Part shown: positions 1 to 64,000 of the stretch, piece by piece
Layout: the number at the start of each line of letters is the position of its first letter
Position numbering within the stretch: the stretch's first letter is position 1
DNA from: Candidatus Magasanikiibacteriota bacterium
GTDB taxonomy: Bacteria; Patescibacteriota; Patescibacteriia; Magasanikbacterales; UBA922
Reading direction: 5' to 3'
DNA: 64,000 nucleotides
Assembly: GCA_041665025.1 (NCBI GenBank)
Contig: JBAYJP010000001.1
Span: 16,207 to 80,206 of the forward strand
Position numbers and translations under genes: made by a program
The notes under the pieces: generated by a model
Told to the model about the DNA's origin: nothing
Database searches by the model: none
Seen by the model: the letters and a program-made list of their open reading frames with translations, nothing else

Positions 1-1
1 G

Positions 2-961
2 GTTAGTATGCCTGCATTTGATAATAATGATTTTTCTGGAGGAATAGATTCGAAAACGTATCAAACATATATTTCTGACCAAAATTTACCTTTGTTTAAT
101 CGTTCGATTGGTGGTACCTATCCATCTGGTTCAGTCATAAAACCTGCAATGGCATCTGCGGCTTTGCAAGAAAAAATTATCACGCCTACGACCTCATTTT
201 TAAGCAATGGCGGATTGAGAATCGGTGCATGGTTTTTTCCTGACTGGCTTGCCGGTGGCCATGGCATGACTAATGTGCGGAAATCGTTGGCATGGTCAGT
301 TAATACTTTTTATTATTATATTGGCGGGGGATACGGAGATTTTGTAGGATTAGGGGTTGAACGTATTGCTGAATATTTAAAGAGATTTGGGTTTTCCGCA
401 AAAACAGGTATTGATATTCCCGGAGAGGTAGAAGGGTTTTTGCCGAGTATGGAGTGGAAAAAGAAGACAAAAGGGGAACAATGGTATGTTGGAGATACAT
501 ATAATTTATCAATTGGACAGGGCGATTTTTTGACGACGCCCTTGCAGATTGCGATGATGACTTCGGTTGTCGCAAATGGTGGCACTTTGTACCAGCCCCG
601 CATGATAAAAGAAATTATAAATCCTGAAACAAATAAAAAGACTGAGGTTGAAACAAAAATTATCCGGTCCGAGGTAGTGGACCCTCTATATTTACAGACA
701 GTACGAGCAGGAATGAATGACTGCGTTATTTTGGGATCTTGTTGGATGCTCCGTAGTTTGCCTTTTTCCTCTGGAGGAAAGACAGGGACAGCCCAGTGGA
801 GCAGTAACAAAGATACCCATGCGTGGTTTACATCTTTTGCCCCTCTTGAGAATGCTCAAATTGTGGTCACTATCCTAGTTGAAGAAGGCGGTGAAGGGAG
901 CCTTACCGCAGAACCCATTGCTGCCGAATTTTATCAATGGTGGTCAACATATAAAAAATAA
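2..961 (+). CDS. Penicillin-binding protein, transpeptidase domain (5' end truncated at window edge)
   Basis: SxxK motif (GSVIKP), KTGTA motif and PBP transpeptidase-like sequence; ORF is open to the window start. Confidence 0.7.
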   Translation, partial: VSMPAFDNNDFSGGIDSKTYQTYISDQNLPLFNRSIGGTYPSGSVIKPAMASAALQEKIITPTTSFLSNGGLRIGAWFFPDWLAGGHGMTNVRKSLAWSVNTFYYYIGGGYGDFVGLGVERIAEYLKRFGFSAKTGIDIPGEVEGFLPSMEWKKKTKGEQWYVGDTYNLSIGQGDFLTTPLQIAMMTSVVANGGTLYQPRMIKEIINPETNKKTEVETKIIRSEVVDPLYLQTVRAGMNDCVILGSCWMLRSLPFSSGGKTGTAQWSSNKDTHAWFTSFAPLENAQIVVTILVEEGGEGSLTAEPIAAEFYQWWSTYKK

Positions 962-1077
962 TGATGGCTGTGGGTATGTGTGGATAAAGCTATTTGACCT
1001 CGCGAGTGCGTGTGTTATACTGTTTTCAACCGCTTCACGCGGGGTTATTTTTTTACTCCAATATAGGATAAAGCACT

Positions 1078-1545
1078 ATGGAAGACGATACACAAATTCA
1101 ATACATGACTCAAGAAAAAATTGACAACCTCAATGAAGAACTTGTTAATTTGAAAAACAATAAGATACCGGCACTTGCAAACAGAATTGATGAAGCCCGG
1201 CAAATGGGTGATTTGTCTGAAAATGCGGAATACCATGCCGCACGCGAAGATATGGCATGGGCGCAAAGCAGAGTTCAGGAAATTCAATATATTCTCGAAA
1301 ATGCTGTGGTTATTACTGACGACCACACGTCTGTGATACAAGTTGGTTCATCTATACGTGTTAGGTCAAATGGTATTGAAAAAGAATATAAAATTGTAGG
1401 TGCACAAGAAGCTGACCCTATTGCGGGAAAGATATCAAACGAGTCACCGCTCGGTAGTTCTTTTTTGGGAAAAAAGAAGGGGGATAAGGTTCAGGTCAAA
1501 TTGCCTTCAGGGATCCAAGAATATAAGATTATTGAAGTAAAATAA
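1078..1545 (+). CDS. greA: Transcription elongation factor GreA
   Basis: N-terminal coiled coil with GDLSENAEY motif, C-terminal FKBP-like domain, ~155 aa. Confidence 0.85.
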   Translation: MEDDTQIQYMTQEKIDNLNEELVNLKNNKIPALANRIDEARQMGDLSENAEYHAAREDMAWAQSRVQEIQYILENAVVITDDHTSVIQVGSSIRVRSNGIEKEYKIVGAQEADPIAGKISNESPLGSSFLGKKKGDKVQVKLPSGIQEYKIIEVK

Positions 1546-1563
1546 GCCAAAATATATTAGACA

Positions 1564-1595
1564 TGCCCCCGTATAGGGGGTATTTGTATTTTTTA
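1564..1595 (+). terminator. Rho-independent terminator after greA
   Basis: CCCCC-gtata-GGGGG hairpin followed by T-run. Confidence 0.6.
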
Positions 1596-1685
1596 CACTA
1601 TTTTGGTACAATAAATAAGCATATTAAGCCATTTTTTGAACATATGTTTTTTTGCTTTATTCTAATTTTTTTATAGAATAAATTT

Positions 1686-3779
1686 ATGGAAAAAGAATCT
1701 ACAAACATCCATGATGAGCGTATTATCCGCATTGAAAAACTCAATGAGCTTAAAGCAATGGATATAAACCCCTATCCAGCACGTTGTAGACGTACACATA
1801 CTCTTGCACAGGCACGGGACATAGGCGAAGGAGAACAGGCTGTGATTGTTGGTCGAATTATGACCAAACGTACCATGGGTAAAATTATTTTCTGTCATCT
1901 CCAAGACGAAAGCGGTCGTCTGCAAGTGGTCATCAAGTCAGATGTCATTGACACAGATAGTTTTACTTTATTTGAAAAAAAAATTGATTCAGCAGATATT
2001 ATTTCAGTTGAAGGAGAACGTTTTACAACTCAAAAAGGTGAGCCATCTATTTTAGCTAAAAAATGGTTTTTGCTCTCCAAGTCTCTCCTTCCATTACCAG
2101 ATAAGTTTCACGGTCTCAGCGACGAAGAAACTCGTTATCGAAAGCGCTATCTTGATTTTTTGGTTAATGTTGAACAGAGAGAAAAAATAGTAGTGAGATC
2201 AAAAATTCTCCGTTTTATACGTACATTTTTGGAAGAAAAGGGATTTGTTGAAGTTGAAACTCCGGTTCTTGAAACTATTGCCTCAGGTGCTATGGCACGC
2301 ACATTTGATACACATCTCAATGCATATGATTTGGATGTCCATTTGCGCATATGCATGGGAGAGCTTTGGCAAAAACGGTTGCTTGTTGGTGGATTTGAAA
2401 AAACATTTGAAATGGGAAGGGCTTTTCGTAACGAGGGTGTAGATCATCAGCACAATCCTGAATTCACTATGCTTGAATATTATTGGGCGTATGCTGATTA
2501 TGAAGATAACATGAAACTACATGAAGAAATGATTCCTTATATTATTGATAAAGCAATTGGAAAATTAGAAGTTGAAGTTGATGGACATCTCATTAATTTT
2601 AAGCCACCTTATCCGCGTGTGACATTTCATGACGCGGTGCTTGAACATTCAGGAATTGATATTGATGCTTATGAAGATCCAAAAGAATTGAGAGAAGTAA
2701 TGGTAAAAAAAGGATATGATCCTGAAAATATTACTGAACGAGGAAAATTATTAGATAATTTATATAAGCAATCAGCTCGTCCAAAGATTATACAACCTAC
2801 ATTTGTTTTGAATTATCCTGTTGAATTAAAACCTCTCGCAAAACTTTCTTTAAATCCGCACTACACGGAGATGTTTCAACTAATTGTGAATGGTTTTGAA
2901 TTGAGTAATTCATATACTGAATTAAATGATCCTCTCGATCAACGTAAGCGTTTTGAAGGCCAGACAAAAAATAAACAGCAAGGTGATGAAGAGGCAATGG
3001 AGAATGACTGGGATTATGTCGAGGCGCTTGAACATGGAATGCCACCGGCAACAGGAACAGGAATTGGTATTGATCGTTTTGCTGCACTCATCACAGGATC
3101 ACATACCTTGCGCGAAGTTACCGCTTTTCCCATCATGAAGCCGGCACCTCAAGAAATAAACAGTAATGAAACAAAACAAGTCAAAAATGATGTCAATGAA
3201 GAGCTTCCTGTGACACGAGACGAAGCATTGAGTCTCATAAAAAAATATACGAAAAAAGAAGCTAATTTAAATCATTACCTTGAATCTGAAGCAGTTATGA
3301 GAGCGTTGGCTCGGCATCTTGGGCGTAATGAAGACTATTGGGGCATGCTCGGGCTTTTGCATGATATCGATTGGGAAATTACTGAACACGACTCAACCCA
3401 ACACCTTACTAAGGCTCCTGATTTATTGCGTGAAATGAAATTTGACGAAGATTTTATTAATATCATTTTGTCGCATGGGTATGGCTTTGAATGTGCAGGC
3501 TTAAAAGATAAAAAAAGGACACAAGAACTAGAACATGCTCTTGCGTGTAGTGAGACAGTGACGGGCCTTATTTATGCGACCGCCCTTATGCGTCCGGAAA
3601 AAATAAATGGTCTTGAAGTTTCTTCGGTAAAGAAAAAATTTAAAGATAAAAAATTTGCAGCCAATGTTTCTCGGGAAGTAATTCTTGAATGTGAAAAAAT
3701 TGGGTTAACACTCGATAATTTTTTACAGATAGCGATCGACGCCATGAAAAAAATTGCTCCAAAAATAGGTTTAATTTAA
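1686..3779 (+). CDS. lysS: Lysyl-tRNA synthetase (class II) fused to a C-terminal HD-domain (YqeK-like) hydrolase module
   Basis: Class II aaRS motifs (FEMGRAFRNEGVDHQHNPEFTMLEYY, GIGIDR). About 190 extra C-terminal residues carry H...LLHDIDW...H...D HD-domain signatures. Confidence 0.85.
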   Translation: MEKESTNIHDERIIRIEKLNELKAMDINPYPARCRRTHTLAQARDIGEGEQAVIVGRIMTKRTMGKIIFCHLQDESGRLQVVIKSDVIDTDSFTLFEKKIDSADIISVEGERFTTQKGEPSILAKKWFLLSKSLLPLPDKFHGLSDEETRYRKRYLDFLVNVEQREKIVVRSKILRFIRTFLEEKGFVEVETPVLETIASGAMARTFDTHLNAYDLDVHLRICMGELWQKRLLVGGFEKTFEMGRAFRNEGVDHQHNPEFTMLEYYWAYADYEDNMKLHEEMIPYIIDKAIGKLEVEVDGHLINFKPPYPRVTFHDAVLEHSGIDIDAYEDPKELREVMVKKGYDPENITERGKLLDNLYKQSARPKIIQPTFVLNYPVELKPLAKLSLNPHYTEMFQLIVNGFELSNSYTELNDPLDQRKRFEGQTKNKQQGDEEAMENDWDYVEALEHGMPPATGTGIGIDRFAALITGSHTLREVTAFPIMKPAPQEINSNETKQVKNDVNEELPVTRDEALSLIKKYTKKEANLNHYLESEAVMRALARHLGRNEDYWGMLGLLHDIDWEITEHDSTQHLTKAPDLLREMKFDEDFINIILSHGYGFECAGLKDKKRTQELEHALACSETVTGLIYATALMRPEKINGLEVSSVKKKFKDKKFAANVSREVILECEKIGLTLDNFLQIAIDAMKKIAPKIGLI

Positions 3780-3863
3780 ATAATTTAATTATTGTTGTAG
3801 CGCACATGTGTGGTAGAAAAAATTTTTCGCCGTCTCATCTGCGTCTCGGATTGCAAAAGACAT

Positions 3864-4283
3864 ATGAAAAAAGTAATGTTATTCGGCACGTTTGATATTG
3901 TACATGCGGGACATATTCATATGTTCAGACAAGCGCGAGAGTATGGTGACTACTTAGTTGTGTCTGTTGCACGCGACATAAATGCAGAAAAAGTAAAAGG
4001 GGAAGCTCCTTTGCATAATGAACAAGAACGTTTGGAGTTTTTAAAACATATTGATTTGATTGACGAGGTAGTTTTGGGGGCTATCGAAGATCCTTATCAT
4101 CATATTAGTATCGTGCGTCCTCATGTCATTGCACTGGGGTATGACCAAAAGACGTATGTAGATAATCTTGCAAATGCATTGACTCAGTATGGTATTGAAG
4201 CTGAAATTGTGAGGCTTCGCCCGTATGAAGAACAGAGGTTTAAAAGTAGCAAATTAAAAAAATACATGGAACGAATCGTCTAA
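3864..4283 (+). CDS. Cytidylyltransferase-family protein (TagD glycerol-3-phosphate cytidylyltransferase / RibL-like)
   Basis: MKKVMLFGTFDIVHAGH nucleotidyltransferase HxGH motif, closely patterned on TagD; an internal ATG is taken as the start. Confidence 0.65.
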   Translation: MKKVMLFGTFDIVHAGHIHMFRQAREYGDYLVVSVARDINAEKVKGEAPLHNEQERLEFLKHIDLIDEVVLGAIEDPYHHISIVRPHVIALGYDQKTYVDNLANALTQYGIEAEIVRLRPYEEQRFKSSKLKKYMERIV

Positions 4284-4284
4284 T

Positions 4285-5319
4285 ATGAAAAAGACTAAAC
4301 TGCTTATTGCAACAACTAATCAGCATAAATTTAAAGAGTTTTCCTACGTGCTTGGTTCATTTCCTTTTGTACAGCTCGTTGGACTAAAAGACTTAAAAAA
4401 GAAGATGATCGAACCAGAAGAGACAGGCAAAACGTTAAGTGAAAATGCATTTATTAAAGCGGAGTACTATGCACAAAAAACCGGTTTAATTACGTTAGCA
4501 GACGATACGGGCATATTTATTGATACACTAGGAGGATGGCCGGGTGTTACCAGTGCTCGGATAGGGTCAACTGATGAAGAACGCCGCGGTATCGTTCTTG
4601 GCAGAATGAAAGGAAAGAAAAATAGAAAAGCTCATTTTAGATGTACTCTGGTATTGTATGATCCTCAATCAGGTACTTCTTTTATCGCACATGGTGAAAA
4701 AGAGGGGAGAGTCACTGAAAAACCTGTAGGAAATAAGTTTACTTTTGATTCAATATTTTTTATACCTGAAAAAAGAAAAACATACGCAGAAATGAATCTG
4801 GATGAAAAAAATGCAATTAGTCATAGAGGCAAAGCATTAACAAAAGTTAAATATTATTTACAGAATCAATATGGTACAAAACATATTGTCGTCCCGTTTG
4901 GCTTGGTGATAAAAAATGGAAAAATTTTACTTCTAAAAAGAAATGATCCTCATCGTCCTGCGTATCATGGTAAGTGGGAATTTCCTGGCGGTAGCGTTGA
5001 GTACGGCGAGGCAATACATGACAACGTAGTGCGTGAAGTTCATGAAGAAACGGGATACAAAGTTCAGGTAGTCAAAATGCTTCAGCATATCGCGACCGAC
5101 AAACAATCATATCCCACATACAAATATCAAGTCTATCTAATTCCACATGTGTGCAAAATTGTTGGGGGAAAAGGTAACCCATCAGATTCCGAAAATCTTG
5201 GTCAAAAATTTGTCGATTTGGATAAAGTATCGACATATGATTTGATTGGGAATGACAAAAAAATGTTTAAAAAGTTTTTGCCGGAGTTGAAAAAGATTGT
5301 CAATTTAAATAAAAAATGA
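4285..5319 (+). CDS. Non-canonical purine NTP pyrophosphatase (Ham1/RdgB) fused to a NUDIX hydrolase domain
   Basis: N-terminal Ham1 pattern (LLIATTNQHKFKEF...). C-terminal Nudix box GGSVEYGEAIHDNVVREVHEETGY. Confidence 0.75.
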   Translation: MKKTKLLIATTNQHKFKEFSYVLGSFPFVQLVGLKDLKKKMIEPEETGKTLSENAFIKAEYYAQKTGLITLADDTGIFIDTLGGWPGVTSARIGSTDEERRGIVLGRMKGKKNRKAHFRCTLVLYDPQSGTSFIAHGEKEGRVTEKPVGNKFTFDSIFFIPEKRKTYAEMNLDEKNAISHRGKALTKVKYYLQNQYGTKHIVVPFGLVIKNGKILLLKRNDPHRPAYHGKWEFPGGSVEYGEAIHDNVVREVHEETGYKVQVVKMLQHIATDKQSYPTYKYQVYLIPHVCKIVGGKGNPSDSENLGQKFVDLDKVSTYDLIGNDKKMFKKFLPELKKIVNLNKK

Positions 5320-5323
5320 GGAT

Positions 5324-5725
5324 ATGAAAAATATAATTTATAAAAAAATTCAAAACTTTCTTTTATGGTTATTAGGATTAATTGATATCGGGAGCCTAAT
5401 AGTATTTATCGATTCACAAAAATTTATAGACAAAACAGAAGTGAAAGAAGTCTGGTTATTATATTTATTAGTATTTGGTGTTCTAATTCCATTTTTGGGT
5501 ATTTGTTTAATAGCTTCATATTTTTTACTGAGAAGTAAACAAAACACAAGGCAAAAATTAGGAAAAAATATCGGGGTGGTAGTTTCTGGCATATATATTG
5601 TTTTTTTAATTTTTGCAATGATTTATTATGAATTAATTGGTTTAACTGTTATTTTGCAAATTTTTGCTTATACAACTCTAATTGTGTTGCTGCTAAAAAA
5701 TAAATTTACTGTTATTAAAAATTAA
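5324..5725 (+). CDS. Hypothetical small polytopic membrane protein
   Basis: Hydrophobic helices, no recognisable motif. Confidence 0.4.
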   Translation: MKNIIYKKIQNFLLWLLGLIDIGSLIVFIDSQKFIDKTEVKEVWLLYLLVFGVLIPFLGICLIASYFLLRSKQNTRQKLGKNIGVVVSGIYIVFLIFAMIYYELIGLTVILQIFAYTTLIVLLLKNKFTVIKN

Positions 5726-5733
5726 TTCTTTAT

Positions 5734-6969
5734 ATGCTTGACATCAAACTTATCCGTGAAAATACAGATGAAGTTAAACAAAATTGTATAAATAGGAATG
5801 TAAAAGTCAATATTGACCAATTGTTACAATTGGACGAAGAGCGTAGAGATTTTCGTCAACAGGTCGATGATTTACGTGCAGAACGAAATAGAAAATCAAA
5901 AGGTAAACCGACAGAAGACGAAATAGTTCGTATGCGCGAAGTGGGGGATAAGATTAAACAACTAGAAGATCGTTTGCTTGAAATTGAAGACGCACACAGC
6001 GCATTACTTTTGCAGGTACCAAATATGACGCACGGGGAATCTCCTATTGGTGGTGAAGAAGATTTTAAAGTGGTAGAAGAGTGCGGGAACATACCTCAAT
6101 TTGATTTTGAGCCTAAGGACCACGAGGAACTCATGCTCGAACATGATTTAATTGATTTTGAAAGAGGCGCGAAGGTGACAGGAAGCAAATTTTATTTTGT
6201 AAAAAATGACATGGTAAGAATGAACCAGGCGCTAATCAACTACGGGCTTGACGTGGTCACTGCACATGGATTTACTATGGTTGAAACACCGGATCTTGCA
6301 AAACATGAAATCCTTCTTGGCGCAGGATTTAATCCGCGAGGAACAGAAAAACAGATTTATAACATTGTTGAGGAAGAATTGAGCTTGGTTGGTACTGCGG
6401 AAATCACCATGCTCGGCTACCACGCAAATGAGGTTTTGGATTTTAGTAATGGATCAAAAAAATATGTTGCCTTGTCACATTGTTTCCGAACCGAAGCGGG
6501 TTCATATGGCCGGACAAGCAAAGGATTGTATCGTGTTCATCAATTTACCAAATTGGAAATGTTTATCTTTTGTAAGCCCGAAGATAGTGAAAAACATCAT
6601 CAAGAACTATTATCCATTGAAAAAGAAATTTGTGACGGGCTTGAACTACCCTATCGTGTCATCGATATTGCGTCGGGTGATTTAGGCGGACCCGCGTATC
6701 GAAAATACGATATCGAAGCTTGGATGGTCATGAACCAAGGATATGGTGAGATTACGAGTACGAGCAACTGCACAGATTATCAGGCACGACGTCTAAATAT
6801 TAGATATAAGAAAGAGGATGGAACTTTGGACTTTGTTCATACACTCAATGGTACTGCGGTAGTACTCAGTCGTTTTCCTATTGCGATTATTGAAAATTAT
6901 CAGCAGAAAGATGGAAGTATAAAAGTACCAGAGGTATTGAAGAAATGGTTGGGAAAAGAAAAAATTTAG
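5734..6969 (+). CDS. serS: Seryl-tRNA synthetase
   Basis: N-terminal coiled-coil arm, class II core motifs, ~410 aa. Confidence 0.9.
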   Translation: MLDIKLIRENTDEVKQNCINRNVKVNIDQLLQLDEERRDFRQQVDDLRAERNRKSKGKPTEDEIVRMREVGDKIKQLEDRLLEIEDAHSALLLQVPNMTHGESPIGGEEDFKVVEECGNIPQFDFEPKDHEELMLEHDLIDFERGAKVTGSKFYFVKNDMVRMNQALINYGLDVVTAHGFTMVETPDLAKHEILLGAGFNPRGTEKQIYNIVEEELSLVGTAEITMLGYHANEVLDFSNGSKKYVALSHCFRTEAGSYGRTSKGLYRVHQFTKLEMFIFCKPEDSEKHHQELLSIEKEICDGLELPYRVIDIASGDLGGPAYRKYDIEAWMVMNQGYGEITSTSNCTDYQARRLNIRYKKEDGTLDFVHTLNGTAVVLSRFPIAIIENYQQKDGSIKVPEVLKKWLGKEKI

Positions 6970-6970
6970 T

Positions 6971-7687
6971 ATGAAAGAAAGCCTGATTATCCTCCCCGGT
7001 TGGGGAGGGACAAAAGAAACATGGCAAAAATTTGTTGATATTGCACAACAAGATTTTGATGTACATGTAATTAATTTACCATGTTTTGGCGACGAACCAT
7101 GCCCAGAGGAAGTGTGGGGAGTAGAGCAATATGCTGACTTTGTAAAAAACAAACTCTCCGAACTCCGAACTCCGAACTCCGAACTAATACTGTTAGGCCA
7201 TAGTTTTGGCGGGGCTGTCGCTCTACAGTGTGCAGTTTCAAATCCAGACATGTTTTCAAAATTGATTCTAAGCGGAGCAGCTATATTTAGACCAGAACGA
7301 ACGATACGTAAAATTTTTTTTAAATCGATCGCTCGAGCAGGTATGTATCTATTCAAACTTCCTTTTCTAGAAAAATTTGATTCATTTGCAAAAAAGTTAT
7401 TATACACAGTTGCACATTCTGATTACAATGAAACATCTGGCATAAAGAGAGACATTTTTAAAAAAATTATTGAACAAGATAGGGGAGAGCTTTTACCTCA
7501 AGTCAACATACCTACTCTCCTTGTCCATGGGACGCTTGATACGTATGTCCCTGTGGCGTATGCACGTAGAGCTACAAAATTAATTCCCGACGCAAAATTA
7601 GAAATAATTGACAGGGGAAAACATGGTTTGCATATCCAACAACCTGAACATTTTTATACAGTTATTAAACAATTTGCTGAAAGTTAG
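6971..7687 (+). CDS. Alpha/beta-fold hydrolase (esterase/lipase family)
   Basis: GHSFGG nucleophile elbow, C-terminal D/H. Contains an in-frame (CTCCGAA)x4 heptamer repeat at 7156-7183. Confidence 0.7.
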   Translation: MKESLIILPGWGGTKETWQKFVDIAQQDFDVHVINLPCFGDEPCPEEVWGVEQYADFVKNKLSELRTPNSELILLGHSFGGAVALQCAVSNPDMFSKLILSGAAIFRPERTIRKIFFKSIARAGMYLFKLPFLEKFDSFAKKLLYTVAHSDYNETSGIKRDIFKKIIEQDRGELLPQVNIPTLLVHGTLDTYVPVAYARRATKLIPDAKLEIIDRGKHGLHIQQPEHFYTVIKQFAES

Positions 7688-7690
7688 TAT

Positions 7691-9292
7691 ATGGTTTCAT
7701 CTCTAAACATCACCATTGCTTTTTTTTGGGTCTTAAGCGCTTTTATAGACTACAGCAATCTTTGTTATGTCTGGCAATTGAAATGGTATCGCGTAGATCG
7801 ATTCAAAGATTTTCTTTCGACGGAACAAGGAAAAAGATTTGCCTTTAGCTATACTATTTTTTGGAGATCAGTAGCAATATTTTTTTTCTTCCTTCTACCT
7901 TTTGACAGCGTTCCCACATTTAAGTGGATACTCCTGTTTTTTTATATCATTGATTTTATCCATACATGTCTTGGTCTGTATAGGAGAAAGATAAAACATC
8001 CTACATTTAGCCTGAAGGCAATACTTATTGTCGCGGTTTCCATGATTGTCGAAGCATCCTGGCTCTTATATTCACGTGATTGGTACGTTTTACTTTTTGC
8101 TTTGATATTACGTTTTTTCATCATAGCTATTGTCGTCTTTGTCTTAAATACACTTACTAACCTTATTAAAAAATATTTCTTTTACAGAGCAGAAAAAAAA
8201 TTAAGACACTTCCCAGGTTTGACTGTTATTGGAATTACCGGGAGCTACGGGAAAACGACCGTAAAAGAATTCTTATATCAGATACTTTCGACAAAATTTA
8301 AGGTAGTACGAACTCCAAAAAACGTAAATAGTGATATTGGTATTAGCCGTTTTATTTTATCTACAGATTTTGAAGGTGTTGATGTTTTTATTGTCGAGAT
8401 AGGTGCGTATGCTCGCGGTGACGTACAGCTTGTGTGCGATATTATTCATCCAAAAATCGGCATCCTTACCGCAATCAATGCTCAGCATCTAAGCTTATTT
8501 GGGTCCCTCAAAAATATTCAGGATACAAAATATGAACTTTTACGATCACTGCCAAGAGACGGTTTAGCCATCACCAATTCGGATAATCCATATTGCATAG
8601 AATATATTCATGAGTTGGATTGCAGAGTTGAAACGTTTGGTACAGAAGAAGAAAACAACCCGACCTGTCTTATTACAGACATTCATACAGGACCGCAAGG
8701 CGTGGGAGGTACCGTAAGGTTTAGAAAAGGTAGCGAAATTATAGAAGGGTCAGTTGAAACACATCTTGTTGGTGAACATAATGCGTTAAATGTTGCACCG
8801 TGTTTGTTAGTTGCATCTTTTTTAGGCATGCATCGTAAAGAAAATATGGAAGCTGTCAGAAATCTTAAAAATCCAGAAAATATGCTCCGTATCTATTCAT
8901 ATGGTAGTACGACGATAATTGATGACAGTTACAATTCAAATCCAGATGGTTTCCGCGCGGCATTATTTATACTTTCAAAATATCCCTCACATCGCCGTAG
9001 AATAGTTGTTACTCGAGGAATGCTTGAACTTGGAGATTTAAGCAATGAACTGCATAGACAAATAGGAGGAGAAATCGCATTTATTGGTGATGAATTAGTT
9101 ATTATTACGCCTGACTTCATAGAGCCATTAACGCAAGGTGTTGGTACAAAATACAATACAGAGATTACCATAAAAACAAATCCTGAAAAGCTTGTTGAAT
9201 ACATGAAGAAGTTTAAATCTACAGATAGTGTAATCTTGTTGGAAAATAGAATTCCTGCTGTGTTTAAAAAAGAGTTAGACCAAAAAATGTAA
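7691..9292 (+). CDS. Mur ligase family protein (MurF-like D-Ala-D-Ala adding enzyme) with N-terminal polytopic membrane domain
   Basis: GITGSYGKTT P-loop and IDDSYNSNP C-terminal Mur ligase motif. The first ~170 aa are TM-rich and replace the usual MurF N-domain. Confidence 0.65.
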   Translation: MVSSLNITIAFFWVLSAFIDYSNLCYVWQLKWYRVDRFKDFLSTEQGKRFAFSYTIFWRSVAIFFFFLLPFDSVPTFKWILLFFYIIDFIHTCLGLYRRKIKHPTFSLKAILIVAVSMIVEASWLLYSRDWYVLLFALILRFFIIAIVVFVLNTLTNLIKKYFFYRAEKKLRHFPGLTVIGITGSYGKTTVKEFLYQILSTKFKVVRTPKNVNSDIGISRFILSTDFEGVDVFIVEIGAYARGDVQLVCDIIHPKIGILTAINAQHLSLFGSLKNIQDTKYELLRSLPRDGLAITNSDNPYCIEYIHELDCRVETFGTEEENNPTCLITDIHTGPQGVGGTVRFRKGSEIIEGSVETHLVGEHNALNVAPCLLVASFLGMHRKENMEAVRNLKNPENMLRIYSYGSTTIIDDSYNSNPDGFRAALFILSKYPSHRRRIVVTRGMLELGDLSNELHRQIGGEIAFIGDELVIITPDFIEPLTQGVGTKYNTEITIKTNPEKLVEYMKKFKSTDSVILLENRIPAVFKKELDQKM

Positions 9293-9322
9293 TCCTGTAA
9301 TTTATCAAGTATAACTAATCCC

Positions 9323-10552
9323 ATGATTTTTACCGGTTTTCAACCTAACGCGACCAAAAAGGATCTGAGTATTGCCCTCTCCTTTTTATTATTACCGTGG
9401 AAATGGTTTCTTTTACGCAAAGGCATAGCTACTTTACAGGTAGAGGAATGGCTACAAAAATATTTTTTAGTTCCGTATGCAGTAACATTTGATAGCGGAC
9501 GCACCGCACTTCAAAAATCTCTTGAGGCGTTAGAGATAGAAAAAGGAGATGAGGTCCTGGTACAGGCTTATACGTGTATGGTAGTAAGTAATGCCATACA
9601 TTTTGCCATGGGCACCCCCGTATATGTAGATATATTGCATGACTATACAATGGATCCAGAAGATTTAAAAAATAAAATTACCTCAAAAAGTAAAGTACTT
9701 ATTATTCAACATACTTTTGGCCAGGCGGCCCATGTAGACAAATTAGTTGCCATTGCACAGGAGCACGGACTCAAGATAATTGAGGATTGTGCTCATTCGT
9801 TGGGAGCTACCTATAAAGGAAAACTTACGGGGACTTTTGGTGATATTGGCATGTTTAGTTTTGGTAGTGATAAAGTGATTTCATGTATACGCGGTGGCGC
9901 TACAATAACATCTGACTCCTCATTGGGTGAAAAATTACAAAAGCTTTCTGACGGGCTTCCTCTGACAAGACGTTTGAAAGTTATCCAGTATTTGATTACT
10001 ATTCCATTTTTCGCCGCTGGGAAGCCTCTATATAAATTTGGCGGAAAGATTTTTCTTGCTGTATGCAAGTATTTAAATGTCACGGGACGCATCATGTACG
10101 AAAAAGAGAAGAGGGGAGAGAGTGTAAAAGGTTATCCCTCAAAATTGCCTCAGGCACTTGCTGTCTTGCTTTTATCTCAATTGGATAGTTTAAAATCTTT
10201 CAATGAACATAGGAAAAGTATTGCGCATATCTTTTTTTCGCATGTTATGCATAAAAAAGTTCTTCCTGAGGATTATCCTGAACATATATTTTTACGGTTT
10301 CCTTTACAAGTTTCTAACATCAAAGAGTTGCACCGTGAGTCAAAAAGACGAGGAATTTTGCTCGGCAATTGGTATGATACCGTGATTGCACCAAAAGATT
10401 GCGATATTTCAAAGTCTGGTTATATTTTGGGGTCATGCCCGAGAGCTGAAAAGATGTCCTCAAATTCAATTAATTTGCCCACAGATATCCACATAACAGA
10501 AAAAGATGCTCTATATATCTCAAATTTTATAAATACGTATGCCCGTTTTTGA
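9323..10552 (+). CDS. DegT/DnrJ/EryC1/StrS-family PLP-dependent sugar aminotransferase
   Basis: FDSGRTAL...GDEV...YTC...VDI pattern typical of the DegT family; start uncertain. Confidence 0.75.
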   Translation: MIFTGFQPNATKKDLSIALSFLLLPWKWFLLRKGIATLQVEEWLQKYFLVPYAVTFDSGRTALQKSLEALEIEKGDEVLVQAYTCMVVSNAIHFAMGTPVYVDILHDYTMDPEDLKNKITSKSKVLIIQHTFGQAAHVDKLVAIAQEHGLKIIEDCAHSLGATYKGKLTGTFGDIGMFSFGSDKVISCIRGGATITSDSSLGEKLQKLSDGLPLTRRLKVIQYLITIPFFAAGKPLYKFGGKIFLAVCKYLNVTGRIMYEKEKRGESVKGYPSKLPQALAVLLLSQLDSLKSFNEHRKSIAHIFFSHVMHKKVLPEDYPEHIFLRFPLQVSNIKELHRESKRRGILLGNWYDTVIAPKDCDISKSGYILGSCPRAEKMSSNSINLPTDIHITEKDALYISNFINTYARF

Positions 10553-11531
10553 AATTAAAAAACAAGATGAATGGCCAGAGCAAGAAGAGTTTCTTCAATC
10601 ATACACCTATGGTGAATTTTTAATTTCCCTTAGTAAAAAAGTTTTGAGATTGTGCATACAAGTGGGCGAGGAGAAGATATATGTACAAGCAGTTGAACAT
10701 ATTATGTTTCGTTTCATTACATTTTTGTATATACCGCGCATGTATATCGCGCCTATTTTTTTTGAGAAACTTGTACAATATGCAAAAAAAAAGAATTATA
10801 CATTTATTAGGTTAGAGCCTTCCCAACAAATGAATCTTTCTTCAGTAAAATTACAAGAAGTAAAAAATAGACAGCCTCAATACACATGGATTTTAGATAT
10901 TAATAAGACTACTGAACAGTTATTGCAAGAAATGCATTCTAAAACAAGATATAATATTCGCGTGGCAGAAAAAAAAGAAGTATACATCGACCACGTCAAA
11001 AATTTAGATGTATTTTTAAAACTCAATGAGACAACCACAGAACGGAATAAATTTATAAGCCATCCTAGGCAGTATATTGAAAAATTGCTCTCCCTCTCAG
11101 ACGTATTTCAATTTAATGCATACATTGATAAGACTCCCGTAGCATCTGCAATAATTTTGCGTCATCAAAAATCATTTATATATCTGCTTGGTGCTTCATC
11201 AAATGAATATAGAAATGCCATGTCCCCTTATCTATTGCATTGGGATATTATTAATACAGGCAAAAAAGAGGGAATTGATACCTATGATTTTTGGGGTATT
11301 GCTCCTCCTGCAAAAAAGGAAAATGTAGGCACTGTTTGCTTTCACACCTATTGTTTTGAGGACATACACCCACTATCTGGTGTTTCACGTTTTAAAGCAG
11401 GTTGGGGAGGAGCAGTGAAATCTTATCCTCAAGCCTATGAAATTATAATTAATCCGCTGACATATATAATCGTCAAATTTATATATGCACTTCGTGGAAG
11501 AAATAGGATAGTAGGACATCCTGATAATTAG
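10539..11531 (+). CDS. FemAB-family peptidoglycan peptidyltransferase (paralog 1)
   Basis: FemABX-like motifs (YDFWGIAPP, FKAGWGG). Confidence 0.7.
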   Translation: MPVFEIKKQDEWPEQEEFLQSYTYGEFLISLSKKVLRLCIQVGEEKIYVQAVEHIMFRFITFLYIPRMYIAPIFFEKLVQYAKKKNYTFIRLEPSQQMNLSSVKLQEVKNRQPQYTWILDINKTTEQLLQEMHSKTRYNIRVAEKKEVYIDHVKNLDVFLKLNETTTERNKFISHPRQYIEKLLSLSDVFQFNAYIDKTPVASAIILRHQKSFIYLLGASSNEYRNAMSPYLLHWDIINTGKKEGIDTYDFWGIAPPAKKENVGTVCFHTYCFEDIHPLSGVSRFKAGWGGAVKSYPQAYEIIINPLTYIIVKFIYALRGRNRIVGHPDN

Positions 11532-11539
11532 TTTGGAGT

Positions 11540-12580
11540 ATGAATACATCGTCATATAGTTTAAAGCAGATTATAGACCCTCACGAATGGCAGACTTTTT
11601 TGTTGAAACAAGAATACATGCTCATGACCCAATCATGGAATTATTTTAATTTTTATAAATTGATGGATGAAGAAGCTTGGATTTTTGGGGTATATAGTGG
11701 CGATACACTTGTGGGCGGGGCATTTGTAACAACCGTGCATGCGAAGCGAGGTAATTTTTTATATATTCCATACGGTCCTATTGCCGAAGATAACCACAAA
11801 GTACATGTACTATCTTTATTAACTCAACAGCTTAAAAAAATAGGAAAAGAACATAACTATGTTTGCATTCGCATAAGCCCATTTTGGGATAATAATACTG
11901 ACAATAAAAAATTGTTTGAGGAATTACATTTTCAAAATGCACCCATGCATACGCTTGCCGAGACTACTTGGATCCTTGGTTTGTCTGATGATAGTGAGAC
12001 GCTTCTCAAAAATATGGAGAAAAATCACCGAAATTTGATAAAACGCTGTGAAAAAGAAGGTGTTACCATACAGGTCTCAGATGACATAGGAGAACTTCAA
12101 ACATTCCAGAAACTTCATGATGAGACTGCAAAAAGACATAATTTTGTTCGTTTTCCAAATGAATATATTGAGAAAGAATTCTCATCTTTCAATCCCAATC
12201 ACGAAGTCCTAGTACTATCTGCCTATTTGCCGGACGGTAGGCTTGATTCCTCTGCTGTTGTGTATTTTTATGGCACTATGGCCGCTTATCGTCATGGTGC
12301 ATCGCTTATGCAAGATAAGCGTCTTCCCACGTCGTATGCACTGCAATGGTGTGCAATTAACGAAGCAAAGAAGCGCGGACTTAAGTATTACAATTTTTGG
12401 GGTATTGCCCCTCAGGGTGCTCCTAAAAATCATCCATTCACCGGTATAACACATTTCAAAAAAGGATTTGGAGGTTTTGAAAAAGATCTCTTACCCTGTC
12501 AAGATTTAGGACTCTCATGGAAATACTATCCCATGCAACTATTAGAAAAATTCCGCAAACTCAAACGAGGCTTTTCCTAA
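11540..12580 (+). CDS. FemAB-family peptidoglycan peptidyltransferase (paralog 2)
   Basis: YNFWGIAPQG, FKKGFGG motifs; tandem with paralog 1. Confidence 0.7.
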   Translation: MNTSSYSLKQIIDPHEWQTFLLKQEYMLMTQSWNYFNFYKLMDEEAWIFGVYSGDTLVGGAFVTTVHAKRGNFLYIPYGPIAEDNHKVHVLSLLTQQLKKIGKEHNYVCIRISPFWDNNTDNKKLFEELHFQNAPMHTLAETTWILGLSDDSETLLKNMEKNHRNLIKRCEKEGVTIQVSDDIGELQTFQKLHDETAKRHNFVRFPNEYIEKEFSSFNPNHEVLVLSAYLPDGRLDSSAVVYFYGTMAAYRHGASLMQDKRLPTSYALQWCAINEAKKRGLKYYNFWGIAPQGAPKNHPFTGITHFKKGFGGFEKDLLPCQDLGLSWKYYPMQLLEKFRKLKRGFS

Positions 12581-12595
12581 AGTCTAACCTATAAC

Positions 12596-13624
12596 ATGTC
12601 TGTCCTTCGCAAAGTCTTCAACCATCATAAAATGAAGCGCCAACTCGGTTGGCAGTTTAAGCGTTCCCGATCAAAGGTAAAATCTATAATGGGAACAGAC
12701 AGACATGCTAAGGATTTTTCTTGGCATGGAACAAACGCAAATCCATATCTCGTTCATGACAAAGAGGACAAGAGAATTTTTTTGTATGTAGTAATACTTT
12801 GTGTATCAATTTTAGGTATATTTATTTTCGCAGTATATAGTTCAGCCTTTACTATCAATCGTATTACGATCGGCGGCCTCGAACGTATCTCTGATAATGA
12901 AATGAGAAATGCAGTGCATGGTATTCTTGATTTTGAAATTCTTGGCATACTGCCCAAGCGAGGATATTTCCTTGCAGATGCTGAGGAAATTAAGAATATT
13001 TTAATGAATCGTTTTCCTATTGAACACGTGGTGGTTCAAAAACGTTTTCCTGATAAATTGAATATATTGGTGCAAGAAAAAATATCCCAGGTCATTTATG
13101 ATAACGGAAAGACATATTGTTATATGGACGTGGAAGGAAAGGTCGTTGAAATTATTCGTTCAGTCAGTCAGTATGAATGGGATGAAAAAACCAAAACTAC
13201 AACGAGTACGGATGCACTAGGGAATGAAATAAATACAACTGAAGTTATAGAGAGAAATCACAAACCAGATACTCTTTCAGTAGTTAAAGAGATGGGGAAT
13301 TATCCTGTTATTTATGACAAAAGACATCCTACCATTGAATTGGGGGCTACACCACTCACATCAGATAGGGTAAGAGAGGTCGTTGACTGGTTTAATAATT
13401 TGCGTGATAAAAAATGGTCAACATTGTCATATGTGAGTATTGAAAATGAGGATAATATATACCTACACATGAGACAGGGGAGTTGGTATATCAAAACAAG
13501 ATCCGGGCGTTCTGTAGATCAACAAATTAGCGAAATTGAAACGCTCATTAATCAAAAAATTTTTGATCTTAATTCCTTGGAATATATTGACACAAGATAT
13601 TCAGATAGAATTTATTGGCAATAG
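12596..13624 (+). CDS. Cell division protein FtsQ/DivIB-like (TM anchor + POTRA)
   Basis: Cytoplasmic basic N-terminus, single TM, ITIGGLERISDNE POTRA-like segment; sits in a cell-wall gene context. Confidence 0.5.
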   Translation: MSVLRKVFNHHKMKRQLGWQFKRSRSKVKSIMGTDRHAKDFSWHGTNANPYLVHDKEDKRIFLYVVILCVSILGIFIFAVYSSAFTINRITIGGLERISDNEMRNAVHGILDFEILGILPKRGYFLADAEEIKNILMNRFPIEHVVVQKRFPDKLNILVQEKISQVIYDNGKTYCYMDVEGKVVEIIRSVSQYEWDEKTKTTTSTDALGNEINTTEVIERNHKPDTLSVVKEMGNYPVIYDKRHPTIELGATPLTSDRVREVVDWFNNLRDKKWSTLSYVSIENEDNIYLHMRQGSWYIKTRSGRSVDQQISEIETLINQKIFDLNSLEYIDTRYSDRIYWQ

Positions 13625-13687
13625 CCTATGTAATAAAGATACATAATAGAGGAGAGGATAGGGTTTTTGCTCTGTATATAGTTTGAT

Positions 13688-14141
13688 AGTGTGTCGCACA
13701 ATATATCTTATGCGACACTATATACTATAGAACCCAGTCCACCTGGGTTTCCCTAAGGTGTTGACTCTAGAAATTAACCAATATAGTTGCATAGATTAAA
13801 ACCATACTTCTTATACTAGCTAAGAGAGCCTCTAGCGCAGATGTGTGGAATTATAGTATCTAATTACAAACTCGGGTATATATGATGCCCTGCTAATATT
13901 TTCCGACACAACAAGTTTTTGTTTCAAAAAGGCCAGGTAATCTTGTATGACTTTTTTTAAAAAAAATTACTCCTAAGTTGTGTATTAGCTAGAAAATTTA
14001 AAATATTGTAATAGTATATCTAAAATTAATTTATAAAAAAATATAATAAAATACATGACACACAGACCATGTATTTTTTATAGTATTGTCTCCCCTGTTT
14101 TGACATTTCTAAAAATAGAAGAAATATTGTGCGACACTAGT
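13688..14141. mobile_element. MITE-like non-coding element (~455 bp, AT-rich) with ~18-bp terminal inverted repeats
   Basis: TAGTGTGTCGCACAATAT at 13688-13705 and its reverse complement ATATTGTGCGACACTAG at 14124-14141. Lies between convergent genes and has no ORF >60 aa. Confidence 0.45.
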
Positions 14142-14145
14142 GCTT

Positions 14146-14664
14146 TTATTCATTTATTTTGATAAACGCACTATAGGCCTCACGTAACAGTTTCGCGTCT
14201 TCAAGCGCGTTATGCTGAGTGTAAGATTCTTTATTAATACCAAGTTCTTTAAAAAATGAATCATTACGCATACTCTCAGGATCATACCCTCTTGCAAATA
14301 AAATACTTGCAAAATCAAGCGGGATCCAGAATGCCGGATGTTCCTTTGGATCACCAAAAAATTTATACCAATAGACTGCATCAAACTGATTTACATAGGC
14401 CATAAGATAAGGCTTTTCTTTTCTATCTTTTCCTATAAAATTCCATATTTCCTCTCTTGCAATTTCTTTATCCACTCTCTCCCCCGTCAAAAATGGTAAA
14501 ACTTTTTTTGTAACCCACGGATGAATCTCTAAGCCTTCATATTCTAGTTCGAGGTATAATTCCTCCCCTGTTTGTTTTATAAGCCCAATAGACAAAAGCT
14601 CACCTTTGGTAATATCAAGGTGAGTGAATTCAGTATCGAAAAATATTATTTTAGAAGAAAACAT
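14146..14664 (-). CDS. DEDD-family 3'-5' exonuclease (DnaQ/oligoribonuclease-like)
   Basis: Exo I motif FFDTEFT, Exo III motif HNALEDA. Confidence 0.65.
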   Translation of the reverse strand: MFSSKIIFFDTEFTHLDITKGELLSIGLIKQTGEELYLELEYEGLEIHPWVTKKVLPFLTGERVDKEIAREEIWNFIGKDRKEKPYLMAYVNQFDAVYWYKFFGDPKEHPAFWIPLDFASILFARGYDPESMRNDSFFKELGINKESYTQHNALEDAKLLREAYSAFIKINE

Positions 14665-14668
14665 ATCT

Positions 14669-15919
14669 CTAATAATCCTTAACGAGATAGTTCAATGGAT
14701 TCACTGGAATACCATTTTTACGTATTTCAAAATGTAGATGAGGACCGGTAGTAAAAGGACCTGCTCCCACGGTACCTGGAGTAGCACCCGAATACCCTAT
14801 CAGGTCTCCACGGCTTACATATTGGTCTTCTGACACGGAAATTGAGCTCATATGTCCATACACCGTAGAAAATCCACCAGAGTGTATAATCATGACATAG
14901 GCATAACAAGACGCTGTTGTACACGTACGAGCACGGGCAATATAGCCTGATTTTGTGGCGTGTATTGCCGTCCCATGCGAAGCGCGGATATCTATGGCTG
15001 GGTGCTCAAAGATGTTTCGGTATGGATAGTTCTCATCATGAAAATATGCAGTGACGTATCTGCTCTGCGTTGGCCATGAAAACTGTGTGTCATCTTCGAC
15101 ACCAGAAAATCGCTGCTCTTCTTCTAGTTTGCGTCGAACTTGTTGTTCAATACTTGAAATTTCGGCATCAATCTGCTGATAAATTTTACGCAAATTTGCA
15201 AGCTGAGTTTTGTATTGCAATTCAGAAGATTTGGTTGCAAATAAAAGTTGTTCCTTGTATTCTCCTTGTTCTTCAAGATCTTTTTTTCTATTATCCAATT
15301 TTTGTTTCAATTCTTCGTAACTTAATTTTCGTTCCTCGGTTTGTTGTTTTTTATTTTCCAAATCTTCTTTTGCGAGGCGTATAGTCTTCGTGCTTTCTCC
15401 CATGTCACGTTCAACATTTTTTACATAATGAACACGTCCATAAAAATCTGAAAATGAATCATACGCTGCCAAAATTTCAATATACTTTTTGTTATTCTCG
15501 TAATGCAGTGTGCGTATAAGCTCGGCAAGAATCTTTTTCTGTCGAGTTATAACCTGCTCTTTTTCTGAAATAGAGAGTCCTAAACTTTCTATTTCCAAAG
15601 TTAACGTGCCTAATTTTTCTTCTGTAGCTTCTATATCTAGCTCAATTTGAACGGTATAATTATCTAAAATGGCAATTTGGTTTGAAAGAGATACTGCCTC
15701 ACTTTGTTTTTGCTGAACTTTTTTCTTATATTCTTCAATGCTTTGTTCAAGTTGTCTTACTTTTTCTTTTTTTTCTGCAATTTGTCTATTAAGTTCGTCT
15801 ATTTCTGCCTTGTTTCCTCCAGTATCTTCTGAAAAAACAAAAGCAGGCCTTAATACAAGACCACCCACGATGAAGAGGAAGATACTCACTACAAGAAGTA
15901 GCGTTTGTCTTTTGTTCAC
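14669..15919 (-). CDS. M23 peptidase with long coiled coil (EnvC-like murein hydrolase/activator)
   Basis: C-terminal M23 LytM motifs (HxxxD-like, GPHLHFEIR), N-terminal TM and heptad-rich coiled coil. The ORF track starts at 16108, inside gltX, and is rejected in favour of a GTG at 15919. Confidence 0.7.
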   Translation of the reverse strand: MNKRQTLLLVVSIFLFIVGGLVLRPAFVFSEDTGGNKAEIDELNRQIAEKKEKVRQLEQSIEEYKKKVQQKQSEAVSLSNQIAILDNYTVQIELDIEATEEKLGTLTLEIESLGLSISEKEQVITRQKKILAELIRTLHYENNKKYIEILAAYDSFSDFYGRVHYVKNVERDMGESTKTIRLAKEDLENKKQQTEERKLSYEELKQKLDNRKKDLEEQGEYKEQLLFATKSSELQYKTQLANLRKIYQQIDAEISSIEQQVRRKLEEEQRFSGVEDDTQFSWPTQSRYVTAYFHDENYPYRNIFEHPAIDIRASHGTAIHATKSGYIARARTCTTASCYAYVMIIHSGGFSTVYGHMSSISVSEDQYVSRGDLIGYSGATPGTVGAGPFTTGPHLHFEIRKNGIPVNPLNYLVKDY

Positions 15920-15974
15920 ATGCAGTAAATAAAAACACCAGATAGTTACTCCAGTGTTTAGTATATCATATTTT

Positions 15975-17444
15975 TTATAACATGCTAAGAGCGTTCTTAA
16001 CGCGATCGAGTGTTTTTTCTTTACCAAGTGCCACAGCAATCTCGAGAGGGCCTGGGGAATTCTTTTGTCCTGAGAGTGCGACACGCATAGGCCATAAGAC
16101 ATCCCCATTTCCCCATGCCTTCTCTTTAATCCAGGGCAGGATCTGTTTTTCCAGTGTTTCCTTAGACCACTCCCCCTCTAAACTATTCAAAAATTCAAGC
16201 AATGCGATTAATTTTTCTTTTGTCTGTTCTTTGGTAGATTTTTTCCACACAAGAAGTTCTGCTTCGTAGTCTAGTGTATTGGAAAAAATGAATGTGACAT
16301 TTTCTACCAGTTCGACAAGAGTAGACGCTCTCCCCTGCTCCAGTGCAACTACATCCCGAATCCCGAATCCCGAATCCGGAATCTTAAGACTTTCTTTTTC
16401 AAAAAAAGATTTACATCTTTCCGCTAGCTCTGCAGAATCAAGACTCATAATATACTGCTTATTGTACCAATTCAATTTTTCACGATTAAACACAGCCGCA
16501 GGCTTATGTACTTTACTAAAATCAAATTCCTTTTCAAGTTCTGCCAAACTAAAAATTTCTTTTTCTCCACCAGGGTTCCAACCTAAAAATGCAATAAAAT
16601 TAATGATTGCTTCTGGTAGATAACCTTTCTGTTTAAAATCTTCAACTGATACGTCTCCATGTCGTTTACTTAATTTTTGTTTTTCTTCATTTATAAGCAT
16701 GGAAAGATGGCCGAACTGTGGCAATTCCCAACCAAACATGTTGTATAAGGTAATATGCTTAGGTGTTGAAGGCAACCATTCTTCACCACGGATAACATGG
16801 GTAACTTCCATAAGGTGGTCATCTACAACAACGGCTAAATGATAAGTTGGGAATCCATCAGCCTTAACGAGAACTTGATCATCGGCTAATTCATTCTTAA
16901 ATTCAACTTTCCCTCGTACCATGTCGTCTACGACCGTAACCCCAGTTTTTGGCATTTTCATGCGCATGATACACTTCTCCCCTGCCGTAACGCGTTTTTG
17001 AGCCTCTACAACGTCTAAATCTCGACAATGACCATCATAACCCGTAGGCATTTTATTTAATTCTTGATATTTTCTAACTTCCTCAAGACGTTCTTTACTA
17101 CAAAAACAATAATATGCATGACCTTGCTCAATGAGCTGATTAGCGTATTTTTTGTAAATATCCAAACGCTGTGATTGTATATATGGCCCTTTATCACCTT
17201 TTTGAATAACTTTTCCTTCATCATTTACATCAACGCCTTCATCAATACTAATTCCTGCCCATGTGAGTGAATTAATCATATTTTCAGTGCCACCCTCAAC
17301 AAATCGCTCCTGGTCAGTATCTTCTATACGCATCATAAAGATACCACCATTTTTTTTGGCAAATAAATAAGAATATAGAGCAGTACGAAGACCTCCTACA
17401 TGTAGAAAACCGGTTGGACTTGGGGCAAAACGTGTTTTGATCAT
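15975..17444 (-). CDS. gltX: Glutamyl-tRNA synthetase
   Basis: Class I HIGH-like motif (PSPTGFLHVGG) and KLSKR motif. Contains an in-frame (TCCCGAA)x3-4 heptamer repeat at 16354-16381. Confidence 0.9.
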   Translation of the reverse strand: MIKTRFAPSPTGFLHVGGLRTALYSYLFAKKNGGIFMMRIEDTDQERFVEGGTENMINSLTWAGISIDEGVDVNDEGKVIQKGDKGPYIQSQRLDIYKKYANQLIEQGHAYYCFCSKERLEEVRKYQELNKMPTGYDGHCRDLDVVEAQKRVTAGEKCIMRMKMPKTGVTVVDDMVRGKVEFKNELADDQVLVKADGFPTYHLAVVVDDHLMEVTHVIRGEEWLPSTPKHITLYNMFGWELPQFGHLSMLINEEKQKLSKRHGDVSVEDFKQKGYLPEAIINFIAFLGWNPGGEKEIFSLAELEKEFDFSKVHKPAAVFNREKLNWYNKQYIMSLDSAELAERCKSFFEKESLKIPDSGFGIRDVVALEQGRASTLVELVENVTFIFSNTLDYEAELLVWKKSTKEQTKEKLIALLEFLNSLEGEWSKETLEKQILPWIKEKAWGNGDVLWPMRVALSGQKNSPGPLEIAVALGKEKTLDRVKNALSML

Positions 17445-18199
17445 AAATATGACATTAAAATCCCTGCAGAAACTGCAACATTTAGAGATTCTGCCTCTCC
17501 TCCACCTGGGATAGTATACCGTTCATCAACCAATTCATCAAGCTCTGATCTAATGCCGTGAGATTCGCTTCCAAATAGATAGACCGTCTTCTTCACAGGC
17601 TTAAGCGTATCAATATTTTTTCCCTTTGTATCCAACGCTTTGACCTTGTACCCAAAATCATTTTTTAGCTTTACAATTGAATTAACTAAATGGTCTGACT
17701 CAAAAATATTGAGATGAAAAATAGAACCCATAGTACTGCGAACTACTTTTTCATTATACGGGTCAACAGAATCTTCTGATAAAAGAATATTTTTTACACC
17801 AAACCAGTCTGCTGTGCGTATTATGGTTCCTAAATTACCAGGGTCTTTGACCCCATCGAGACATATAATTGGTCCTTCTACTAGATCTTCTAAATAAAAT
17901 TCTGGTTGTGAAATTACTATCAACATTCCGGGGAATGTATCTGTTGTTTTTATCTCGTCGACTTCTTTTCTACCGCAAAATTCAATTGGAATACTTTTTA
18001 TGTTCAATAGTTTTATTATTTTTTGTATGTCTTCTTCATCCCTACGAATGCCTTCAACAACAGCCAAAATGACTTCTGCGTCTGCAGTAAGTGCTTCTTC
18101 CACACCCTTTATACCTTCCACAACAAACTCTTTAAATTCTCGCCTGTATTTCTTTTGTTGGAGTTGATTAAGATGTTTGATAATTTTGTGTGATAGCAT
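17441..18199 (-). CDS. TrmH/SpoU-family RNA 2'-O-methyltransferase (RlmB-like)
   Basis: SPOUT fold motifs (GNLGTIIRTA, LFGSESHG). Confidence 0.75.
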   Translation of the reverse strand: MLSHKIIKHLNQLQQKKYRREFKEFVVEGIKGVEEALTADAEVILAVVEGIRRDEEDIQKIIKLLNIKSIPIEFCGRKEVDEIKTTDTFPGMLIVISQPEFYLEDLVEGPIICLDGVKDPGNLGTIIRTADWFGVKNILLSEDSVDPYNEKVVRSTMGSIFHLNIFESDHLVNSIVKLKNDFGYKVKALDTKGKNIDTLKPVKKTVYLFGSESHGIRSELDELVDERYTIPGGGEAESLNVAVSAGILMSYL

Positions 18200-18306
18200 A
18201 TATTATGTTGATAATTATTTTCTACTCAGCGCTTGACTTAAAGGTAAGTATAACAAATACTTGTGCCACGAGCGACCCGTCTCGCATAGGTAGTAGGAGG
18301 AAAAAG

Positions 18307-18543
18307 ATGGCCGTCTCAGTGCAAGTGATTCGACAGATGATCGAACAGGCAAAACACTCGCATCGTGTACTCCGTATTGTGCACGCACACAACGGAGACC
18401 CCCGTGAGTGTGTCAACGATGAACTGAATCCCAGACACGCCCAGGTTCGAGGTGAACTCGTAGTGTGTCTCCAGGGTCCTGACATCGCTGTCTCCGCGAT
18501 CGTCTGTGTGGAGCTGGTGTGGAACCAGCCCCTGTGCAGCTGA
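18307..18543 (+). CDS. Small hypothetical protein (78 aa) encoded in a GC-rich foreign-looking island
   Basis: Perfect AGGAGG Shine-Dalgarno 6 nt upstream of the ATG, C/G-ending codon usage unlike neighbours, followed by a strong terminator. Confidence 0.3.
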   Translation: MAVSVQVIRQMIEQAKHSHRVLRIVHAHNGDPRECVNDELNPRHAQVRGELVVCLQGPDIAVSAIVCVELVWNQPLCS

Positions 18544-18568
18544 ACTGTTGTACGTGAACGTGTCGTCG

Positions 18569-18607
18569 CCCCCACCAGTGTTTTCACTTGGTGGGGCTTC
18601 GTTTTTA
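18569..18607 (+). terminator. Rho-independent terminator (plus-strand orientation)
   Basis: CCCCCACCAGTG-tttt-CACTTGGTGGGG hairpin followed by TTCGTTTTT. Confidence 0.6.
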
Positions 18608-19366
18608 AGGAGCTTTTTTAAAAACATTTAAAAATAAAAAAAATAATGTTGCCTTTATTATTCTCCCTATTCGCTTTGGTTCATATAATAACCGAAACAA
18701 CCACTCCAAACCAATTTTTCTCATCCATGCCGGAGCTCGTTTCTTCATGCCTGCAGTATAGTCAAATGCTCCGCCGACACCCATTGCAATTTTTACACTT
18801 GGCAAATCTTTTAGATTCTCATGAATCCATCTTTCTTGCTTCACATGCCCGAATGCGATGAACAATATATCTGGCTGAGCCATGGTTATCTCTGCTATTA
18901 ATTCATCGTTTTTTTCTTTATCATATTTTAATTGGTAATTAGCAACTAGTAATTTATGTCCCCGGTGAAGCCCAGCGATTTTTAAATTTGGGAACTTATT
19001 TTGAATTACTAATTTCAAATTACTAATTACCTCAGAGCTGTCTGACCCAAGAAAATAAACTGAATACTTTTTTTGTTCAGCAAGTTTGCATATATCCAAC
19101 ATAAAATCTACGCCGGGAATTCGCTCTATCTTTTCTCTTGAAACAAGTTGTATACCTCGTCCATCACAAATATTTAGATCACTTGAGTTGAGAATATCCT
19201 TAAATTCTCTATCTTTTTGGGCGTCAACGAGCATTTCAGGATTGGGTGTAAATATCTTATATTGTTTGTTAGATTCTAAAAATTCAGCAACCTTCTGAAG
19301 TGCTTTTGATTTATCTAGTATATCAATACGAACATCTAAAATTTTTATAAAATCCTGGTTCATCAT
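18605..19366 (-). CDS. WecB/TagA/CpsF-family glycosyltransferase (N-acetylmannosaminyltransferase-like)
   Basis: Family pattern throughout (ICDGRGI...AFGHVKQERW...GVGGAFD); an internal Met is taken as the start. Confidence 0.75.
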   Translation of the reverse strand: MMNQDFIKILDVRIDILDKSKALQKVAEFLESNKQYKIFTPNPEMLVDAQKDREFKDILNSSDLNICDGRGIQLVSREKIERIPGVDFMLDICKLAEQKKYSVYFLGSDSSEVISNLKLVIQNKFPNLKIAGLHRGHKLLVANYQLKYDKEKNDELIAEITMAQPDILFIAFGHVKQERWIHENLKDLPSVKIAMGVGGAFDYTAGMKKRAPAWMRKIGLEWLFRLLYEPKRIGRIIKATLFFLFLNVFKKAP

Positions 19367-19427
19367 GGAAATTCTAGTAATCTGTGTTTTGTAAAATTTT
19401 GAACACAGACCACCAAGATCGCCAGGA

Positions 19428-19991
19428 TCAACCATGATTTGTCAATCGATAACTCTCCACTATTGAATAGGATGATCCTTCAATAGTCAGTTTACTCTCC
19501 ATAATCTCTATCGAATCAACCTGCCATGACACATTTTCTAAAACGATATCTTGTAACCCAGCCAATTTGAAACCCATCTTATTTCTTCCAAGCGTTATAT
19601 GTGGCTTCCAAATCTTTAAATCGACACTAATCCCCTTATTAACCAAAGCATCGGTTAATTCTTTCTGTAAACGATTACTGATTCGAGAATGATCAAAAAC
19701 TTTTGCTATAATAACTTTTGGATGTTGTAAATCTGGAAATGCATCAATTTTATCAAGCTCAAATGAGATGGAGTTATATTTTATTGCGAGGTCTCTTACT
19801 TTTTCCCTTACTATATCAAGGATATTATCCTCAATTTCTCCTAAAAATTGTACTGTGATATGAAGTCCATCCAGGTTTGTCCAATTCACGCGGATATGTC
19901 TATTTTTATCTTTAAGGGTGTTCTGTACTATTTCCAGTGCTTCTTTTGCCTTATCGGATATATAAAAAGAGATAAATATCCTTCTTGACAT
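19428..19991 (-). CDS. 2H-family RNA 2',3'-cyclic phosphodiesterase / 2'-5' RNA ligase (LigT/ThpR)
   Basis: Two H-x-T/S-x motifs (LHITVQFLG, PHITLGR). Confidence 0.7.
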   Translation of the reverse strand: MSRRIFISFYISDKAKEALEIVQNTLKDKNRHIRVNWTNLDGLHITVQFLGEIEDNILDIVREKVRDLAIKYNSISFELDKIDAFPDLQHPKVIIAKVFDHSRISNRLQKELTDALVNKGISVDLKIWKPHITLGRNKMGFKLAGLQDIVLENVSWQVDSIEIMESKLTIEGSSYSIVESYRLTNHG

Positions 19992-20030
19992 ACAGAATTT
20001 AGCTTAGTTATGGTATAATACTATCATATC

Positions 20031-20058
20031 TTGACAACATTTTCCAGTATGGTATATT
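20031..20058 (+). promoter_or_regulatory. Sigma-70-type promoter for clpB (TTGACA-N16-TATATT)
   Basis: Canonical -35/-10 hexamers with 16-nt spacing, ~125 nt upstream of the clpB start. Confidence 0.5.
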
Positions 20059-20083
20059 AGCACTCTTACATTAAGAGTGATAA
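20057..20083 (+). promoter_or_regulatory. CIRCE element (HrcA operator) upstream of clpB
   Basis: TTAGCACTC-N9-GAGTGATAA versus consensus TTAGCACTC-N9-GAGTGCTAA (1 mismatch), overlapping the -10. Confidence 0.75.
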
Positions 20084-20183
20084 TACTCCCTAGTCCAGTC
20101 TTGACTTACTGATTACGGATAATACTGATTTACTGATGATAATTTATATCCGTAAATCAGAGTTATCTGTAATCCGTAAACAT

Positions 20184-22829
20184 ATGATACCTCAAAACTT
20201 TACGCACAAATCCCAAGAAGCCATACAGAGCGCACAACAAATTGCACTCGACTATGGTCAACAACAAATTGAACCTCCCCATCTTTTTTTGGCGTTGCTC
20301 GAGCAAGAAGAAGGCGTTGTTGTCTCTATTTTTAAAAAATTAAATGTTAATATCAAGGAACTCACAGACCTTGTGGAACAACTAACCGAAAAAATTCCCA
20401 AACAAACCCATATCCAAGGAGCTGCCATTGGACAGGTTTTACTTGGGCAAGCAATGCTGTATGTCCTTCAACAAGCTAATAATGAAGCAAAAAAAATGAA
20501 AGATGATTTTATCAGTGTAGAACATTTGTTGCTTGCTTTTTTAACTAACAAAAATCCTATTTCAGATGCATTGCAACGTCAAGGCGTCCAGTATCAGGAT
20601 ATTTTGAAAGTACTCGTTTCTATCCGTGGTACCCAACGGGTGGACTCTCCAGAACCTGAGACAAAATATCAAGCTCTTGAGAAATATGGTATGAATTTAA
20701 CTGATCGTGCACGAAAAGAAAAGCTTGATCCAGTCATTGGACGCGATGATGAAATCCGCCGTGTTATGCAAGTACTTTCACGCAGGACGAAAAATAATCC
20801 GGTCCTTATTGGTGAACCTGGAGTAGGTAAAACAGCAGTAGCAGAAGGATTGGCTCAACGTATTGTAAATGGGGACGTGCCAGAAAATTTGCAAGACAAA
20901 GAAATTATCGCGCTTGATATTGGTTCGCTTTTGGCAGGGACCAAATTTCGCGGTGAATTTGAAGAACGTTTCAAAGCAATTATCAAAGAAATTACCGACT
21001 CCAACGGAAAAATTATTTTGTTTATAGACGAATTACACAGTATTGTAGGTGCAGGAAGTTCTGAAGGTGCGGTAGACGCTTCAAACATGCTAAAACCAGG
21101 CCTTGCGCGCGGAGAATTGCATATCATTGGTGCTACCACACTAAAAGAATATCAGAAGCACATTGAAAAAGACGCGGCATTTGAACGCCGTTTTCAACCT
21201 ATTATGGTTGTCGAGCCTTCCCAGGATGATGCAATCGCTATACTCCGTGGTATAAAAGAAAAATATGAGGTACACCACGGCGTGCGCATCACAGACTCCG
21301 CCATTATCTCTGCGGTCTCTTTGTCCCACCGCTATATTACTGATCGTTTTTTGCCAGATAAGGCAATTGATCTGATAGATGAAGCCGCGTCAGCCCTCAA
21401 GATGCAGATAGATTCAATGCCAGACGACCTTGATAAAATGAAGCGCAAGATGATGAAAATCGAGATTGAATTGCGCGCACTCAAAAAAGAACAAAATGAA
21501 GATGTAAAAGCCCGTGAAAAACAACTCAAAGAAGAACTTGCAAATTTGAAAGAACAAAGCAAGGAAATTGAAATGCAGTGGAATAATGAAAAAGAAATTA
21601 TCACAAAAATTCGTGAGAATAAAAAAGAAATTGACAAACTCAAACAACATGCAGATATAGAAGAACGCAAAGGCGACCTACAAAAAGTTGCTGAGATTCG
21701 GTATGGAAAAATTCCTATGATAGAAGAAGCAACCAAAAAATTTGAAATTAAACTTGCTGATCTGCAAAAAAATAATAGTATTCTAAAAGAAGAAGTGACA
21801 GAGGAAGATATTGCCCGTGTTGTCTCACGATGGACAGGCGTACCCATAAACAAAATGTTGCAAGATGAGGTAATTAAACTCGCAAAAATGGAAGACGAAC
21901 TTTCACACCGTGTCATAGGTCAACTTGAAGCAATACGATCAATATCCAATGCAATACGCCGAAGCCGAGCTGGTATTTCTGAAGAAAAGCGACCGATAGG
22001 ATCTTTCATCTTTATGGGTCCTACCGGGGTTGGTAAAACAGAGCTTGCAAAAACACTTGCTGAATTTTTGTTTAATGACGAAAATTCTCTGGTGCGTGTA
22101 GACATGAGCGAATATATGGAAAAGCACGCAGTAAGCAAGATGATTGGCTCCCCTCCTGGCTATGTCGGATTTGATGAGGGCGGACAATTGACTGAAATTA
22201 TCAGAAGAAAACCTTATTCTGTCATTTTGTTTGATGAGATAGAAAAGGCTCATCCTGATGTATTTAATATCATGCTTCAAATTCTGGAAGATGGGCAATT
22301 GACTAATTCAAAAGGACGACGGGTTAATTTCAAAAATACGGTCATTATTATGACGAGCAATATTGCAAGCGACATTATTATGCAAATGGGACGAACCGGA
22401 GACTTTGGTTTTGAGGAAAAACATAATGTAAAAGGTACATCTAAACAAAAAGAAGAAAAAATAAATGAACGTGTTATGGAAGCTCTTCGCGAGCACTTCA
22501 AACCAGAATTTTTGAATCGAGTTGATGAAATTATTATTTTTCATACCCTCCAGACAGGACATATTCGTACTATTGTTGATTTGCAACTCAAACATATTGC
22601 GCAGAGGCTTGAAAAACAGAAAATAAAGTTAGATATTACAGACAAAGCAAAAGACTGGCTCGCCAAAAAAGGTTATGATGAAAATTTGGGTGCTCGTCCT
22701 CTCAGGCGCGTCATCCAGACAGACTTGCTTGATGAGCTTGCCATGCAGATTATTGAAAAAAAAATCAGCGAAGGCGACGAAGCAAAAGTTGATATTTCAA
22801 AGAACAAGATTGAAATAAAGAAAAAATAA
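20184..22829 (+). CDS. clpB: ATP-dependent chaperone ClpB
   Basis: Two AAA+ modules ([16 protein letters not shown] Walker A), long coiled-coil middle domain, Clp N-domain. Confidence 0.9.
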
Positions 22830-22840
22830 TTATCAAAAAC

Positions 22841-22870
22841 AAAAACACCCCGCTAAGTGGGTGTTTTTCA
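22841..22870. terminator. Bidirectional rho-independent terminator
   Basis: AAAACACCC-gctaagt-GGGTGTTTTT with A/T runs on both sides, between convergent clpB and the ferredoxin gene. Confidence 0.7.
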
Positions 22871-22877
22871 ATATTAC

Positions 22878-23120
22878 TTATTGTTCAGGAAATATTTGTT
22901 TGCCTTCCTCATCATACAAGAGTATTGCAAGTACTGGACAGGACTGTGCCGCAAGCAAAATCATATCCTCCTGCGTACCATCAGGGTCTACCACGTATGC
23001 GAGGTTATTTTCATCCATCTGAAAGACTCCGGGTGCTACTACGACACATGATTGTGCGCCTATACATTTTTGCTTATCCACGACGATTCGTCTCATCTTT
23101 CCTCCATTTCGTATTTTCAT
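22878..23120 (-). CDS. Single-cluster [4Fe-4S]/[3Fe-4S] ferredoxin
   Basis: MKI..V..D.C..CG.C..V.P..F...D....AYV...G......LAAQSCP..AI pattern. Confidence 0.6.
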   Translation of the reverse strand: MKIRNGGKMRRIVVDKQKCIGAQSCVVVAPGVFQMDENNLAYVVDPDGTQEDMILLAAQSCPVLAILLYDEEGKQIFPEQ

Positions 23121-23174
23121 TGATATATCTTCGGGCAAATTATCTGGCAATCTTGGTTCTGGCATATGGCATAT

Positions 23175-23465
23175 TTATAAATCTCCTAAAAAATTTTCAG
23201 AGGCAAAAAGTTCTTCTTCACTCAGTCTTTTGAATGGATCTCCACGTTGCTTTTGTACATGTTCTTCAATAGTGTCAGGATTACTATAATGAAAAATCTG
23301 TGTTCCGTCAACAAGAACATTAGGTCCTCTTTGGCAATGTCCGAGACAACTGCAGTAATTCACTTGTCTGTCTTTGCTTTCTTTAGATGAAGATAAAAGA
23401 TTATAAATTTTTTGTGATCCTCTCTTTGAGCACATCTCTCCAGAACATACTTCTATACCTTGCAT
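23175..23465 (-). CDS. Thioredoxin-like [2Fe-2S] ferredoxin (NuoE-like)
   Basis: Cys pattern VCSGEMCS ... YCSCLGHCQRGPNV. Confidence 0.5.
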   Translation of the reverse strand: MQGIEVCSGEMCSKRGSQKIYNLLSSSKESKDRQVNYCSCLGHCQRGPNVLVDGTQIFHYSNPDTIEEHVQKQRGDPFKRLSEEELFASENFLGDL

Positions 23466-23483
23466 AGCTCTGATTATTTTATT

Positions 23484-23768
23484 TTAAACACCCATCATAT
23501 TGCGAACTTTTTCTGGTAATTTCCATGGCGGATCAAATGTTATCCGGACAAAAACAGTACCAAACCCCAGTTCTCGTACCGCATTTTCCACTTCTTCTTT
23601 CAAGAATGATTGAAGATGGCACAGAGGGGTTGTGAGCGTCATAACAATTTCCGCATCATTTTCTTTAATATTTATTTCATAAATAAAACCAAGAGTCCAC
23701 ACATCAATCCCAATGTCTGGATCTAGAACTGTCTTGAGTTTTTCTATAACTTCTTCACGTGTAATCAT
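23484..23768 (-). CDS. DUF59/MIP18-family Fe-S cluster assembly protein (SufT-like)
   Basis: VLDPDIGIDVWTLGFIY...TLTTPLCHL hallmark. Confidence 0.7.
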   Translation of the reverse strand: MITREEVIEKLKTVLDPDIGIDVWTLGFIYEINIKENDAEIVMTLTTPLCHLQSFLKEEVENAVRELGFGTVFVRITFDPPWKLPEKVRNMMGV

Positions 23769-23780
23769 AAGATAAAAAAA

Positions 23781-24443
23781 TTAATCAGCTCCGTAATACT
23801 TCTCACTATAAAATCGAATGAGCTGTTCAATTTCTGGAATCGCTTCCGGGCTTGCTGCGCCAACTTTAAGTTTATGCTGCACTTCTTCAAGAGTTTTTGC
23901 ACCCTCAAGTACTGCCTCTTCTATATCATGATCAGTGATATTAAGTTCTTTATCAATAATTTTTGCACCAGACGTGATTATTCTGCTATGCTGGCCCATT
24001 CTTCGAAACCAGTCATTCACTGCGGATTGTAATGCTTTGTCGCCGAGTACTGAACAGTGAATTTTACGTGCGGGAAGTCCCCCAAGCCTCGTCATAATGT
24101 CTTGAGGCCTAACCTTAAGAGCCTCTTCAATCGTCATCCCACCATTTTCAGTAAGCATCACAGATAGCATTGAGGTTGAGGCAATTGCGCTCCCACAACC
24201 AAATGTTTGCCACTTGCAGTCAATTATTTTTTCAGTTTTTGGATCAATACTAATCCACATAACCATTTCATCCCCACAAGCAGGTGAACCTACTCGACCA
24301 ATCGCATAGTCACTATATTTATCTTCCTCGCCATGGAACAAAATATTTTGAGGATTAAAAAAATGCTCTTTGACAATATCTGAGTACAGCCAAGAACCAC
24401 CTTGTTTATCTCTAATTTTTGCACCTGCATGCTGTTCTTCCAT
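23781..24443 (-). CDS. nifU: NifU-type Fe-S scaffold (IscU-like N-domain + BFD-like middle domain)
   Basis: GSPACGD and GCGSAIAS scaffold cysteines, C-terminal extension. Confidence 0.75.
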   Translation of the reverse strand: MEEQHAGAKIRDKQGGSWLYSDIVKEHFFNPQNILFHGEEDKYSDYAIGRVGSPACGDEMVMWISIDPKTEKIIDCKWQTFGCGSAIASTSMLSVMLTENGGMTIEEALKVRPQDIMTRLGGLPARKIHCSVLGDKALQSAVNDWFRRMGQHSRIITSGAKIIDKELNITDHDIEEAVLEGAKTLEEVQHKLKVGAASPEAIPEIEQLIRFYSEKYYGAD

Positions 24444-24458
24444 ACTATATATAAAATA

Positions 24459-25745
24459 TTATCGCTGATGATACTGTGCGTGTATATTTTCTTTTGGATT
24501 CTGTTTCAAATCTACCGGACTGATCTGTCTAAGCGTCTCGACAATACCTGGTAAATATTTCATCACATATTCAATTTCTTCTTTGGTATTCCGTTTCCCT
24601 AAGCTGAATCGTAAACTGCCATGTGCATATTCATAAGGCAACCCAAGTGCAAGCAATACATGCGAAGGATCAAGTGAATCTGACGTGCAAGCTGAACCAG
24701 TAGAACACATAATTCCATATTCATCCAAATACAGCAATAATGCTTCACCTTCAATATCTAATATAGAAATATTCAAATTATTTGGTAAACGTTTTAATTC
24801 GCCTTCTGCACTTTTTTTTGAATCTAAATCCGGTCCATTAAGCCTTATTTTAGGGATTTTTTTTTGTAGTAATTCCCAAAAATAATTTCTTAACTCAATA
24901 AGACGTCTATTTTCTTCTTCCCTATTTTTCTGAGCAAGTTCAAATGCTTTTGCAAAACCAACTATACCGGGAATATTTTCCGTACCAGCCCGTAGACGCA
25001 TTTCCTGGCTACCCCCGACAACAAGTGGTTCTATGGAGACATTCCGTCGCCTATAGAGTAATCCAACACCTTTTGGACCATATATTTTGCTTGCATTTAT
25101 CGTCATGCAATCAACATGCAATTTTTCTACATCTAACTCAAACACACCCGCAGCCTGGCATGCGTCTGAATGAAAGTAAGGATAGCTGGTTGCATTCTCT
25201 TTTCTCCACTTCAGAATTTCTCGTCCAATATCTGCAATCGGTTCTACACTCCCTATTTCATTATTTGCGTACATGATGGTGACGAGAATAGTATCCTCAC
25301 GAAGAGCCTTCTTTACTTGTTTTGCCGTCACAAAACCATAGACGTCCACGTCCAAATACGTGATTTCAAAACCCTCTTTTTCCAGTTTTTGACACGCATG
25401 CAAAACCGCATGATGTTCAATTTTGGTTGTAATAATGTGTTTGCCTTTGTCTTTGTATTTTCGTGCAATACCCAAAATAGCCAAATTATCTGACTCAGTT
25501 CCCCCTCCGGTAAATAGTATAGTATCAGGTAATGTATGGAGTAATTGAGCAATACTACGCCGAGCATCATTAAGTGCACCATTAACCTCGCGTGCAGAGG
25601 TATACAAAGCAGAAGGATTTTCAAAATGATCTGTCCAATATGGTTCCATTATATGCAAGACTTGTGGATCAAGATATGTTGTTGCTGCGTGATCAAGATA
25701 TACTAGTTTTTTTTCATGGGGTATTTTCAGAGAATGTGAGACCAT
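24459..25745 (-). CDS. nifS: Cysteine desulfurase (NifS/IscS, class V aminotransferase)
   Basis: YLDHAATT N-terminus, PLP lysine region, active-site loop with Cys (STGSACTS). Confidence 0.85.
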   Translation of the reverse strand: MVSHSLKIPHEKKLVYLDHAATTYLDPQVLHIMEPYWTDHFENPSALYTSAREVNGALNDARRSIAQLLHTLPDTILFTGGGTESDNLAILGIARKYKDKGKHIITTKIEHHAVLHACQKLEKEGFEITYLDVDVYGFVTAKQVKKALREDTILVTIMYANNEIGSVEPIADIGREILKWRKENATSYPYFHSDACQAAGVFELDVEKLHVDCMTINASKIYGPKGVGLLYRRRNVSIEPLVVGGSQEMRLRAGTENIPGIVGFAKAFELAQKNREEENRRLIELRNYFWELLQKKIPKIRLNGPDLDSKKSAEGELKRLPNNLNISILDIEGEALLLYLDEYGIMCSTGSACTSDSLDPSHVLLALGLPYEYAHGSLRFSLGKRNTKEEIEYVMKYLPGIVETLRQISPVDLKQNPKENIHAQYHQR

Positions 25746-25751
25746 AAAATA

Positions 25752-26159
25752 TTATACCCGATCAAGAATGCGAGTTTGATTCAATACCTGTTCAATATGT
25801 TTATTTATTTTTGAAAATAGATCGCATGCCGTACATGTCTTTTTACGCGGGCAATCCATTCCTTTGGTACAATCGGTAATGCCAAATGGGCCATCTACAG
25901 CGGTCATCAGTTCTTTTAACGTAATATGTTTAGGATTGATCAAACAATAATAACCTCCCCGCACGCCACGTGCTGCGTCTATAAAATTAGCTTTTTTTAA
26001 TGAACGAGCAATACGTTGTAAAAAAAGAAACGAAATTTTGCTATCAACAGCAAATTTTCTTAAACTCAAATATTCATCTTTTTTAAGTTTTGACAATGCA
26101 TACATAAGCTGCAATGCATAGTCAACTTGTTTACTCATGTGGATCATATGGCTATTCAA
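25752..26159 (-). CDS. iscR: Rrf2-family transcriptional regulator (IscR-like, Fe-S binding)
   Basis: N-terminal wHTH (YALQLM...LS...FA) and C-terminal CTKGMDCPRKKTC cysteine triad. Confidence 0.7.
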   Translation of the reverse strand: MNSHMIHMSKQVDYALQLMYALSKLKKDEYLSLRKFAVDSKISFLFLQRIARSLKKANFIDAARGVRGGYYCLINPKHITLKELMTAVDGPFGITDCTKGMDCPRKKTCTACDLFSKINKHIEQVLNQTRILDRV

Positions 26160-26258
26160 TTAAAAAAATAATACTTTGAGAGTATGATATACAAAACACC
26201 ATGAATTGTCAACAGAAGAAAAAGGAGAGGGATGTGAATAACTCACTGGTTTCTTCGA

Positions 26259-26843
26259 TTAGAAGGGAAGCGTTAGATTAATGCCCTTTCCAGAGCTTGA
26301 TTCTTGGTTAAAGGAGTTTTCAATAACATCAAAATTAACTGCAAAAGGCTGTATTTCGCCTGTCAGCGTCGGAAAATACAGCATGCGATTTTTCTTTCCA
26401 TATTCATACAACTCCTTTGTTACTTTTACATCTTGCTCGCAATATTTCTTTATTTCATCCATTTTCCCCTCCTCATACCATGTCTGTGCTTGCAGACCAT
26501 CGGCGCTTTTACTTATTTGCAATGTTGCCTGGGCAATATCATTCAATCTATATCTCTTGCCTGTTGATTCTTTGATGATTTTCAAAATATCAAGATTTTG
26601 AAAACGAAGTAAGTCTCCTGTATAGTATTTATTGAGAATGGGGAGATCAAAGTGCTCGCTATTATAGCCAATGATACACTGTGCCTTTTCAAGAATGGGC
26701 CACAGCTGCTTTAGCTCTGACTCTTCAAATGAAGTATATGTGCTAGTTTCGTATTGATAGATAGAAACAACGGTAACCTTGACGGTATCCATATTTTTTA
26801 GGTCACCATATGTTTCGATGTCTAATACTACTTCACGAGACAT
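26259..26843 (-). CDS. DEDD-family 3'-5' exonuclease-like protein
   Basis: LDIETYG, YNSEHFDLPIL, YCEQDVKVT motifs. Confidence 0.5.
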   Translation of the reverse strand: MSREVVLDIETYGDLKNMDTVKVTVVSIYQYETSTYTSFEESELKQLWPILEKAQCIIGYNSEHFDLPILNKYYTGDLLRFQNLDILKIIKESTGKRYRLNDIAQATLQISKSADGLQAQTWYEEGKMDEIKKYCEQDVKVTKELYEYGKKNRMLYFPTLTGEIQPFAVNFDVIENSFNQESSSGKGINLTLPF

Positions 26844-26891
26844 AACAAAATAAAAAGATTAAAAGATTTCAAAACTAGAAGATTACCGGAT

Positions 26892-27245
26892 TTATTTGAC
26901 TTTTTTAAACTTAACAGAAAAAATGGGTTCGTAATTATTGTTGTCTGCGTCAGTAATCTCAACAATCTCCCCTTTTGTTACTTTTGACAATGCAATATCT
27001 GATAATAATTCCATATCAGAATCAATATCAATTTTTATATCTTCGAGTTCTGTCATCTCTTTTGAAAATTGTTCACGTATTGAAATTTCAATTCGTTTCA
27101 TCGTCTCACGCACACTTTTTCTTTTCTCCACGAGATCCTGATATTCTGTGTTACCTACCAGCGCATCTTTGTACATTGAGCGCAAGTCTTTTTGTTTGCG
27201 CTTTGCTTCTTGCACCCGATTAAAAACTGATTGAATGTCTTGCAT
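26892..27245 (-). CDS. Hypothetical coiled-coil protein
   Basis: ORF only; charged heptad-like sequence. Confidence 0.3.
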   Translation of the reverse strand: MQDIQSVFNRVQEAKRKQKDLRSMYKDALVGNTEYQDLVEKRKSVRETMKRIEISIREQFSKEMTELEDIKIDIDSDMELLSDIALSKVTKGEIVEITDADNNNYEPIFSVKFKKVK

Positions 27246-27287
27246 AAAAATATAAGGTTATGAGCTTGCATATTTTATCATATAAAA

Positions 27288-27318
27288 AGAAAAACTCCAA
27301 GTGTGGAGTTTTATCTTG
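27288..27318 (-). terminator. Rho-independent terminator (minus-strand orientation) downstream of the glutaredoxin gene
   Basis: AACTCCA-agtg-TGGAGTT hairpin flanked by A/T runs. Confidence 0.5.
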
Positions 27319-27333
27319 TTATGTATAGTAGAT

Positions 27334-27570
27334 TTATCCTTGAATCCCAAGCGCCATATTTATTCTCATCTTATCAAAACCGATAATAATAGTGCCATTC
27401 ACATCAAGCACTGGGACGCCCATTTGTCCTGACTTTTCTATCATTTCCCGCGCCTTGTCTTGATCATGCGCGACGTTATAATCCACAAACTCAATGCTAC
27501 GTTCTTGCAAATACTGTTTAGCCAAAACACAATATGGGCATGTGGGTGTTGAGTAGACTGCTACTGACAT
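27334..27570 (-). CDS. Glutaredoxin-like protein (NrdH/Grx)
   Basis: CPYC active site, thioredoxin fold length; an internal Met is taken as the start. Confidence 0.65.
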   Translation of the reverse strand: MSVAVYSTPTCPYCVLAKQYLQERSIEFVDYNVAHDQDKAREMIEKSGQMGVPVLDVNGTIIIGFDKMRINMALGIQG

Positions 27571-27686
27571 AGATATATTAATTAATGATAACAATATACA
27601 GAATGCCAATAATGCGTGCTCAGGTCAACTGTGGATAACTGCTAAAACAAAAAACCAGGGCTATACCTGGTTTTTAACATATCTAT

Positions 27687-29474
27687 TTATTTCTTTCGTG
27701 CTGCTTTAACTCGTTCGACATCTTTCAAAATTTGCTTACGCAGACGGATGCTCTTTGGTGTTACTTCAAGAAATTCATCTTCTGCCATCACTTCCAAACC
27801 TCGTTCGAGGGTCAATTCCATTGGTGGCACCAATTGTATTGCCATGTCAGCGTTTGATGAACGCATATTGGTAAGATGTTTGCCTTTGATAGGATTTACC
27901 GTCATATCCTGTCCTTTGGATGTATTGCCAATGACCTGGCCATCGTAGACATCCACATTTGGTGCGACAAATAATGTACCACGATCTTGCAAGTTTGCGA
28001 GTGAGTATGCAAGTACTTTTCCTGTTTCCCCAGAAATCATAGATCCGACATCGCGCTTATCAATTTCACCTGCGTGGGGCTTAAATCCCAATACTTCACT
28101 ACACAAAATACCTTCTCCACGTGTATCAACAATAAACTCACTGCGATAACCCAAAAGTCCACGCGTGGGAATTTCGTAAATCAAGCGCGTATGATTTTGT
28201 TCTGGACGCATTTCTTTCATCACGCCTTTTCGTTTTGACATTTTTTCTATCACGGTCCCACAACATTCCTGTGGAATATCTATCGTGACTTCTTCAAATG
28301 GTTCACATGTTACCCCATCAATTTCTTTGATAATAACCTGGGGCTGAGATACCTGCAATTCGAATCCTTCACGGCGCATATTTTCTAGTAAAATAGCCAC
28401 GTGCAATTCCCCTCTTCCAAATACTTTGTAATAATCTACTGCGGAAAAGTCTATTTTCAAACCAACATTAACTTCCAATTCTTTTTCCAAACGTTCTTTG
28501 ATTTGTCTATTCGTAACAAATTTTCCTTCTTTGCCTGCAAACGGAGAATTATTCACCAAAAAATTAAGTGAAATCGTTGGTTCATCAATTTTGATAGCAG
28601 GCAAGAGCTCCGCGTCACGGCTCGCGCACACAGTATCGCCAATATAAATGTCTGGCAATCCTGCAATCATCACAATATCTCCCGCAACAACCTCAGAAAC
28701 TTCTTTCCGGGTAATACCTTCAAACGTAAACATCTTCGTAATGCCCCCTGAAATGATTTGACCGTCATGCTTTTTCAAAAATACTTTATCAGTCATTTTC
28801 AAAACACCCTGGTACATGCGGCCGATACCCATGCGGCCAAGATAGTTGTCATATGCCAGATTGAATGGTTGGAATGTGAAAGGCAATGTAGTATCTACTT
28901 TTACCGCAGAAACTTTTTCCAAAATAGTATCCAAAAGCGGAGTAAGATCATTTGATTCATCTGTTAATTTCATTTTTGCAATTCCTAATTTTGCAATGGC
29001 GTACACCGTAGTAAAATCAAGTTGTTCATCATTGGCACCAAGATCCATAAATAATTCCAAAACTTTTTCTTGGGTCCATTCTGGCCGAGCGGCTGGCTTG
29101 TCAATTTTATTTATAACTACAATAGGCTTAAGTCCAAGTTCGAGTGATTTTTTCAAAACAAATTTTGTCTGTGGCATGGGGCCTTCTTGCGCATCTACCA
29201 CAAGTAAGACTGAATCAATGGATCTAAGCACGCGTTCAACCTCTGAACCAAAATCCGCATGACCTGGAGTGTCTACAATATTTATTTTTGTATCCTTATA
29301 GAAAACAGATGTATTTTTTGAATAAATCGTAATACCGCGCTCTTTTTCAAGCGCGTTGCTGTCCATACTCACACTGTCATCTGTCACCATGCCGGTCTGC
29401 TTCATAAGAGCATCGGTGAGACGAGTTTTGCCATGGTCTACATGGGCGATGATTGCAATATTTCTGATTTCCAT
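27687..29474 (-). CDS. typA: Translational GTPase TypA/BipA
   Basis: AHVDHGKT G1, DTPGHADF G3, EF-G-like domain order. Confidence 0.9.
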   Translation of the reverse strand: MEIRNIAIIAHVDHGKTRLTDALMKQTGMVTDDSVSMDSNALEKERGITIYSKNTSVFYKDTKINIVDTPGHADFGSEVERVLRSIDSVLLVVDAQEGPMPQTKFVLKKSLELGLKPIVVINKIDKPAARPEWTQEKVLELFMDLGANDEQLDFTTVYAIAKLGIAKMKLTDESNDLTPLLDTILEKVSAVKVDTTLPFTFQPFNLAYDNYLGRMGIGRMYQGVLKMTDKVFLKKHDGQIISGGITKMFTFEGITRKEVSEVVAGDIVMIAGLPDIYIGDTVCASRDAELLPAIKIDEPTISLNFLVNNSPFAGKEGKFVTNRQIKERLEKELEVNVGLKIDFSAVDYYKVFGRGELHVAILLENMRREGFELQVSQPQVIIKEIDGVTCEPFEEVTIDIPQECCGTVIEKMSKRKGVMKEMRPEQNHTRLIYEIPTRGLLGYRSEFIVDTRGEGILCSEVLGFKPHAGEIDKRDVGSMISGETGKVLAYSLANLQDRGTLFVAPNVDVYDGQVIGNTSKGQDMTVNPIKGKHLTNMRSSNADMAIQLVPPMELTLERGLEVMAEDEFLEVTPKSIRLRKQILKDVERVKAARKK

Positions 29475-29502
29475 ACGTATATCAATCTAATACTTTATTT
29501 TT

Positions 29503-29516
29503 AGGCTAAATTTAGC
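29503..29516. promoter_or_regulatory. Perfect 14-bp palindrome GGCTAAATTTAGCC in the divergent typA/DUF1059 promoter region
   Basis: Seen directly; candidate operator. Confidence 0.3.
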
Positions 29517-29680
29517 CGAATTATATATGAATATATTTAAAATGTCAAGCCTTAGGCACTAATCCTCATAATTTAAATAATAACTTCCCCTAACATCTAT
29601 GAAATATTGGCTTATTTGACTTAACGTAAATTAAACTGATATGCTAAAAATATCCAATTAATTCATTTAATTAATTCTAT

Positions 29681-29875
29681 ATGAAAACATTATCTTGCAA
29701 AAGTATGGGTATCGATTGTGATTTTGTGGCAGAAGCAGAAACTGACGAAGAGGTGATAAAAAAAGGTCTAGAACATGCCGATGACGAACATACGGAATAC
29801 ATGGAAAAAATGAGAACGACCATGTCTGAACAGCAGATTATGGATGCGGCTAAGATGAAAATCAAAACCGTCTAG
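29681..29875 (+). CDS. DUF1059-family small protein
   Basis: MKxxxCKxxGxDCDFVAxAETxEEV..K..EHA pattern. Confidence 0.5.
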   Translation: MKTLSCKSMGIDCDFVAEAETDEEVIKKGLEHADDEHTEYMEKMRTTMSEQQIMDAAKMKIKTV

Positions 29876-29884
29876 CTCACACAA

Positions 29885-29914
29885 AAAACTGCTCAAATAG
29901 TCGGGCAGTTTTTT
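29885..29914. terminator. Bidirectional rho-independent terminator
   Basis: AAAACTGC-tcaaatagtcgg-GCAGTTTTTT. Confidence 0.65.
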
Positions 29915-29934
29915 GTAATTATATTTTCTTTATT

Positions 29935-30387
29935 TTATTCATTAACTTTCTGGAGTTGTACGCTACCAGGTTGAGGCATCTCTGGTCTCATCTGTACTGT
30001 TTGCGCGGTAATACTTCCATCTTGGTTTGTTTTTCCATTTATCATAAGATTTTGACCCACGTTTAAATCATCCGTCGTTCCTTCGGATGATTTCATAACT
30101 TGTGTCGATGATGAAAAATAAATAAGTTTTGAACCGCCATCTTGCAACTTCAATGTCATGCTCGTTGCATCTTTTGAGAGCAATTCACCTGTTGCGAACC
30201 CTTGACCATTCTGAACATTTCCACCACCCTGACGCATAGCAGCACCTTGCCCCATAAAATTTCCTCTGCCAGCAAAATTAGGGAGATTTGTTTGTTGCTT
30301 TGATTGCTCATACTTCATACCACCAAAAAAACTTCCTAGACCAACGACGATTGCTGTGATTGCCACAATGAGAATTGTTTTTTTCAT
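29935..30387 (-). CDS. Hypothetical secreted/membrane-anchored G/Q-rich protein
   Basis: N-terminal TM/signal sequence, low-complexity region. Confidence 0.35.
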   Translation of the reverse strand: MKKTILIVAITAIVVGLGSFFGGMKYEQSKQQTNLPNFAGRGNFMGQGAAMRQGGGNVQNGQGFATGELLSKDATSMTLKLQDGGSKLIYFSSSTQVMKSSEGTTDDLNVGQNLMINGKTNQDGSITAQTVQMRPEMPQPGSVQLQKVNE

Positions 30388-30425
30388 ATAGAAAAATAAA
30401 TAAATTTTTAATTAAAATTTTAAAC

Positions 30426-31652
30426 TTACTGATAACGTAATGCTTCTATAGGATTAAGCCGTGCTGCTCGTTTTGCTGGATAATATCCAAATAAAATTCC
30501 TACTAATGCAGAAATGCCAAACGACATAATAATTGAAGAGCTATTGACCACTGTAGTTGTTCCACTTAGTTTATAAATAACCCATGCAGCAAACCATCCC
30601 ACTACAATGCCAATAACTCCCCCGATAAAAGTAAGGGCAACCGACTCTGCCAAGAATTGGGCACTGATATCTTTATTTGTTGCTCCGAGTGATTTACGCA
30701 AACCTATTTCTCGCGTTCTTTCGGTAACCGTGGTCAACATCATATTCATAATTCCAATTCCTCCAACAAAAAGTGAAATTCCACCAATTGCGCCAAGTAA
30801 GAGAGTGAGTGTTCCTGATACTTCCGACGCAGCACCCAATATATCTGCCTGGTTTAAAATACTAAAATCAGCGCTCAGAGCGTCAGTAATGTGATGACGT
30901 TGTAACAACAGACTCTGCACTTCTGCTTGAACCTGGCTCATGCTATCGGCAGACGTAGCTTGGATATTGATATTACTTACGGATTCGTTTCCCGTAAGAT
31001 ACTGTTGTGCGGTAGTAATGGGAATATAAATAAGATCATCAGAACTTCCCAACCCTGTTCCACCTTTTGCCTGAGTAACACCAATTACCGAATATTGCTG
31101 ACCGTCAATGCGTATTTTTTGCCCAATTGGATTGACACCTGCTCCAAACAAATCATCACGTGTGGTAGGTCCAAGTACTGCCACCCGCGCATGTGAGTTT
31201 ATTTGATTTTCACTTATAGCAACACCCAGATCAATTGCGACTGTTTTAATAGTAAAATAATGTGTATCAATTCCATAAATACTGGTGTTCGTATTCTGCC
31301 CTTTTACAATCACCTGTTTACGCGAACTGACGGTTGGCGCGATTGCTTCAATATTTTCTATTTTTTCGTTTATTGCTTCACTATCACCAATGGTCAATGT
31401 TTGTGAAGAACCTGCACCACCCCTTACAATATTACCACCAGACTGTCTCTGGCTTCCCGGCGTGACTACGAGTAAATTTGTCCCCAACGATTCTATTCTA
31501 CTCGATATATCCTGGGTTGCACCCTGGCCAACAGATATCATGGCAATAACTGACGCGATACCAATAACAATACCCAAAATAGTCAAGGCAGAGCGAGACT
31601 TATTTGAAGATAATGAAAAATATGTTTCTTCAAAGAGGTCTGAAAATATCAT
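30426..31652 (-). CDS. ABC transporter permease (MacB/FtsX family)
   Basis: TM1, large periplasmic MacB-like core domain, C-terminal FtsX 3-TM bundle. The 5' extension of the tracked ORF is rejected because it is translated from a dispersed repeat. Confidence 0.75.
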   Translation of the reverse strand: MIFSDLFEETYFSLSSNKSRSALTILGIVIGIASVIAMISVGQGATQDISSRIESLGTNLLVVTPGSQRQSGGNIVRGGAGSSQTLTIGDSEAINEKIENIEAIAPTVSSRKQVIVKGQNTNTSIYGIDTHYFTIKTVAIDLGVAISENQINSHARVAVLGPTTRDDLFGAGVNPIGQKIRIDGQQYSVIGVTQAKGGTGLGSSDDLIYIPITTAQQYLTGNESVSNINIQATSADSMSQVQAEVQSLLLQRHHITDALSADFSILNQADILGAASEVSGTLTLLLGAIGGISLFVGGIGIMNMMLTTVTERTREIGLRKSLGATNKDISAQFLAESVALTFIGGVIGIVVGWFAAWVIYKLSGTTTVVNSSSIIMSFGISALVGILFGYYPAKRAARLNPIEALRYQ

Positions 31653-31664
31653 ACATGGTATATT

Positions 31665-31775
31665 ATTTACGACGCAGGTGAACGAAATGGCAGCCCAAGC
31701 TGACATTTCCGAGCCGAGGAGTAACTACAGGATCAATACCTCGTGAGCTTGCTCCGAGGATCCTTTATTGATTCG
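31665..31775. repeat. Dispersed ~110-bp repeat element, copy A
   Basis: ~82 nt nearly identical (1 mismatch) to the reverse complement of 39343-39425; inserted between the ABC ATPase stop and the permease start. Confidence 0.55.
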
Positions 31776-32493
31776 GGTTTGAATTTTTCGTTTTAGTGTC
31801 ACTTAAAATTCTTCCGTCTTTAATTTCAATCACTCGATTTGCGTAAGCTGCTACATTTTTATCGTGGGTAATAAGGATAATGGTGTGTCCATGTTCTCTA
31901 TTTAAATTCTGGAATGTATGCAAGACTACCTCCCCTGTTTTTGAGTCTAAATTTCCTGTAGGTTCATCTGCCAAAATAATATCTGGATTATTTACCAATG
32001 CTCGCGCGATAGCAACGCGTTGCATCTGTCCACCAGAAAGTTCATTTGAAAGATGTTTCCATCTATCTTCATCTAATCCTACAGCACGCAGAGCCACTTC
32101 AGCTTTTTCCTTTCTTTTTGACCTTTCAAGTGTTGTATCATATATGAACGGAAGTGAGACATTGCGCATCACTGTGGAACGTGCAAGTAAATTAAATGAT
32201 TGAAAAACAAATCCAATTTTTTGCGAACGAATATGAGCTACGTCGTCATCAGCAAGAGAAAAAACATCTTGCCCATCCAAAAAAAAATTTCCATCAGTAG
32301 GTCTGTCAAGCGCACCTAAGATATTCATGAGTGTTGATTTTCCAGAACCTGAAGGACCAATGATTGCGACAAATTCGCCTTTTTCAATAGAAAAACTCAC
32401 ATCACTCAGTACGGTAAGATAGTCTTCTCCTATTTTGTAGGTCTTTGTGAGATGTTTGCACTGAATCATATTATAGAATACCACCTGGGCCAC
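31765..32493 (-). CDS. ABC transporter ATP-binding protein (MacB/LolD-like)
   Basis: Walker A GPSGSGKST, signature LSGGQMQRVAIARAL, Walker B ILADEPT. Confidence 0.85.
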   Translation of the reverse strand: MAQVVFYNMIQCKHLTKTYKIGEDYLTVLSDVSFSIEKGEFVAIIGPSGSGKSTLMNILGALDRPTDGNFFLDGQDVFSLADDDVAHIRSQKIGFVFQSFNLLARSTVMRNVSLPFIYDTTLERSKRKEKAEVALRAVGLDEDRWKHLSNELSGGQMQRVAIARALVNNPDIILADEPTGNLDSKTGEVVLHTFQNLNREHGHTIILITHDKNVAAYANRVIEIKDGRILSDTKTKNSNPNQ

Positions 32494-34369
32494 CTACTGG
32501 AAAATTTCCGTTTCCTCCTTGGCGTGATGGATTATTTTGCTGTGTAGAATTTGTTGTGTTGGTACTATTGACACGCACTGTTTGAGTAATGATAGTCTCG
32601 CCTTCAGACAAACCCTGTATAATTTCTGTCATGGTATCGTTGGTTAAACCAGTGGTAACATATTTTTTTTCTATCTTTCCATTATTTTGTTCTTCGACAT
32701 AATTTCCTTGGACGTCAGATTTAATTGCAGAACTTTCAACCATAAGTATATCATTTTTGCTATTGGTTATAATTTCCGCGCTTACACTCATATTTGGCTT
32801 TATGCGCTCGTCTTGTACATCAAAAGCTATTTTCACTGTATAACTCACAACGCCCTGACTTACAGTGCCTAAGTTATCAATTTCAACTACTTTTCCGGTT
32901 ATTTCCAAATCTTCAACAGCATCAAATGTAAGATTTACTTTTTGTTCTAACTTAACTTTTGCAATATCTACCTCGTTAAGTGTTATTTCTGCAATTTTTT
33001 GAGAAGTAATAATAGACGCTATAGTAGAGCCAGAACTAATACTATCTCCACGACTTATCGGTACGTCCACAATAACTCCTTCAAATGGCGCTTTTACATA
33101 ATGATTTGATAAACTCTGTTGTGCAGACCACAAATCATTTCTACGCTGTTCAACGGTGAGTTTTTGGTTTTGTATATCAAGTTCATCGTTGCCATCTTTC
33201 AAGTCATCATATTTAACTTCTAATTCTTTTATATTGCGCTCCGCCTGTACGATAGCAATAGGATTGTTAACTTCCATTTCTTTCAAACTTCTTTCCGCGT
33301 TGACAATACTTTCTTCACTATCTTCAACAGTCCGATCATTACTAAGTAAGCTCGATACATGTGAATTATTTTGAGACGTATATGAAGCCAATTCAGTTTC
33401 ATATTCTGATACCTTATCAAAAACTTCCAAATCTCGAGATTCTCGATATTCAGACCAAAAATCGACAACATTAGCCGTCTCTTTTACAGCATCTGCAACC
33501 TGTTTGCTTGTTTCGAGTGTGTCAACCAAAAGCTGCATAATAGTATCTTTATCTGAATATCTTGTGGTATTTTTGAAAGATACAACTACAGCATCATATG
33601 ATTTTTTTGCTATATTATACGCAACTTTCGCATCAGTGACATAATCACTCATTTTTTCCCGATTATCTGAGTCAGAATATAAAATTGAATTAACAAATGA
33701 ACCATCATTAAAGCCATACCCACCCAAGGTCGGTTCAGATTTAGATAAATCAGAACTCAATAATACACTATATATACCACCCATAATATCTGGCAAGTCT
33801 AAAAAAGTGCTTGCTACAGTATTGTAGGCATCTTCATATGATTTCTCTAATGTATCTTCTGCTTTTTGTTTTGTTTCCACGGTTTGTTCATATTCAGTTT
33901 CTTGACTAACCTTTAATTTAGTTAGATCCTCTTGGGCTTTGAGCAGAGAATTTTCAGCCGTAAGCAATGTTGCGTCAGACGCTGGGGACAATAATTCGTT
34001 CAATTGCAACTGTGCGAGATCCAAATTTATTTTTGCCTGATTTACACTTAACGCTGAATCTCGCGAATCTGTCTGGGCTAATACATCACCTTCTTTTACC
34101 GTTTGTCCGTTTTTAATATTGAGTGTAACAACATCGCCAGATGCTTCTGACTTTATGTCAACTTGACTAACTGGCGATACTTGCCCCGTACCGCTTATGG
34201 TCGTCGAGAGTAAACCGCGTTCAACAGTCCCCGTAACGTATGTTACTTGTTCTGTTTTGGAAAATATTTTTTGCCAACCCATGTAGCCCCCTACACCAAA
34301 TACCGCAAGTGCTATAATCACGCGCCATTTTTTATTTTTTATAAAATTAAGTATCTTATTCATATGCAA
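32471..34369 (-). CDS. Periplasmic adaptor / membrane fusion protein (HlyD/MacA-like) with extended coiled coil
   Basis: N-terminal TM, biotinyl-lipoyl-like segments flanking a long coiled coil, C-terminal beta-barrel region; operonic with the ABC genes. Confidence 0.65.
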   Translation of the reverse strand: MHMNKILNFIKNKKWRVIIALAVFGVGGYMGWQKIFSKTEQVTYVTGTVERGLLSTTISGTGQVSPVSQVDIKSEASGDVVTLNIKNGQTVKEGDVLAQTDSRDSALSVNQAKINLDLAQLQLNELLSPASDATLLTAENSLLKAQEDLTKLKVSQETEYEQTVETKQKAEDTLEKSYEDAYNTVASTFLDLPDIMGGIYSVLLSSDLSKSEPTLGGYGFNDGSFVNSILYSDSDNREKMSDYVTDAKVAYNIAKKSYDAVVVSFKNTTRYSDKDTIMQLLVDTLETSKQVADAVKETANVVDFWSEYRESRDLEVFDKVSEYETELASYTSQNNSHVSSLLSNDRTVEDSEESIVNAERSLKEMEVNNPIAIVQAERNIKELEVKYDDLKDGNDELDIQNQKLTVEQRRNDLWSAQQSLSNHYVKAPFEGVIVDVPISRGDSISSGSTIASIITSQKIAEITLNEVDIAKVKLEQKVNLTFDAVEDLEITGKVVEIDNLGTVSQGVVSYTVKIAFDVQDERIKPNMSVSAEIITNSKNDILMVESSAIKSDVQGNYVEEQNNGKIEKKYVTTGLTNDTMTEIIQGLSEGETIITQTVRVNSTNTTNSTQQNNPSRQGGNGNFPVGGPGGIL

Positions 34370-34426
34370 AAAAATTTAGAAACCCGCTCCATACGGAATG
34401 AAACGGGCCAACTAAATCTTTGTGTA

Positions 34427-34906
34427 TTAGTTGTTTTGTGTGTTTGTATTATTTGTATTTTGTTGCATCATCTTGCCCATGCCACGGCGTCCACCTTTCA
34501 TATTTTCTCCCATATTGCCTTTATGTTCAGACATATACGTCAGACGCTGATCTGCTTGAGCTTGAGTGATAATGCCTTGGCTTACAAGCGTGGAAAACCA
34601 TTGTTTCATTTCCTCTTGACGCAAAGCTTGCATTTTTGTCTTCAAATCTTCGTCACTTATTCCTTTTTCTTTGGCTAGGTCATGAATATTTTTTCCCTGT
34701 GCCCAAGCACCTTTCATCTCATCTGCAGTAATACCGAGTATTTGAGCTCCTTCATCCATTTTTGTTTGAAATTGCTCTGCTGCTTTTGCAGGATCTATTT
34801 TTGATATCATACCCATACCAAAACCTCCAAATGCCTTTGCCGTACCGCCGAGTGCCAAAAGAGCGATAGCTACTGCTGGCACAATAATTACATATTTATT
34901 TTTCAT
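34427..34906 (-). CDS. Hypothetical secreted protein
   Basis: Signal peptide, no motif recognised. Confidence 0.35.
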   Translation of the reverse strand: MKNKYVIIVPAVAIALLALGGTAKAFGGFGMGMISKIDPAKAAEQFQTKMDEGAQILGITADEMKGAWAQGKNIHDLAKEKGISDEDLKTKMQALRQEEMKQWFSTLVSQGIITQAQADQRLTYMSEHKGNMGENMKGGRRGMGKMMQQNTNNTNTQNN

Positions 34907-35035
34907 AGATTGTAGAAGTTAAAAGTTAGTTTGTTGGCTAGCCATTTCTATATAGTATTACAATATACAAGACTATATTATTTCAAACCAAAAAGCGCGT
35001 ATAGAAGCGCTTTCTTTCTTAAAATGACCACCTAC

Positions 35036-35944
35036 TTACTCTATAGGCAGATATTTTTCTAAACACTCCCCAAAGCAGATCTCGGGAGTATTGTGATTTT
35101 GAGCACAGCCCTTAACGCACACGCGCGCTTCTGAATTCATCAACATTTTGATGCGCGGTGGACCAAAACGACGTTCAATGCCTCTATCAATCATAGGCAT
35201 TTTTCCTTCAGGGATAACTTTAATCTCAAATGCCTTAAATACATCCTTCGTCCTTTCTCCTACAGCCGCGACAAATAGTCCTTGTTCAAGTTGAGGGATA
35301 TTTTTTTTATTCAAATTTTCTATATCTATGACTATAATTTCTTGGGGGGTTTGGATGGTTGCAGAATTTTTATCGAGAGCAATGACACGTCCTGCAATAC
35401 CCCACATACGTTTACCCATTCCTTGTCCAAAAAAAGGACGAAGTATCATGCCATGAGGTTTTCCACCAAATGCCTGGCGTTCAATAATTTCGGCAACATG
35501 TACAAATGTAAACACCGTACCGAGAGCCATAATGCTTAGAACTAACACAAGGGATACATAACTAAATGGCTTAGCGTACAATGCACCTGTCTTTTTCAAA
35601 ATAAATCCTGCGATAAAAATAAGGGCAATAAAAACTACAACAAGCGTATATGGAAATGACTCAAGAAATGCAAACACTCCTCTACTTCCAAAGCTTAAAT
35701 ACCACAAATTATCTGTTTCACGTAGATAAAATAATAACAAACAAAAGAGAAGAACGGCACCGAGGATGGTAAGGGCTAATGCACTCCCCATACCCCATTT
35801 TTCGACCCAAAAAATATACTTAGACCGGAGCTTCACGTTGCCGCTCTTGATCTCAGACATTATTTTGTCTTCTATATTTTGTGTACTATGTTTGTCTTCC
35901 ATATAATGTTTTACCCAAAGATTCTTTGATAATTTTTTTTCCAC
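35036..35944 (-). CDS. Membrane protein, candidate anti-sigma factor
   Basis: Immediately downstream of and overlapping the ECF sigma gene; TM segments and a C-terminal Cys-rich tail. Confidence 0.4.
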   Translation of the reverse strand: MEKKLSKNLWVKHYMEDKHSTQNIEDKIMSEIKSGNVKLRSKYIFWVEKWGMGSALALTILGAVLLFCLLLFYLRETDNLWYLSFGSRGVFAFLESFPYTLVVVFIALIFIAGFILKKTGALYAKPFSYVSLVLVLSIMALGTVFTFVHVAEIIERQAFGGKPHGMILRPFFGQGMGKRMWGIAGRVIALDKNSATIQTPQEIIVIDIENLNKKNIPQLEQGLFVAAVGERTKDVFKAFEIKVIPEGKMPMIDRGIERRFGPPRIKMLMNSEARVCVKGCAQNHNTPEICFGECLEKYLPIE

Positions 35945-36470
35945 GCATAATCAGGGTACCTACCGTATTGCGCGGAATACGCAGGATATCACTTATTTCT
36001 TCGTAGCTCTTTTGTTCAAAAAAGTACAAGATAATTGGCTCACGATATTTATCTTTCATAGCAGTCAACGCCTGTTCGACAACTGTCTTAGTAAGCGATG
36101 CATCGACTGATTTGCCCAAATCAATATTTTGATCAATAATTTCCCATTCACTTTCATCGATAGAAACTACTTCTTTGCGATATTTTTTTATCATGTTCAA
36201 AGCTTCGTTGTGTGCAATGCGGTATATCCACGGAGAAAATCTTTTATGAACATTAAAATCATTGAGATTCCTATATGCTTTAATAAAAACATCTTGAAGT
36301 ACATCTTCAAGTTCATCGTCCCTACGAATAAATTTTCTCAAATAATGGGAGAGTTTTGTCTGATAGCGCCTGATAATCTCGCTGTATAATTCTTTATCGT
36401 TTTGTCGAATTATGGCTATCAGCTCTTCGTCGGTCAAATTTTCTTGAGACGGCATATATACAGTATACAA
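35886..36470 (-). CDS. RNA polymerase sigma-70 factor, ECF subfamily
   Basis: Region 2 (FSPWIYRIAHNEALN) and region 4 HTH (SYEEISDILRIPRNTVGTLIMRGKK). Confidence 0.8.
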   Translation of the reverse strand: MYTVYMPSQENLTDEELIAIIRQNDKELYSEIIRRYQTKLSHYLRKFIRRDDELEDVLQDVFIKAYRNLNDFNVHKRFSPWIYRIAHNEALNMIKKYRKEVVSIDESEWEIIDQNIDLGKSVDASLTKTVVEQALTAMKDKYREPIILYFFEQKSYEEISDILRIPRNTVGTLIMRGKKIIKESLGKTLYGRQT

Positions 36471-36536
36471 CTGCGACCTTAAAAATATTTCAAACTACCT
36501 CTTAGTTTAGACTAAAATACAAAAATAATAAAGGAT

Positions 36537-36785
36537 CTATTCCAAATCTTCTCCTATATCTCTTTTTTCTTGATAGTACCTATATACTCCTATAAGAAGT
36601 ATCACTATACCTCCAACAAGGACAAACCATCCTATATATATTATGAGCCTTGTTTCAAAGAATTTAAAAAGAGCTACGGCTAAGACAAGAACAGACATAC
36701 TGGTCCGTACATAGGATAAAAACGTCCTTTCATTTGAATGAAGTGAGCGCTTTTTTTCCAATTTTAAACTTGGTTGTTTGTCCAT
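36537..36785 (-). CDS. DUF202 (YidH-like) small membrane protein
   Basis: NERTFLSYVRTSMS motif and two TM helices. Confidence 0.5.
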   Translation of the reverse strand: MDKQPSLKLEKKRSLHSNERTFLSYVRTSMSVLVLAVALFKFFETRLIIYIGWFVLVGGIVILLIGVYRYYQEKRDIGEDLE

Positions 36786-36795
36786 AATTTTAATT

Positions 36796-38010
36796 TTATT
36801 GAATAAGTTTATTTCTTTTTATCATCTTCACTAGCGCAATATATATAATAAAAATCATGAGAACAGCAAACATATAGGCCTGGTAGGCATATCGGGTAAT
36901 TCCTTCTTCTATCGTGGGGTCAAAAAAAACAAAAGAAATATATCCAGCTATAATAAACAATAGTACCACGACTGCAGCCATTTTATACGATAAAAGGTTT
37001 ATTATTTTGGCTTTTAATTCCACAAAAAAACTATGTATGATGTAACCGAGTATTGGCCATACAAATATCAGAGGCAAAGCAAAAATTCGTGCTTCCTGCG
37101 AACGCGCGGTATATAGGGTAAGAGGTGTATTAATACCTACCGTCAGGATGGAAGCCCAGAGAAAAAATTTTATATGTACATCACGTTTTGATTTTAATCG
37201 AACGTACTCAAAAAGAATAATTATCCAAGGAAACAACACAAGGAAAGGCATAATAATACTTTCTTTTGTGTATTGTATGCTTTGGAAATTGTAATGCCAC
37301 TCAAAAAAACGTTCTTCTTGTAAATAGTCCACGCTACCACCAATACCATTAATTAAACTGCCATAGCCTATATAATATGCACCATACAGCATACTAGCTA
37401 TGGTTATACTGACAAGTACGGGACGAAGCGCAAGGTCGCGAGAAGTATACGCTAAAAAACATAAACCAGGTATGAGAATCAGACTCGTTTCTCGCGCAAC
37501 TGCGGATAAAAATAAACTAAGAGAAAACAACCTATATCTTTTTTGAAATAAAAAAATAAGAGTGGTAAACAAAAGTGCATATTGTACTGGTTCATCGTAG
37601 GTATGCATGTTGGTTGCAAATGCAAACACGATACTAAACGTAAGATAAAATAACAACAAACTCCATATACCAGCACCATGCGAAAAACGAAGTACACGAA
37701 CTAATATATATAATAGAAGGCCATCTGCCATTAAAAAAAATGCGTGAACAATAATGATCGCGCTTCCTATAGGAATGTCAAATAAGACGTGAAAACCGTA
37801 GACAAAATTGTTTGTCAAAGGTCTCATGGCAAACACAGGGTGGGTGGTGTGCAGGGTGTACCCACTTTCTATATGTTCCCAGTTTATTTTTTTATTCTCA
37901 ACAGCATAGCCATTATAGGTACTTTCAATTAACCATATGTGCATACATACCATACATAGTGTGGAACATACCGCTACCACCGTGGCAAAAAACAAATTTT
38001 TCCTTTCCAT
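36796..38010 (-). CDS. Polytopic integral membrane protein (possibly a glycosyltransferase/polymerase-like envelope enzyme)
   Basis: 10 or more predicted TM helices. The start is set at MERKNLFF, just downstream of a minus-strand hairpin/T-run. Confidence 0.4.
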   Translation of the reverse strand: MERKNLFFATVVAVCSTLCMVCMHIWLIESTYNGYAVENKKINWEHIESGYTLHTTHPVFAMRPLTNNFVYGFHVLFDIPIGSAIIIVHAFFLMADGLLLYILVRVLRFSHGAGIWSLLLFYLTFSIVFAFATNMHTYDEPVQYALLFTTLIFLFQKRYRLFSLSLFLSAVARETSLILIPGLCFLAYTSRDLALRPVLVSITIASMLYGAYYIGYGSLINGIGGSVDYLQEERFFEWHYNFQSIQYTKESIIMPFLVLFPWIIILFEYVRLKSKRDVHIKFFLWASILTVGINTPLTLYTARSQEARIFALPLIFVWPILGYIIHSFFVELKAKIINLLSYKMAAVVVLLFIIAGYISFVFFDPTIEEGITRYAYQAYMFAVLMIFIIYIALVKMIKRNKLIQ

Positions 38011-38024
38011 ACAGAAATATATAA

Positions 38025-38050
38025 AAACTCCCTTTTGGGAGTTTAAAATG
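38025..38050 (-). terminator. Hairpin + T-run (minus orientation) between arfB and the membrane protein gene
   Basis: AACTCCC-aaaa-GGGAGTT followed by TTTTTATAT on the minus strand. Confidence 0.45.
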
Positions 38051-38333
38051 ATTTTTTGTCGGATCAACAAAATCAGCACAATTAAACACAAATATCCTCC
38101 CGCGTATGCTTACGCTATGAGCGTGCAAACAAACGTTGTGTGCATATAGTTTTATCGTATAACGCGACACCTTTTGCCGTCAACCCCTGTGGACAGATTA
38201 CATGTGCCAAATATCCTTGACAAAAATGTACGAATGAATCAAAAACTATATATACGACACAAATTAAAATTGACGTGGGGGTATATGCTCACCGTATATA
38301 AAAAAGTAACTTCACTCAGTGAAGTTACTTTTT

Positions 38334-38750
38334 CTATTCATCAAAATTTTTTTTACGGTATTTTTTGACATCTGAACGTATTTTTTTAGTCGTAAGTCTT
38401 TTTAATTTAGAAGCATAGGTAGGCCGTGTTGGCTTGCGCTTTTTTGGTATATACAGCGCTTCATTCACCAACTTTTGCAAACGCACGGTAGCTATTTCCC
38501 GATTTTGAATCTGGGATCGTTCTTCTTCTGACATGACCACAATCTCATCTTCACTGTTCAATCTATTACGCAATACAACTCGTATACGTTGTCTTTGTTC
38601 ATCAAGCAACACGGCAGACGCGCCCACATTCCAATGAATAATAACTTTCGTGGAAGTCTTATTTACATTCTGTCCTCCAGCGCCAGAAGATCGCGCAAAC
38701 GTGATGCGCAGTTCTGATTCGGGGATATATAACCTTTTTTTTCTATCCAT
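38334..38750 (-). CDS. arfB: Alternative ribosome-rescue factor ArfB (peptidyl-tRNA hydrolase, RF-1 domain)
   Basis: GGQ motif in RSSGAGGQNVNKT, basic C-terminal tail. Confidence 0.75.
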   Translation of the reverse strand: MDRKKRLYIPESELRITFARSSGAGGQNVNKTSTKVIIHWNVGASAVLLDEQRQRIRVVLRNRLNSEDEIVVMSEEERSQIQNREIATVRLQKLVNEALYIPKKRKPTRPTYASKLKRLTTKKIRSDVKKYRKKNFDE

Positions 38751-38870
38751 ATGGCCATAAGTGTAACATTGCGGGCCTTTTTTTTCAATAAAAAACATGC
38801 TACTATAATGCATATGCAATTACCCTACAGAAAACCAGGAAAATTTAGCCAGATGAAGCAAGACAACCTC

Positions 38871-39317
38871 ATGACACAAAAAAAATTTGATGAAATTGAA
38901 AAAAAACTTGCTCATTTGAAAAAAATACTTCGGCCACAAGCAGCAGAAGAGGTTGCCCGTTTGGCTGAAACAGGAGATTTCTCAGAAAATGCAGGGTATC
39001 AAAATGCCAAAGCTCGACTGAGAACTATTAACCACACGATTCTTTTTCTGGAAAACAAGACGACTAACGCAAGCATCATTCCTGCACACAAAAGTACCAC
39101 TACCGTCGAAATAGGGACAGAAGTAACGGTACTTTGTGATGATAACAAAACAAAAAAATTCCTTATACTCGGATCTTCTGAGACAAATCCAGGCAAGGGC
39201 GTTATTTCTCACAATTCACCCATGGGTTCCTCACTGATAGGACATCGTGTGGGTGATGTGGTATCAGTAAAATTAAAAACTTCTACAATAGACTACAAAA
39301 TTTTACAAATCCAATAA
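38871..39317 (+). CDS. GreA/GreB-family transcription factor (second paralog)
   Basis: GDFSENAGY motif, C-terminal FKBP-like domain. A downstream ATG is chosen because the tracked ORF start overlaps arfB. Confidence 0.65.
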   Translation: MTQKKFDEIEKKLAHLKKILRPQAAEEVARLAETGDFSENAGYQNAKARLRTINHTILFLENKTTNASIIPAHKSTTTVEIGTEVTVLCDDNKTKKFLILGSSETNPGKGVISHNSPMGSSLIGHRVGDVVSVKLKTSTIDYKILQIQ

Positions 39318-39430
39318 AGGATCCTCGAATCAACCTGCCTGCCGGCAGGCAGGGCTATGAGGTATTGATCCTGTAGTTACTCCTCGGCTCGGAAATGTCA
39401 GCTTGGGCTGCCATTTCGCTCACCTGCGTC
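39318..39430. repeat. Dispersed ~110-bp repeat element, copy B (inverted relative to copy A)
   Basis: Contains a perfect palindrome CCTGCCTGCCGGCAGGCAGG and an ~82-nt near-identity to the reverse complement of copy A. Confidence 0.55.
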
Positions 39431-39454
39431 GTAAATAAAACTCCGATATTAAAA

Positions 39455-39478
39455 AAATAGGCATGCTGCCTATTTTTT
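39455..39478. terminator. Bidirectional terminator between the convergent Gre paralog and zupT genes
   Basis: AAATAGGCAgcaTGCCTATTTTTT. Confidence 0.65.
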
Positions 39479-39488
39479 GAATATAAAA

Positions 39489-40250
39489 TTAATGGGTATC
39501 TCCTATTTTTAGAACAAACATAAGAGCCACTCCTACAAAAAAACAGATAAACGCAATGAGTGACTTGCCAAATTTGGATTCTTTGTGGAGTTCAGGGATG
39601 AGATCAGACGCCGATACGTAGATAAATCCTCCAGCAGTCAATGCAACCAAAAATGGCATAAATCCATGAGTCATCTGGCCAAGTGCCACGCCAGCTAACG
39701 CCCCCAAAATTGCAAGCGTTGCTGAGAAAAAATTATAAACCAGCGCCTTTAATTTGCTAAATCCACCATAAATAAGAACGCCGAAATCAGATATTTCTTG
39801 TGGAATCTCATGAATGATGACGCCGATAGTGGTGGCTATGCCAAGCGTGGTACTAAGTGAAAAAGCGGCTGCGATGACCATGCCATCTATAAAGTTATGA
39901 AAACCATCACCAATGATATTGAGATACGTAAATGGGTGTACACTACATTCCCCACCATGTTTGTGACAATGATGCCAGTGCAATACACGCTCCAAAATAA
40001 AAAATAATGCAAACCCAAAGAGTACTGCAACAAATATTACGTCACTGTTGGCTCCTCCTTCAACACTTTCAACTGCTTCGGGAATGAGATGCAAAAATGC
40101 ACTGCCCATAAGAGAACCGGCCGAAATCGCCACAAGATAAAAAACAATTTTGTGCAGTATCTCATGTTTTATGGCTAGTGTAATAACACCAATAAATGAA
40201 ATTGCGCTGACGGCAAGTGTGGCAATGATAGAATTAATTAGAATATCCAT
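39489..40250 (-). CDS. zupT: ZIP-family zinc transporter (ZupT-like)
   Basis: HEIPQEISDFGVL signature, His-rich loop, 8 TM. Confidence 0.8.
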   Translation of the reverse strand: MDILINSIIATLAVSAISFIGVITLAIKHEILHKIVFYLVAISAGSLMGSAFLHLIPEAVESVEGGANSDVIFVAVLFGFALFFILERVLHWHHCHKHGGECSVHPFTYLNIIGDGFHNFIDGMVIAAAFSLSTTLGIATTIGVIIHEIPQEISDFGVLIYGGFSKLKALVYNFFSATLAILGALAGVALGQMTHGFMPFLVALTAGGFIYVSASDLIPELHKESKFGKSLIAFICFFVGVALMFVLKIGDTH

Positions 40251-40264
40251 ATATGTAATAATAA

Positions 40265-40642
40265 TTATGAGTTGCACTGATTACAAACTCCGGTTAATGT
40301 TAGTTGATGATACACATGTTTAAAATGTTTAACATTTTTAAATGAATGAGTACATTTAATTTTTTCCATATATCCACATTTTTTGCATATAATATGATGG
40401 TGAGGTTCATCTGCGAGACAATATTTTTTTTCTTTTCCAAACAACTCTACATGTACCATATGTAATTCTTCAAATACATTGAGTGTTCGATACACAGACG
40501 CCTGATCAACTCCTTTTATATTCTTGTGCATGTCCTGCGCTGACAACGATGTATGGTGGTTGGATAAAAACTGAAGTATAGCACTGCGTGGCTTCGTCAT
40601 TTTGTATCCTGCGTGTTCTAATATATTTGCAAAATCTTTCAT
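40265..40642 (-). CDS. zur: Fur-family metalloregulator (Zur-like)
   Basis: Fur fold with HHH..CxxC ... CxxC; operonic with zupT. Confidence 0.75.
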   Translation of the reverse strand: MKDFANILEHAGYKMTKPRSAILQFLSNHHTSLSAQDMHKNIKGVDQASVYRTLNVFEELHMVHVELFGKEKKYCLADEPHHHIICKKCGYMEKIKCTHSFKNVKHFKHVYHQLTLTGVCNQCNS

Positions 40643-40660
40643 ATATGTACACCTTAACAC

Positions 40661-40681
40661 AATTGCGAATCATTTGCAATT
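40661..40681. promoter_or_regulatory. Candidate Zur/Fur box
   Basis: Near-palindrome AATTGCGAATCATTTGCAATT ~20 nt upstream of the zur start. Confidence 0.4.
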
Positions 40682-40756
40682 ATAGATGTGGATAAAAAAA
40701 CTACCCTATACGGCAGTTTTTTCTTTGGAATACACATTTTTGTTGGCCCTACCTAC

Positions 40757-41797
40757 CTACTCATTACTGTGCTTAAATTCCCCAACAATTTCTTCTAAAA
40801 TATCATGAAAACTAATAATACCTACCACGTTAGCTGTTGTTTTATCAGTAATGAGCACGATACTGATTGACGACCTTTTGAGACGTTCTATAGCTACAAG
40901 TGATGGCACATCTGCATGAATACGCATAACTGGCTGTATCAGGGATTTTAAATCCATATGTTCCAAACCCTTGTCAAACAAGTGACTTAGAACATCCTTC
41001 GCTTCAATCGCCCCAATATTGTTGTCTATATCTCCATCACAAACAGGAAAAACAGACCGATCACTGCCAATAATTTTTTTTCTCACGACGTCAATTGGAT
41101 CGTGTATATCCAGCCACACGACCTCTTTGCTTGGTGTCATAAAATCCTTTATGGGCCGATTTCCTAAATGGAATATGCTCTCCACCATTTTTTGTTCCGA
41201 TCGTTCAAATATACCACTCTCCGCGCCTTCCGCTATGAGCAGTTTTATTTCCTCTTCAGTAACCATTTGTTCAGAAGTAGGAGTGATGCGAAATACTTTA
41301 AGTAATCCATTCGTTGATACGCTAAGCAATTTTACTAGAGGAGTAAAAATGTTCATTACTATTTTTATGGTGCCAGCAACTTTTAAAGACCTTTTTTCTG
41401 GATTTGATAACGCCATTTGTTTTGGTACCAGTTCACCAATTACTAATGACAAGTAGGTAATTATAATGACCACGATAGTTACGCTGATTGCGCCGCTATA
41501 TGGAGAAACAAAGGGAAATCGCATTAAGTATGTCTCTACATGCTCGGCAACAGTTGCCCCGCCAAATGCACCTGCCAAAATACCGATCGTGGTAATACCA
41601 ATTTGTATTGCTGAAAGCATTTCCGAAGATTTCCGGGTTAAAAAAAGAGCATTTTGCGCCTTTTTGTTTCCTTGTTTTGAGAGAAGTTTAAGTCTACTTT
41701 TTTTGACACTAAGCAATGCTATTTCGGACATAGAAAAATAGCCATTCAAGATAATGAGAGCAATTATAAGAAAGATTTCGATACTAATATTAGACAT
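40757..41797 (-). CDS. CNNM/TlyC-family transporter (DUF21 + CBS pair + CorC_HlyC)
   Basis: Four N-terminal TM helices, tandem CBS region, C-terminal transporter-associated domain. Confidence 0.75.
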   Translation of the reverse strand: MSNISIEIFLIIALIILNGYFSMSEIALLSVKKSRLKLLSKQGNKKAQNALFLTRKSSEMLSAIQIGITTIGILAGAFGGATVAEHVETYLMRFPFVSPYSGAISVTIVVIIITYLSLVIGELVPKQMALSNPEKRSLKVAGTIKIVMNIFTPLVKLLSVSTNGLLKVFRITPTSEQMVTEEEIKLLIAEGAESGIFERSEQKMVESIFHLGNRPIKDFMTPSKEVVWLDIHDPIDVVRKKIIGSDRSVFPVCDGDIDNNIGAIEAKDVLSHLFDKGLEHMDLKSLIQPVMRIHADVPSLVAIERLKRSSISIVLITDKTTANVVGIISFHDILEEIVGEFKHSNE

Positions 41798-41879
41798 ACT
41801 GACTTTATAATTTTATTTTACCACATATTGAGCCTCTTTTATACACCATTTATGTAAAAAATCGTCTATTCGACGATTT

Positions 41880-43331
41880 TTATAACCGACTTAAATCCAA
41901 CTGTTCATCAAATCTAATTTGTTTTACAAAGTCGGGCATATGGCTAATAAGAATTATTGCACCCTCATACTTATTTATTGCCTGCGCGATAATGGGTATA
42001 TGGCGAAAATTAATGTGGTTAGTTGGTTCGTCAAACACGAGAAGTCCTGGTCTCATAAGCACGAGCCGCGCAAAAGAGAGTAGACCTTTTTGGCCTTCGG
42101 ACAAATGAGAAATTGTAAGACCCATATATTCACCGGTGAGCAAAAAACCTGCGGCAACGGCACGCATTTCTTGGATATCTATCCCTTCTGCTAATACGCT
42201 TTTCAATGAATCAAATACTGTTTGGCTATAATCCAATGTGGCAAAATCCTGGCTATAATACCCCACCCGCGTATCTTTCAAAATCAGTGCCCCTTCAGCG
42301 TTTCCCTGTACCAACGAACGCAACAACGTGCTCTTGCCGATACCATTTGGTCCGGAAATCAAAAGTCTATCTCGCTGACGCAATACGATATCAACTTCTT
42401 TGAGTATTGGTTCGTGATCTTTGATTATTTTTACTGATGAGATAGTTACGACATTGCCAATAATACCCTGAGCAGGGATGGTGAATTCTCTAATCGTTTT
42501 ATCTTCACGTCTGACATCTACTTTATTTTCCTCAAGCTCTTCAATCTCTTCTTTTAGTTTACTTGCGAGTCTGCGCATCTTACCACCTTTGTTAGAAAAA
42601 AAATTGACCTTGTCCTTGTTATCCTGTATTTCTTTTTTCAATTGAGCATTTTTCTTTATTTCTCGCTCTATTCTCGTTGAGATTTCTTCCACTACTGAAT
42701 AATAATCGCCTACGTATGTTTCAATTTTTTTGGTAAATACGTCAAGATAAATAACCCCCTCGGTAAAACAATTCAAAAAATCCGCATCATGAGAAATGAC
42801 AATTACCGTCTTTTCATACATGACGAGAAATTGTATCAGATGGTCAATGCCATCTTTATCCAAATTATTTGTTGGTTCATCCAACAGTAAGATGTCAGGA
42901 TTTTGTATCAACGCAAAAGCCAACAAAATTCTGGCTTGCTGACCGCCGGATAAATCCCCTACTTTTCTATCAAGTGGGACAGCCACATTTACTGCTTCCA
43001 TTACTTTACTTATCTGACTTTTGATATTACCCGGAACACTCTCAAATGCTTTTTCAAAATATTCTTCGACCGTTAGCGCCATATCTTCCTTGGCAATCAC
43101 CTGCTTGGCTGTGGCGATAGTCGCATTGTTTGAAACATATACATTACCTTGCGTAGGTTTTAGATCACCTTTTGTCAATTTGAATATTGTACTTTTTCCT
43201 GCACCATTTTGCCCCATCAAGGTTATCTTTGCTCCGGTACGTATACTAAAACAAACCTCGTCTAAAACTGGTTTTTTATCAGCATATTCAAATGTGACAT
43301 TATCAAATCTCAAAATCACTTCTTCATTCAT
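41880..43331 (-). CDS. ABC-F family ATPase (tandem ABC domains, no TMD)
   Basis: Two Walker A motifs (GQNGAGKST, GPNGIGKST), two LSGGQ-like signatures, linker between them. Confidence 0.8.
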   Translation of the reverse strand: MNEEVILRFDNVTFEYADKKPVLDEVCFSIRTGAKITLMGQNGAGKSTIFKLTKGDLKPTQGNVYVSNNATIATAKQVIAKEDMALTVEEYFEKAFESVPGNIKSQISKVMEAVNVAVPLDRKVGDLSGGQQARILLAFALIQNPDILLLDEPTNNLDKDGIDHLIQFLVMYEKTVIVISHDADFLNCFTEGVIYLDVFTKKIETYVGDYYSVVEEISTRIEREIKKNAQLKKEIQDNKDKVNFFSNKGGKMRRLASKLKEEIEELEENKVDVRREDKTIREFTIPAQGIIGNVVTISSVKIIKDHEPILKEVDIVLRQRDRLLISGPNGIGKSTLLRSLVQGNAEGALILKDTRVGYYSQDFATLDYSQTVFDSLKSVLAEGIDIQEMRAVAAGFLLTGEYMGLTISHLSEGQKGLLSFARLVLMRPGLLVFDEPTNHINFRHIPIIAQAINKYEGAIILISHMPDFVKQIRFDEQLDLSRL

Positions 43332-43480
43332 ATAATATAAAATAATTTGAGTACAAATAATCTCATAAACCAAACTCATTGTCAAAGAAAATTCTGTTTT
43401 TGTTCATGAAAACAAAAAACCTTTATAAAGGTTTTTTGCGAGCTCGTCGGGCCGGATTCGAACCGGCGACCAATTGGTTA

Positions 43481-44038
43481 CACTTATCTACTGCTTACGC
43501 AATAGCGTGGACTATCTCATTCACCTTTCCTAGGTGATAGGGCGCTTGTGTTGGATTATTGCTGGGACTCACCAACTAGTCTCTGCACCTGCCTTCGCTA
43601 AAACTACACATATGTAGCATCCCAGCGAAGGATTGGCTCAGGATTACCCCGCCATGACGGGGCTCCCCTGAATTCACCCTATTTTTCAATCCCAATTTCT
43701 TGGGAAAGCTGCACTATACCTGCATGAACCTCACGGTGACAATTAGCACAAAGCATTACGCATTTGTCTAACTCTTTTACTACTCTTGACCAAGCCCTAG
43801 TCAATCCATCTTTGGATATGCCAAACTCTTTTTGCTTAGCGTCAAGATGATGGAAATCAAATGCTTCTAGGCATTTATGATAACCACATATCATGCATTT
43901 GCCGCCTTTGTACTCAACAGCCATTGCTCGGATTTTTCTTCTCCGTTTATCAACAGCTTGAATGAGATACTTGGCACGGACACGGTATATTCTTTTGTCT
44001 TTTACCATAATAACATATTATAGCAAAGACTGTGTTCT
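43481..44038 (-). ncRNA. Group I self-splicing intron (within the tRNA-Asn gene) carrying a homing endonuclease ORF
   Basis: Q-like GUAAUCCUGAGCC, R-like GUGCAGAGACUAGU and S-like GAGAUAGUCCAC core elements are visible. Intron ends in G and the 5' exon ends in U. Confidence 0.6.
43679..44008 (-). CDS. HNH homing endonuclease (intron-encoded)
   Basis: CxxC...HH...N...CxxCH HNH/zinc-finger pattern (CMICGYHKCLEAFDFHHLD...CANCHREVH); located inside the intron. Confidence 0.7.
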   Translation of the reverse strand: MVKDKRIYRVRAKYLIQAVDKRRRKIRAMAVEYKGGKCMICGYHKCLEAFDFHHLDAKQKEFGISKDGLTRAWSRVVKELDKCVMLCANCHREVHAGIVQLSQEIGIEK

Positions 44039-44183
44039 ACAGCCAACTGCTCTACCGCTGAGCTACCGACGAATATAACAGCAAATAGTATACAAACTAT
44101 ACCGATTTATGTCAATACAGTGCATATAACTTGAAAAATTGCCTATATACAGGTATACTTGTGGAGTTATTAAAATAAATTTC

Positions 44184-45035
44184 ATGAAAACTAGAATTAT
44201 TGATGGAAAGGCAATTGCGGAAAAAATCCTCAAAAAACTTTCCCGCCACGTTGCACAGCTCAAAAAACAAGGCATACAACCAAAGCTTGCGGTTGTTTTT
44301 GTGGGAAAAAATAAACCTTCAAAAACATATATTAGACGCAAACGGGAGGCGGCCGAAAAAGTCGGCATTGATTTTGCCTTGCACCATTTTCCTGCAGACA
44401 TTTCCAAAGATGTATTAATTAAGAATATTGTAAACATCCAAAAAGATAAAAAACTCAATGGGCTTATTGTCCAACTGCCTCTTCCTGAACCGCTCTACAC
44501 AACTGGTGTATTAAACGCAATTAAGCCAGAGCTTGATGTTGACTGCCTTACTGACGCACAATTGGGAAAATTAGTCATGAATACTTCTTATATCACTCCC
44601 CCAACCCCCACAGCGGTCTGTGCTATTTTGGATGAACTTCACATTGATCCAAAAGGAAAAAATATTACTATCATTGGCGCTGGTGCACTTGTGGGCAAAC
44701 CTTTATCTATTATGCTATCCAATATGCAAGCCACGGTAACGCTCTGCAATAAATGTACCAAAAATATCAAAGAAAAATGTTTGCATGCAGACATTATAGT
44801 AACTGCAGTTGGGAAAAAAGATTTGCTCACGGCTGATATGGTAAAAAAAGATGCAATTGTCATTGACACTGGCATTGTATTTGAAAAAGGAAAGATGTAT
44901 GGTGATGTAGACTTTAAAAATGTTTCAAAAAAGGCTTCAGCCATAACACCTACCCCGGGTGGTGTGGGTCCCATCACGGTCGCACTTTTGCTACAGAATG
45001 TCATCACTATTGCAAAACAAAAGATGATGTTATGA
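44184..45035 (+). CDS. folD: Bifunctional methylene-THF dehydrogenase/methenyl-THF cyclohydrolase
   Basis: FolD family pattern (IIDGKAIA...YIRRK...GAGALVGKP...PGGVGP). Confidence 0.9.
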   Translation: MKTRIIDGKAIAEKILKKLSRHVAQLKKQGIQPKLAVVFVGKNKPSKTYIRRKREAAEKVGIDFALHHFPADISKDVLIKNIVNIQKDKKLNGLIVQLPLPEPLYTTGVLNAIKPELDVDCLTDAQLGKLVMNTSYITPPTPTAVCAILDELHIDPKGKNITIIGAGALVGKPLSIMLSNMQATVTLCNKCTKNIKEKCLHADIIVTAVGKKDLLTADMVKKDAIVIDTGIVFEKGKMYGDVDFKNVSKKASAITPTPGGVGPITVALLLQNVITIAKQKMML

Positions 45036-45745
45036 AAATAGTTATCGTCATCCCCACATACAACGAAAAAGAAAATATTGAAAAATTAATCAAAAAAATT
45101 TTTGATTTAAAAATTGATGGACTGGAACTCTTAGTCGTTGATGATAATTCTCCTGACGGCACAGCCCAAGTGATATATAATCTTCAATCTTCAATCTTCA
45201 ATCTTCACATATTAAGACGCAAAGGAAAACTGGGTTTGGGGTCCGCGTATATTGCTGGTTTTAAAAAGGCGTTAGAGCTCGGGGCTGACTATATTTTTGA
45301 AATGGATGCGGACTTTTCACACGACCCTCTTGATATCCCGCGTATGCTCAGAGCAGTTCAAGACGCAGATTTGGTCATTGGCTCGCGTAAGGTTGAGGGA
45401 GGAAAAATCACTGGCTGGGGTTGGTTTCGTACTTTTGAGAGCAATGGAGCTATGTGGTTCTCGCGGTTTTTACTTGGACTCAAGGTGCGAGACGTGACTG
45501 CTGGATTTCGCTGTTTCAAGCGTGATGTCTTGCTTTCGATTGGTCTAGATTCAATAAAAAGTAATGGCTATGCCTTTCAAGAAGAACTTTTATATCTTAC
45601 CCAAAAAGCCGGCTTTACCATCACTGAAATCCCTGTTATATTTAGAGATAGAAGGGAAGGAAAATCCAAATTAAGTAAAAAAGATATAATTGAATTTTTT
45701 ATAAGAATAATTAAACTTCGATTTTATGGTAGAGACGAGCGGTAA
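45032..45745 (+). CDS. GT2 polyprenol-phosphate mannosyl/glycosyltransferase (Dpm1-like)
   Basis: VIVIPTYNE, DDNSPDGT, DADFSHDP motifs. Contains an in-frame (AATCTTC)x4 heptamer repeat at 45179-45206. Confidence 0.8.
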   Translation: MKIVIVIPTYNEKENIEKLIKKIFDLKIDGLELLVVDDNSPDGTAQVIYNLQSSIFNLHILRRKGKLGLGSAYIAGFKKALELGADYIFEMDADFSHDPLDIPRMLRAVQDADLVIGSRKVEGGKITGWGWFRTFESNGAMWFSRFLLGLKVRDVTAGFRCFKRDVLLSIGLDSIKSNGYAFQEELLYLTQKAGFTITEIPVIFRDRREGKSKLSKKDIIEFFIRIIKLRFYGRDER

Positions 45746-46142
45746 TGCAACAGTAGATGCCTTGTTATCATTCAGGGATAGTTTGGGACGTGTAAGAAAT
45801 GAACAACGCCTTAGACTTTTATTTCCCGATAGAAATCAATCACAAATAGCGGAACTTGCAAAACTATTTTCTTTTGAAAATTCAAAGACTTTTCAATTTC
45901 CTACGAAGACAGAATTTAATGGCGAACCGGGAGTTTTTAGCAAGGACCATACACAAGTACGCTATTATCATTCGCTGTCATCGGATGACTGGGAACAAAA
46001 AGGTGGTCCGATTTTAATTGAATTTGAAGATGGAAATGTATGGTATTGCCCCAACGCTAGACTTGAAGAAAAATCTACGATATTCAAACTTGAACCTGGT
46101 GACATAGAGAAGATAAAAAAACAACTTACTCCCCTATTATAA
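45726..46142 (+). CDS. Hypothetical protein
   Basis: ORF only. Confidence 0.3.
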   Translation: MVETSGNATVDALLSFRDSLGRVRNEQRLRLLFPDRNQSQIAELAKLFSFENSKTFQFPTKTEFNGEPGVFSKDHTQVRYYHSLSSDDWEQKGGPILIEFEDGNVWYCPNARLEEKSTIFKLEPGDIEKIKKQLTPLL

Positions 46143-46143
46143 A

Positions 46144-46178
46144 AATCCACCCCACATGAGGTGGATTTTAAATTTTTT
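46144..46178. terminator. Bidirectional rho-independent terminator
   Basis: ATCCACC-ccacatga-GGTGGAT followed by TTTAAATTTTTT. Confidence 0.6.
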
Positions 46179-46197
46179 ATCAATTTCCTTTTAATTT

Positions 46198-47217
46198 CTA
46201 TATTTCTTCCACTATTTCTTCTATTTCTTCAATTGTATTCACTCGTACCAATTTACTCCGAATCTCTTTCATTCCTTCCAACCCTTTAAAATAAAAAGCT
46301 AAATGTTTCCGCAGTCCTACTATTCCCCTTTCCCCATAGTGCTGAATTTGAAGTTGAGCATGACGTAATATCACATCTTTTCTTTCTTGCAACGAAATTA
46401 GTGATCGATGATTAGCAATCGACGATAACAACCAGGGGTTCCCCAAGGCTCCTCGTCCAATCATTACTCCATCTGCTCCGGTCGTCTCTAAACATCGCTC
46501 AATATCTTCAGGCGAAGTAATATCTCCATTCGCTATCACGGGTATTTTAACACACTTCTTCGCCTCCCCTATCATCTCCCAGTTTGCCTTTCCACTATAG
46601 CCCTGGACTTTTGTCCTTCCGTGGATCGAAAGAGCATCAACACCAGCCTGTTCTAGCTTTTGCGCAAATTCCAGTATTTCACCTTCTTTAGACCATCCAA
46701 GACGGGTTTTAACACTTATAGGAACCCCCAAATTGGCGTTTTTGAGGGCTTTTACTATCTCTACCGCCCTATTGTGGTCTTTCATAAGCGCAGCGCCAGA
46801 ATCAGCCTTTCCAGCTATTTTCGGAACAGGGCAACCCATATTGATGTCTACCCCAAATTCATCCCGAGCGGAGCGGAGCGGAGAGAAGGGTCTTTCGAAG
46901 GATTCCATTTTTGGATTAAAAAATTTCTCTGTAATAATACGAGCCGCTTCTACAATCACCTCCGGCTTACTTCCAAACAACTGTAACACAATCGACCTCT
47001 CAATTTCTTCAAACTTGCACATGTTTAATGTCTTTTCATTGCCACGCACAATCGCCTCTGCACTAACCATTTCTCTAAAAATTATAAATTCTTTATGTAT
47101 TCCTTTTTCCTTTTTCCTTAATTCTTGTACCTCTCTACATAATATCGAAAACGGCTGATCTGTATAGTCAGCCATAGGCGCGAGAGCAATGATTGGTTTG
47201 TTTTCAATCCATGTCAT
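46198..47217 (-). CDS. tRNA-dihydrouridine synthase (DusB-like)
   Basis: FMN-binding TIM barrel (LAPMADYTD, NMGCP, catalytic Cys region). Contains (GAGCG)x3 at 46866-46880. Confidence 0.8.
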   Translation of the reverse strand: MTWIENKPIIALAPMADYTDQPFSILCREVQELRKKEKGIHKEFIIFREMVSAEAIVRGNEKTLNMCKFEEIERSIVLQLFGSKPEVIVEAARIITEKFFNPKMESFERPFSPLRSARDEFGVDINMGCPVPKIAGKADSGAALMKDHNRAVEIVKALKNANLGVPISVKTRLGWSKEGEILEFAQKLEQAGVDALSIHGRTKVQGYSGKANWEMIGEAKKCVKIPVIANGDITSPEDIERCLETTGADGVMIGRGALGNPWLLSSIANHRSLISLQERKDVILRHAQLQIQHYGERGIVGLRKHLAFYFKGLEGMKEIRSKLVRVNTIEEIEEIVEEI

Positions 47218-48035
47218 ATATCAAGCGGACTTTTTATTTCTGCTAAATTATTCCTCGCCACATGCGTATAAATCTGTGTCGTTTGCAACTTCGCATGACC
47301 CAATAGTTCTTGAATATACCTGATATCTGTCCCGTTTTCAAGCAAATGAGTAGCAAAACTATGGCGCAAAGTGTGGGGAGAGACTTTTTTTCTCAAACCA
47401 GCTTTTTGCGCCGCCTGCGAGACAATTTTTTGTATTGTCGCCTCAGTCAGCCTTTCTCCTCTTCCATTGGTAAAAAGAAAGTCATCTTTATTTTTCAACC
47501 CAGCTTGGACTTCCAAAATAGATAACAATTTTCTAGGCAATACAACCAGCCTATCTTTCTTACCCTTACCTTGAAACACCCTCAACATTTTTCTATCTAT
47601 ATCAATATCACACATCTTGATATGTGTCAGTTCACTTACGCGCACTCCGGTACCATACAATAAACTGATGATACAATTATGTTTGGGGTTGGTAGTCACC
47701 TCTATCATTTTATTCACTTCTTCTTTTGATAAAACAACGGGTAAATACTTATTTTTCTTAGGTTGCTTGATATGTAAAAAAAAATTTCTTTTCCAAATCT
47801 GGCCATAATAAAAATGAAGAGCGTTGTAAGCTACTGCAACGGTACTAGAAGAAACTTTTTGTCCCAAATAATCTAAATAATTTTTAATGTCCTCGGTATT
47901 AGCTTCTCGCGGATCTTTCTGGCAAAACCGCAACAACTCTTCATTATAATGAACATAAGAATCAATAGTGCTTCGACTATAGTTACGGATCCTCAATTCT
48001 CTTTCTAAATTGGAAAAAGTATTGTTTTCCAACAT
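47214..48035 (-). CDS. Tyrosine site-specific recombinase (XerC/D / integrase family)
   Basis: R...HxLRHSFATHLL...LLGHAKLQTTQIYTHV catalytic R-H-R-Y constellation. ATGA overlap with dusB; divergent from the downstream array. Confidence 0.8.
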   Translation of the reverse strand: MLENNTFSNLERELRIRNYSRSTIDSYVHYNEELLRFCQKDPREANTEDIKNYLDYLGQKVSSSTVAVAYNALHFYYGQIWKRNFFLHIKQPKKNKYLPVVLSKEEVNKMIEVTTNPKHNCIISLLYGTGVRVSELTHIKMCDIDIDRKMLRVFQGKGKKDRLVVLPRKLLSILEVQAGLKNKDDFLFTNGRGERLTEATIQKIVSQAAQKAGLRKKVSPHTLRHSFATHLLENGTDIRYIQELLGHAKLQTTQIYTHVARNNLAEIKSPLDI

Positions 48036-48302
48036 ACTTAGTGATAAAATATCATCAACCTATACCCTACTGGGGTATAAGCAAAAATTCACAAAAATTA
48101 TAGCATAACTAAGCCTTTTATGCCAAAAGTTGGCATAAAGGTAGTTAGGCGAAATATTCCTTTTCTTTTTTGGGCTATCGCCCAATTGTTTTAAAAAATT
48201 TTAAAATTTCTTTTTCATTAATTAAAGAGGGGAAAAAGGTGTTTTCTCCGCTCCGCTACGAAAACGATTTATTTATAAGGGGAAAACTAATACAATAACC
48301 AC

Positions 48303-49964
48303 ATGAACAAAAAAATCATAAAATTATCAGTGTTTCTGCTTATCGGTCATTTTTTTATTTTCCCCGAAGCCGCCCATGCAGTAATTCCGCCGGATTTTAT
48401 TTTTAATATCGGAACACAGATAGCTCAATTCTTTTCGATAATTGCAATATTTTTTACTGCCATTCTTGGAACATTTTTTCAGTTTTTCAAGACAAGATAT
48501 TATGCACTTAAACATAAAAAAATAATTCTAAGCCTAACTATCATTGGAATTATAGCAGTATCTCTTACCTCATCTTATTTTTACGCAACATACAAACAAA
48601 AAGCTGAATATCAAAAGTGGCTCAAAGAAAGCCAACAATATAGTACAAACCAAAATACTCAAAATGCCAATTTAGATTATGATAATGACGGATTAACCGA
48701 TCTTGAAGAAACAAATTTCGGCACTGATCTTAATAATCCTGATACAGACGGCGATGGATATTCCGACGGCGAAGAAGTTAAAAATGGATATAATCCAAAC
48801 GGTCCTGGGAAATTTGGAGAAGAAGGCATAAACGAAGACGCAAATGACCAATTAAATATCGGCACTGAAAGTAACAAGAACATCGATACATCTGCTAAAA
48901 AATTTATCTCCAGTGTAAATGTAACTGATAACGCCGCAAGATTTATTAGTGAATACTACGGAAATATCGCTAACGGCAATTTAGAGCAAGCCTATGAGAT
49001 GTCTAAAAAAACTGTTAGCTTTGAGACCTTTAAGGGTTGGTATCTAAAAACATCTAAAATAACATTAGATAAATTGGTTCGAATTGATGAAAAAAAATCA
49101 TCCATAGAATTAACTTTATACGAGGACGGCACATTCACAAGATATGGCGTTTTGATGACCTTAACTTTACAAAGTGAAATACCAGTAAGAGTTGAGAAAT
49201 CGGAAGTTAAAATTTTGGCTCAAGGGTTGATTAATAATCAAAATATTTCTGTTGATGAAAATAAAACTGCCCAAGAGTATGATTTTTTTACGAAAAATGA
49301 AAACACAAACATACTTGTTACAAATCAAGATTTTAAAAATATCACAGACAGCCAGCAAAGTGATTATATTGTTTTAGACGCAAGAGAAGATATTGAATAC
49401 GAAAATGGCTATTTCCCCGGAAGTTTACATATTCGCTTTGCGGACTTAAAAGCAGGTCGTTGGATCGAATTACCAAAAGATAAGCCTGTTTATGTAATTT
49501 GTTGGTCTGGAATTCGAGGCAAAGAAGTAGCCGAATTTTTGAGAACCAAAAAAATTGTGTCTTCTTATTTGGAGAATGGCGCTAACGGCTGGGTTGAATT
49601 TGGCGGAAAATGGATCGGAGAAATCAAATTCGGGGAAAAATATACAGATCCAAAATATCAAATCGTTTTTAGTACGGATGATGTTAAAAAGAAAGTAACA
49701 GAGGGTGTGGTTCTTGTTGATACGAGAGAACCGTATAAATTCAATCAGTCAAATATAGCAGGAAGCGTCAATATTCCAATTATGTACACTCCAACTATCA
49801 ATCTTGAAAAGACATTTAGCCAAGTTCCAGTGAATAGCAAGGTTATTACAGTATGCGACGGATACGTTAATTGTTTTGATGCTAAAATTACGGGTGTTGA
49901 ACTGGAAAGACGTGGACATCAATTTTTAGGCAGATATAACAAACCTTGGGAATATGAAAAATAA
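48303..49964 (+). CDS. Secreted protein with Ca-binding D-x-D-x-DG repeats and two C-terminal rhodanese domains
   Basis: N-terminal TM/signal, DYDNDGLTDLEE...DTDGDGYSDGEE, rhodanese active-site loops CWSGIRG and CDGYVNC. Confidence 0.6.
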   Translation: MNKKIIKLSVFLLIGHFFIFPEAAHAVIPPDFIFNIGTQIAQFFSIIAIFFTAILGTFFQFFKTRYYALKHKKIILSLTIIGIIAVSLTSSYFYATYKQKAEYQKWLKESQQYSTNQNTQNANLDYDNDGLTDLEETNFGTDLNNPDTDGDGYSDGEEVKNGYNPNGPGKFGEEGINEDANDQLNIGTESNKNIDTSAKKFISSVNVTDNAARFISEYYGNIANGNLEQAYEMSKKTVSFETFKGWYLKTSKITLDKLVRIDEKKSSIELTLYEDGTFTRYGVLMTLTLQSEIPVRVEKSEVKILAQGLINNQNISVDENKTAQEYDFFTKNENTNILVTNQDFKNITDSQQSDYIVLDAREDIEYENGYFPGSLHIRFADLKAGRWIELPKDKPVYVICWSGIRGKEVAEFLRTKKIVSSYLENGANGWVEFGGKWIGEIKFGEKYTDPKYQIVFSTDDVKKKVTEGVVLVDTREPYKFNQSNIAGSVNIPIMYTPTINLEKTFSQVPVNSKVITVCDGYVNCFDAKITGVELERRGHQFLGRYNKPWEYEK

Positions 49965-51996
49965 CGTCATTCAATCTCAAGAGATTGACCAAAATAAAAA
50001 ATATTTAGGTAATAAGACGCTTAATCTACAAAAGCTCGTAGATTGGGGTTTCCATGTTCCAAAATTTATTGCAATACCTTCGCACATCTCTAGCAATTTA
50101 TACTCAGATGAAAATCTGAAAAAAGAAATAGCCCAAGAAGCAATAAGAATTTTGCAATGCAAAAAATATGCAGTGAGATCAAGCGCTTTAATTGAAGACG
50201 GTGAGAACAGGTCATTCGCCGGCCAATTCAACACTAAACTAAACTTATCCAGCAACGAGCTAATTGGAGGAATAGGCGAGGTGTTAAAGCAGGCAAACGA
50301 TTTTCTTCACGATGAACTTGATAAATTTTCAATAATTATTCAGGAATATATTGCACCCGATATTTCGGGAGTTACTTTTACGCGAAATCCACATGGTAGT
50401 AGAGAAATGATAATTGAATACGGATTTTGCGAAGGAGAAAAAATAGTAAGCGGAGAAATAAAACCAGAAAAAACCTCTTTTTATTGGAACGAACAAGACA
50501 TTAAATTGCCCAAACAATTTTTAACAAACCGAGTAATTAAAAAATTCAAAGAAATCGAAAACAAAAGTAAATTTCCGCAAGACATTGAGTGGTGTATTAA
50601 AGACAACAAATTTTATTTGCTACAAACAAGGCCAATAACAACAATTACCAGCAAACAATACGAGCAAATAAATTTTTTAGAAAAACAATTATCGGAAAGA
50701 GAAGAATATTTTTTTGAAAAAACAGAAATTTCAGAAATTGCACCACGACCGACAGAATTTACTCTAAGTCTTTTGAAGACTATTTACTCTCAAAATGGAC
50801 CAGTAAGCAGGGTTTATAAAAAGTACGGCGTTAATTTTACCGATACAAACTTTTTGAAAATTATAGGAAATGAGCTTTTCGTAGATAAAGAAAGAGAAAT
50901 CCAAGGATTGCTTCCATGTTATAGTTATTTGCAAAATCAAAATTTTGTTCCCAAATTCAGCTACTATTCCCAAATGATTCCAACGATAAAAAATCTTTTC
51001 TTTCTAAATAAAATTAGAACGAATGGCTACGAGAAAATATTTCAAGATTTAAAAACAAGAATTGAAACAACTAATCAAGGCAAAAATTATCAAACAGCGT
51101 TAAAAGTTTTTTTAGAGGATTATAAATTAATTTTTGAAACCAACCTCTTATCAGGCTTAGCTATAAAAAAACTAAATTCTCTGCTTAAAAATGAAGTCGT
51201 AAAATTACCAGATATTTTAAATGAAAGCAGTGTTTTTATTGATTTAAATAAATATAAAGTCTCATCACCTCAAAATTTAAAGGGTAATTCTTTAGAAATT
51301 GCTGATGAATCAAATTTTTCAGCTACTGAAAAAACTGAGAGGCAATCAAGCGACAAAGTATCGCAATGGTGGAAAAAAATATCCGATTTCAAGAAAAAAA
51401 TACTTCAAGACAAAATTAAGGAAGCTATAATCTATAATCGTTTAAGAGAATTAGGGAGGTGTTTGACGATCAAAAACATAAACGCAATAAGGAACTTTTT
51501 ATTAAGTTATGCGAAAAATCAAGGATTTAACGACTTACAGAATATTTATTTTACCAGTATCAATGAAGTTATTAATGATCGGGCTGATAAAATAGTTTGT
51601 AAAAAAAGAAAAAATATTTACGACCAATACAATGATTATAAGCTGCCAAACTCAATTACTTCATCATTTATCCAAAAGAGAACAGGAATTTTAGGCGTTT
51701 CCGCAGGATTAACGCAAGGTATTTTGCAAAATCACGAATACCTAGATTCGGAAAAATCAGATGACTCAAAAATTATTTTGTATACTGAAATATTATCGCC
51801 GAACTTAACAAAATATTTTGACAGGATTTCAGGAATTGTTTCAGAAAATGGAGGTTTATTATCGCATTTAGCAATCGTAGCTCGTGAAAATAACATCCCA
51901 GTTATAACTGGATTTTCATTATCAAATAGTATTTTAAAATTAGGCAATTCCGTGCAAATCGACGGTAGTAATGGTAAAATAGAAAAAATACAATAA
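49954..51996 (+). CDS. PEP-utilising-enzyme family phosphotransferase (PpsA-type ATP-grasp N-domain + C-terminal phosphohistidine swivel domain; rifampin-phosphotransferase-like architecture)
   Basis: SSALIEDGENRSFAGQFNT near the N-terminus and GGLLSHLAIVARENNIPVITG at the C-terminus; no TIM-barrel PEP domain. Confidence 0.6.
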   Translation: MKNNVIQSQEIDQNKKYLGNKTLNLQKLVDWGFHVPKFIAIPSHISSNLYSDENLKKEIAQEAIRILQCKKYAVRSSALIEDGENRSFAGQFNTKLNLSSNELIGGIGEVLKQANDFLHDELDKFSIIIQEYIAPDISGVTFTRNPHGSREMIIEYGFCEGEKIVSGEIKPEKTSFYWNEQDIKLPKQFLTNRVIKKFKEIENKSKFPQDIEWCIKDNKFYLLQTRPITTITSKQYEQINFLEKQLSEREEYFFEKTEISEIAPRPTEFTLSLLKTIYSQNGPVSRVYKKYGVNFTDTNFLKIIGNELFVDKEREIQGLLPCYSYLQNQNFVPKFSYYSQMIPTIKNLFFLNKIRTNGYEKIFQDLKTRIETTNQGKNYQTALKVFLEDYKLIFETNLLSGLAIKKLNSLLKNEVVKLPDILNESSVFIDLNKYKVSSPQNLKGNSLEIADESNFSATEKTERQSSDKVSQWWKKISDFKKKILQDKIKEAIIYNRLRELGRCLTIKNINAIRNFLLSYAKNQGFNDLQNIYFTSINEVINDRADKIVCKKRKNIYDQYNDYKLPNSITSSFIQKRTGILGVSAGLTQGILQNHEYLDSEKSDDSKIILYTEILSPNLTKYFDRISGIVSENGGLLSHLAIVARENNIPVITGFSLSNSILKLGNSVQIDGSNGKIEKIQ

Positions 51997-52119
51997 GGTG
52001 TTTTGGGCTACGGGCATTCACCCCTTTAATTCCCCTCTGCCCTTCGCCCAAAACGGAAAAAGAAATTTGAAAATTTTTTAAAACAACCAACTATCATCGG
52101 AAAAGAAAAGGAATACATC

Positions 52120-52221
52120 AGCTAACACGGCATATCTGGTTACGGCTTTTATACAAAAGCCTCCATCCATATTTGCCTTCGCTACGCTACGGCAAACATC
52201 AGATATGCCGATACGTTAGAC
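52120..52221 (+). repeat. attC-like imperfect palindromic intergenic repeat (site 1)
   Basis: 5' AGCTAAC-a-CGGCATATCTG ... CAGATATGCCG-atac-GTTAGAC 3'. The GTTAGAC end matches GTTRRRY, with bulged bases and internal hairpins. Confidence 0.35.
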
Positions 52222-52284
52222 GAAATAAATTATTTTTTCCTGTCCGATTTTTCAATTTTAATGGAAGGGGGTGAATTTTTGTGA

Positions 52285-53355
52285 TTGTTGACGAGGGGTA
52301 ATAATGGTATAAATAAACTTATGACAGAAAATAACTTTTCTCGGCCTACATTTTTAAAACCTGAGATAAAACTTGAAGCTGGTTACACCGATCCGGAAAA
52401 TGATGAAAAACATTTTTACCATGGAAATTTTGTAGTTGTGGCAGATCTAAAAAATATACCAAAAGAAATACGTGAAAAAATTCCTGGCGGATATATCTTA
52501 AAACAATATCAATCTGAAGAATACTCACCCAATTGGAATGAACTATTTGAAGCGGACAAAGAAGTAAATACAAATACAGCAGAAAAAAAAGGAACATGGG
52601 TGATTATCGACGCATTTGAAGACGCCTTTAACAAATTTGGTAGACGGCCGACTGTCAATGAAGTTCTTACTCTAATTTCAGACGACAAAAAAAGCGAAAT
52701 GGCTATCGATGAAAATTTTATCGTTCAAACACTAAAAAAATACTCTTTGGAAACAAAGGCTCGAAAACTTAAAAAACGCTATGAAGAAATAAAAAACGTT
52801 TTTTCAGATGAATTACCAAATATAATATTACCAACGCAATTTATTATTGGTGCTGAAGAAAACCGACAACACCCGGATCGCGATGGAGCAAAACGACTTT
52901 ACGAATTACAACCAAAAATCAATGCTTTAAAGTTACGCGGTACAAGGCCGGTACATGAATATCTCCATACTGGAGGCAATCCTGGAAAAAATTTTCTATA
53001 CGATAGCCCTCACGTACCAATACCAGAAAACATTATTAACATCGTAAAAATGTGGGCAAAACAGATAAAAGAAACCTTTCCAAAACAATGTGCGCAAATA
53101 AAAGAGGAACTTGAAAAATTTATTGAACTGGCACGTCCAATCCCAGAAAAAATGAATGAGATACCACACGATATGGTTCATCCTGTGAATGTTGGATTTA
53201 CAGCTGATGGCATTAGAATATTTGATATAAATTTAGTATTACCTAATTTGGATAAAGACGATAAACGGCGTAAAACTCTTTTTAATCCGGACATTTGGCT
53301 TGCTCGGTATAATCGCTTGTTAGATATTTGGAAAATAGTTTACGACGAATTGTAA
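52285..53355 (+). CDS. Hypothetical protein with kinase-like (APH/choline-kinase) catalytic-loop signature
   Basis: HDMVHPVNVGFTADGIRIFDINLV resembles the HGDxHPGN...IDxE Brenner/DFG-like region. Confidence 0.35.
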   Translation: MLTRGNNGINKLMTENNFSRPTFLKPEIKLEAGYTDPENDEKHFYHGNFVVVADLKNIPKEIREKIPGGYILKQYQSEEYSPNWNELFEADKEVNTNTAEKKGTWVIIDAFEDAFNKFGRRPTVNEVLTLISDDKKSEMAIDENFIVQTLKKYSLETKARKLKKRYEEIKNVFSDELPNIILPTQFIIGAEENRQHPDRDGAKRLYELQPKINALKLRGTRPVHEYLHTGGNPGKNFLYDSPHVPIPENIINIVKMWAKQIKETFPKQCAQIKEELEKFIELARPIPEKMNEIPHDMVHPVNVGFTADGIRIFDINLVLPNLDKDDKRRKTLFNPDIWLARYNRLLDIWKIVYDEL

Positions 53356-53460
53356 ACCACGGAGTAGGCGCAATTCACCCCTGCCCCTCTTGCTCCCCAC
53401 CAACGAAAAAATTCCCCCCCTACATTTGATAAAATCGGACAGAAAAAAATAATTTACATC

Positions 53461-53540
53461 GTACAACACCGAGTATCTGGTTTCGCTTCGCTTCACCCAT
53501 ATTGCTATCGCAACATCAGATACTCGGATATTGTGCTTAT
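53461..53540 (+). repeat. attC-like imperfect palindromic intergenic repeat (site 2)
   Basis: GTACAAC-ACCGAGTATCTGG ... CAGATACTCGG-atatt-GTGC; shares a central TTCGCTTCGCTTCACCCATATTGCTATCGCAACATC with site 4. Confidence 0.35.
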
Positions 53541-53560
53541 TTATCTTTTAAAATATTCTT

Positions 53561-54073
53561 ATGAAAACATTACTAATATCGATGATGGTCATCTCAGTAT
53601 TGATTCTAAACGGATGTACTAAAGAACGGCCTCAACCAAATTCTCTCAACGAAAAATCGACAATTAACGAAGTATCACCCACTCCAAATATTACTCAAGA
53701 AAAGAAGATGGCTGATTTTACGACAAGCTATATCCCGGACAGCTGGGTTATCGAAGAAAATTTTTTCTACAGTCCTGAAATGTATAATGCGCGAGAAGGT
53801 GGTCCCTATAGTTTGAACATTAATATAAACGAAAAATTTTCTTCTATAGACAATTATCTTAAAGATAAGAGCAATTGCGTTACAGATAAGACAGAATTTA
53901 AAATAAACAATTACCCAGCCGTCCGGTTTACGGATTCTTGCGCCTATGGGAAGCCTAAAATGACTCTTATGCAAATAAACGAGAATTTGGTTGAGGCTTT
54001 TAGCTATTCTTTTTCTGATGAATCAAAAGCAATAGTCAAAATATTGGAAACATTGGATATAAAAAATAAATAA
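53561..54073 (+). CDS. Hypothetical lipoprotein
   Basis: Signal peptide with lipobox (LNGC). Confidence 0.4.
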   Translation: MKTLLISMMVISVLILNGCTKERPQPNSLNEKSTINEVSPTPNITQEKKMADFTTSYIPDSWVIEENFFYSPEMYNAREGGPYSLNININEKFSSIDNYLKDKSNCVTDKTEFKINNYPAVRFTDSCAYGKPKMTLMQINENLVEAFSYSFSDESKAIVKILETLDIKNK

Positions 54074-54154
54074 GCACAACAGCGTATAACACGCTATATC
54101 CAAAATTTACTACGCTACGCTTTAGTAAACTTCGGATATAGCGATACGTTATGT
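54074..54154 (+). repeat. attC-like imperfect palindromic intergenic repeat (site 3)
   Basis: GCACAAC-ag-CGTAT-aacac-GCTATATCC ... GGATATAGC-g-ATACG-TTATGT. Confidence 0.35.
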
Positions 54155-54246
54155 GCCATAATAAAAAACCATTTATGTTTGACTTCTTAAAATTATTGTG
54201 GTAATTTCTATCTAAGATACTTTTATTTATTTTTAACATAAAATCT

Positions 54247-54504
54247 ATGGGCGAATTCAATTTAGAGGCAGAAGCTGCCGCTGCAGCAGCACGCACAGAT
54301 AGAGGAGTGCAAGAAAATGTATTTCGAGGATTACCGGAAGTACAACTTTCTTCTTTTACTCCCGAAATGGCTGCTGCATTAAGAAGCATGGATACCGAGA
54401 ATCCCGTACTAGAAAATGCAGAATTACAAGCTTATGTTGATACGCTTACTAAAGCCCAGCGCGACCAGCTCCAATCACAGGCTAGCAATGTAGACCCAGA
54501 ATAA
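54247..54504 (+). CDS. Small acidic Ala-rich hypothetical protein
   Basis: ORF with a hairpin terminator downstream (54568-54606). Confidence 0.3.
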   Translation: MGEFNLEAEAAAAAARTDRGVQENVFRGLPEVQLSSFTPEMAAALRSMDTENPVLENAELQAYVDTLTKAQRDQLQSQASNVDPE

Positions 54505-54752
54505 ATTACCACAACAATTTTAAGTAATGGTTTTTTATTACGTCACATAACAACCGATATCAGGTTCAAAAAATAGTGCTTTTCAATTTTAGTGGAAGCA
54601 CTATTTTTTTCTCCCATATGCCGGTACTTGAATTGTAAGTCTAAAGCGTTTACAATGAATGGTAGTGAAGTCAAAGAGTGTGCTAAAACAATGGCGCCAC
54701 TTCTGATATCGGCGAACATTGCACAAAATAAAAATTTAATTATTTTGCTACC

Positions 54753-55490
54753 ATGAAATTCAAAGAAGGATACAAATATACAAACCTCACCGGATACATA
54801 AATATTTTTTCCAACCCTCAATGGTATTTGGATACACAATCTGAACTCAAGGAATTTTTTTATGATTACGATGGTAATAAGGAAAACAAATCGCAAGAAT
54901 GGCTCGAGAAAAGAAACGAATTTGTAAAAATGGTTTGTGAACTTTTAGAAGCAGACCAAATTGCTCTTGGTGATTCTGGAATAAACTGGGATAAGGATCG
55001 TTCGCCAATAGATACAATTGTTATACACCATACCAGTACGCCATCAGACATCCCCATTGCAGCAATTAATGCACTAGGATTGATTCGTTTGTATGCACCA
55101 AATTACAGCAAAAAAGATGAAGAGCAATTTGGTCAACCAATTTGGTCAAACCATTTTTACAAAAACAGACAAACATTCATTGCTTATCATTACATAATCA
55201 GACAGGACGGGTCTTTTGAACATATACTACAAGATAACCAAACAGGTTGGCATTGTGGAAATTGGGATTATAACTGCCGAAGTATTGCGATTTGTTTTCT
55301 TGATGATCTAAAAGAAAAAAGACCGACTGAAAAAGCACTTCGAACAGCAAATGAAATCATAAAAAAATATCCAAATTGTAATATCCTAGGTCATAGAGAA
55401 ATTAAACCCACAACGACTTGCCCAGGTAATCTGTTTCTAGAGAAAGATGGTTGGAAAAACGACGTATTTCTGAAACCGCAAAATAATTAA
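54753..55490 (+). CDS. N-acetylmuramoyl-L-alanine amidase (amidase_2 / PGRP fold)
   Basis: IVIHHTS, AYHYII, GWHCGNW, ILGHREI...TCPG zinc-amidase motifs. Confidence 0.7.
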   Translation: MKFKEGYKYTNLTGYINIFSNPQWYLDTQSELKEFFYDYDGNKENKSQEWLEKRNEFVKMVCELLEADQIALGDSGINWDKDRSPIDTIVIHHTSTPSDIPIAAINALGLIRLYAPNYSKKDEEQFGQPIWSNHFYKNRQTFIAYHYIIRQDGSFEHILQDNQTGWHCGNWDYNCRSIAICFLDDLKEKRPTEKALRTANEIIKKYPNCNILGHREIKPTTTCPGNLFLEKDGWKNDVFLKPQNN

Positions 55491-55500
55491 ATTTTTACAT

Positions 55501-55579
55501 CGCACAACAGCGTGTATGCGGTTCCGCTTCGCTCCACCCATATTGCTAACGCAACATCGTATATACGCGGACGTTATAC
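55501..55579 (+). repeat. attC-like imperfect palindromic intergenic repeat (site 4)
   Basis: CGCACAAC-ag-CGTGTAT ... ATATACG-cggac-GTTATAC; the central part is ~85% identical to site 2. Confidence 0.35.
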
Positions 55580-55663
55580 GAAATAAATTTTTTCTTTTTA
55601 TTTTTCTCAAATGACTTACAATAGACATTATGGAAATAATGTTGATAAGACTAAACGATTAAA

Positions 55664-55909
55664 ATGCCAAATAACAAAAATACAAACTTTAGAAAGCTAT
55701 ACTCACATTTAGAATCAACTATAATAATATTTTTGTGGATTTCTATTTTCTTTTGGATCTTTTATGAAGGTTCGATTAATGCGGGTATTTGGGGAAAATG
55801 GAAAGGCTTAGAGATCATATTTCCACTCATCATTTCTTTCTTCATCTCATCAATTATAATATTGCCTCTGTATTTAATAAAAATATTTTTCAAAAGCAAG
55901 AAAAAATAA
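55664..55909 (+). CDS. Small membrane protein
   Basis: Two TM helices. Confidence 0.3.
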   Translation: MPNNKNTNFRKLYSHLESTIIIFLWISIFFWIFYEGSINAGIWGKWKGLEIIFPLIISFFISSIIILPLYLIKIFFKSKKK

Positions 55910-55996
55910 CAAGCTTTCAAAGGGGAATAAATTTGATTTATTTAAAAAGAAAAAACTTATATAATACCTACACCTTTTAGTTAATAAGAGATCAAT

Positions 55997-56281
55997 ATGA
56001 AAACGAAAAAAATAAAAATCACTACGGGTGTGGTTCATAAAGTTCCCAAGGATTTAGAGAAGGTTTTAAGCTCCAATCCTGATTTGCTTACCAAATGGAA
56101 TGGCCTAACCCCTCTATCTCGCAATGAGTGGATTTGTTGGGTCACTATTGTGAAAAAGCCAGAAACTCGTAATAAGCATATTGAACGCTTATCTGAAGAA
56201 CTCCTTGAGGGGGCAAAAAGACCTTGTTGTTGGCCAGGTTGTCCTCATCGCAGACCAAATGCGAAAAAATGGTTTAAGTAA
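55997..56281 (+). CDS. YdeI/OmpD-associated (DUF1905-like) family small protein
   Basis: WICWVTIVKKPETRNKHIERL resembles the AKKPETR hallmark. Confidence 0.45.
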   Translation: MKTKKIKITTGVVHKVPKDLEKVLSSNPDLLTKWNGLTPLSRNEWICWVTIVKKPETRNKHIERLSEELLEGAKRPCCWPGCPHRRPNAKKWFK

Positions 56282-56382
56282 CACACTTTTTTTCTTTCCC
56301 TTCGTTCCAAAAAAACTTGGTATATTTCTAATGTTAAAATGTATATAATTCTAAATAATATATAAGGTTTTTAAAATTCTTA

Positions 56383-56868
56383 ATGAGATATCATAATATG
56401 TCTAACATGTTCAAGCCCATCAAGGCAAAAAATGTAAAAGAATACTTAGCATCTATACCAGAAGAACGTAAAGAGACAATTTTGTTTCTGCACGATTTTA
56501 TTCAGAAAGTCTCACCAAAACTAAAAAGCCATTTTGCATATAATATGCTTGGGTATGGCTCGTTTGCCTATAAAAATTATAAAAGAGATGTGATCGAGTG
56601 GCCCATAGTGGCACTTGCCAGCCAGAAAAATTATATGAGTGTGTATGTATGTGCCGTGGAAGATGGTGAGTATCTGGCAGAAAAGTACAAGGATAAACTA
56701 GGCAAGGTAAGCGTGGGCAAGAGTTGTATTCGTTTCAAAAAACTGGATGACTTACATTTAGGGGCGTTAAAAAAAATTTTACAAAAATCAGCGAAACATC
56801 CAGGTCTTGTTGGTGCTGAGAAATATCGGAAAACCTCTGTAAAAAAACAATTGCATATAAAATCGTAA
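56383..56868 (+). CDS. DUF1801 (YdhG-like) family protein
   Basis: VKEYLASIPEERKETILFLHDFI...YGSF pattern. Confidence 0.4.
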   Translation: MRYHNMSNMFKPIKAKNVKEYLASIPEERKETILFLHDFIQKVSPKLKSHFAYNMLGYGSFAYKNYKRDVIEWPIVALASQKNYMSVYVCAVEDGEYLAEKYKDKLGKVSVGKSCIRFKKLDDLHLGALKKILQKSAKHPGLVGAEKYRKTSVKKQLHIKS

Positions 56869-56880
56869 CCTTTTGTAGGT

Positions 56881-57555
56881 ATGCCAACAAAAATTTTAAC
56901 TCATGTACTTCTTGATGCCCTAACTATCGTGTACATATTTTTTGGGTTGGAATACTTTACTCATTTTACACAAAATAATCTGGTACTTGTATTTTATATT
57001 GTTGCTTTATTGCATTTGATTGCGCTTGGAAGCGGACTTTATTCAAAAGTTCGCACATACGGCTCAGGAGGTTTACTTGGCGAACAAAAAAATAACTGGA
57101 CACATACTCTTCAATCTCTTGTCACTATCTTGGCATTTGCCAGTTCTTTGTGGCTCATATTTCCCGGTGTAGCAATTACCAAAATAATCAGTCACAACAT
57201 GCCTGGACTCGGCATACTTATTGTTTTATTTCTGTTATTCCCCTGGGTTTTGCTTGCGATTGGTATGTCACATGAACAAAAAAAATGGAAAACGCCTGCA
57301 CGTGAATATATGGTGACACAACTTCTGCCTTCATGTGCTACGTTGCTATTTTTCGCAACAAGCGAAACACTCATAAAAGCCACGGCACAAAATAATGCGA
57401 CCTCGCTCGATGATGTCGGTTTTGGAATTATTATGCTTGCTATTACCTACTTACCACTTCGATTATTACTTATGCTCAAACAGCCTATCAAAAAAATAGA
57501 TTTTGTTTCAGCGATTATCACATTTGGTTTGCTTGCCTACGCCATGGTTGCCTGA
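56881..57555 (+). CDS. Hypothetical polytopic membrane protein
   Basis: Six or more TM helices. Confidence 0.4.
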   Translation: MPTKILTHVLLDALTIVYIFFGLEYFTHFTQNNLVLVFYIVALLHLIALGSGLYSKVRTYGSGGLLGEQKNNWTHTLQSLVTILAFASSLWLIFPGVAITKIISHNMPGLGILIVLFLLFPWVLLAIGMSHEQKKWKTPAREYMVTQLLPSCATLLFFATSETLIKATAQNNATSLDDVGFGIIMLAITYLPLRLLLMLKQPIKKIDFVSAIITFGLLAYAMVA

Positions 57556-57589
57556 CATCTGTGGAAAACTTAATTTGACGATCTTGGGT

Positions 57590-57795
57590 ATTTACTGATA
57601 CACTCCATCTAGTTACAACTCACCACTATATCTGCTGGAAGAGGGTGCAAGTCCCTCACTGTGCCGCAACGGTATTCTCCGATTTAAATTCGGGGTCAGT
57701 CCGATCTTCAGATATGGTTTATTGCGTGGTTGCCAAAGGCAACGTCACGCAGTAATCCCGAGCAGGAACTTGTATTTTTTGAAACGTACATCAAA
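57590..57795 (+). ncRNA. Candidate cobalamin (B12) riboswitch
   Basis: GGAAGAGGGUGCAAGUCCCUCACUGU core resembles the conserved GGUGnnAnUCC...CCACUGU cobalamin-aptamer elements, and a degenerate AGUCCGA..CAGA B12-box-like stretch follows. Positioned in the 5' leader of DUF4430 genes. Confidence 0.4.
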
Positions 57796-57828
57796 AATCT
57801 TCCTATTCGGGGAGATTTTTTATTTTAT
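57796..57828 (+). terminator. Rho-independent terminator/attenuator at the 3' end of the riboswitch leader
   Basis: TCTTCC-tattcg-GGGAGA followed by TTTTTTATTTT, 9 nt before the downstream ATG. Confidence 0.5.
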
Positions 57829-57836
57829 TACTCACT

Positions 57837-58343
57837 ATGAAAAAACTACTCCTATTGTTTTCATTACTGGTCTTATTGAGTGGATGTTCTTTGCAAAAGA
57901 CTATAACACAACCATCAGTGAACAACGAGCAACAAGCAACTAGAACAAACAACAACCAACCGTCGAACGCTGATAATCGATCGTCAATTACCTCTAATTA
58001 TGAGTTACCCGTTACGAGTACACAAAAAACCATAGATACTCCAACACAAATAATCATCCCCGAGACACAACTCAAAATCAACAGCATCATCTATCCCCTC
58101 ACCCCAGGCAAAAACGTCTATGATGCGATGGCAGAACTTTCCCAAGTTTCATCACAACCCTTTATATTTTCTACCAAAAATTATCCAGGCATGGGACAAT
58201 TTGTAGAAGAAATAAATGGGATTAAAAATGATTTCAAGCAAAACAAATACTGGATTTATTACATCAACAACAAATCAGCCATCGCGGGCATTTCACAATA
58301 TATTATTCAGCAGGGGGACATAATCGAATGGAAGTATGAATAA
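57837..58343 (+). CDS. DUF4430-domain lipoprotein (transcobalamin beta-domain-like B12-binding module)
   Basis: Lipobox LSGCS. C-terminal pattern GQFVEEINGI...KYWIYYINN...GDIIEWKYE typical of DUF4430. Confidence 0.55.
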   Translation: MKKLLLLFSLLVLLSGCSLQKTITQPSVNNEQQATRTNNNQPSNADNRSSITSNYELPVTSTQKTIDTPTQIIIPETQLKINSIIYPLTPGKNVYDAMAELSQVSSQPFIFSTKNYPGMGQFVEEINGIKNDFKQNKYWIYYINNKSAIAGISQYIIQQGDIIEWKYE

Positions 58344-60045
58344 TAAATGCAAAATGAAAAATGCAAAATGCAAAATTTTCCTTATATTATTAATTACTTT
58401 GGCTGCTATATCTACACCGGTGTATGCCGAAGATGTTACAGAAGAAAATTTAGATGAACAAATTGATGAAACTCCAATAATATTAGAAGAAACACCATCT
58501 ACTCTGCCAGAAGAAGAACAGCCGACTGAAATACCTGAACCAACACTTGATCCGGAACCAAATCTAGAGCCAGAAGTAGAAGAAACGCTAGAACTCACTC
58601 CACCGGTTGAGGAAACTCCTCAAATAATCATGGAGACTATAAGCCAAAGCCAGATACAGAAAGCCGTAGATAAACTTTTAACATATCTAGAATCAGAGCA
58701 ATCCGAAGATGGAAAAATAATGGATGGTACCATTACTGATTGGTCAATACTTTCTTTTGGCGCCAATGAACAATACGCAGATGACATAAAAAATGGCACG
58801 TCCTCTCTTTTGGATTACGAAAAAAAATATAATTTGGATGATCCAAGCGATTTAAATTCATGTGCAACCTATCCGCGCCATATCCTTGCATTACTTGCTG
58901 CAGGTGTAGAGCAGACAGATTTCGCGATTATAGGCCTCAAAGAAAAAATGAATACCGTTTGTTATGCACATGGCATGTATGGATTACATGGGATTAATGA
59001 TGATGTATTTGCTTTACTTGCACTTTCTGCGCTTGATACAAGCCAGTCAGAGCCAATTATACAAGATATTGTCTCTACCACGCTGTCATGGCAAATAGAC
59101 AACGGTGCTTTTTCCTGGCCCGACTGGATGGACCCAAATCAGAAAGTCGCTGGGGATGATATTACTGGTGCGACCATAAATGCATTGACATATGCGAAGT
59201 CAAAAGGAGCTGTAATTTCTGATGACGTATTTTCCCAAGCAAAAAACTATTTGAAGACAACTCAACAAATGGACGGCGGATGGGGCTATGGATCGTCTGA
59301 TATTATGACTACAAGCTGGGTGCTTATGGGTATCAACTCGATGCAAGAAACTCAGCAAGATTGGTTTGTGACGTCTACAGGTAAAAACCCATGGCATCCA
59401 TTAGTAAATAATGTAAAAACAGATGGATTTTATGAATCTGCCTGGACGCCTGGTACGGTAGATTGGTTTGCCATGAAACACGCGGTTCCGGCACTGCTTC
59501 AAAAATCTTGGCCAATCATTTTGACTCCAAAAATAACTGACTTTTCTAAAGACACGACATTTACGTATGGTGGCGGAGGAGGTATTTCTCCAACTCCAAC
59601 TTCAGTGCCTACCACAACTATTGATATAGCTACAACAACCCTGCAAATTCTAGAAATAATCATACCCACCTCTACTCCAACATCAACAGTGAAAATTATA
59701 GAAACTCCGACAAGTACACCAACCACGACAATTGAAATACTGACAGAGCACACTGAAAAAATATCCAAAGAAATTGTGGTCCCCAACATAGAGCCTAAAA
59801 TCAAACCCGCATCAGTTCTTGGAACACGTGTTGTGGAACCAAAGAAGGATGAGCTAGCGCAAATTGACAAGGAAAAAAATACCAATACACCAGTAATTGA
59901 TGAAAATATTTTGGATGAAAAAATCCAGGCTGAAAATACCAGCCAAAGCCCTTTTTCAAACAAAAAAATGATACTTGGAGCTGGCATACCGCTCGGTGGG
60001 CTCTTGGTATATCTTGGTTTGAAATTCTCAAAGATAATGGTATAA
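58336..60045 (+). CDS. Surface-anchored protein with prenyltransferase/terpene-cyclase-like alpha-alpha toroid repeats, acidic and T/P-rich linkers, C-terminal TM anchor
   Basis: Signal peptide, QMDGGWGYGSSD-type repeats, TPTSTPTTT linkers, C-terminal hydrophobic helix. The first ~40 nt are an ATGCAAA-type heptamer repeat with ATGs in several frames, and the likely start is 58354 (MKNAKCKIFL...). Confidence 0.55.
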   Translation: MNNKCKMKNAKCKIFLILLITLAAISTPVYAEDVTEENLDEQIDETPIILEETPSTLPEEEQPTEIPEPTLDPEPNLEPEVEETLELTPPVEETPQIIMETISQSQIQKAVDKLLTYLESEQSEDGKIMDGTITDWSILSFGANEQYADDIKNGTSSLLDYEKKYNLDDPSDLNSCATYPRHILALLAAGVEQTDFAIIGLKEKMNTVCYAHGMYGLHGINDDVFALLALSALDTSQSEPIIQDIVSTTLSWQIDNGAFSWPDWMDPNQKVAGDDITGATINALTYAKSKGAVISDDVFSQAKNYLKTTQQMDGGWGYGSSDIMTTSWVLMGINSMQETQQDWFVTSTGKNPWHPLVNNVKTDGFYESAWTPGTVDWFAMKHAVPALLQKSWPIILTPKITDFSKDTTFTYGGGGGISPTPTSVPTTTIDIATTTLQILEIIIPTSTPTSTVKIIETPTSTPTTTIEILTEHTEKISKEIVVPNIEPKIKPASVLGTRVVEPKKDELAQIDKEKNTNTPVIDENILDEKIQAENTSQSPFSNKKMILGAGIPLGGLLVYLGLKFSKIMV

Positions 60046-60169
60046 TGAAGTTGTAAAGTTCAAAGTTATAACGTTATAAAGTTTTGGAAAACCAATGCCA
60101 ACTCCAAAATTATTAACTTATAGCTCTATAACTTTACAACTTGGAACATTATAACTTTCAACTAAAACT

Positions 60170-60562
60170 ATGCTTAAACATAAAATTTCATCTCTAAGTT
60201 TAATCATTATAGCGGTTAGTTTATTTATCACCGGTTGTGGCAATAGTCTTGTCAAAGGTGACAAAGAATACACCTACACACTCAATGTAAAAAAATCACC
60301 AACAAATGTCACTGCCATGGAATTAACCTCAACCGCAAAGGAGATGTCGCTTGGGTCAGCCATAACTGAATTAAAAAACTCAGGACAGCAGATCGCCTTG
60401 GCTGATGAAACAACCGAATACATGCGCGTGACAGAGATGCTCGGGGTCATCAATACCCAAGGCAAGCAATGGCATGCATATGTGAATAATACTAAAATTG
60501 AAGATACTAATTTGGGAGTTGCTATTAAACCAGACGATAATATTGAATGGAAATATGAGTAA
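60170..60562 (+). CDS. DUF4430-domain lipoprotein, paralog 2
   Basis: Lipobox ITGCG, same C-terminal ...NIEWKYE ending and pattern as 57837-58343. Confidence 0.55.
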   Translation: MLKHKISSLSLIIIAVSLFITGCGNSLVKGDKEYTYTLNVKKSPTNVTAMELTSTAKEMSLGSAITELKNSGQQIALADETTEYMRVTEMLGVINTQGKQWHAYVNNTKIEDTNLGVAIKPDDNIEWKYE

Positions 60563-61118
60563 ATCATCACGTATCACATATCACGTAACACATAACAAAC
60601 ATACATTATTTATTTTGATGTTAATTGTTGTTGGAATAAGTGCACGACTTTTGCCACATCCAGCGAATTTTAGCCCCGTGGCAGCTTTAGCGATATTTGG
60701 GTCATTGTACTTGCCACGAAAATGGGCGCTTGTACTGCCTTTGTCTACCATGTTTTTGAGTGATAGTATTATTGGATTTTACTCATGGCAAATCATGGCA
60801 AGTGTATACGCATCTTTTATTGCTACAGGCCTCCTCGCACTCTGGGCACGAAAACACAAGACATTTAGAACAGTCTTAGGTACAACGATTTTTGGATCAA
60901 TTATATTTTTTCTCGCCACAAATGCGGCAGTATGGGCATTTGGAACTATGTACGTACAGAATTTCTCCGGACTTTTACAAAGCTATTACATGGCACTCCC
61001 CTTTTTCCGCAACAGTTTATTAGGCGATTTATTTTTTGTGGGTATGTTGGTTGGTTTGGCTGAATTTATTTTACAAAAATCTAAAACCTACTCACTAACT
61101 AAACTATATGAGCGATAA
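60555..61118 (+). CDS. Small polytopic membrane protein, candidate ECF-type substrate-capture (S) component
   Basis: ~170 aa, 5-6 TM. Start overlaps the DUF4430 stop (ATGAGTAA), suggesting translational coupling. Confidence 0.35.
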   Translation: MSKSSRITYHVTHNKHTLFILMLIVVGISARLLPHPANFSPVAALAIFGSLYLPRKWALVLPLSTMFLSDSIIGFYSWQIMASVYASFIATGLLALWARKHKTFRTVLGTTIFGSIIFFLATNAAVWAFGTMYVQNFSGLLQSYYMALPFFRNSLLGDLFFVGMLVGLAEFILQKSKTYSLTKLYER

Positions 61119-61305
61119 AATGTATACAGCTGATTCTCTTCCTGCTCACATTATTGATGATATGCAAAGAAGACAAAAAGAAAGATGGGACAGACACCGA
61201 CAACAGCCATCTGTTGATGATGCCCCTCCACCTGGTTACGAACCTGAGGAGGAAAGAAGAGATGGAGGACAACCACGTGGACCAACAGAAATAGACATGA
61301 CCTAA
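61108..61305 (+). CDS. Small charged Pro-rich hypothetical protein
   Basis: ORF between genes, followed by the terminator at 61317-61345. Confidence 0.25.
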   Translation: MSDKMYTADSLPAHIIDDMQRRQKERWDRHRQQPSVDDAPPPGYEPEEERRDGGQPRGPTEIDMT

Positions 61306-61316
61306 AAAATTATAAT

Positions 61317-61345
61317 AAAACCACCCTATCAAGGTGGTTTTTACT
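61317..61345. terminator. Bidirectional rho-independent terminator
   Basis: AAACCACC-ctatcaa-GGTGGTTTTT. Confidence 0.6.
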
Positions 61346-61356
61346 ATGAACTCAAA

Positions 61357-62781
61357 TTATCCAAACTTCTCAAACTCAATCTCCTCGCCTGTATCAGTCT
61401 TAAACTTCGGCGCTGTATCCACTTCTTCAGTTGGTGCAAAAGTAGGTGCATCATATATAGCTTCCACAGGCAATCCCGCAGGGGGTTCGGCAGATTTGAC
61501 TGCAGCTTTTTGGATCATAGGCGTCTTCACATGAGACATGGGGAAATGCCAAATAGTTGCAAGCTCTTCAATATTCAAGACATATGGATTTGCGCCAATT
61601 TTGATCTTGCGTTTTTTGTATGCTTTCATAAGTACACTCTTTCTTCTGTTTGCTTTCACCACATTGCGGAGCCCTGTATGCACTTTCTTTACAATTGAAT
61701 TTGCGCTTGGAATATTGAACTGATTAATAGCACCAATAAGCGCATTTACACCGCGGGTCGGACTGAACACTTCCTTTCTTCCAATATATATACCACGAAT
61801 TTTTGTTTTAAATCCAATTTTTGCCATTTTTTCTTCCATAAGTTCAACCACTTTTACCTGGCCGGGCGTCATATATCTCAGTTTGTTTGGATCTTTTTTT
61901 ACCTCATGAGCTTCTTCTGCTTCAAAATTACCCCCACTCAGTATCTGAGCATTGACTTCACTCAGACCCTTTTTAAGCTCATTCATAAGTGGGTTATCCA
62001 AAATATGACCCATAATACCCTTTCCGTGTTTTTCTTCTTCTCCTATTAGTTCTTTCACTTGTTTAATTGCCTTTTCTTTCCAATGATTGTTTACCGGTTC
62101 AACAATAATTTGAAGCCACATCTGTTCTCCATGCCCAATGCGCGTGAAACTTTCTAGTAGCGTCCCCATTGGATCTTTCAAGACCGTATCCTTTGAAATA
62201 TTATGCTCAAATTCACGGTATGAACGTATAGGAAATGCATCATTCTCTGCCAAAGCAAAATCCGCTGCCCAGATATCATAATCATCATTCGGAAATGAGT
62301 CTGGCACAGTAGAGACATAATCTTCTATTTCTACTATTTCGGCTTCTGGGTACTGTGCATAAATAGTTGTCTCAATAAGATCACGGAATGCTACCTCTGT
62401 CCACACAATAAATTGTATATACCCGCCAATGCTTACAATCTCAAAACTAAAACAACGCTGTTTGAATCCATCTCTAAATTTCTCACGCAAATCAGGATTA
62501 TTGAGAGACCCTGCCAAATGCGCAAACATTTGTTCAACTGCTTTAGGCGTTTGCACATTGAGTTGGGGAATATCTATCGCAAGCACGACATATTTCCAAT
62601 CATGCATAAATTTATTTTCCCGTAATTTCGCATACAGATTAATCCCTGCGTAAAACAACAGATAAACCAAAACAAGCCACCCGCCAATAGCAAATACTCG
62701 AATAACAATCTCAAACGCTGTTGACTGCTCAAGAAATGCGATAATAAGTGCCACGTCAATTGTGAATGCGCCAAACTGCAT
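61357..62781 (-). CDS. Hypothetical membrane-anchored protein (474 aa)
   Basis: Two N-terminal TM helices, large soluble domain with no recognised motif. Confidence 0.5.
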   Translation of the reverse strand: MQFGAFTIDVALIIAFLEQSTAFEIVIRVFAIGGWLVLVYLLFYAGINLYAKLRENKFMHDWKYVVLAIDIPQLNVQTPKAVEQMFAHLAGSLNNPDLREKFRDGFKQRCFSFEIVSIGGYIQFIVWTEVAFRDLIETTIYAQYPEAEIVEIEDYVSTVPDSFPNDDYDIWAADFALAENDAFPIRSYREFEHNISKDTVLKDPMGTLLESFTRIGHGEQMWLQIIVEPVNNHWKEKAIKQVKELIGEEEKHGKGIMGHILDNPLMNELKKGLSEVNAQILSGGNFEAEEAHEVKKDPNKLRYMTPGQVKVVELMEEKMAKIGFKTKIRGIYIGRKEVFSPTRGVNALIGAINQFNIPSANSIVKKVHTGLRNVVKANRRKSVLMKAYKKRKIKIGANPYVLNIEELATIWHFPMSHVKTPMIQKAAVKSAEPPAGLPVEAIYDAPTFAPTEEVDTAPKFKTDTGEEIEFEKFG

Positions 62782-63198
62782 ATATAGTAGTCAATTTGAA
62801 AGACAAAAATTTTTTATAATGTACGAAATACGAAAGCTACGAAATATACAAAACTTCATTAAATTATTTCGAATTTTCGAAGTTTTCGTATTTCGTATAT
62901 GCTCTTTAGACATCGACCAATTTGAAAATAATCGGGTACAGCACAAGCACGCCCAAAAATGTCCACCACCAGCCAATAGTTCCTGAAACAAAACCTGCAA
63001 AATAAACAACAGCCAAAATAAGTACCGCAATGACGGTAACTAAATGGCGAATGACGGAATCGCTCATAAAATTAGTTCTTAGTTCTTAGTTCACAGCCAA
63101 TAGGTCATATTTTCTATTGGCTAAGAACTATTGGCTATGAACTTAATTATAGCACAAAACAAAAAAGCCCCCAAGGGGGCATATGATGTATAAGAGGA

Positions 63199-64000
63199 TT
63201 AATGGCGAGATGTGATTTTCTGCCATGTAACCAGAAATGGACTCGCCACAAATATAGAAGAATATGCGCCAAGGAAAATACCAATCCACAACGCGAGAGA
63301 AAAATATTTGATTGTCTCCCCACCCAAAAAGAATAGTGTCGCAAGTGGGAAAAGAGTGGTCAATGTCGTATTCAATGAGCGTGCCATAGTTTCGTTAACC
63401 GCGTAATTAACCGTTTCATCAAAATGTTCTGTACTTCTACGGATAAGATTTTCTCTAACACGATCAAATACAACAATAGTATCATTGACTGAATAACCAA
63501 GAATAGTAAGCAACGCAACCACAAACGCTACATCGACTTCTACACCCATAAATTTTCCCAGAAAGGCAAAAACACCGGCGGTAATAGTGACATCATGCAT
63601 AAGAGCAACAACGGCAACCACGCCGTACTTCCACGAAGCAACCGGTTTTGATACTTTCCTAAATGCATAAGCTATAAACAATATGATTGCCACACAGACC
63701 ACAATAATAGCGGTGACTGAACGTTGTTTTAGTTCTGCACTAACCGAAGGACCAATAGTTTCAAATCTTTGTTCAAGAACTTTTTGATCACCTTTTTCAT
63801 AACTCGTACGCAATAGATCAAGTAAATTTTGGTGTTCATCCTCAGTCAAAAAACGAGTTTTGACAATCATGTTGGTGTCTCCCGATGTCTGTACTACTGC
63901 ATTACCAAATGCAGACTCTACAGAACCACGAACTTCAGGAACTGCAGGACGCTCAGTAGTAAAAGAAACTTCCAAAACTGAACCTCCAGTAAAATCCATG
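63199..64000 (-). CDS. secF: Protein-export membrane protein SecF (or SecDF C-terminal half); 5' end beyond window
   Basis: TIVVFDRVRENL and SecD/F 6-TM pattern; ORF is open at the window end. Confidence 0.8.
   Translation of the reverse strand, partial: MDFTGGSVLEVSFTTERPAVPEVRGSVESAFGNAVVQTSGDTNMIVKTRFLTEDEHQNLLDLLRTSYEKGDQKVLEQRFETIGPSVSAELKQRSVTAIIVVCVAIILFIAYAFRKVSKPVASWKYGVVAVVALMHDVTITAGVFAFLGKFMGVEVDVAFVVALLTILGYSVNDTIVVFDRVRENLIRRSTEHFDETVNYAVNETMARSLNTTLTTLFPLATLFFLGGETIKYFSLALWIGIFLGAYSSIFVASPFLVTWQKITSRH

Follow-up and report, generated by a model that had tools for sequence, protein, structure and literature searches.

What are the hairpins that separate consecutive genes in a 64 kb stretch of a Candidatus Magasanikbacteria (CPR) genome (the whole stretch analysed, hereafter the window), and does anything act on them? 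The first-pass annotation had described a composite intergenic repeat, in which a conserved 5' box and a (CGCTN)n pentamer core accompany a hairpin of variable sequence and conserved structure. We consider that the region from 48145 to ~55573 is probably an integron-like array that comprises at least five mobile gene cassettes and would be served by the neighbouring tyrosine recombinase, and that this array is apparently an undescribed variant of the integron-type system.

Five hairpins sharing a common structure but differing in sequence lie between 52120 and 55579 on the + strand. All the sequence elements quoted in the earlier description are present, including three of the hairpins, namely A (52127-52214, CGGCATATCTG / CAGATATGCCG), B (53468-53529, CCGAGTATCTG / CAGATACTCGG) and C (54092-54143, CGCTATATCC / GGATATAGCG), but the stem of D (55502-55579, GCGTGTATGCG / CGTATATACGC, with two G.T pairs) and a fifth site, E, with a loop of 137 nt, had been missed. 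Among 26 family members drawn from this window and from related loci, pairing in the inner stem reaches 98.8%, and nine of its ten pairs change on both sides; slid controls give 26-41% pairing. With the register of the 3' arm picked by best pairing, the covariation score over all 17 pairs, which make up the inner stem and the R box, was 0.659 versus 0.161 in shuffles (0/500). A covariance model built from 20 copies has no match in the 64 kb other than these five sites, which share the + strand and fall within 3.5 kb. The original suggestion that variable sequence with conserved structure denotes a functional nucleic-acid fold is borne out, and the copies are not fragments of one larger mobile element present in unrelated contexts. 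Dispersed palindromes of the REP/BIME or MITE type were rejected on the same distribution, with none elsewhere in the related loci.

The inner stems pair without a mismatch over 10-11 bp and carry a conserved TAT and a bulge of 3-4 nt. Across 76 sites, 54-202 nt in length, the consensus reads ACATC-GYATAAC-A…RNAC-GTTATRC-GAAAT, with AAC conserved at 97-100%, TT at 98% and G at 80% (otherwise A), and the middle positions of GYATAAC / GTTATRC alternate R and Y instead of forming YYY / RRR. The stems have a single conserved asymmetry, an A facing NNAC, so that the extra bases fall on the 5' arm of the bottom strand, and the T-N6-G extrahelical bases of canonical attC are absent from the array sites. 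The loops carry the conserved boxes GGTT, CCACCCAWATTT and AAACWTC. The pentamer core, CGCTNCGCT, is present and enriched (eight copies in the window against 0.52 expected, with none of 100 shuffles reaching eight; five of the eight on the + strand inside the array), but it forms a loop cap at variable positions, and the copy at 48241 falls in the leader of cassette 1. Similarly, the 5' box after the stop codons at 51996 and 53355 is real but does not belong to the repeat, being a cassette-specific 3' trailer complementary to the 5' leader of its own cassette, so that the composite repeat model was wrong in detail.

Each unit of the array contains one or two same-strand ORFs, is closed by a hairpin and is bounded G|TT…AAC-A-hairpin-NNAC-G. 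Its full anatomy is TT-NNNN-GAAAT, leader, ORF(s), trailer and ACATCG-NNNN-AAC-A-hairpin-NNAC-G, and the units measure 0.4-4 kb. All the cassette features that follow are on the + strand. Cassette 1 (48145..52215) comprises a leader (48145-48302), two ORFs at 48303-49964 (rhodanese/TSP3) and 49954-51996 (PPDK_N/PEP-utilizers), a trailer (51997-52119) and site A (52120-52221; 86.5 bits with the covariance model); its leader and trailer are complementary (diagonal score 60), and its circularised junction folds at -88 kcal/mol versus -50 with the neighbouring leader. Cassette 2 (52216..53530) has its leader at 52216-52320, an ORF at 52321-53355 for which the Pfam search returned no family, a trailer at 53356-53460 and site B (53461-53536; 60.7 bits; junction A|TT), with leader and trailer 86% complementary over 37 nt (score 62) and a circularised junction of -62 versus -27 kcal/mol. 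Cassette 3 (53531..54148; ORF 53561-54073; leader/trailer score 34) ends in site C (54084-54154; 49 bits), and carries a second AAC box, GCACAAC (54073-54079), which pairs with its own cassette start TTGTGC. Cassette 4 (54149..54718; ORF 54247-54504; score 53) ends in site E (54545-54724), which was absent from the model-building set, scores 22.8 bits (E = 0.011) and holds a terminator-like hairpin at 54568-54610 in its long loop. Cassette 5 (54719..55573) encodes an Amidase_2 protein (54753-55490), shows 100% complementarity between leader and trailer over 20 nt (score 40) and ends in site D (55502-55579; 65.4 bits). In the Pfam search, no replication or phage genes were found in the array units.

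Adjoining the start of the array (48145, +) in divergent orientation is a gene (47214..48035, - strand) for a tyrosine recombinase of 273 aa, XerA/IntI-like and transcribed away from the array, with the Pfam domains Phage_integrase and Phage_int_SAM_4. This protein passes the cutoff of NCBIfam NF040815 (XerA / integron integrase; 259.1 bits, cutoff 220) and falls below that of TIGR02249 (integron integrase; 234 bits in two stretches, cutoff 265). It is equally near VchIntIA (2a3v) and XerA (5hxy; E = 9e-51 over residues 17-266), and it retains all the catalytic residues (R, K, HxxR, H and Y). IntI proteins have a specific additional domain around patch III (Messier and Roy 2001, as cited in PMC9668308), which IntegronFinder requires. 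This domain is absent here: VchIntIA residues ~185-238 are unmatched, and alignment with the canonical IntI from loci L072 and L077-L079 leaves a gap of ~45 aa. Gone with it are K209, Y210, W219 and P232 of VchIntIA, which hold the extrahelical bases, and H240/H241 are replaced. Because the IntI-specific domain and its base-holding residues are both missing, canonical attC recognition cannot apply to this enzyme, which could simply be the cell's Xer.

Between the gene and the array lies an attI-like primary site (48097..48144, +), made of a small hairpin with arms TTATGCCAA (48118-48126) and TTGGCATAA (48130-48138) followed by AGG-TA-G, with the junction at 48144|48145. The site is kept in eight genomes, where the conservation ends exactly at GGTAG|TTA, with divergence thereafter, and its hairpin arms covary between genomes. 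It is overlapped by a promoter-like site for the recombinase gene (- strand, 48126..48097; TTGGCA-18-TATAAT, 11/12 matches, with a TG extension). In DPANN archaea, the primary sites consist of 12-bp inverted arms around 8 bp, which is core-site geometry. The first-pass annotation had mentioned neither the recombinase gene next to the array nor the G|TT boundaries nor the leader/trailer pairing.

We then compared 80 genome and 80 metagenome loci from CPR bacteria and DPANN archaea, found via the recombinase. The covariance model gave 33 and 41 matches, respectively, at E <= 0.1, spread over 37 of the 160 loci, and 74/74 were upstream of the recombinase gene on the opposite strand, a compartment that makes up ~20-25% of all the DNA searched in the two locus sets; 58 of the 74 were outside the model-building set, and in the 1.7 Mb of related loci the model matched nowhere but on the recombinase-proximal side and strand. 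When the four variable bases that follow G|TT are set against the AAC box at the next site, the one closing the same cassette, 3.21 of 4 positions match (23/39 perfect), compared with 1.92 for pairs from the same hairpin and 1.79 for random pairs (p = 8e-8 and 1e-12, values inflated by the non-independence of related sequences). At L003 these own-cassette pairs are exact (GTTATCG/CGATAAC, GTTAGCT/AGCTAAC and GTTAGGC/GCCTAAC). In this window three of the five cassettes follow the rule only weakly at these four bases, and the signal there resides only in the longer arms. At L001 one ORF-less unit of 148 nt occurs twice with the same ends, at the primary site and after cassette 1, the extra unit being inserted exactly at the G|TT of the primary site. 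The cassette ORFs have no homologues in the relatives, whereas the Dus and glycosyltransferase backbone is syntenic. As read from the sequences, the AAC pairing with the next site, the G|TT end shared by the eight genomes, the duplicated unit and the unshared cassette genes set against a shared backbone point to integron-type cassettes.

Canonical attC is an imperfect palindrome of 57-141 bp between an inverse core RYYYAAC and a core GTTRRRY (PMC3053210). The array resembles integrons, chromosomal ones and the archaeal examples of Ghaly et al. 2022 (PMC9668308) included, in its divergent recombinase gene and conserved primary site ending G|TT, in its ORFs, which share one orientation and are each trailed by an imperfect palindrome, with …AAC and GTT… as its bounds, that keeps structure and not sequence, in cassette starts complementary to their own inverse core, in a bottom strand that folds better, in loops capped by GAA-type motifs and in hypervariable cassette content. 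It differs from them in having a recombinase without the IntI-specific domain whose score falls short of the IntI model cutoff, an asymmetric 1 x 4 loop on the other arm, with A facing NNAC, in place of T-N6-G, stems extended 20-130 nt past the crossover by leader/trailer pairing, a primary site that is itself a small hairpin, conserved boxes in the loops, and hosts among CPR bacteria and DPANN archaea.

Could the hairpins act in RNA, as 3' UTR stabilisers, terminators or structured RNA, or be generic REP/MITE-type palindromes unrelated to the recombinase? They come after stop codons, site E contains its terminator-like hairpin, and leader/trailer pairing might in principle operate at the mRNA level. 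However, it is the bottom strand, antisense to the ORFs, that has the lower DNA folding energy in 26/27 sites and in 65/72 related sites (p = 5e-11 for the latter, likewise inflated by relatedness), and GCGNAGC, the reverse complement reading of the (CGCTN)n core, occurs 18 and 28 times on this strand in two site sets and never on the top strand. Since better folding and the GCGNAGC motif both belong to the bottom strand, single-stranded DNA is favoured over RNA, and the bottom strand is predicted to be the folded substrate. Moreover, no Rfam family matches the window at or above its gathering score, no T-run stands directly 3' of the stems, the elements are not dispersed, and the G|TT boundary rule and the duplicated unit would be left unexplained, so we judge this family of explanations very improbable; among the functions originally offered, the recombination site gains support, and the structured RNA and the transcript stabiliser are disfavoured. 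Only slightly less improbable is that these are ordinary integron cassettes (a CALIN) whose true IntI is elsewhere or lost, next to a chromosome-dimer resolvase by coincidence. Three features here are classic for attC, namely the AAC…GTT boxes, the own-cassette rule and the bias towards the bottom strand, and CALINs are common, those of DPANN (2-12 attC, no IntI) occurring in several Woesearchaeales, Pacearchaeales and Aenigmatarchaeota genomes (PMC9668308 Data S1). Yet coincidence would have to give every one of the 74 sites, at 37 loci, a single side and strand with respect to one recombinase clade in two domains of life and set a conserved primary site ending at G|TT directly beside the gene, and the canonical extrahelical bases are absent and the arms match the dif sites of this same protein family.

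The last comparison leads to the more serious rival, still unlikely in our assessment, in which small IMEX- or pdif-like elements sit in tandem at a dif-like site and recombine by a Xer/dif reaction on duplex or cruciform DNA. The recombinase passes the XerA model, lacks the IntI domain and shares its protein family (NF040815 and 5hxy) with archaeal XerA, which acts on a 28-bp dif. XerA genes without arrays have contiguous dif-like sites 48-330 nt upstream (TCG-YRYR-AAT-RTAY-ATT-RYRY-CGA), and the arms flanking the array hairpins are the same, TCG-YRYR-AA(T/C) and (A/G)TT-RYRY-CGA, with the RTAY central motif, which NNAC resembles, and the cut A/G|TT; the geometry of the DPANN primary sites also fits. 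However, a single contiguous site of ~28 bp (two 11-bp inverted arms and a 6-bp central region) occurs only by the array-less relatives. In the array, a structured palindrome holds the arms 50-200 nt apart, a distance that would persist in duplex DNA, and its sequence varies from site to site, which would block two-strand exchange; the bottom-strand bias in folding energy and GCGNAGC is likewise unexpected for a duplex or a symmetric cruciform. There are also at least six sites in tandem against one per replicon, unrelated accessory genes lie between them, and bases in the arms co-vary cassette by cassette. In CTX phage and other IMEX, a hairpin folded from single-stranded DNA mimics dif, and the array resembles these elements in tandem integration at one locus and, as proposed here, in a Xer-type enzyme acting on a site from one folded strand, with a single exchange resolved by replication. 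It differs from them in its small cassettes without phage or replication genes, its complete hairpin site at every junction and its physically linked recombinase gene. The pdif modules of Acinetobacter plasmids, discrete accessory-gene modules bounded by Xer-type sites, have contiguous 28-bp duplex sites in alternating orientation; the array sites are hairpin-split and chromosomal, and pdif modules were rejected as all sites in the array and the related loci share one orientation.

Under the integron-like reading, each site would fold when its bottom strand is single-stranded. The two arms would pair into a duplex resembling one dif arm, the inner stem with its TAT and bulge may offer a second binding surface, and GCGNAGC mini-hairpins would cap the loops. 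The recombinase would then cut and exchange a single strand at G|TT, where the right-arm Xer monomer cuts dif and IntI cuts attC. Recombination between two sites would excise a cassette as a circle, and recombination of the circle with the conserved primary site beside the recombinase gene would re-insert it; the evidence for such movement is indirect, namely the duplicated unit at L001 and the turnover of cassette content. Leader/trailer pairing may lengthen the stem in the circle, and on a single strand it would draw together the two sites flanking a cassette.

Whether this extends to a general system is evenly balanced in our view: short XerA/IntI-like recombinases without the IntI domain, common to CPR bacteria and DPANN archaea, may run gene-cassette platforms whose folded sites would be dif with a structured palindrome in the central region. 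If so, they would represent a second, domain-less integron class or a surviving intermediate between Xer/dif and integrons, and would provide the integrase that many archaeal attC clusters, at present scored IntI-less, are missing. Integrons are defined and searched by the IntI-specific domain, so a working platform without it would mean that surveys miss a whole class, and would make extrahelical-base recognition non-essential to the integron lifestyle. How integrons arose has long been an open question, and the dif-like arms suggest a path, concrete and open to testing, that leads from Xer/dif to folded sites of the attC type. A means of swapping accessory genes, possibly across domains, would be common to the ultrasmall, host-dependent CPR bacteria and DPANN archaea, and the array would account for assemblies of these genomes breaking directly beside the recombinase gene. 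A compact recombinase (250-273 aa) acting on designed hairpins could also serve as a laboratory tool.

Finally, the distal end of the array is uncertain. A possible sixth, decayed unit (55574..55985, +) contains an ORF at 55664-55909, a degenerate AAC box, ATATAATAC, at ~55964-55972 and GTTAATA at 55979; this unit has no hairpin, and its own score of 31 does not exceed the off-diagonal maximum. The unit is followed by OmdA (55997-56281), a gene whose homologue, 72% identical, lies in the recombinase-proximal region of the related locus L092.

Directly to the left of the hairpins lies the gene for a 273-aa tyrosine recombinase (47214-48035, minus strand), which is transcribed away from them, carries Phage_integrase and SAM_4 domains and has its catalytic residues intact. 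The ORFs on the hairpin side (48303-55490) are all on the plus strand, one or two per inter-hairpin unit, and their predicted functions are unrelated (a rhodanese, a PPDK-like protein, an amidase and unknowns). This arrangement of recombinase, ORFs and hairpins is the layout of an integron, and we consider it probable that the locus is an integron-like cassette array with folded sites derived from dif and a XerA/IntI-like recombinase lacking the IntI domain, recombination itself being the part that we infer.

The features that the first-pass annotation described between 52000 and 55620 were all present in the sequence (window G+C ~36%), and to the three hairpins named there we added a fourth, D, with two G.T pairs in its stem, and a fifth, E (54545-54724), with a loop of 137 nt. 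Every hairpin has the same bracket, …ACATCG-NNNN-AAC-A-[stem…stem]-NNAC-GTT-NNNN-GAAAT…, and CGCTNCGCT occurs 8 times in the window versus 0.52 expected. A covariance model built on 20 family members, with site E left out of the build, found exactly five sites in 64 kb, all on the plus strand (52120-55579), and an Rfam scan of the whole window gave no family matches. Three of the CGCTNCGCT matches (46787-46880, minus strand) lie within the Dus coding region, on the opposite strand, and are probably coding sequence outside the hairpin family. The direct repeats D3 and D8, which are promoter-like AAAAAACTT…TATAAT stretches, were rejected as members, and a crude hairpin scanner was dropped for its many AT-rich false positives.

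MAFFT run directly on the copies lost the register of stem C and of the variable 3' spacers, and loop-excised constructs in fixed register were used instead, for 26 copies from the window and related loci. The inner stem was 98.8% paired, with both sides changing in 9 of 10 pairs, against 26-41% pairing in slid controls. The covariation proposed in the annotation was borne out, with a score over 17 pairs (the inner stem plus the R box) of 0.659 versus 0.161 in shuffles (0/500), although the copies share kinship and the 3' spacer length was picked by best pairing. The loop of site E also holds a clean intrinsic-terminator-like hairpin, AATAGTGCTT…AAGCACTATTTTTTT (54568-54610, plus strand); a promoter and terminator scan gave no excess over shuffles, the promoter of the recombinase gene alone being conspicuous.

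Related loci (L001-L160) were retrieved via the recombinase protein, 80 from genomes and 80 from metagenomes, and at E <= 0.1 the covariance model matched 33 sites in the former and 41 in the latter, 58 of these 74 having been absent from model building. All 74 lay on the strand opposite to the recombinase gene and upstream of it, in a compartment that makes up roughly 20-25% of the searched sequence. Hosts belong to Magasanikbacteria and other Patescibacteria (recombinases 55-86% identical, with none nearer than 86% found) and also to the DPANN archaea, namely Woesearchaeota, Nanoarchaeota and Aenigmatarchaeota (~38-48% identical), whose sites have the same loop boxes (GGTT, CCACCCAWATTT and AAACWTC) and the pentamer motif. 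Archaeal integrons have been reported from 75 genomes with just six IntIs, and 2-12 attC occur without an IntI in several genomes of Woesearchaeales, Pacearchaeales and Aenigmatarchaeota (PMC9668308). A non-exhaustive literature search found no description of integrons in CPR/Patescibacteria nor, DPANN included, of cassette arrays served by a Xer-like enzyme without the IntI domain.

Four independent lines agree and, at the level of sequence comparison, point to the units being cassettes. The stretch from the recombinase gene to the first unit, with its attI-like primary site, is conserved in eight Magasanikbacteria genomes, and this conservation breaks off exactly at GGTAG|TTA. When consecutive sites of the window and of the 160 related loci were compared, the variable tetramer following G|TT agreed with the next site's AAC box at 3.21 of 4 positions (23/39 perfect), compared with 1.92/4 across the same hairpin and 1.79/4 for random pairs; exact start/end pairs in L003 are GTTATCG/CGATAAC, GTTAGCT/AGCTAAC and GTTAGGC/GCCTAAC. 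This complementarity between a cassette's own start and own end is the classic footprint of a G|TT crossover. One 148-nt ORF-less unit (TTGTGACGG…GCGCGCCCCA) is present twice in L001, at the primary site and after cassette 1, with identical ends and different neighbours, and judging by these copies it has moved. Behind the recombinase, synteny with L001 extends over the Dus and glycosyltransferase genes, and no homologue of any cassette ORF was found among the related loci. Of the 16 closest genome contigs, ten terminate within 700 nt upstream of the recombinase gene, which would fit assembly breaks at a variable array.

L003 has hairpin A and its trailer at 84% conservation but a different sequence after GTT, and the hairpin therefore belongs with the upstream ORF. 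A boundary at the 5' (AAC) side, with each hairpin assigned to the downstream ORF, was rejected because this conservation of hairpin A and upstream trailer, with differing post-GTT sequence, holds in both L003 and L001, because conservation of the primary site stops at GTT and because the L001 duplicates have a common G|TT. Site C (54073-54091) has two AAC-A boxes in tandem, GCACAAC-A and then GTATAAC-A, and of these the outer pairs with TTGTGC, the start of the same cassette; the doubling may be a relic of earlier recombination, or slippage. A second, GC-rich type of site (…AAT-GGGCCGCGGG…CCCGCGGCCC-ATT…), in which AAT/ATT replaces AAC/GTT, occurs in L001 (1986-2133, 381-545), in L006 (521-668, 1517-1732, 2136-2351, 3006-3153) and immediately after the primary site in L004, L013, L015 and L095. 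These are ORF-less mini-cassettes of ~150-250 nt, with several copies per array and often in first position, and their nature may be selfish or regulatory.

The conserved 5' box of the first-pass annotation is real, but represents the 3' trailer in cassettes 1 and 2 and not a repeat box. In every cassette the trailer and the leader complement each other, with own-cassette scores in the window of 60, 62, 34, 53 and 40 (off-diagonal mean 19, maximum 31) and in L003 of 74, 50, 28, 40 and 16 (mean 17, maximum 23). A cassette end joined to its own start is predicted to fold into one long hairpin (-88, -62 and -60 kcal/mol), compared with -50, -27 and -33 kcal/mol when it is joined to a neighbour's leader. 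The stem of a canonical attC stops at the crossover, whereas here it runs 20-130 nt further; it might stabilise the site once the cassette has been excised as a circle or, alternatively, draw the two flanking sites of a cassette together on a single strand. The frame of cassette 1, consisting of leader (48145-48302), trailer (51997-52119) and hairpin A, recurs in several genomes as an early cassette, with 70-91% identity (L001, L003, L011/L090, L093, L094, L096). Its cargo varies in length and content (rhodanese and PPDK-like protein in the window, apparently other ORFs in L001) and seems to be exchanged within a fixed cassette frame.

The recombinase reaches 259 bits with the XerA model, above the cutoff of 220, and 234 bits with the integron-integrase model, below the cutoff of 265 and in two stretches; VchIntIA and XerA are equally close to it (E about 1e-50 each). 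VchIntIA residues ~185-238, which include the K209, Y210, W219 and P232 that grip extrahelical bases, have no counterpart, and H240/H241 align with E/R. An insert of ~45 aa is present in the canonical IntI of L072 and L077-L079 and missing in all array-linked CPR and DPANN proteins. The missing domain is consistent with the array sites, in which no T-N6-G extrahelical bases were found and whose sole conserved asymmetry, A versus NNAC, lies on the arm opposite to the canonical ones. By these comparisons, the window array is not a canonical integron. A neighbour-joining tree, rough, without support values and to be taken as a hint, splits into two clades, one with the XerA proteins found next to dif and the other with canonical IntI and both array types (CPR and DPANN). 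Some Magasanikbacteria recombinases (L004, L006, L012) have G/S/P-rich low-complexity inserts of ~8-30 aa near the place of the IntI extra domain, to which these show no resemblance.

Array-less DPANN relatives have a contiguous dif-like site, TCG-YRYR-AAT-RTAY-ATT-RYRY-CGA, 48-330 nt upstream of a XerA-like gene (L017 9670, L020 9415, L024 7520, L034 913, L049 9512, L105 4800, L111 33; in L034 it reads TCGCACAAT-ATAC-ATTGTGCGA), and dif, as recognised by this palindrome, adjoins xerA in these archaea. Set against these, the consensus over 76 array sites, ACATC-GYATAAC-A-[hairpin]-RNAC-GTTATRC-GAAAT, makes the hairpin-flanking arms the two dif arms and NNAC the match to the dif central motif, and in Xer/dif systems G|TT is the point where the right-arm monomer cuts the bottom strand. 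We accordingly read the sites as putative dif sites with a structured palindrome placed in the central region. The primary site is a small hairpin itself, and its arms show covariation from one genome to another; DPANN loci have a 12-8-12 palindrome here, with (G/T)T-G|TT after it.

Since the insert differs between sites, two-strand exchange across it is unlikely, and the main rival, in which the same system acts on duplex or cruciform DNA, has in our judgement a small probability; exchange would instead involve the bottom strand (antisense to the cassette ORFs) singly, as in integrons and CTX phage. Predicted DNA folding energy was lower for this strand in 26 of 27 sites and, in the loci set, in 65 of 72 (49/56 among those outside the model build). 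Read on the bottom strand, the previously described (CGCTN)2-3 core is GCGNAGC, the very stable GNA-triloop DNA mini-hairpin, a cap type seen in short attC loops; two site sets had 18 and 28 copies on the bottom strand and 0 on the top, at variable positions in the loops, as expected of a cap. The earlier argument from conserved structure to a functional fold is upheld by covariation, but a sense-strand RNA role is disfavoured by a bottom strand that folds better and alone has GCGNAGC. The predictions favour a folded single DNA strand, the form taken by integron sites (PMC3053210), over any such RNA role.

An OmdA-family gene (55997-56281) lies just beyond the last recognisable site, D, and has a 72% identical, recombinase-proximal homologue in L092 (3581-3835); comparison of the two revealed no distal boundary, the homology ending with the coding region, and the array may continue in decayed form. 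Outside the hairpin family, a palindrome of AAAGTT-type repeats (AAGTTGTAAAGTT…AACTTTACAACTT and AGTTCAAAGTTATAACGTT…AACATTATAACTTTCAACT) occupies the intergenic stretch 60048-60163 between the ORFs 58336-60045 and 60170-60562. Two clusters of inverted repeats (62819-62900 and 63069-63148), made of TACGAAA repeats and of AGTTCTTAG / CTATTGGCT repeats, lie upstream of the minus-strand gene 61357-62781, between it and the minus-strand gene 63199-63999, and may be operators or iterons.
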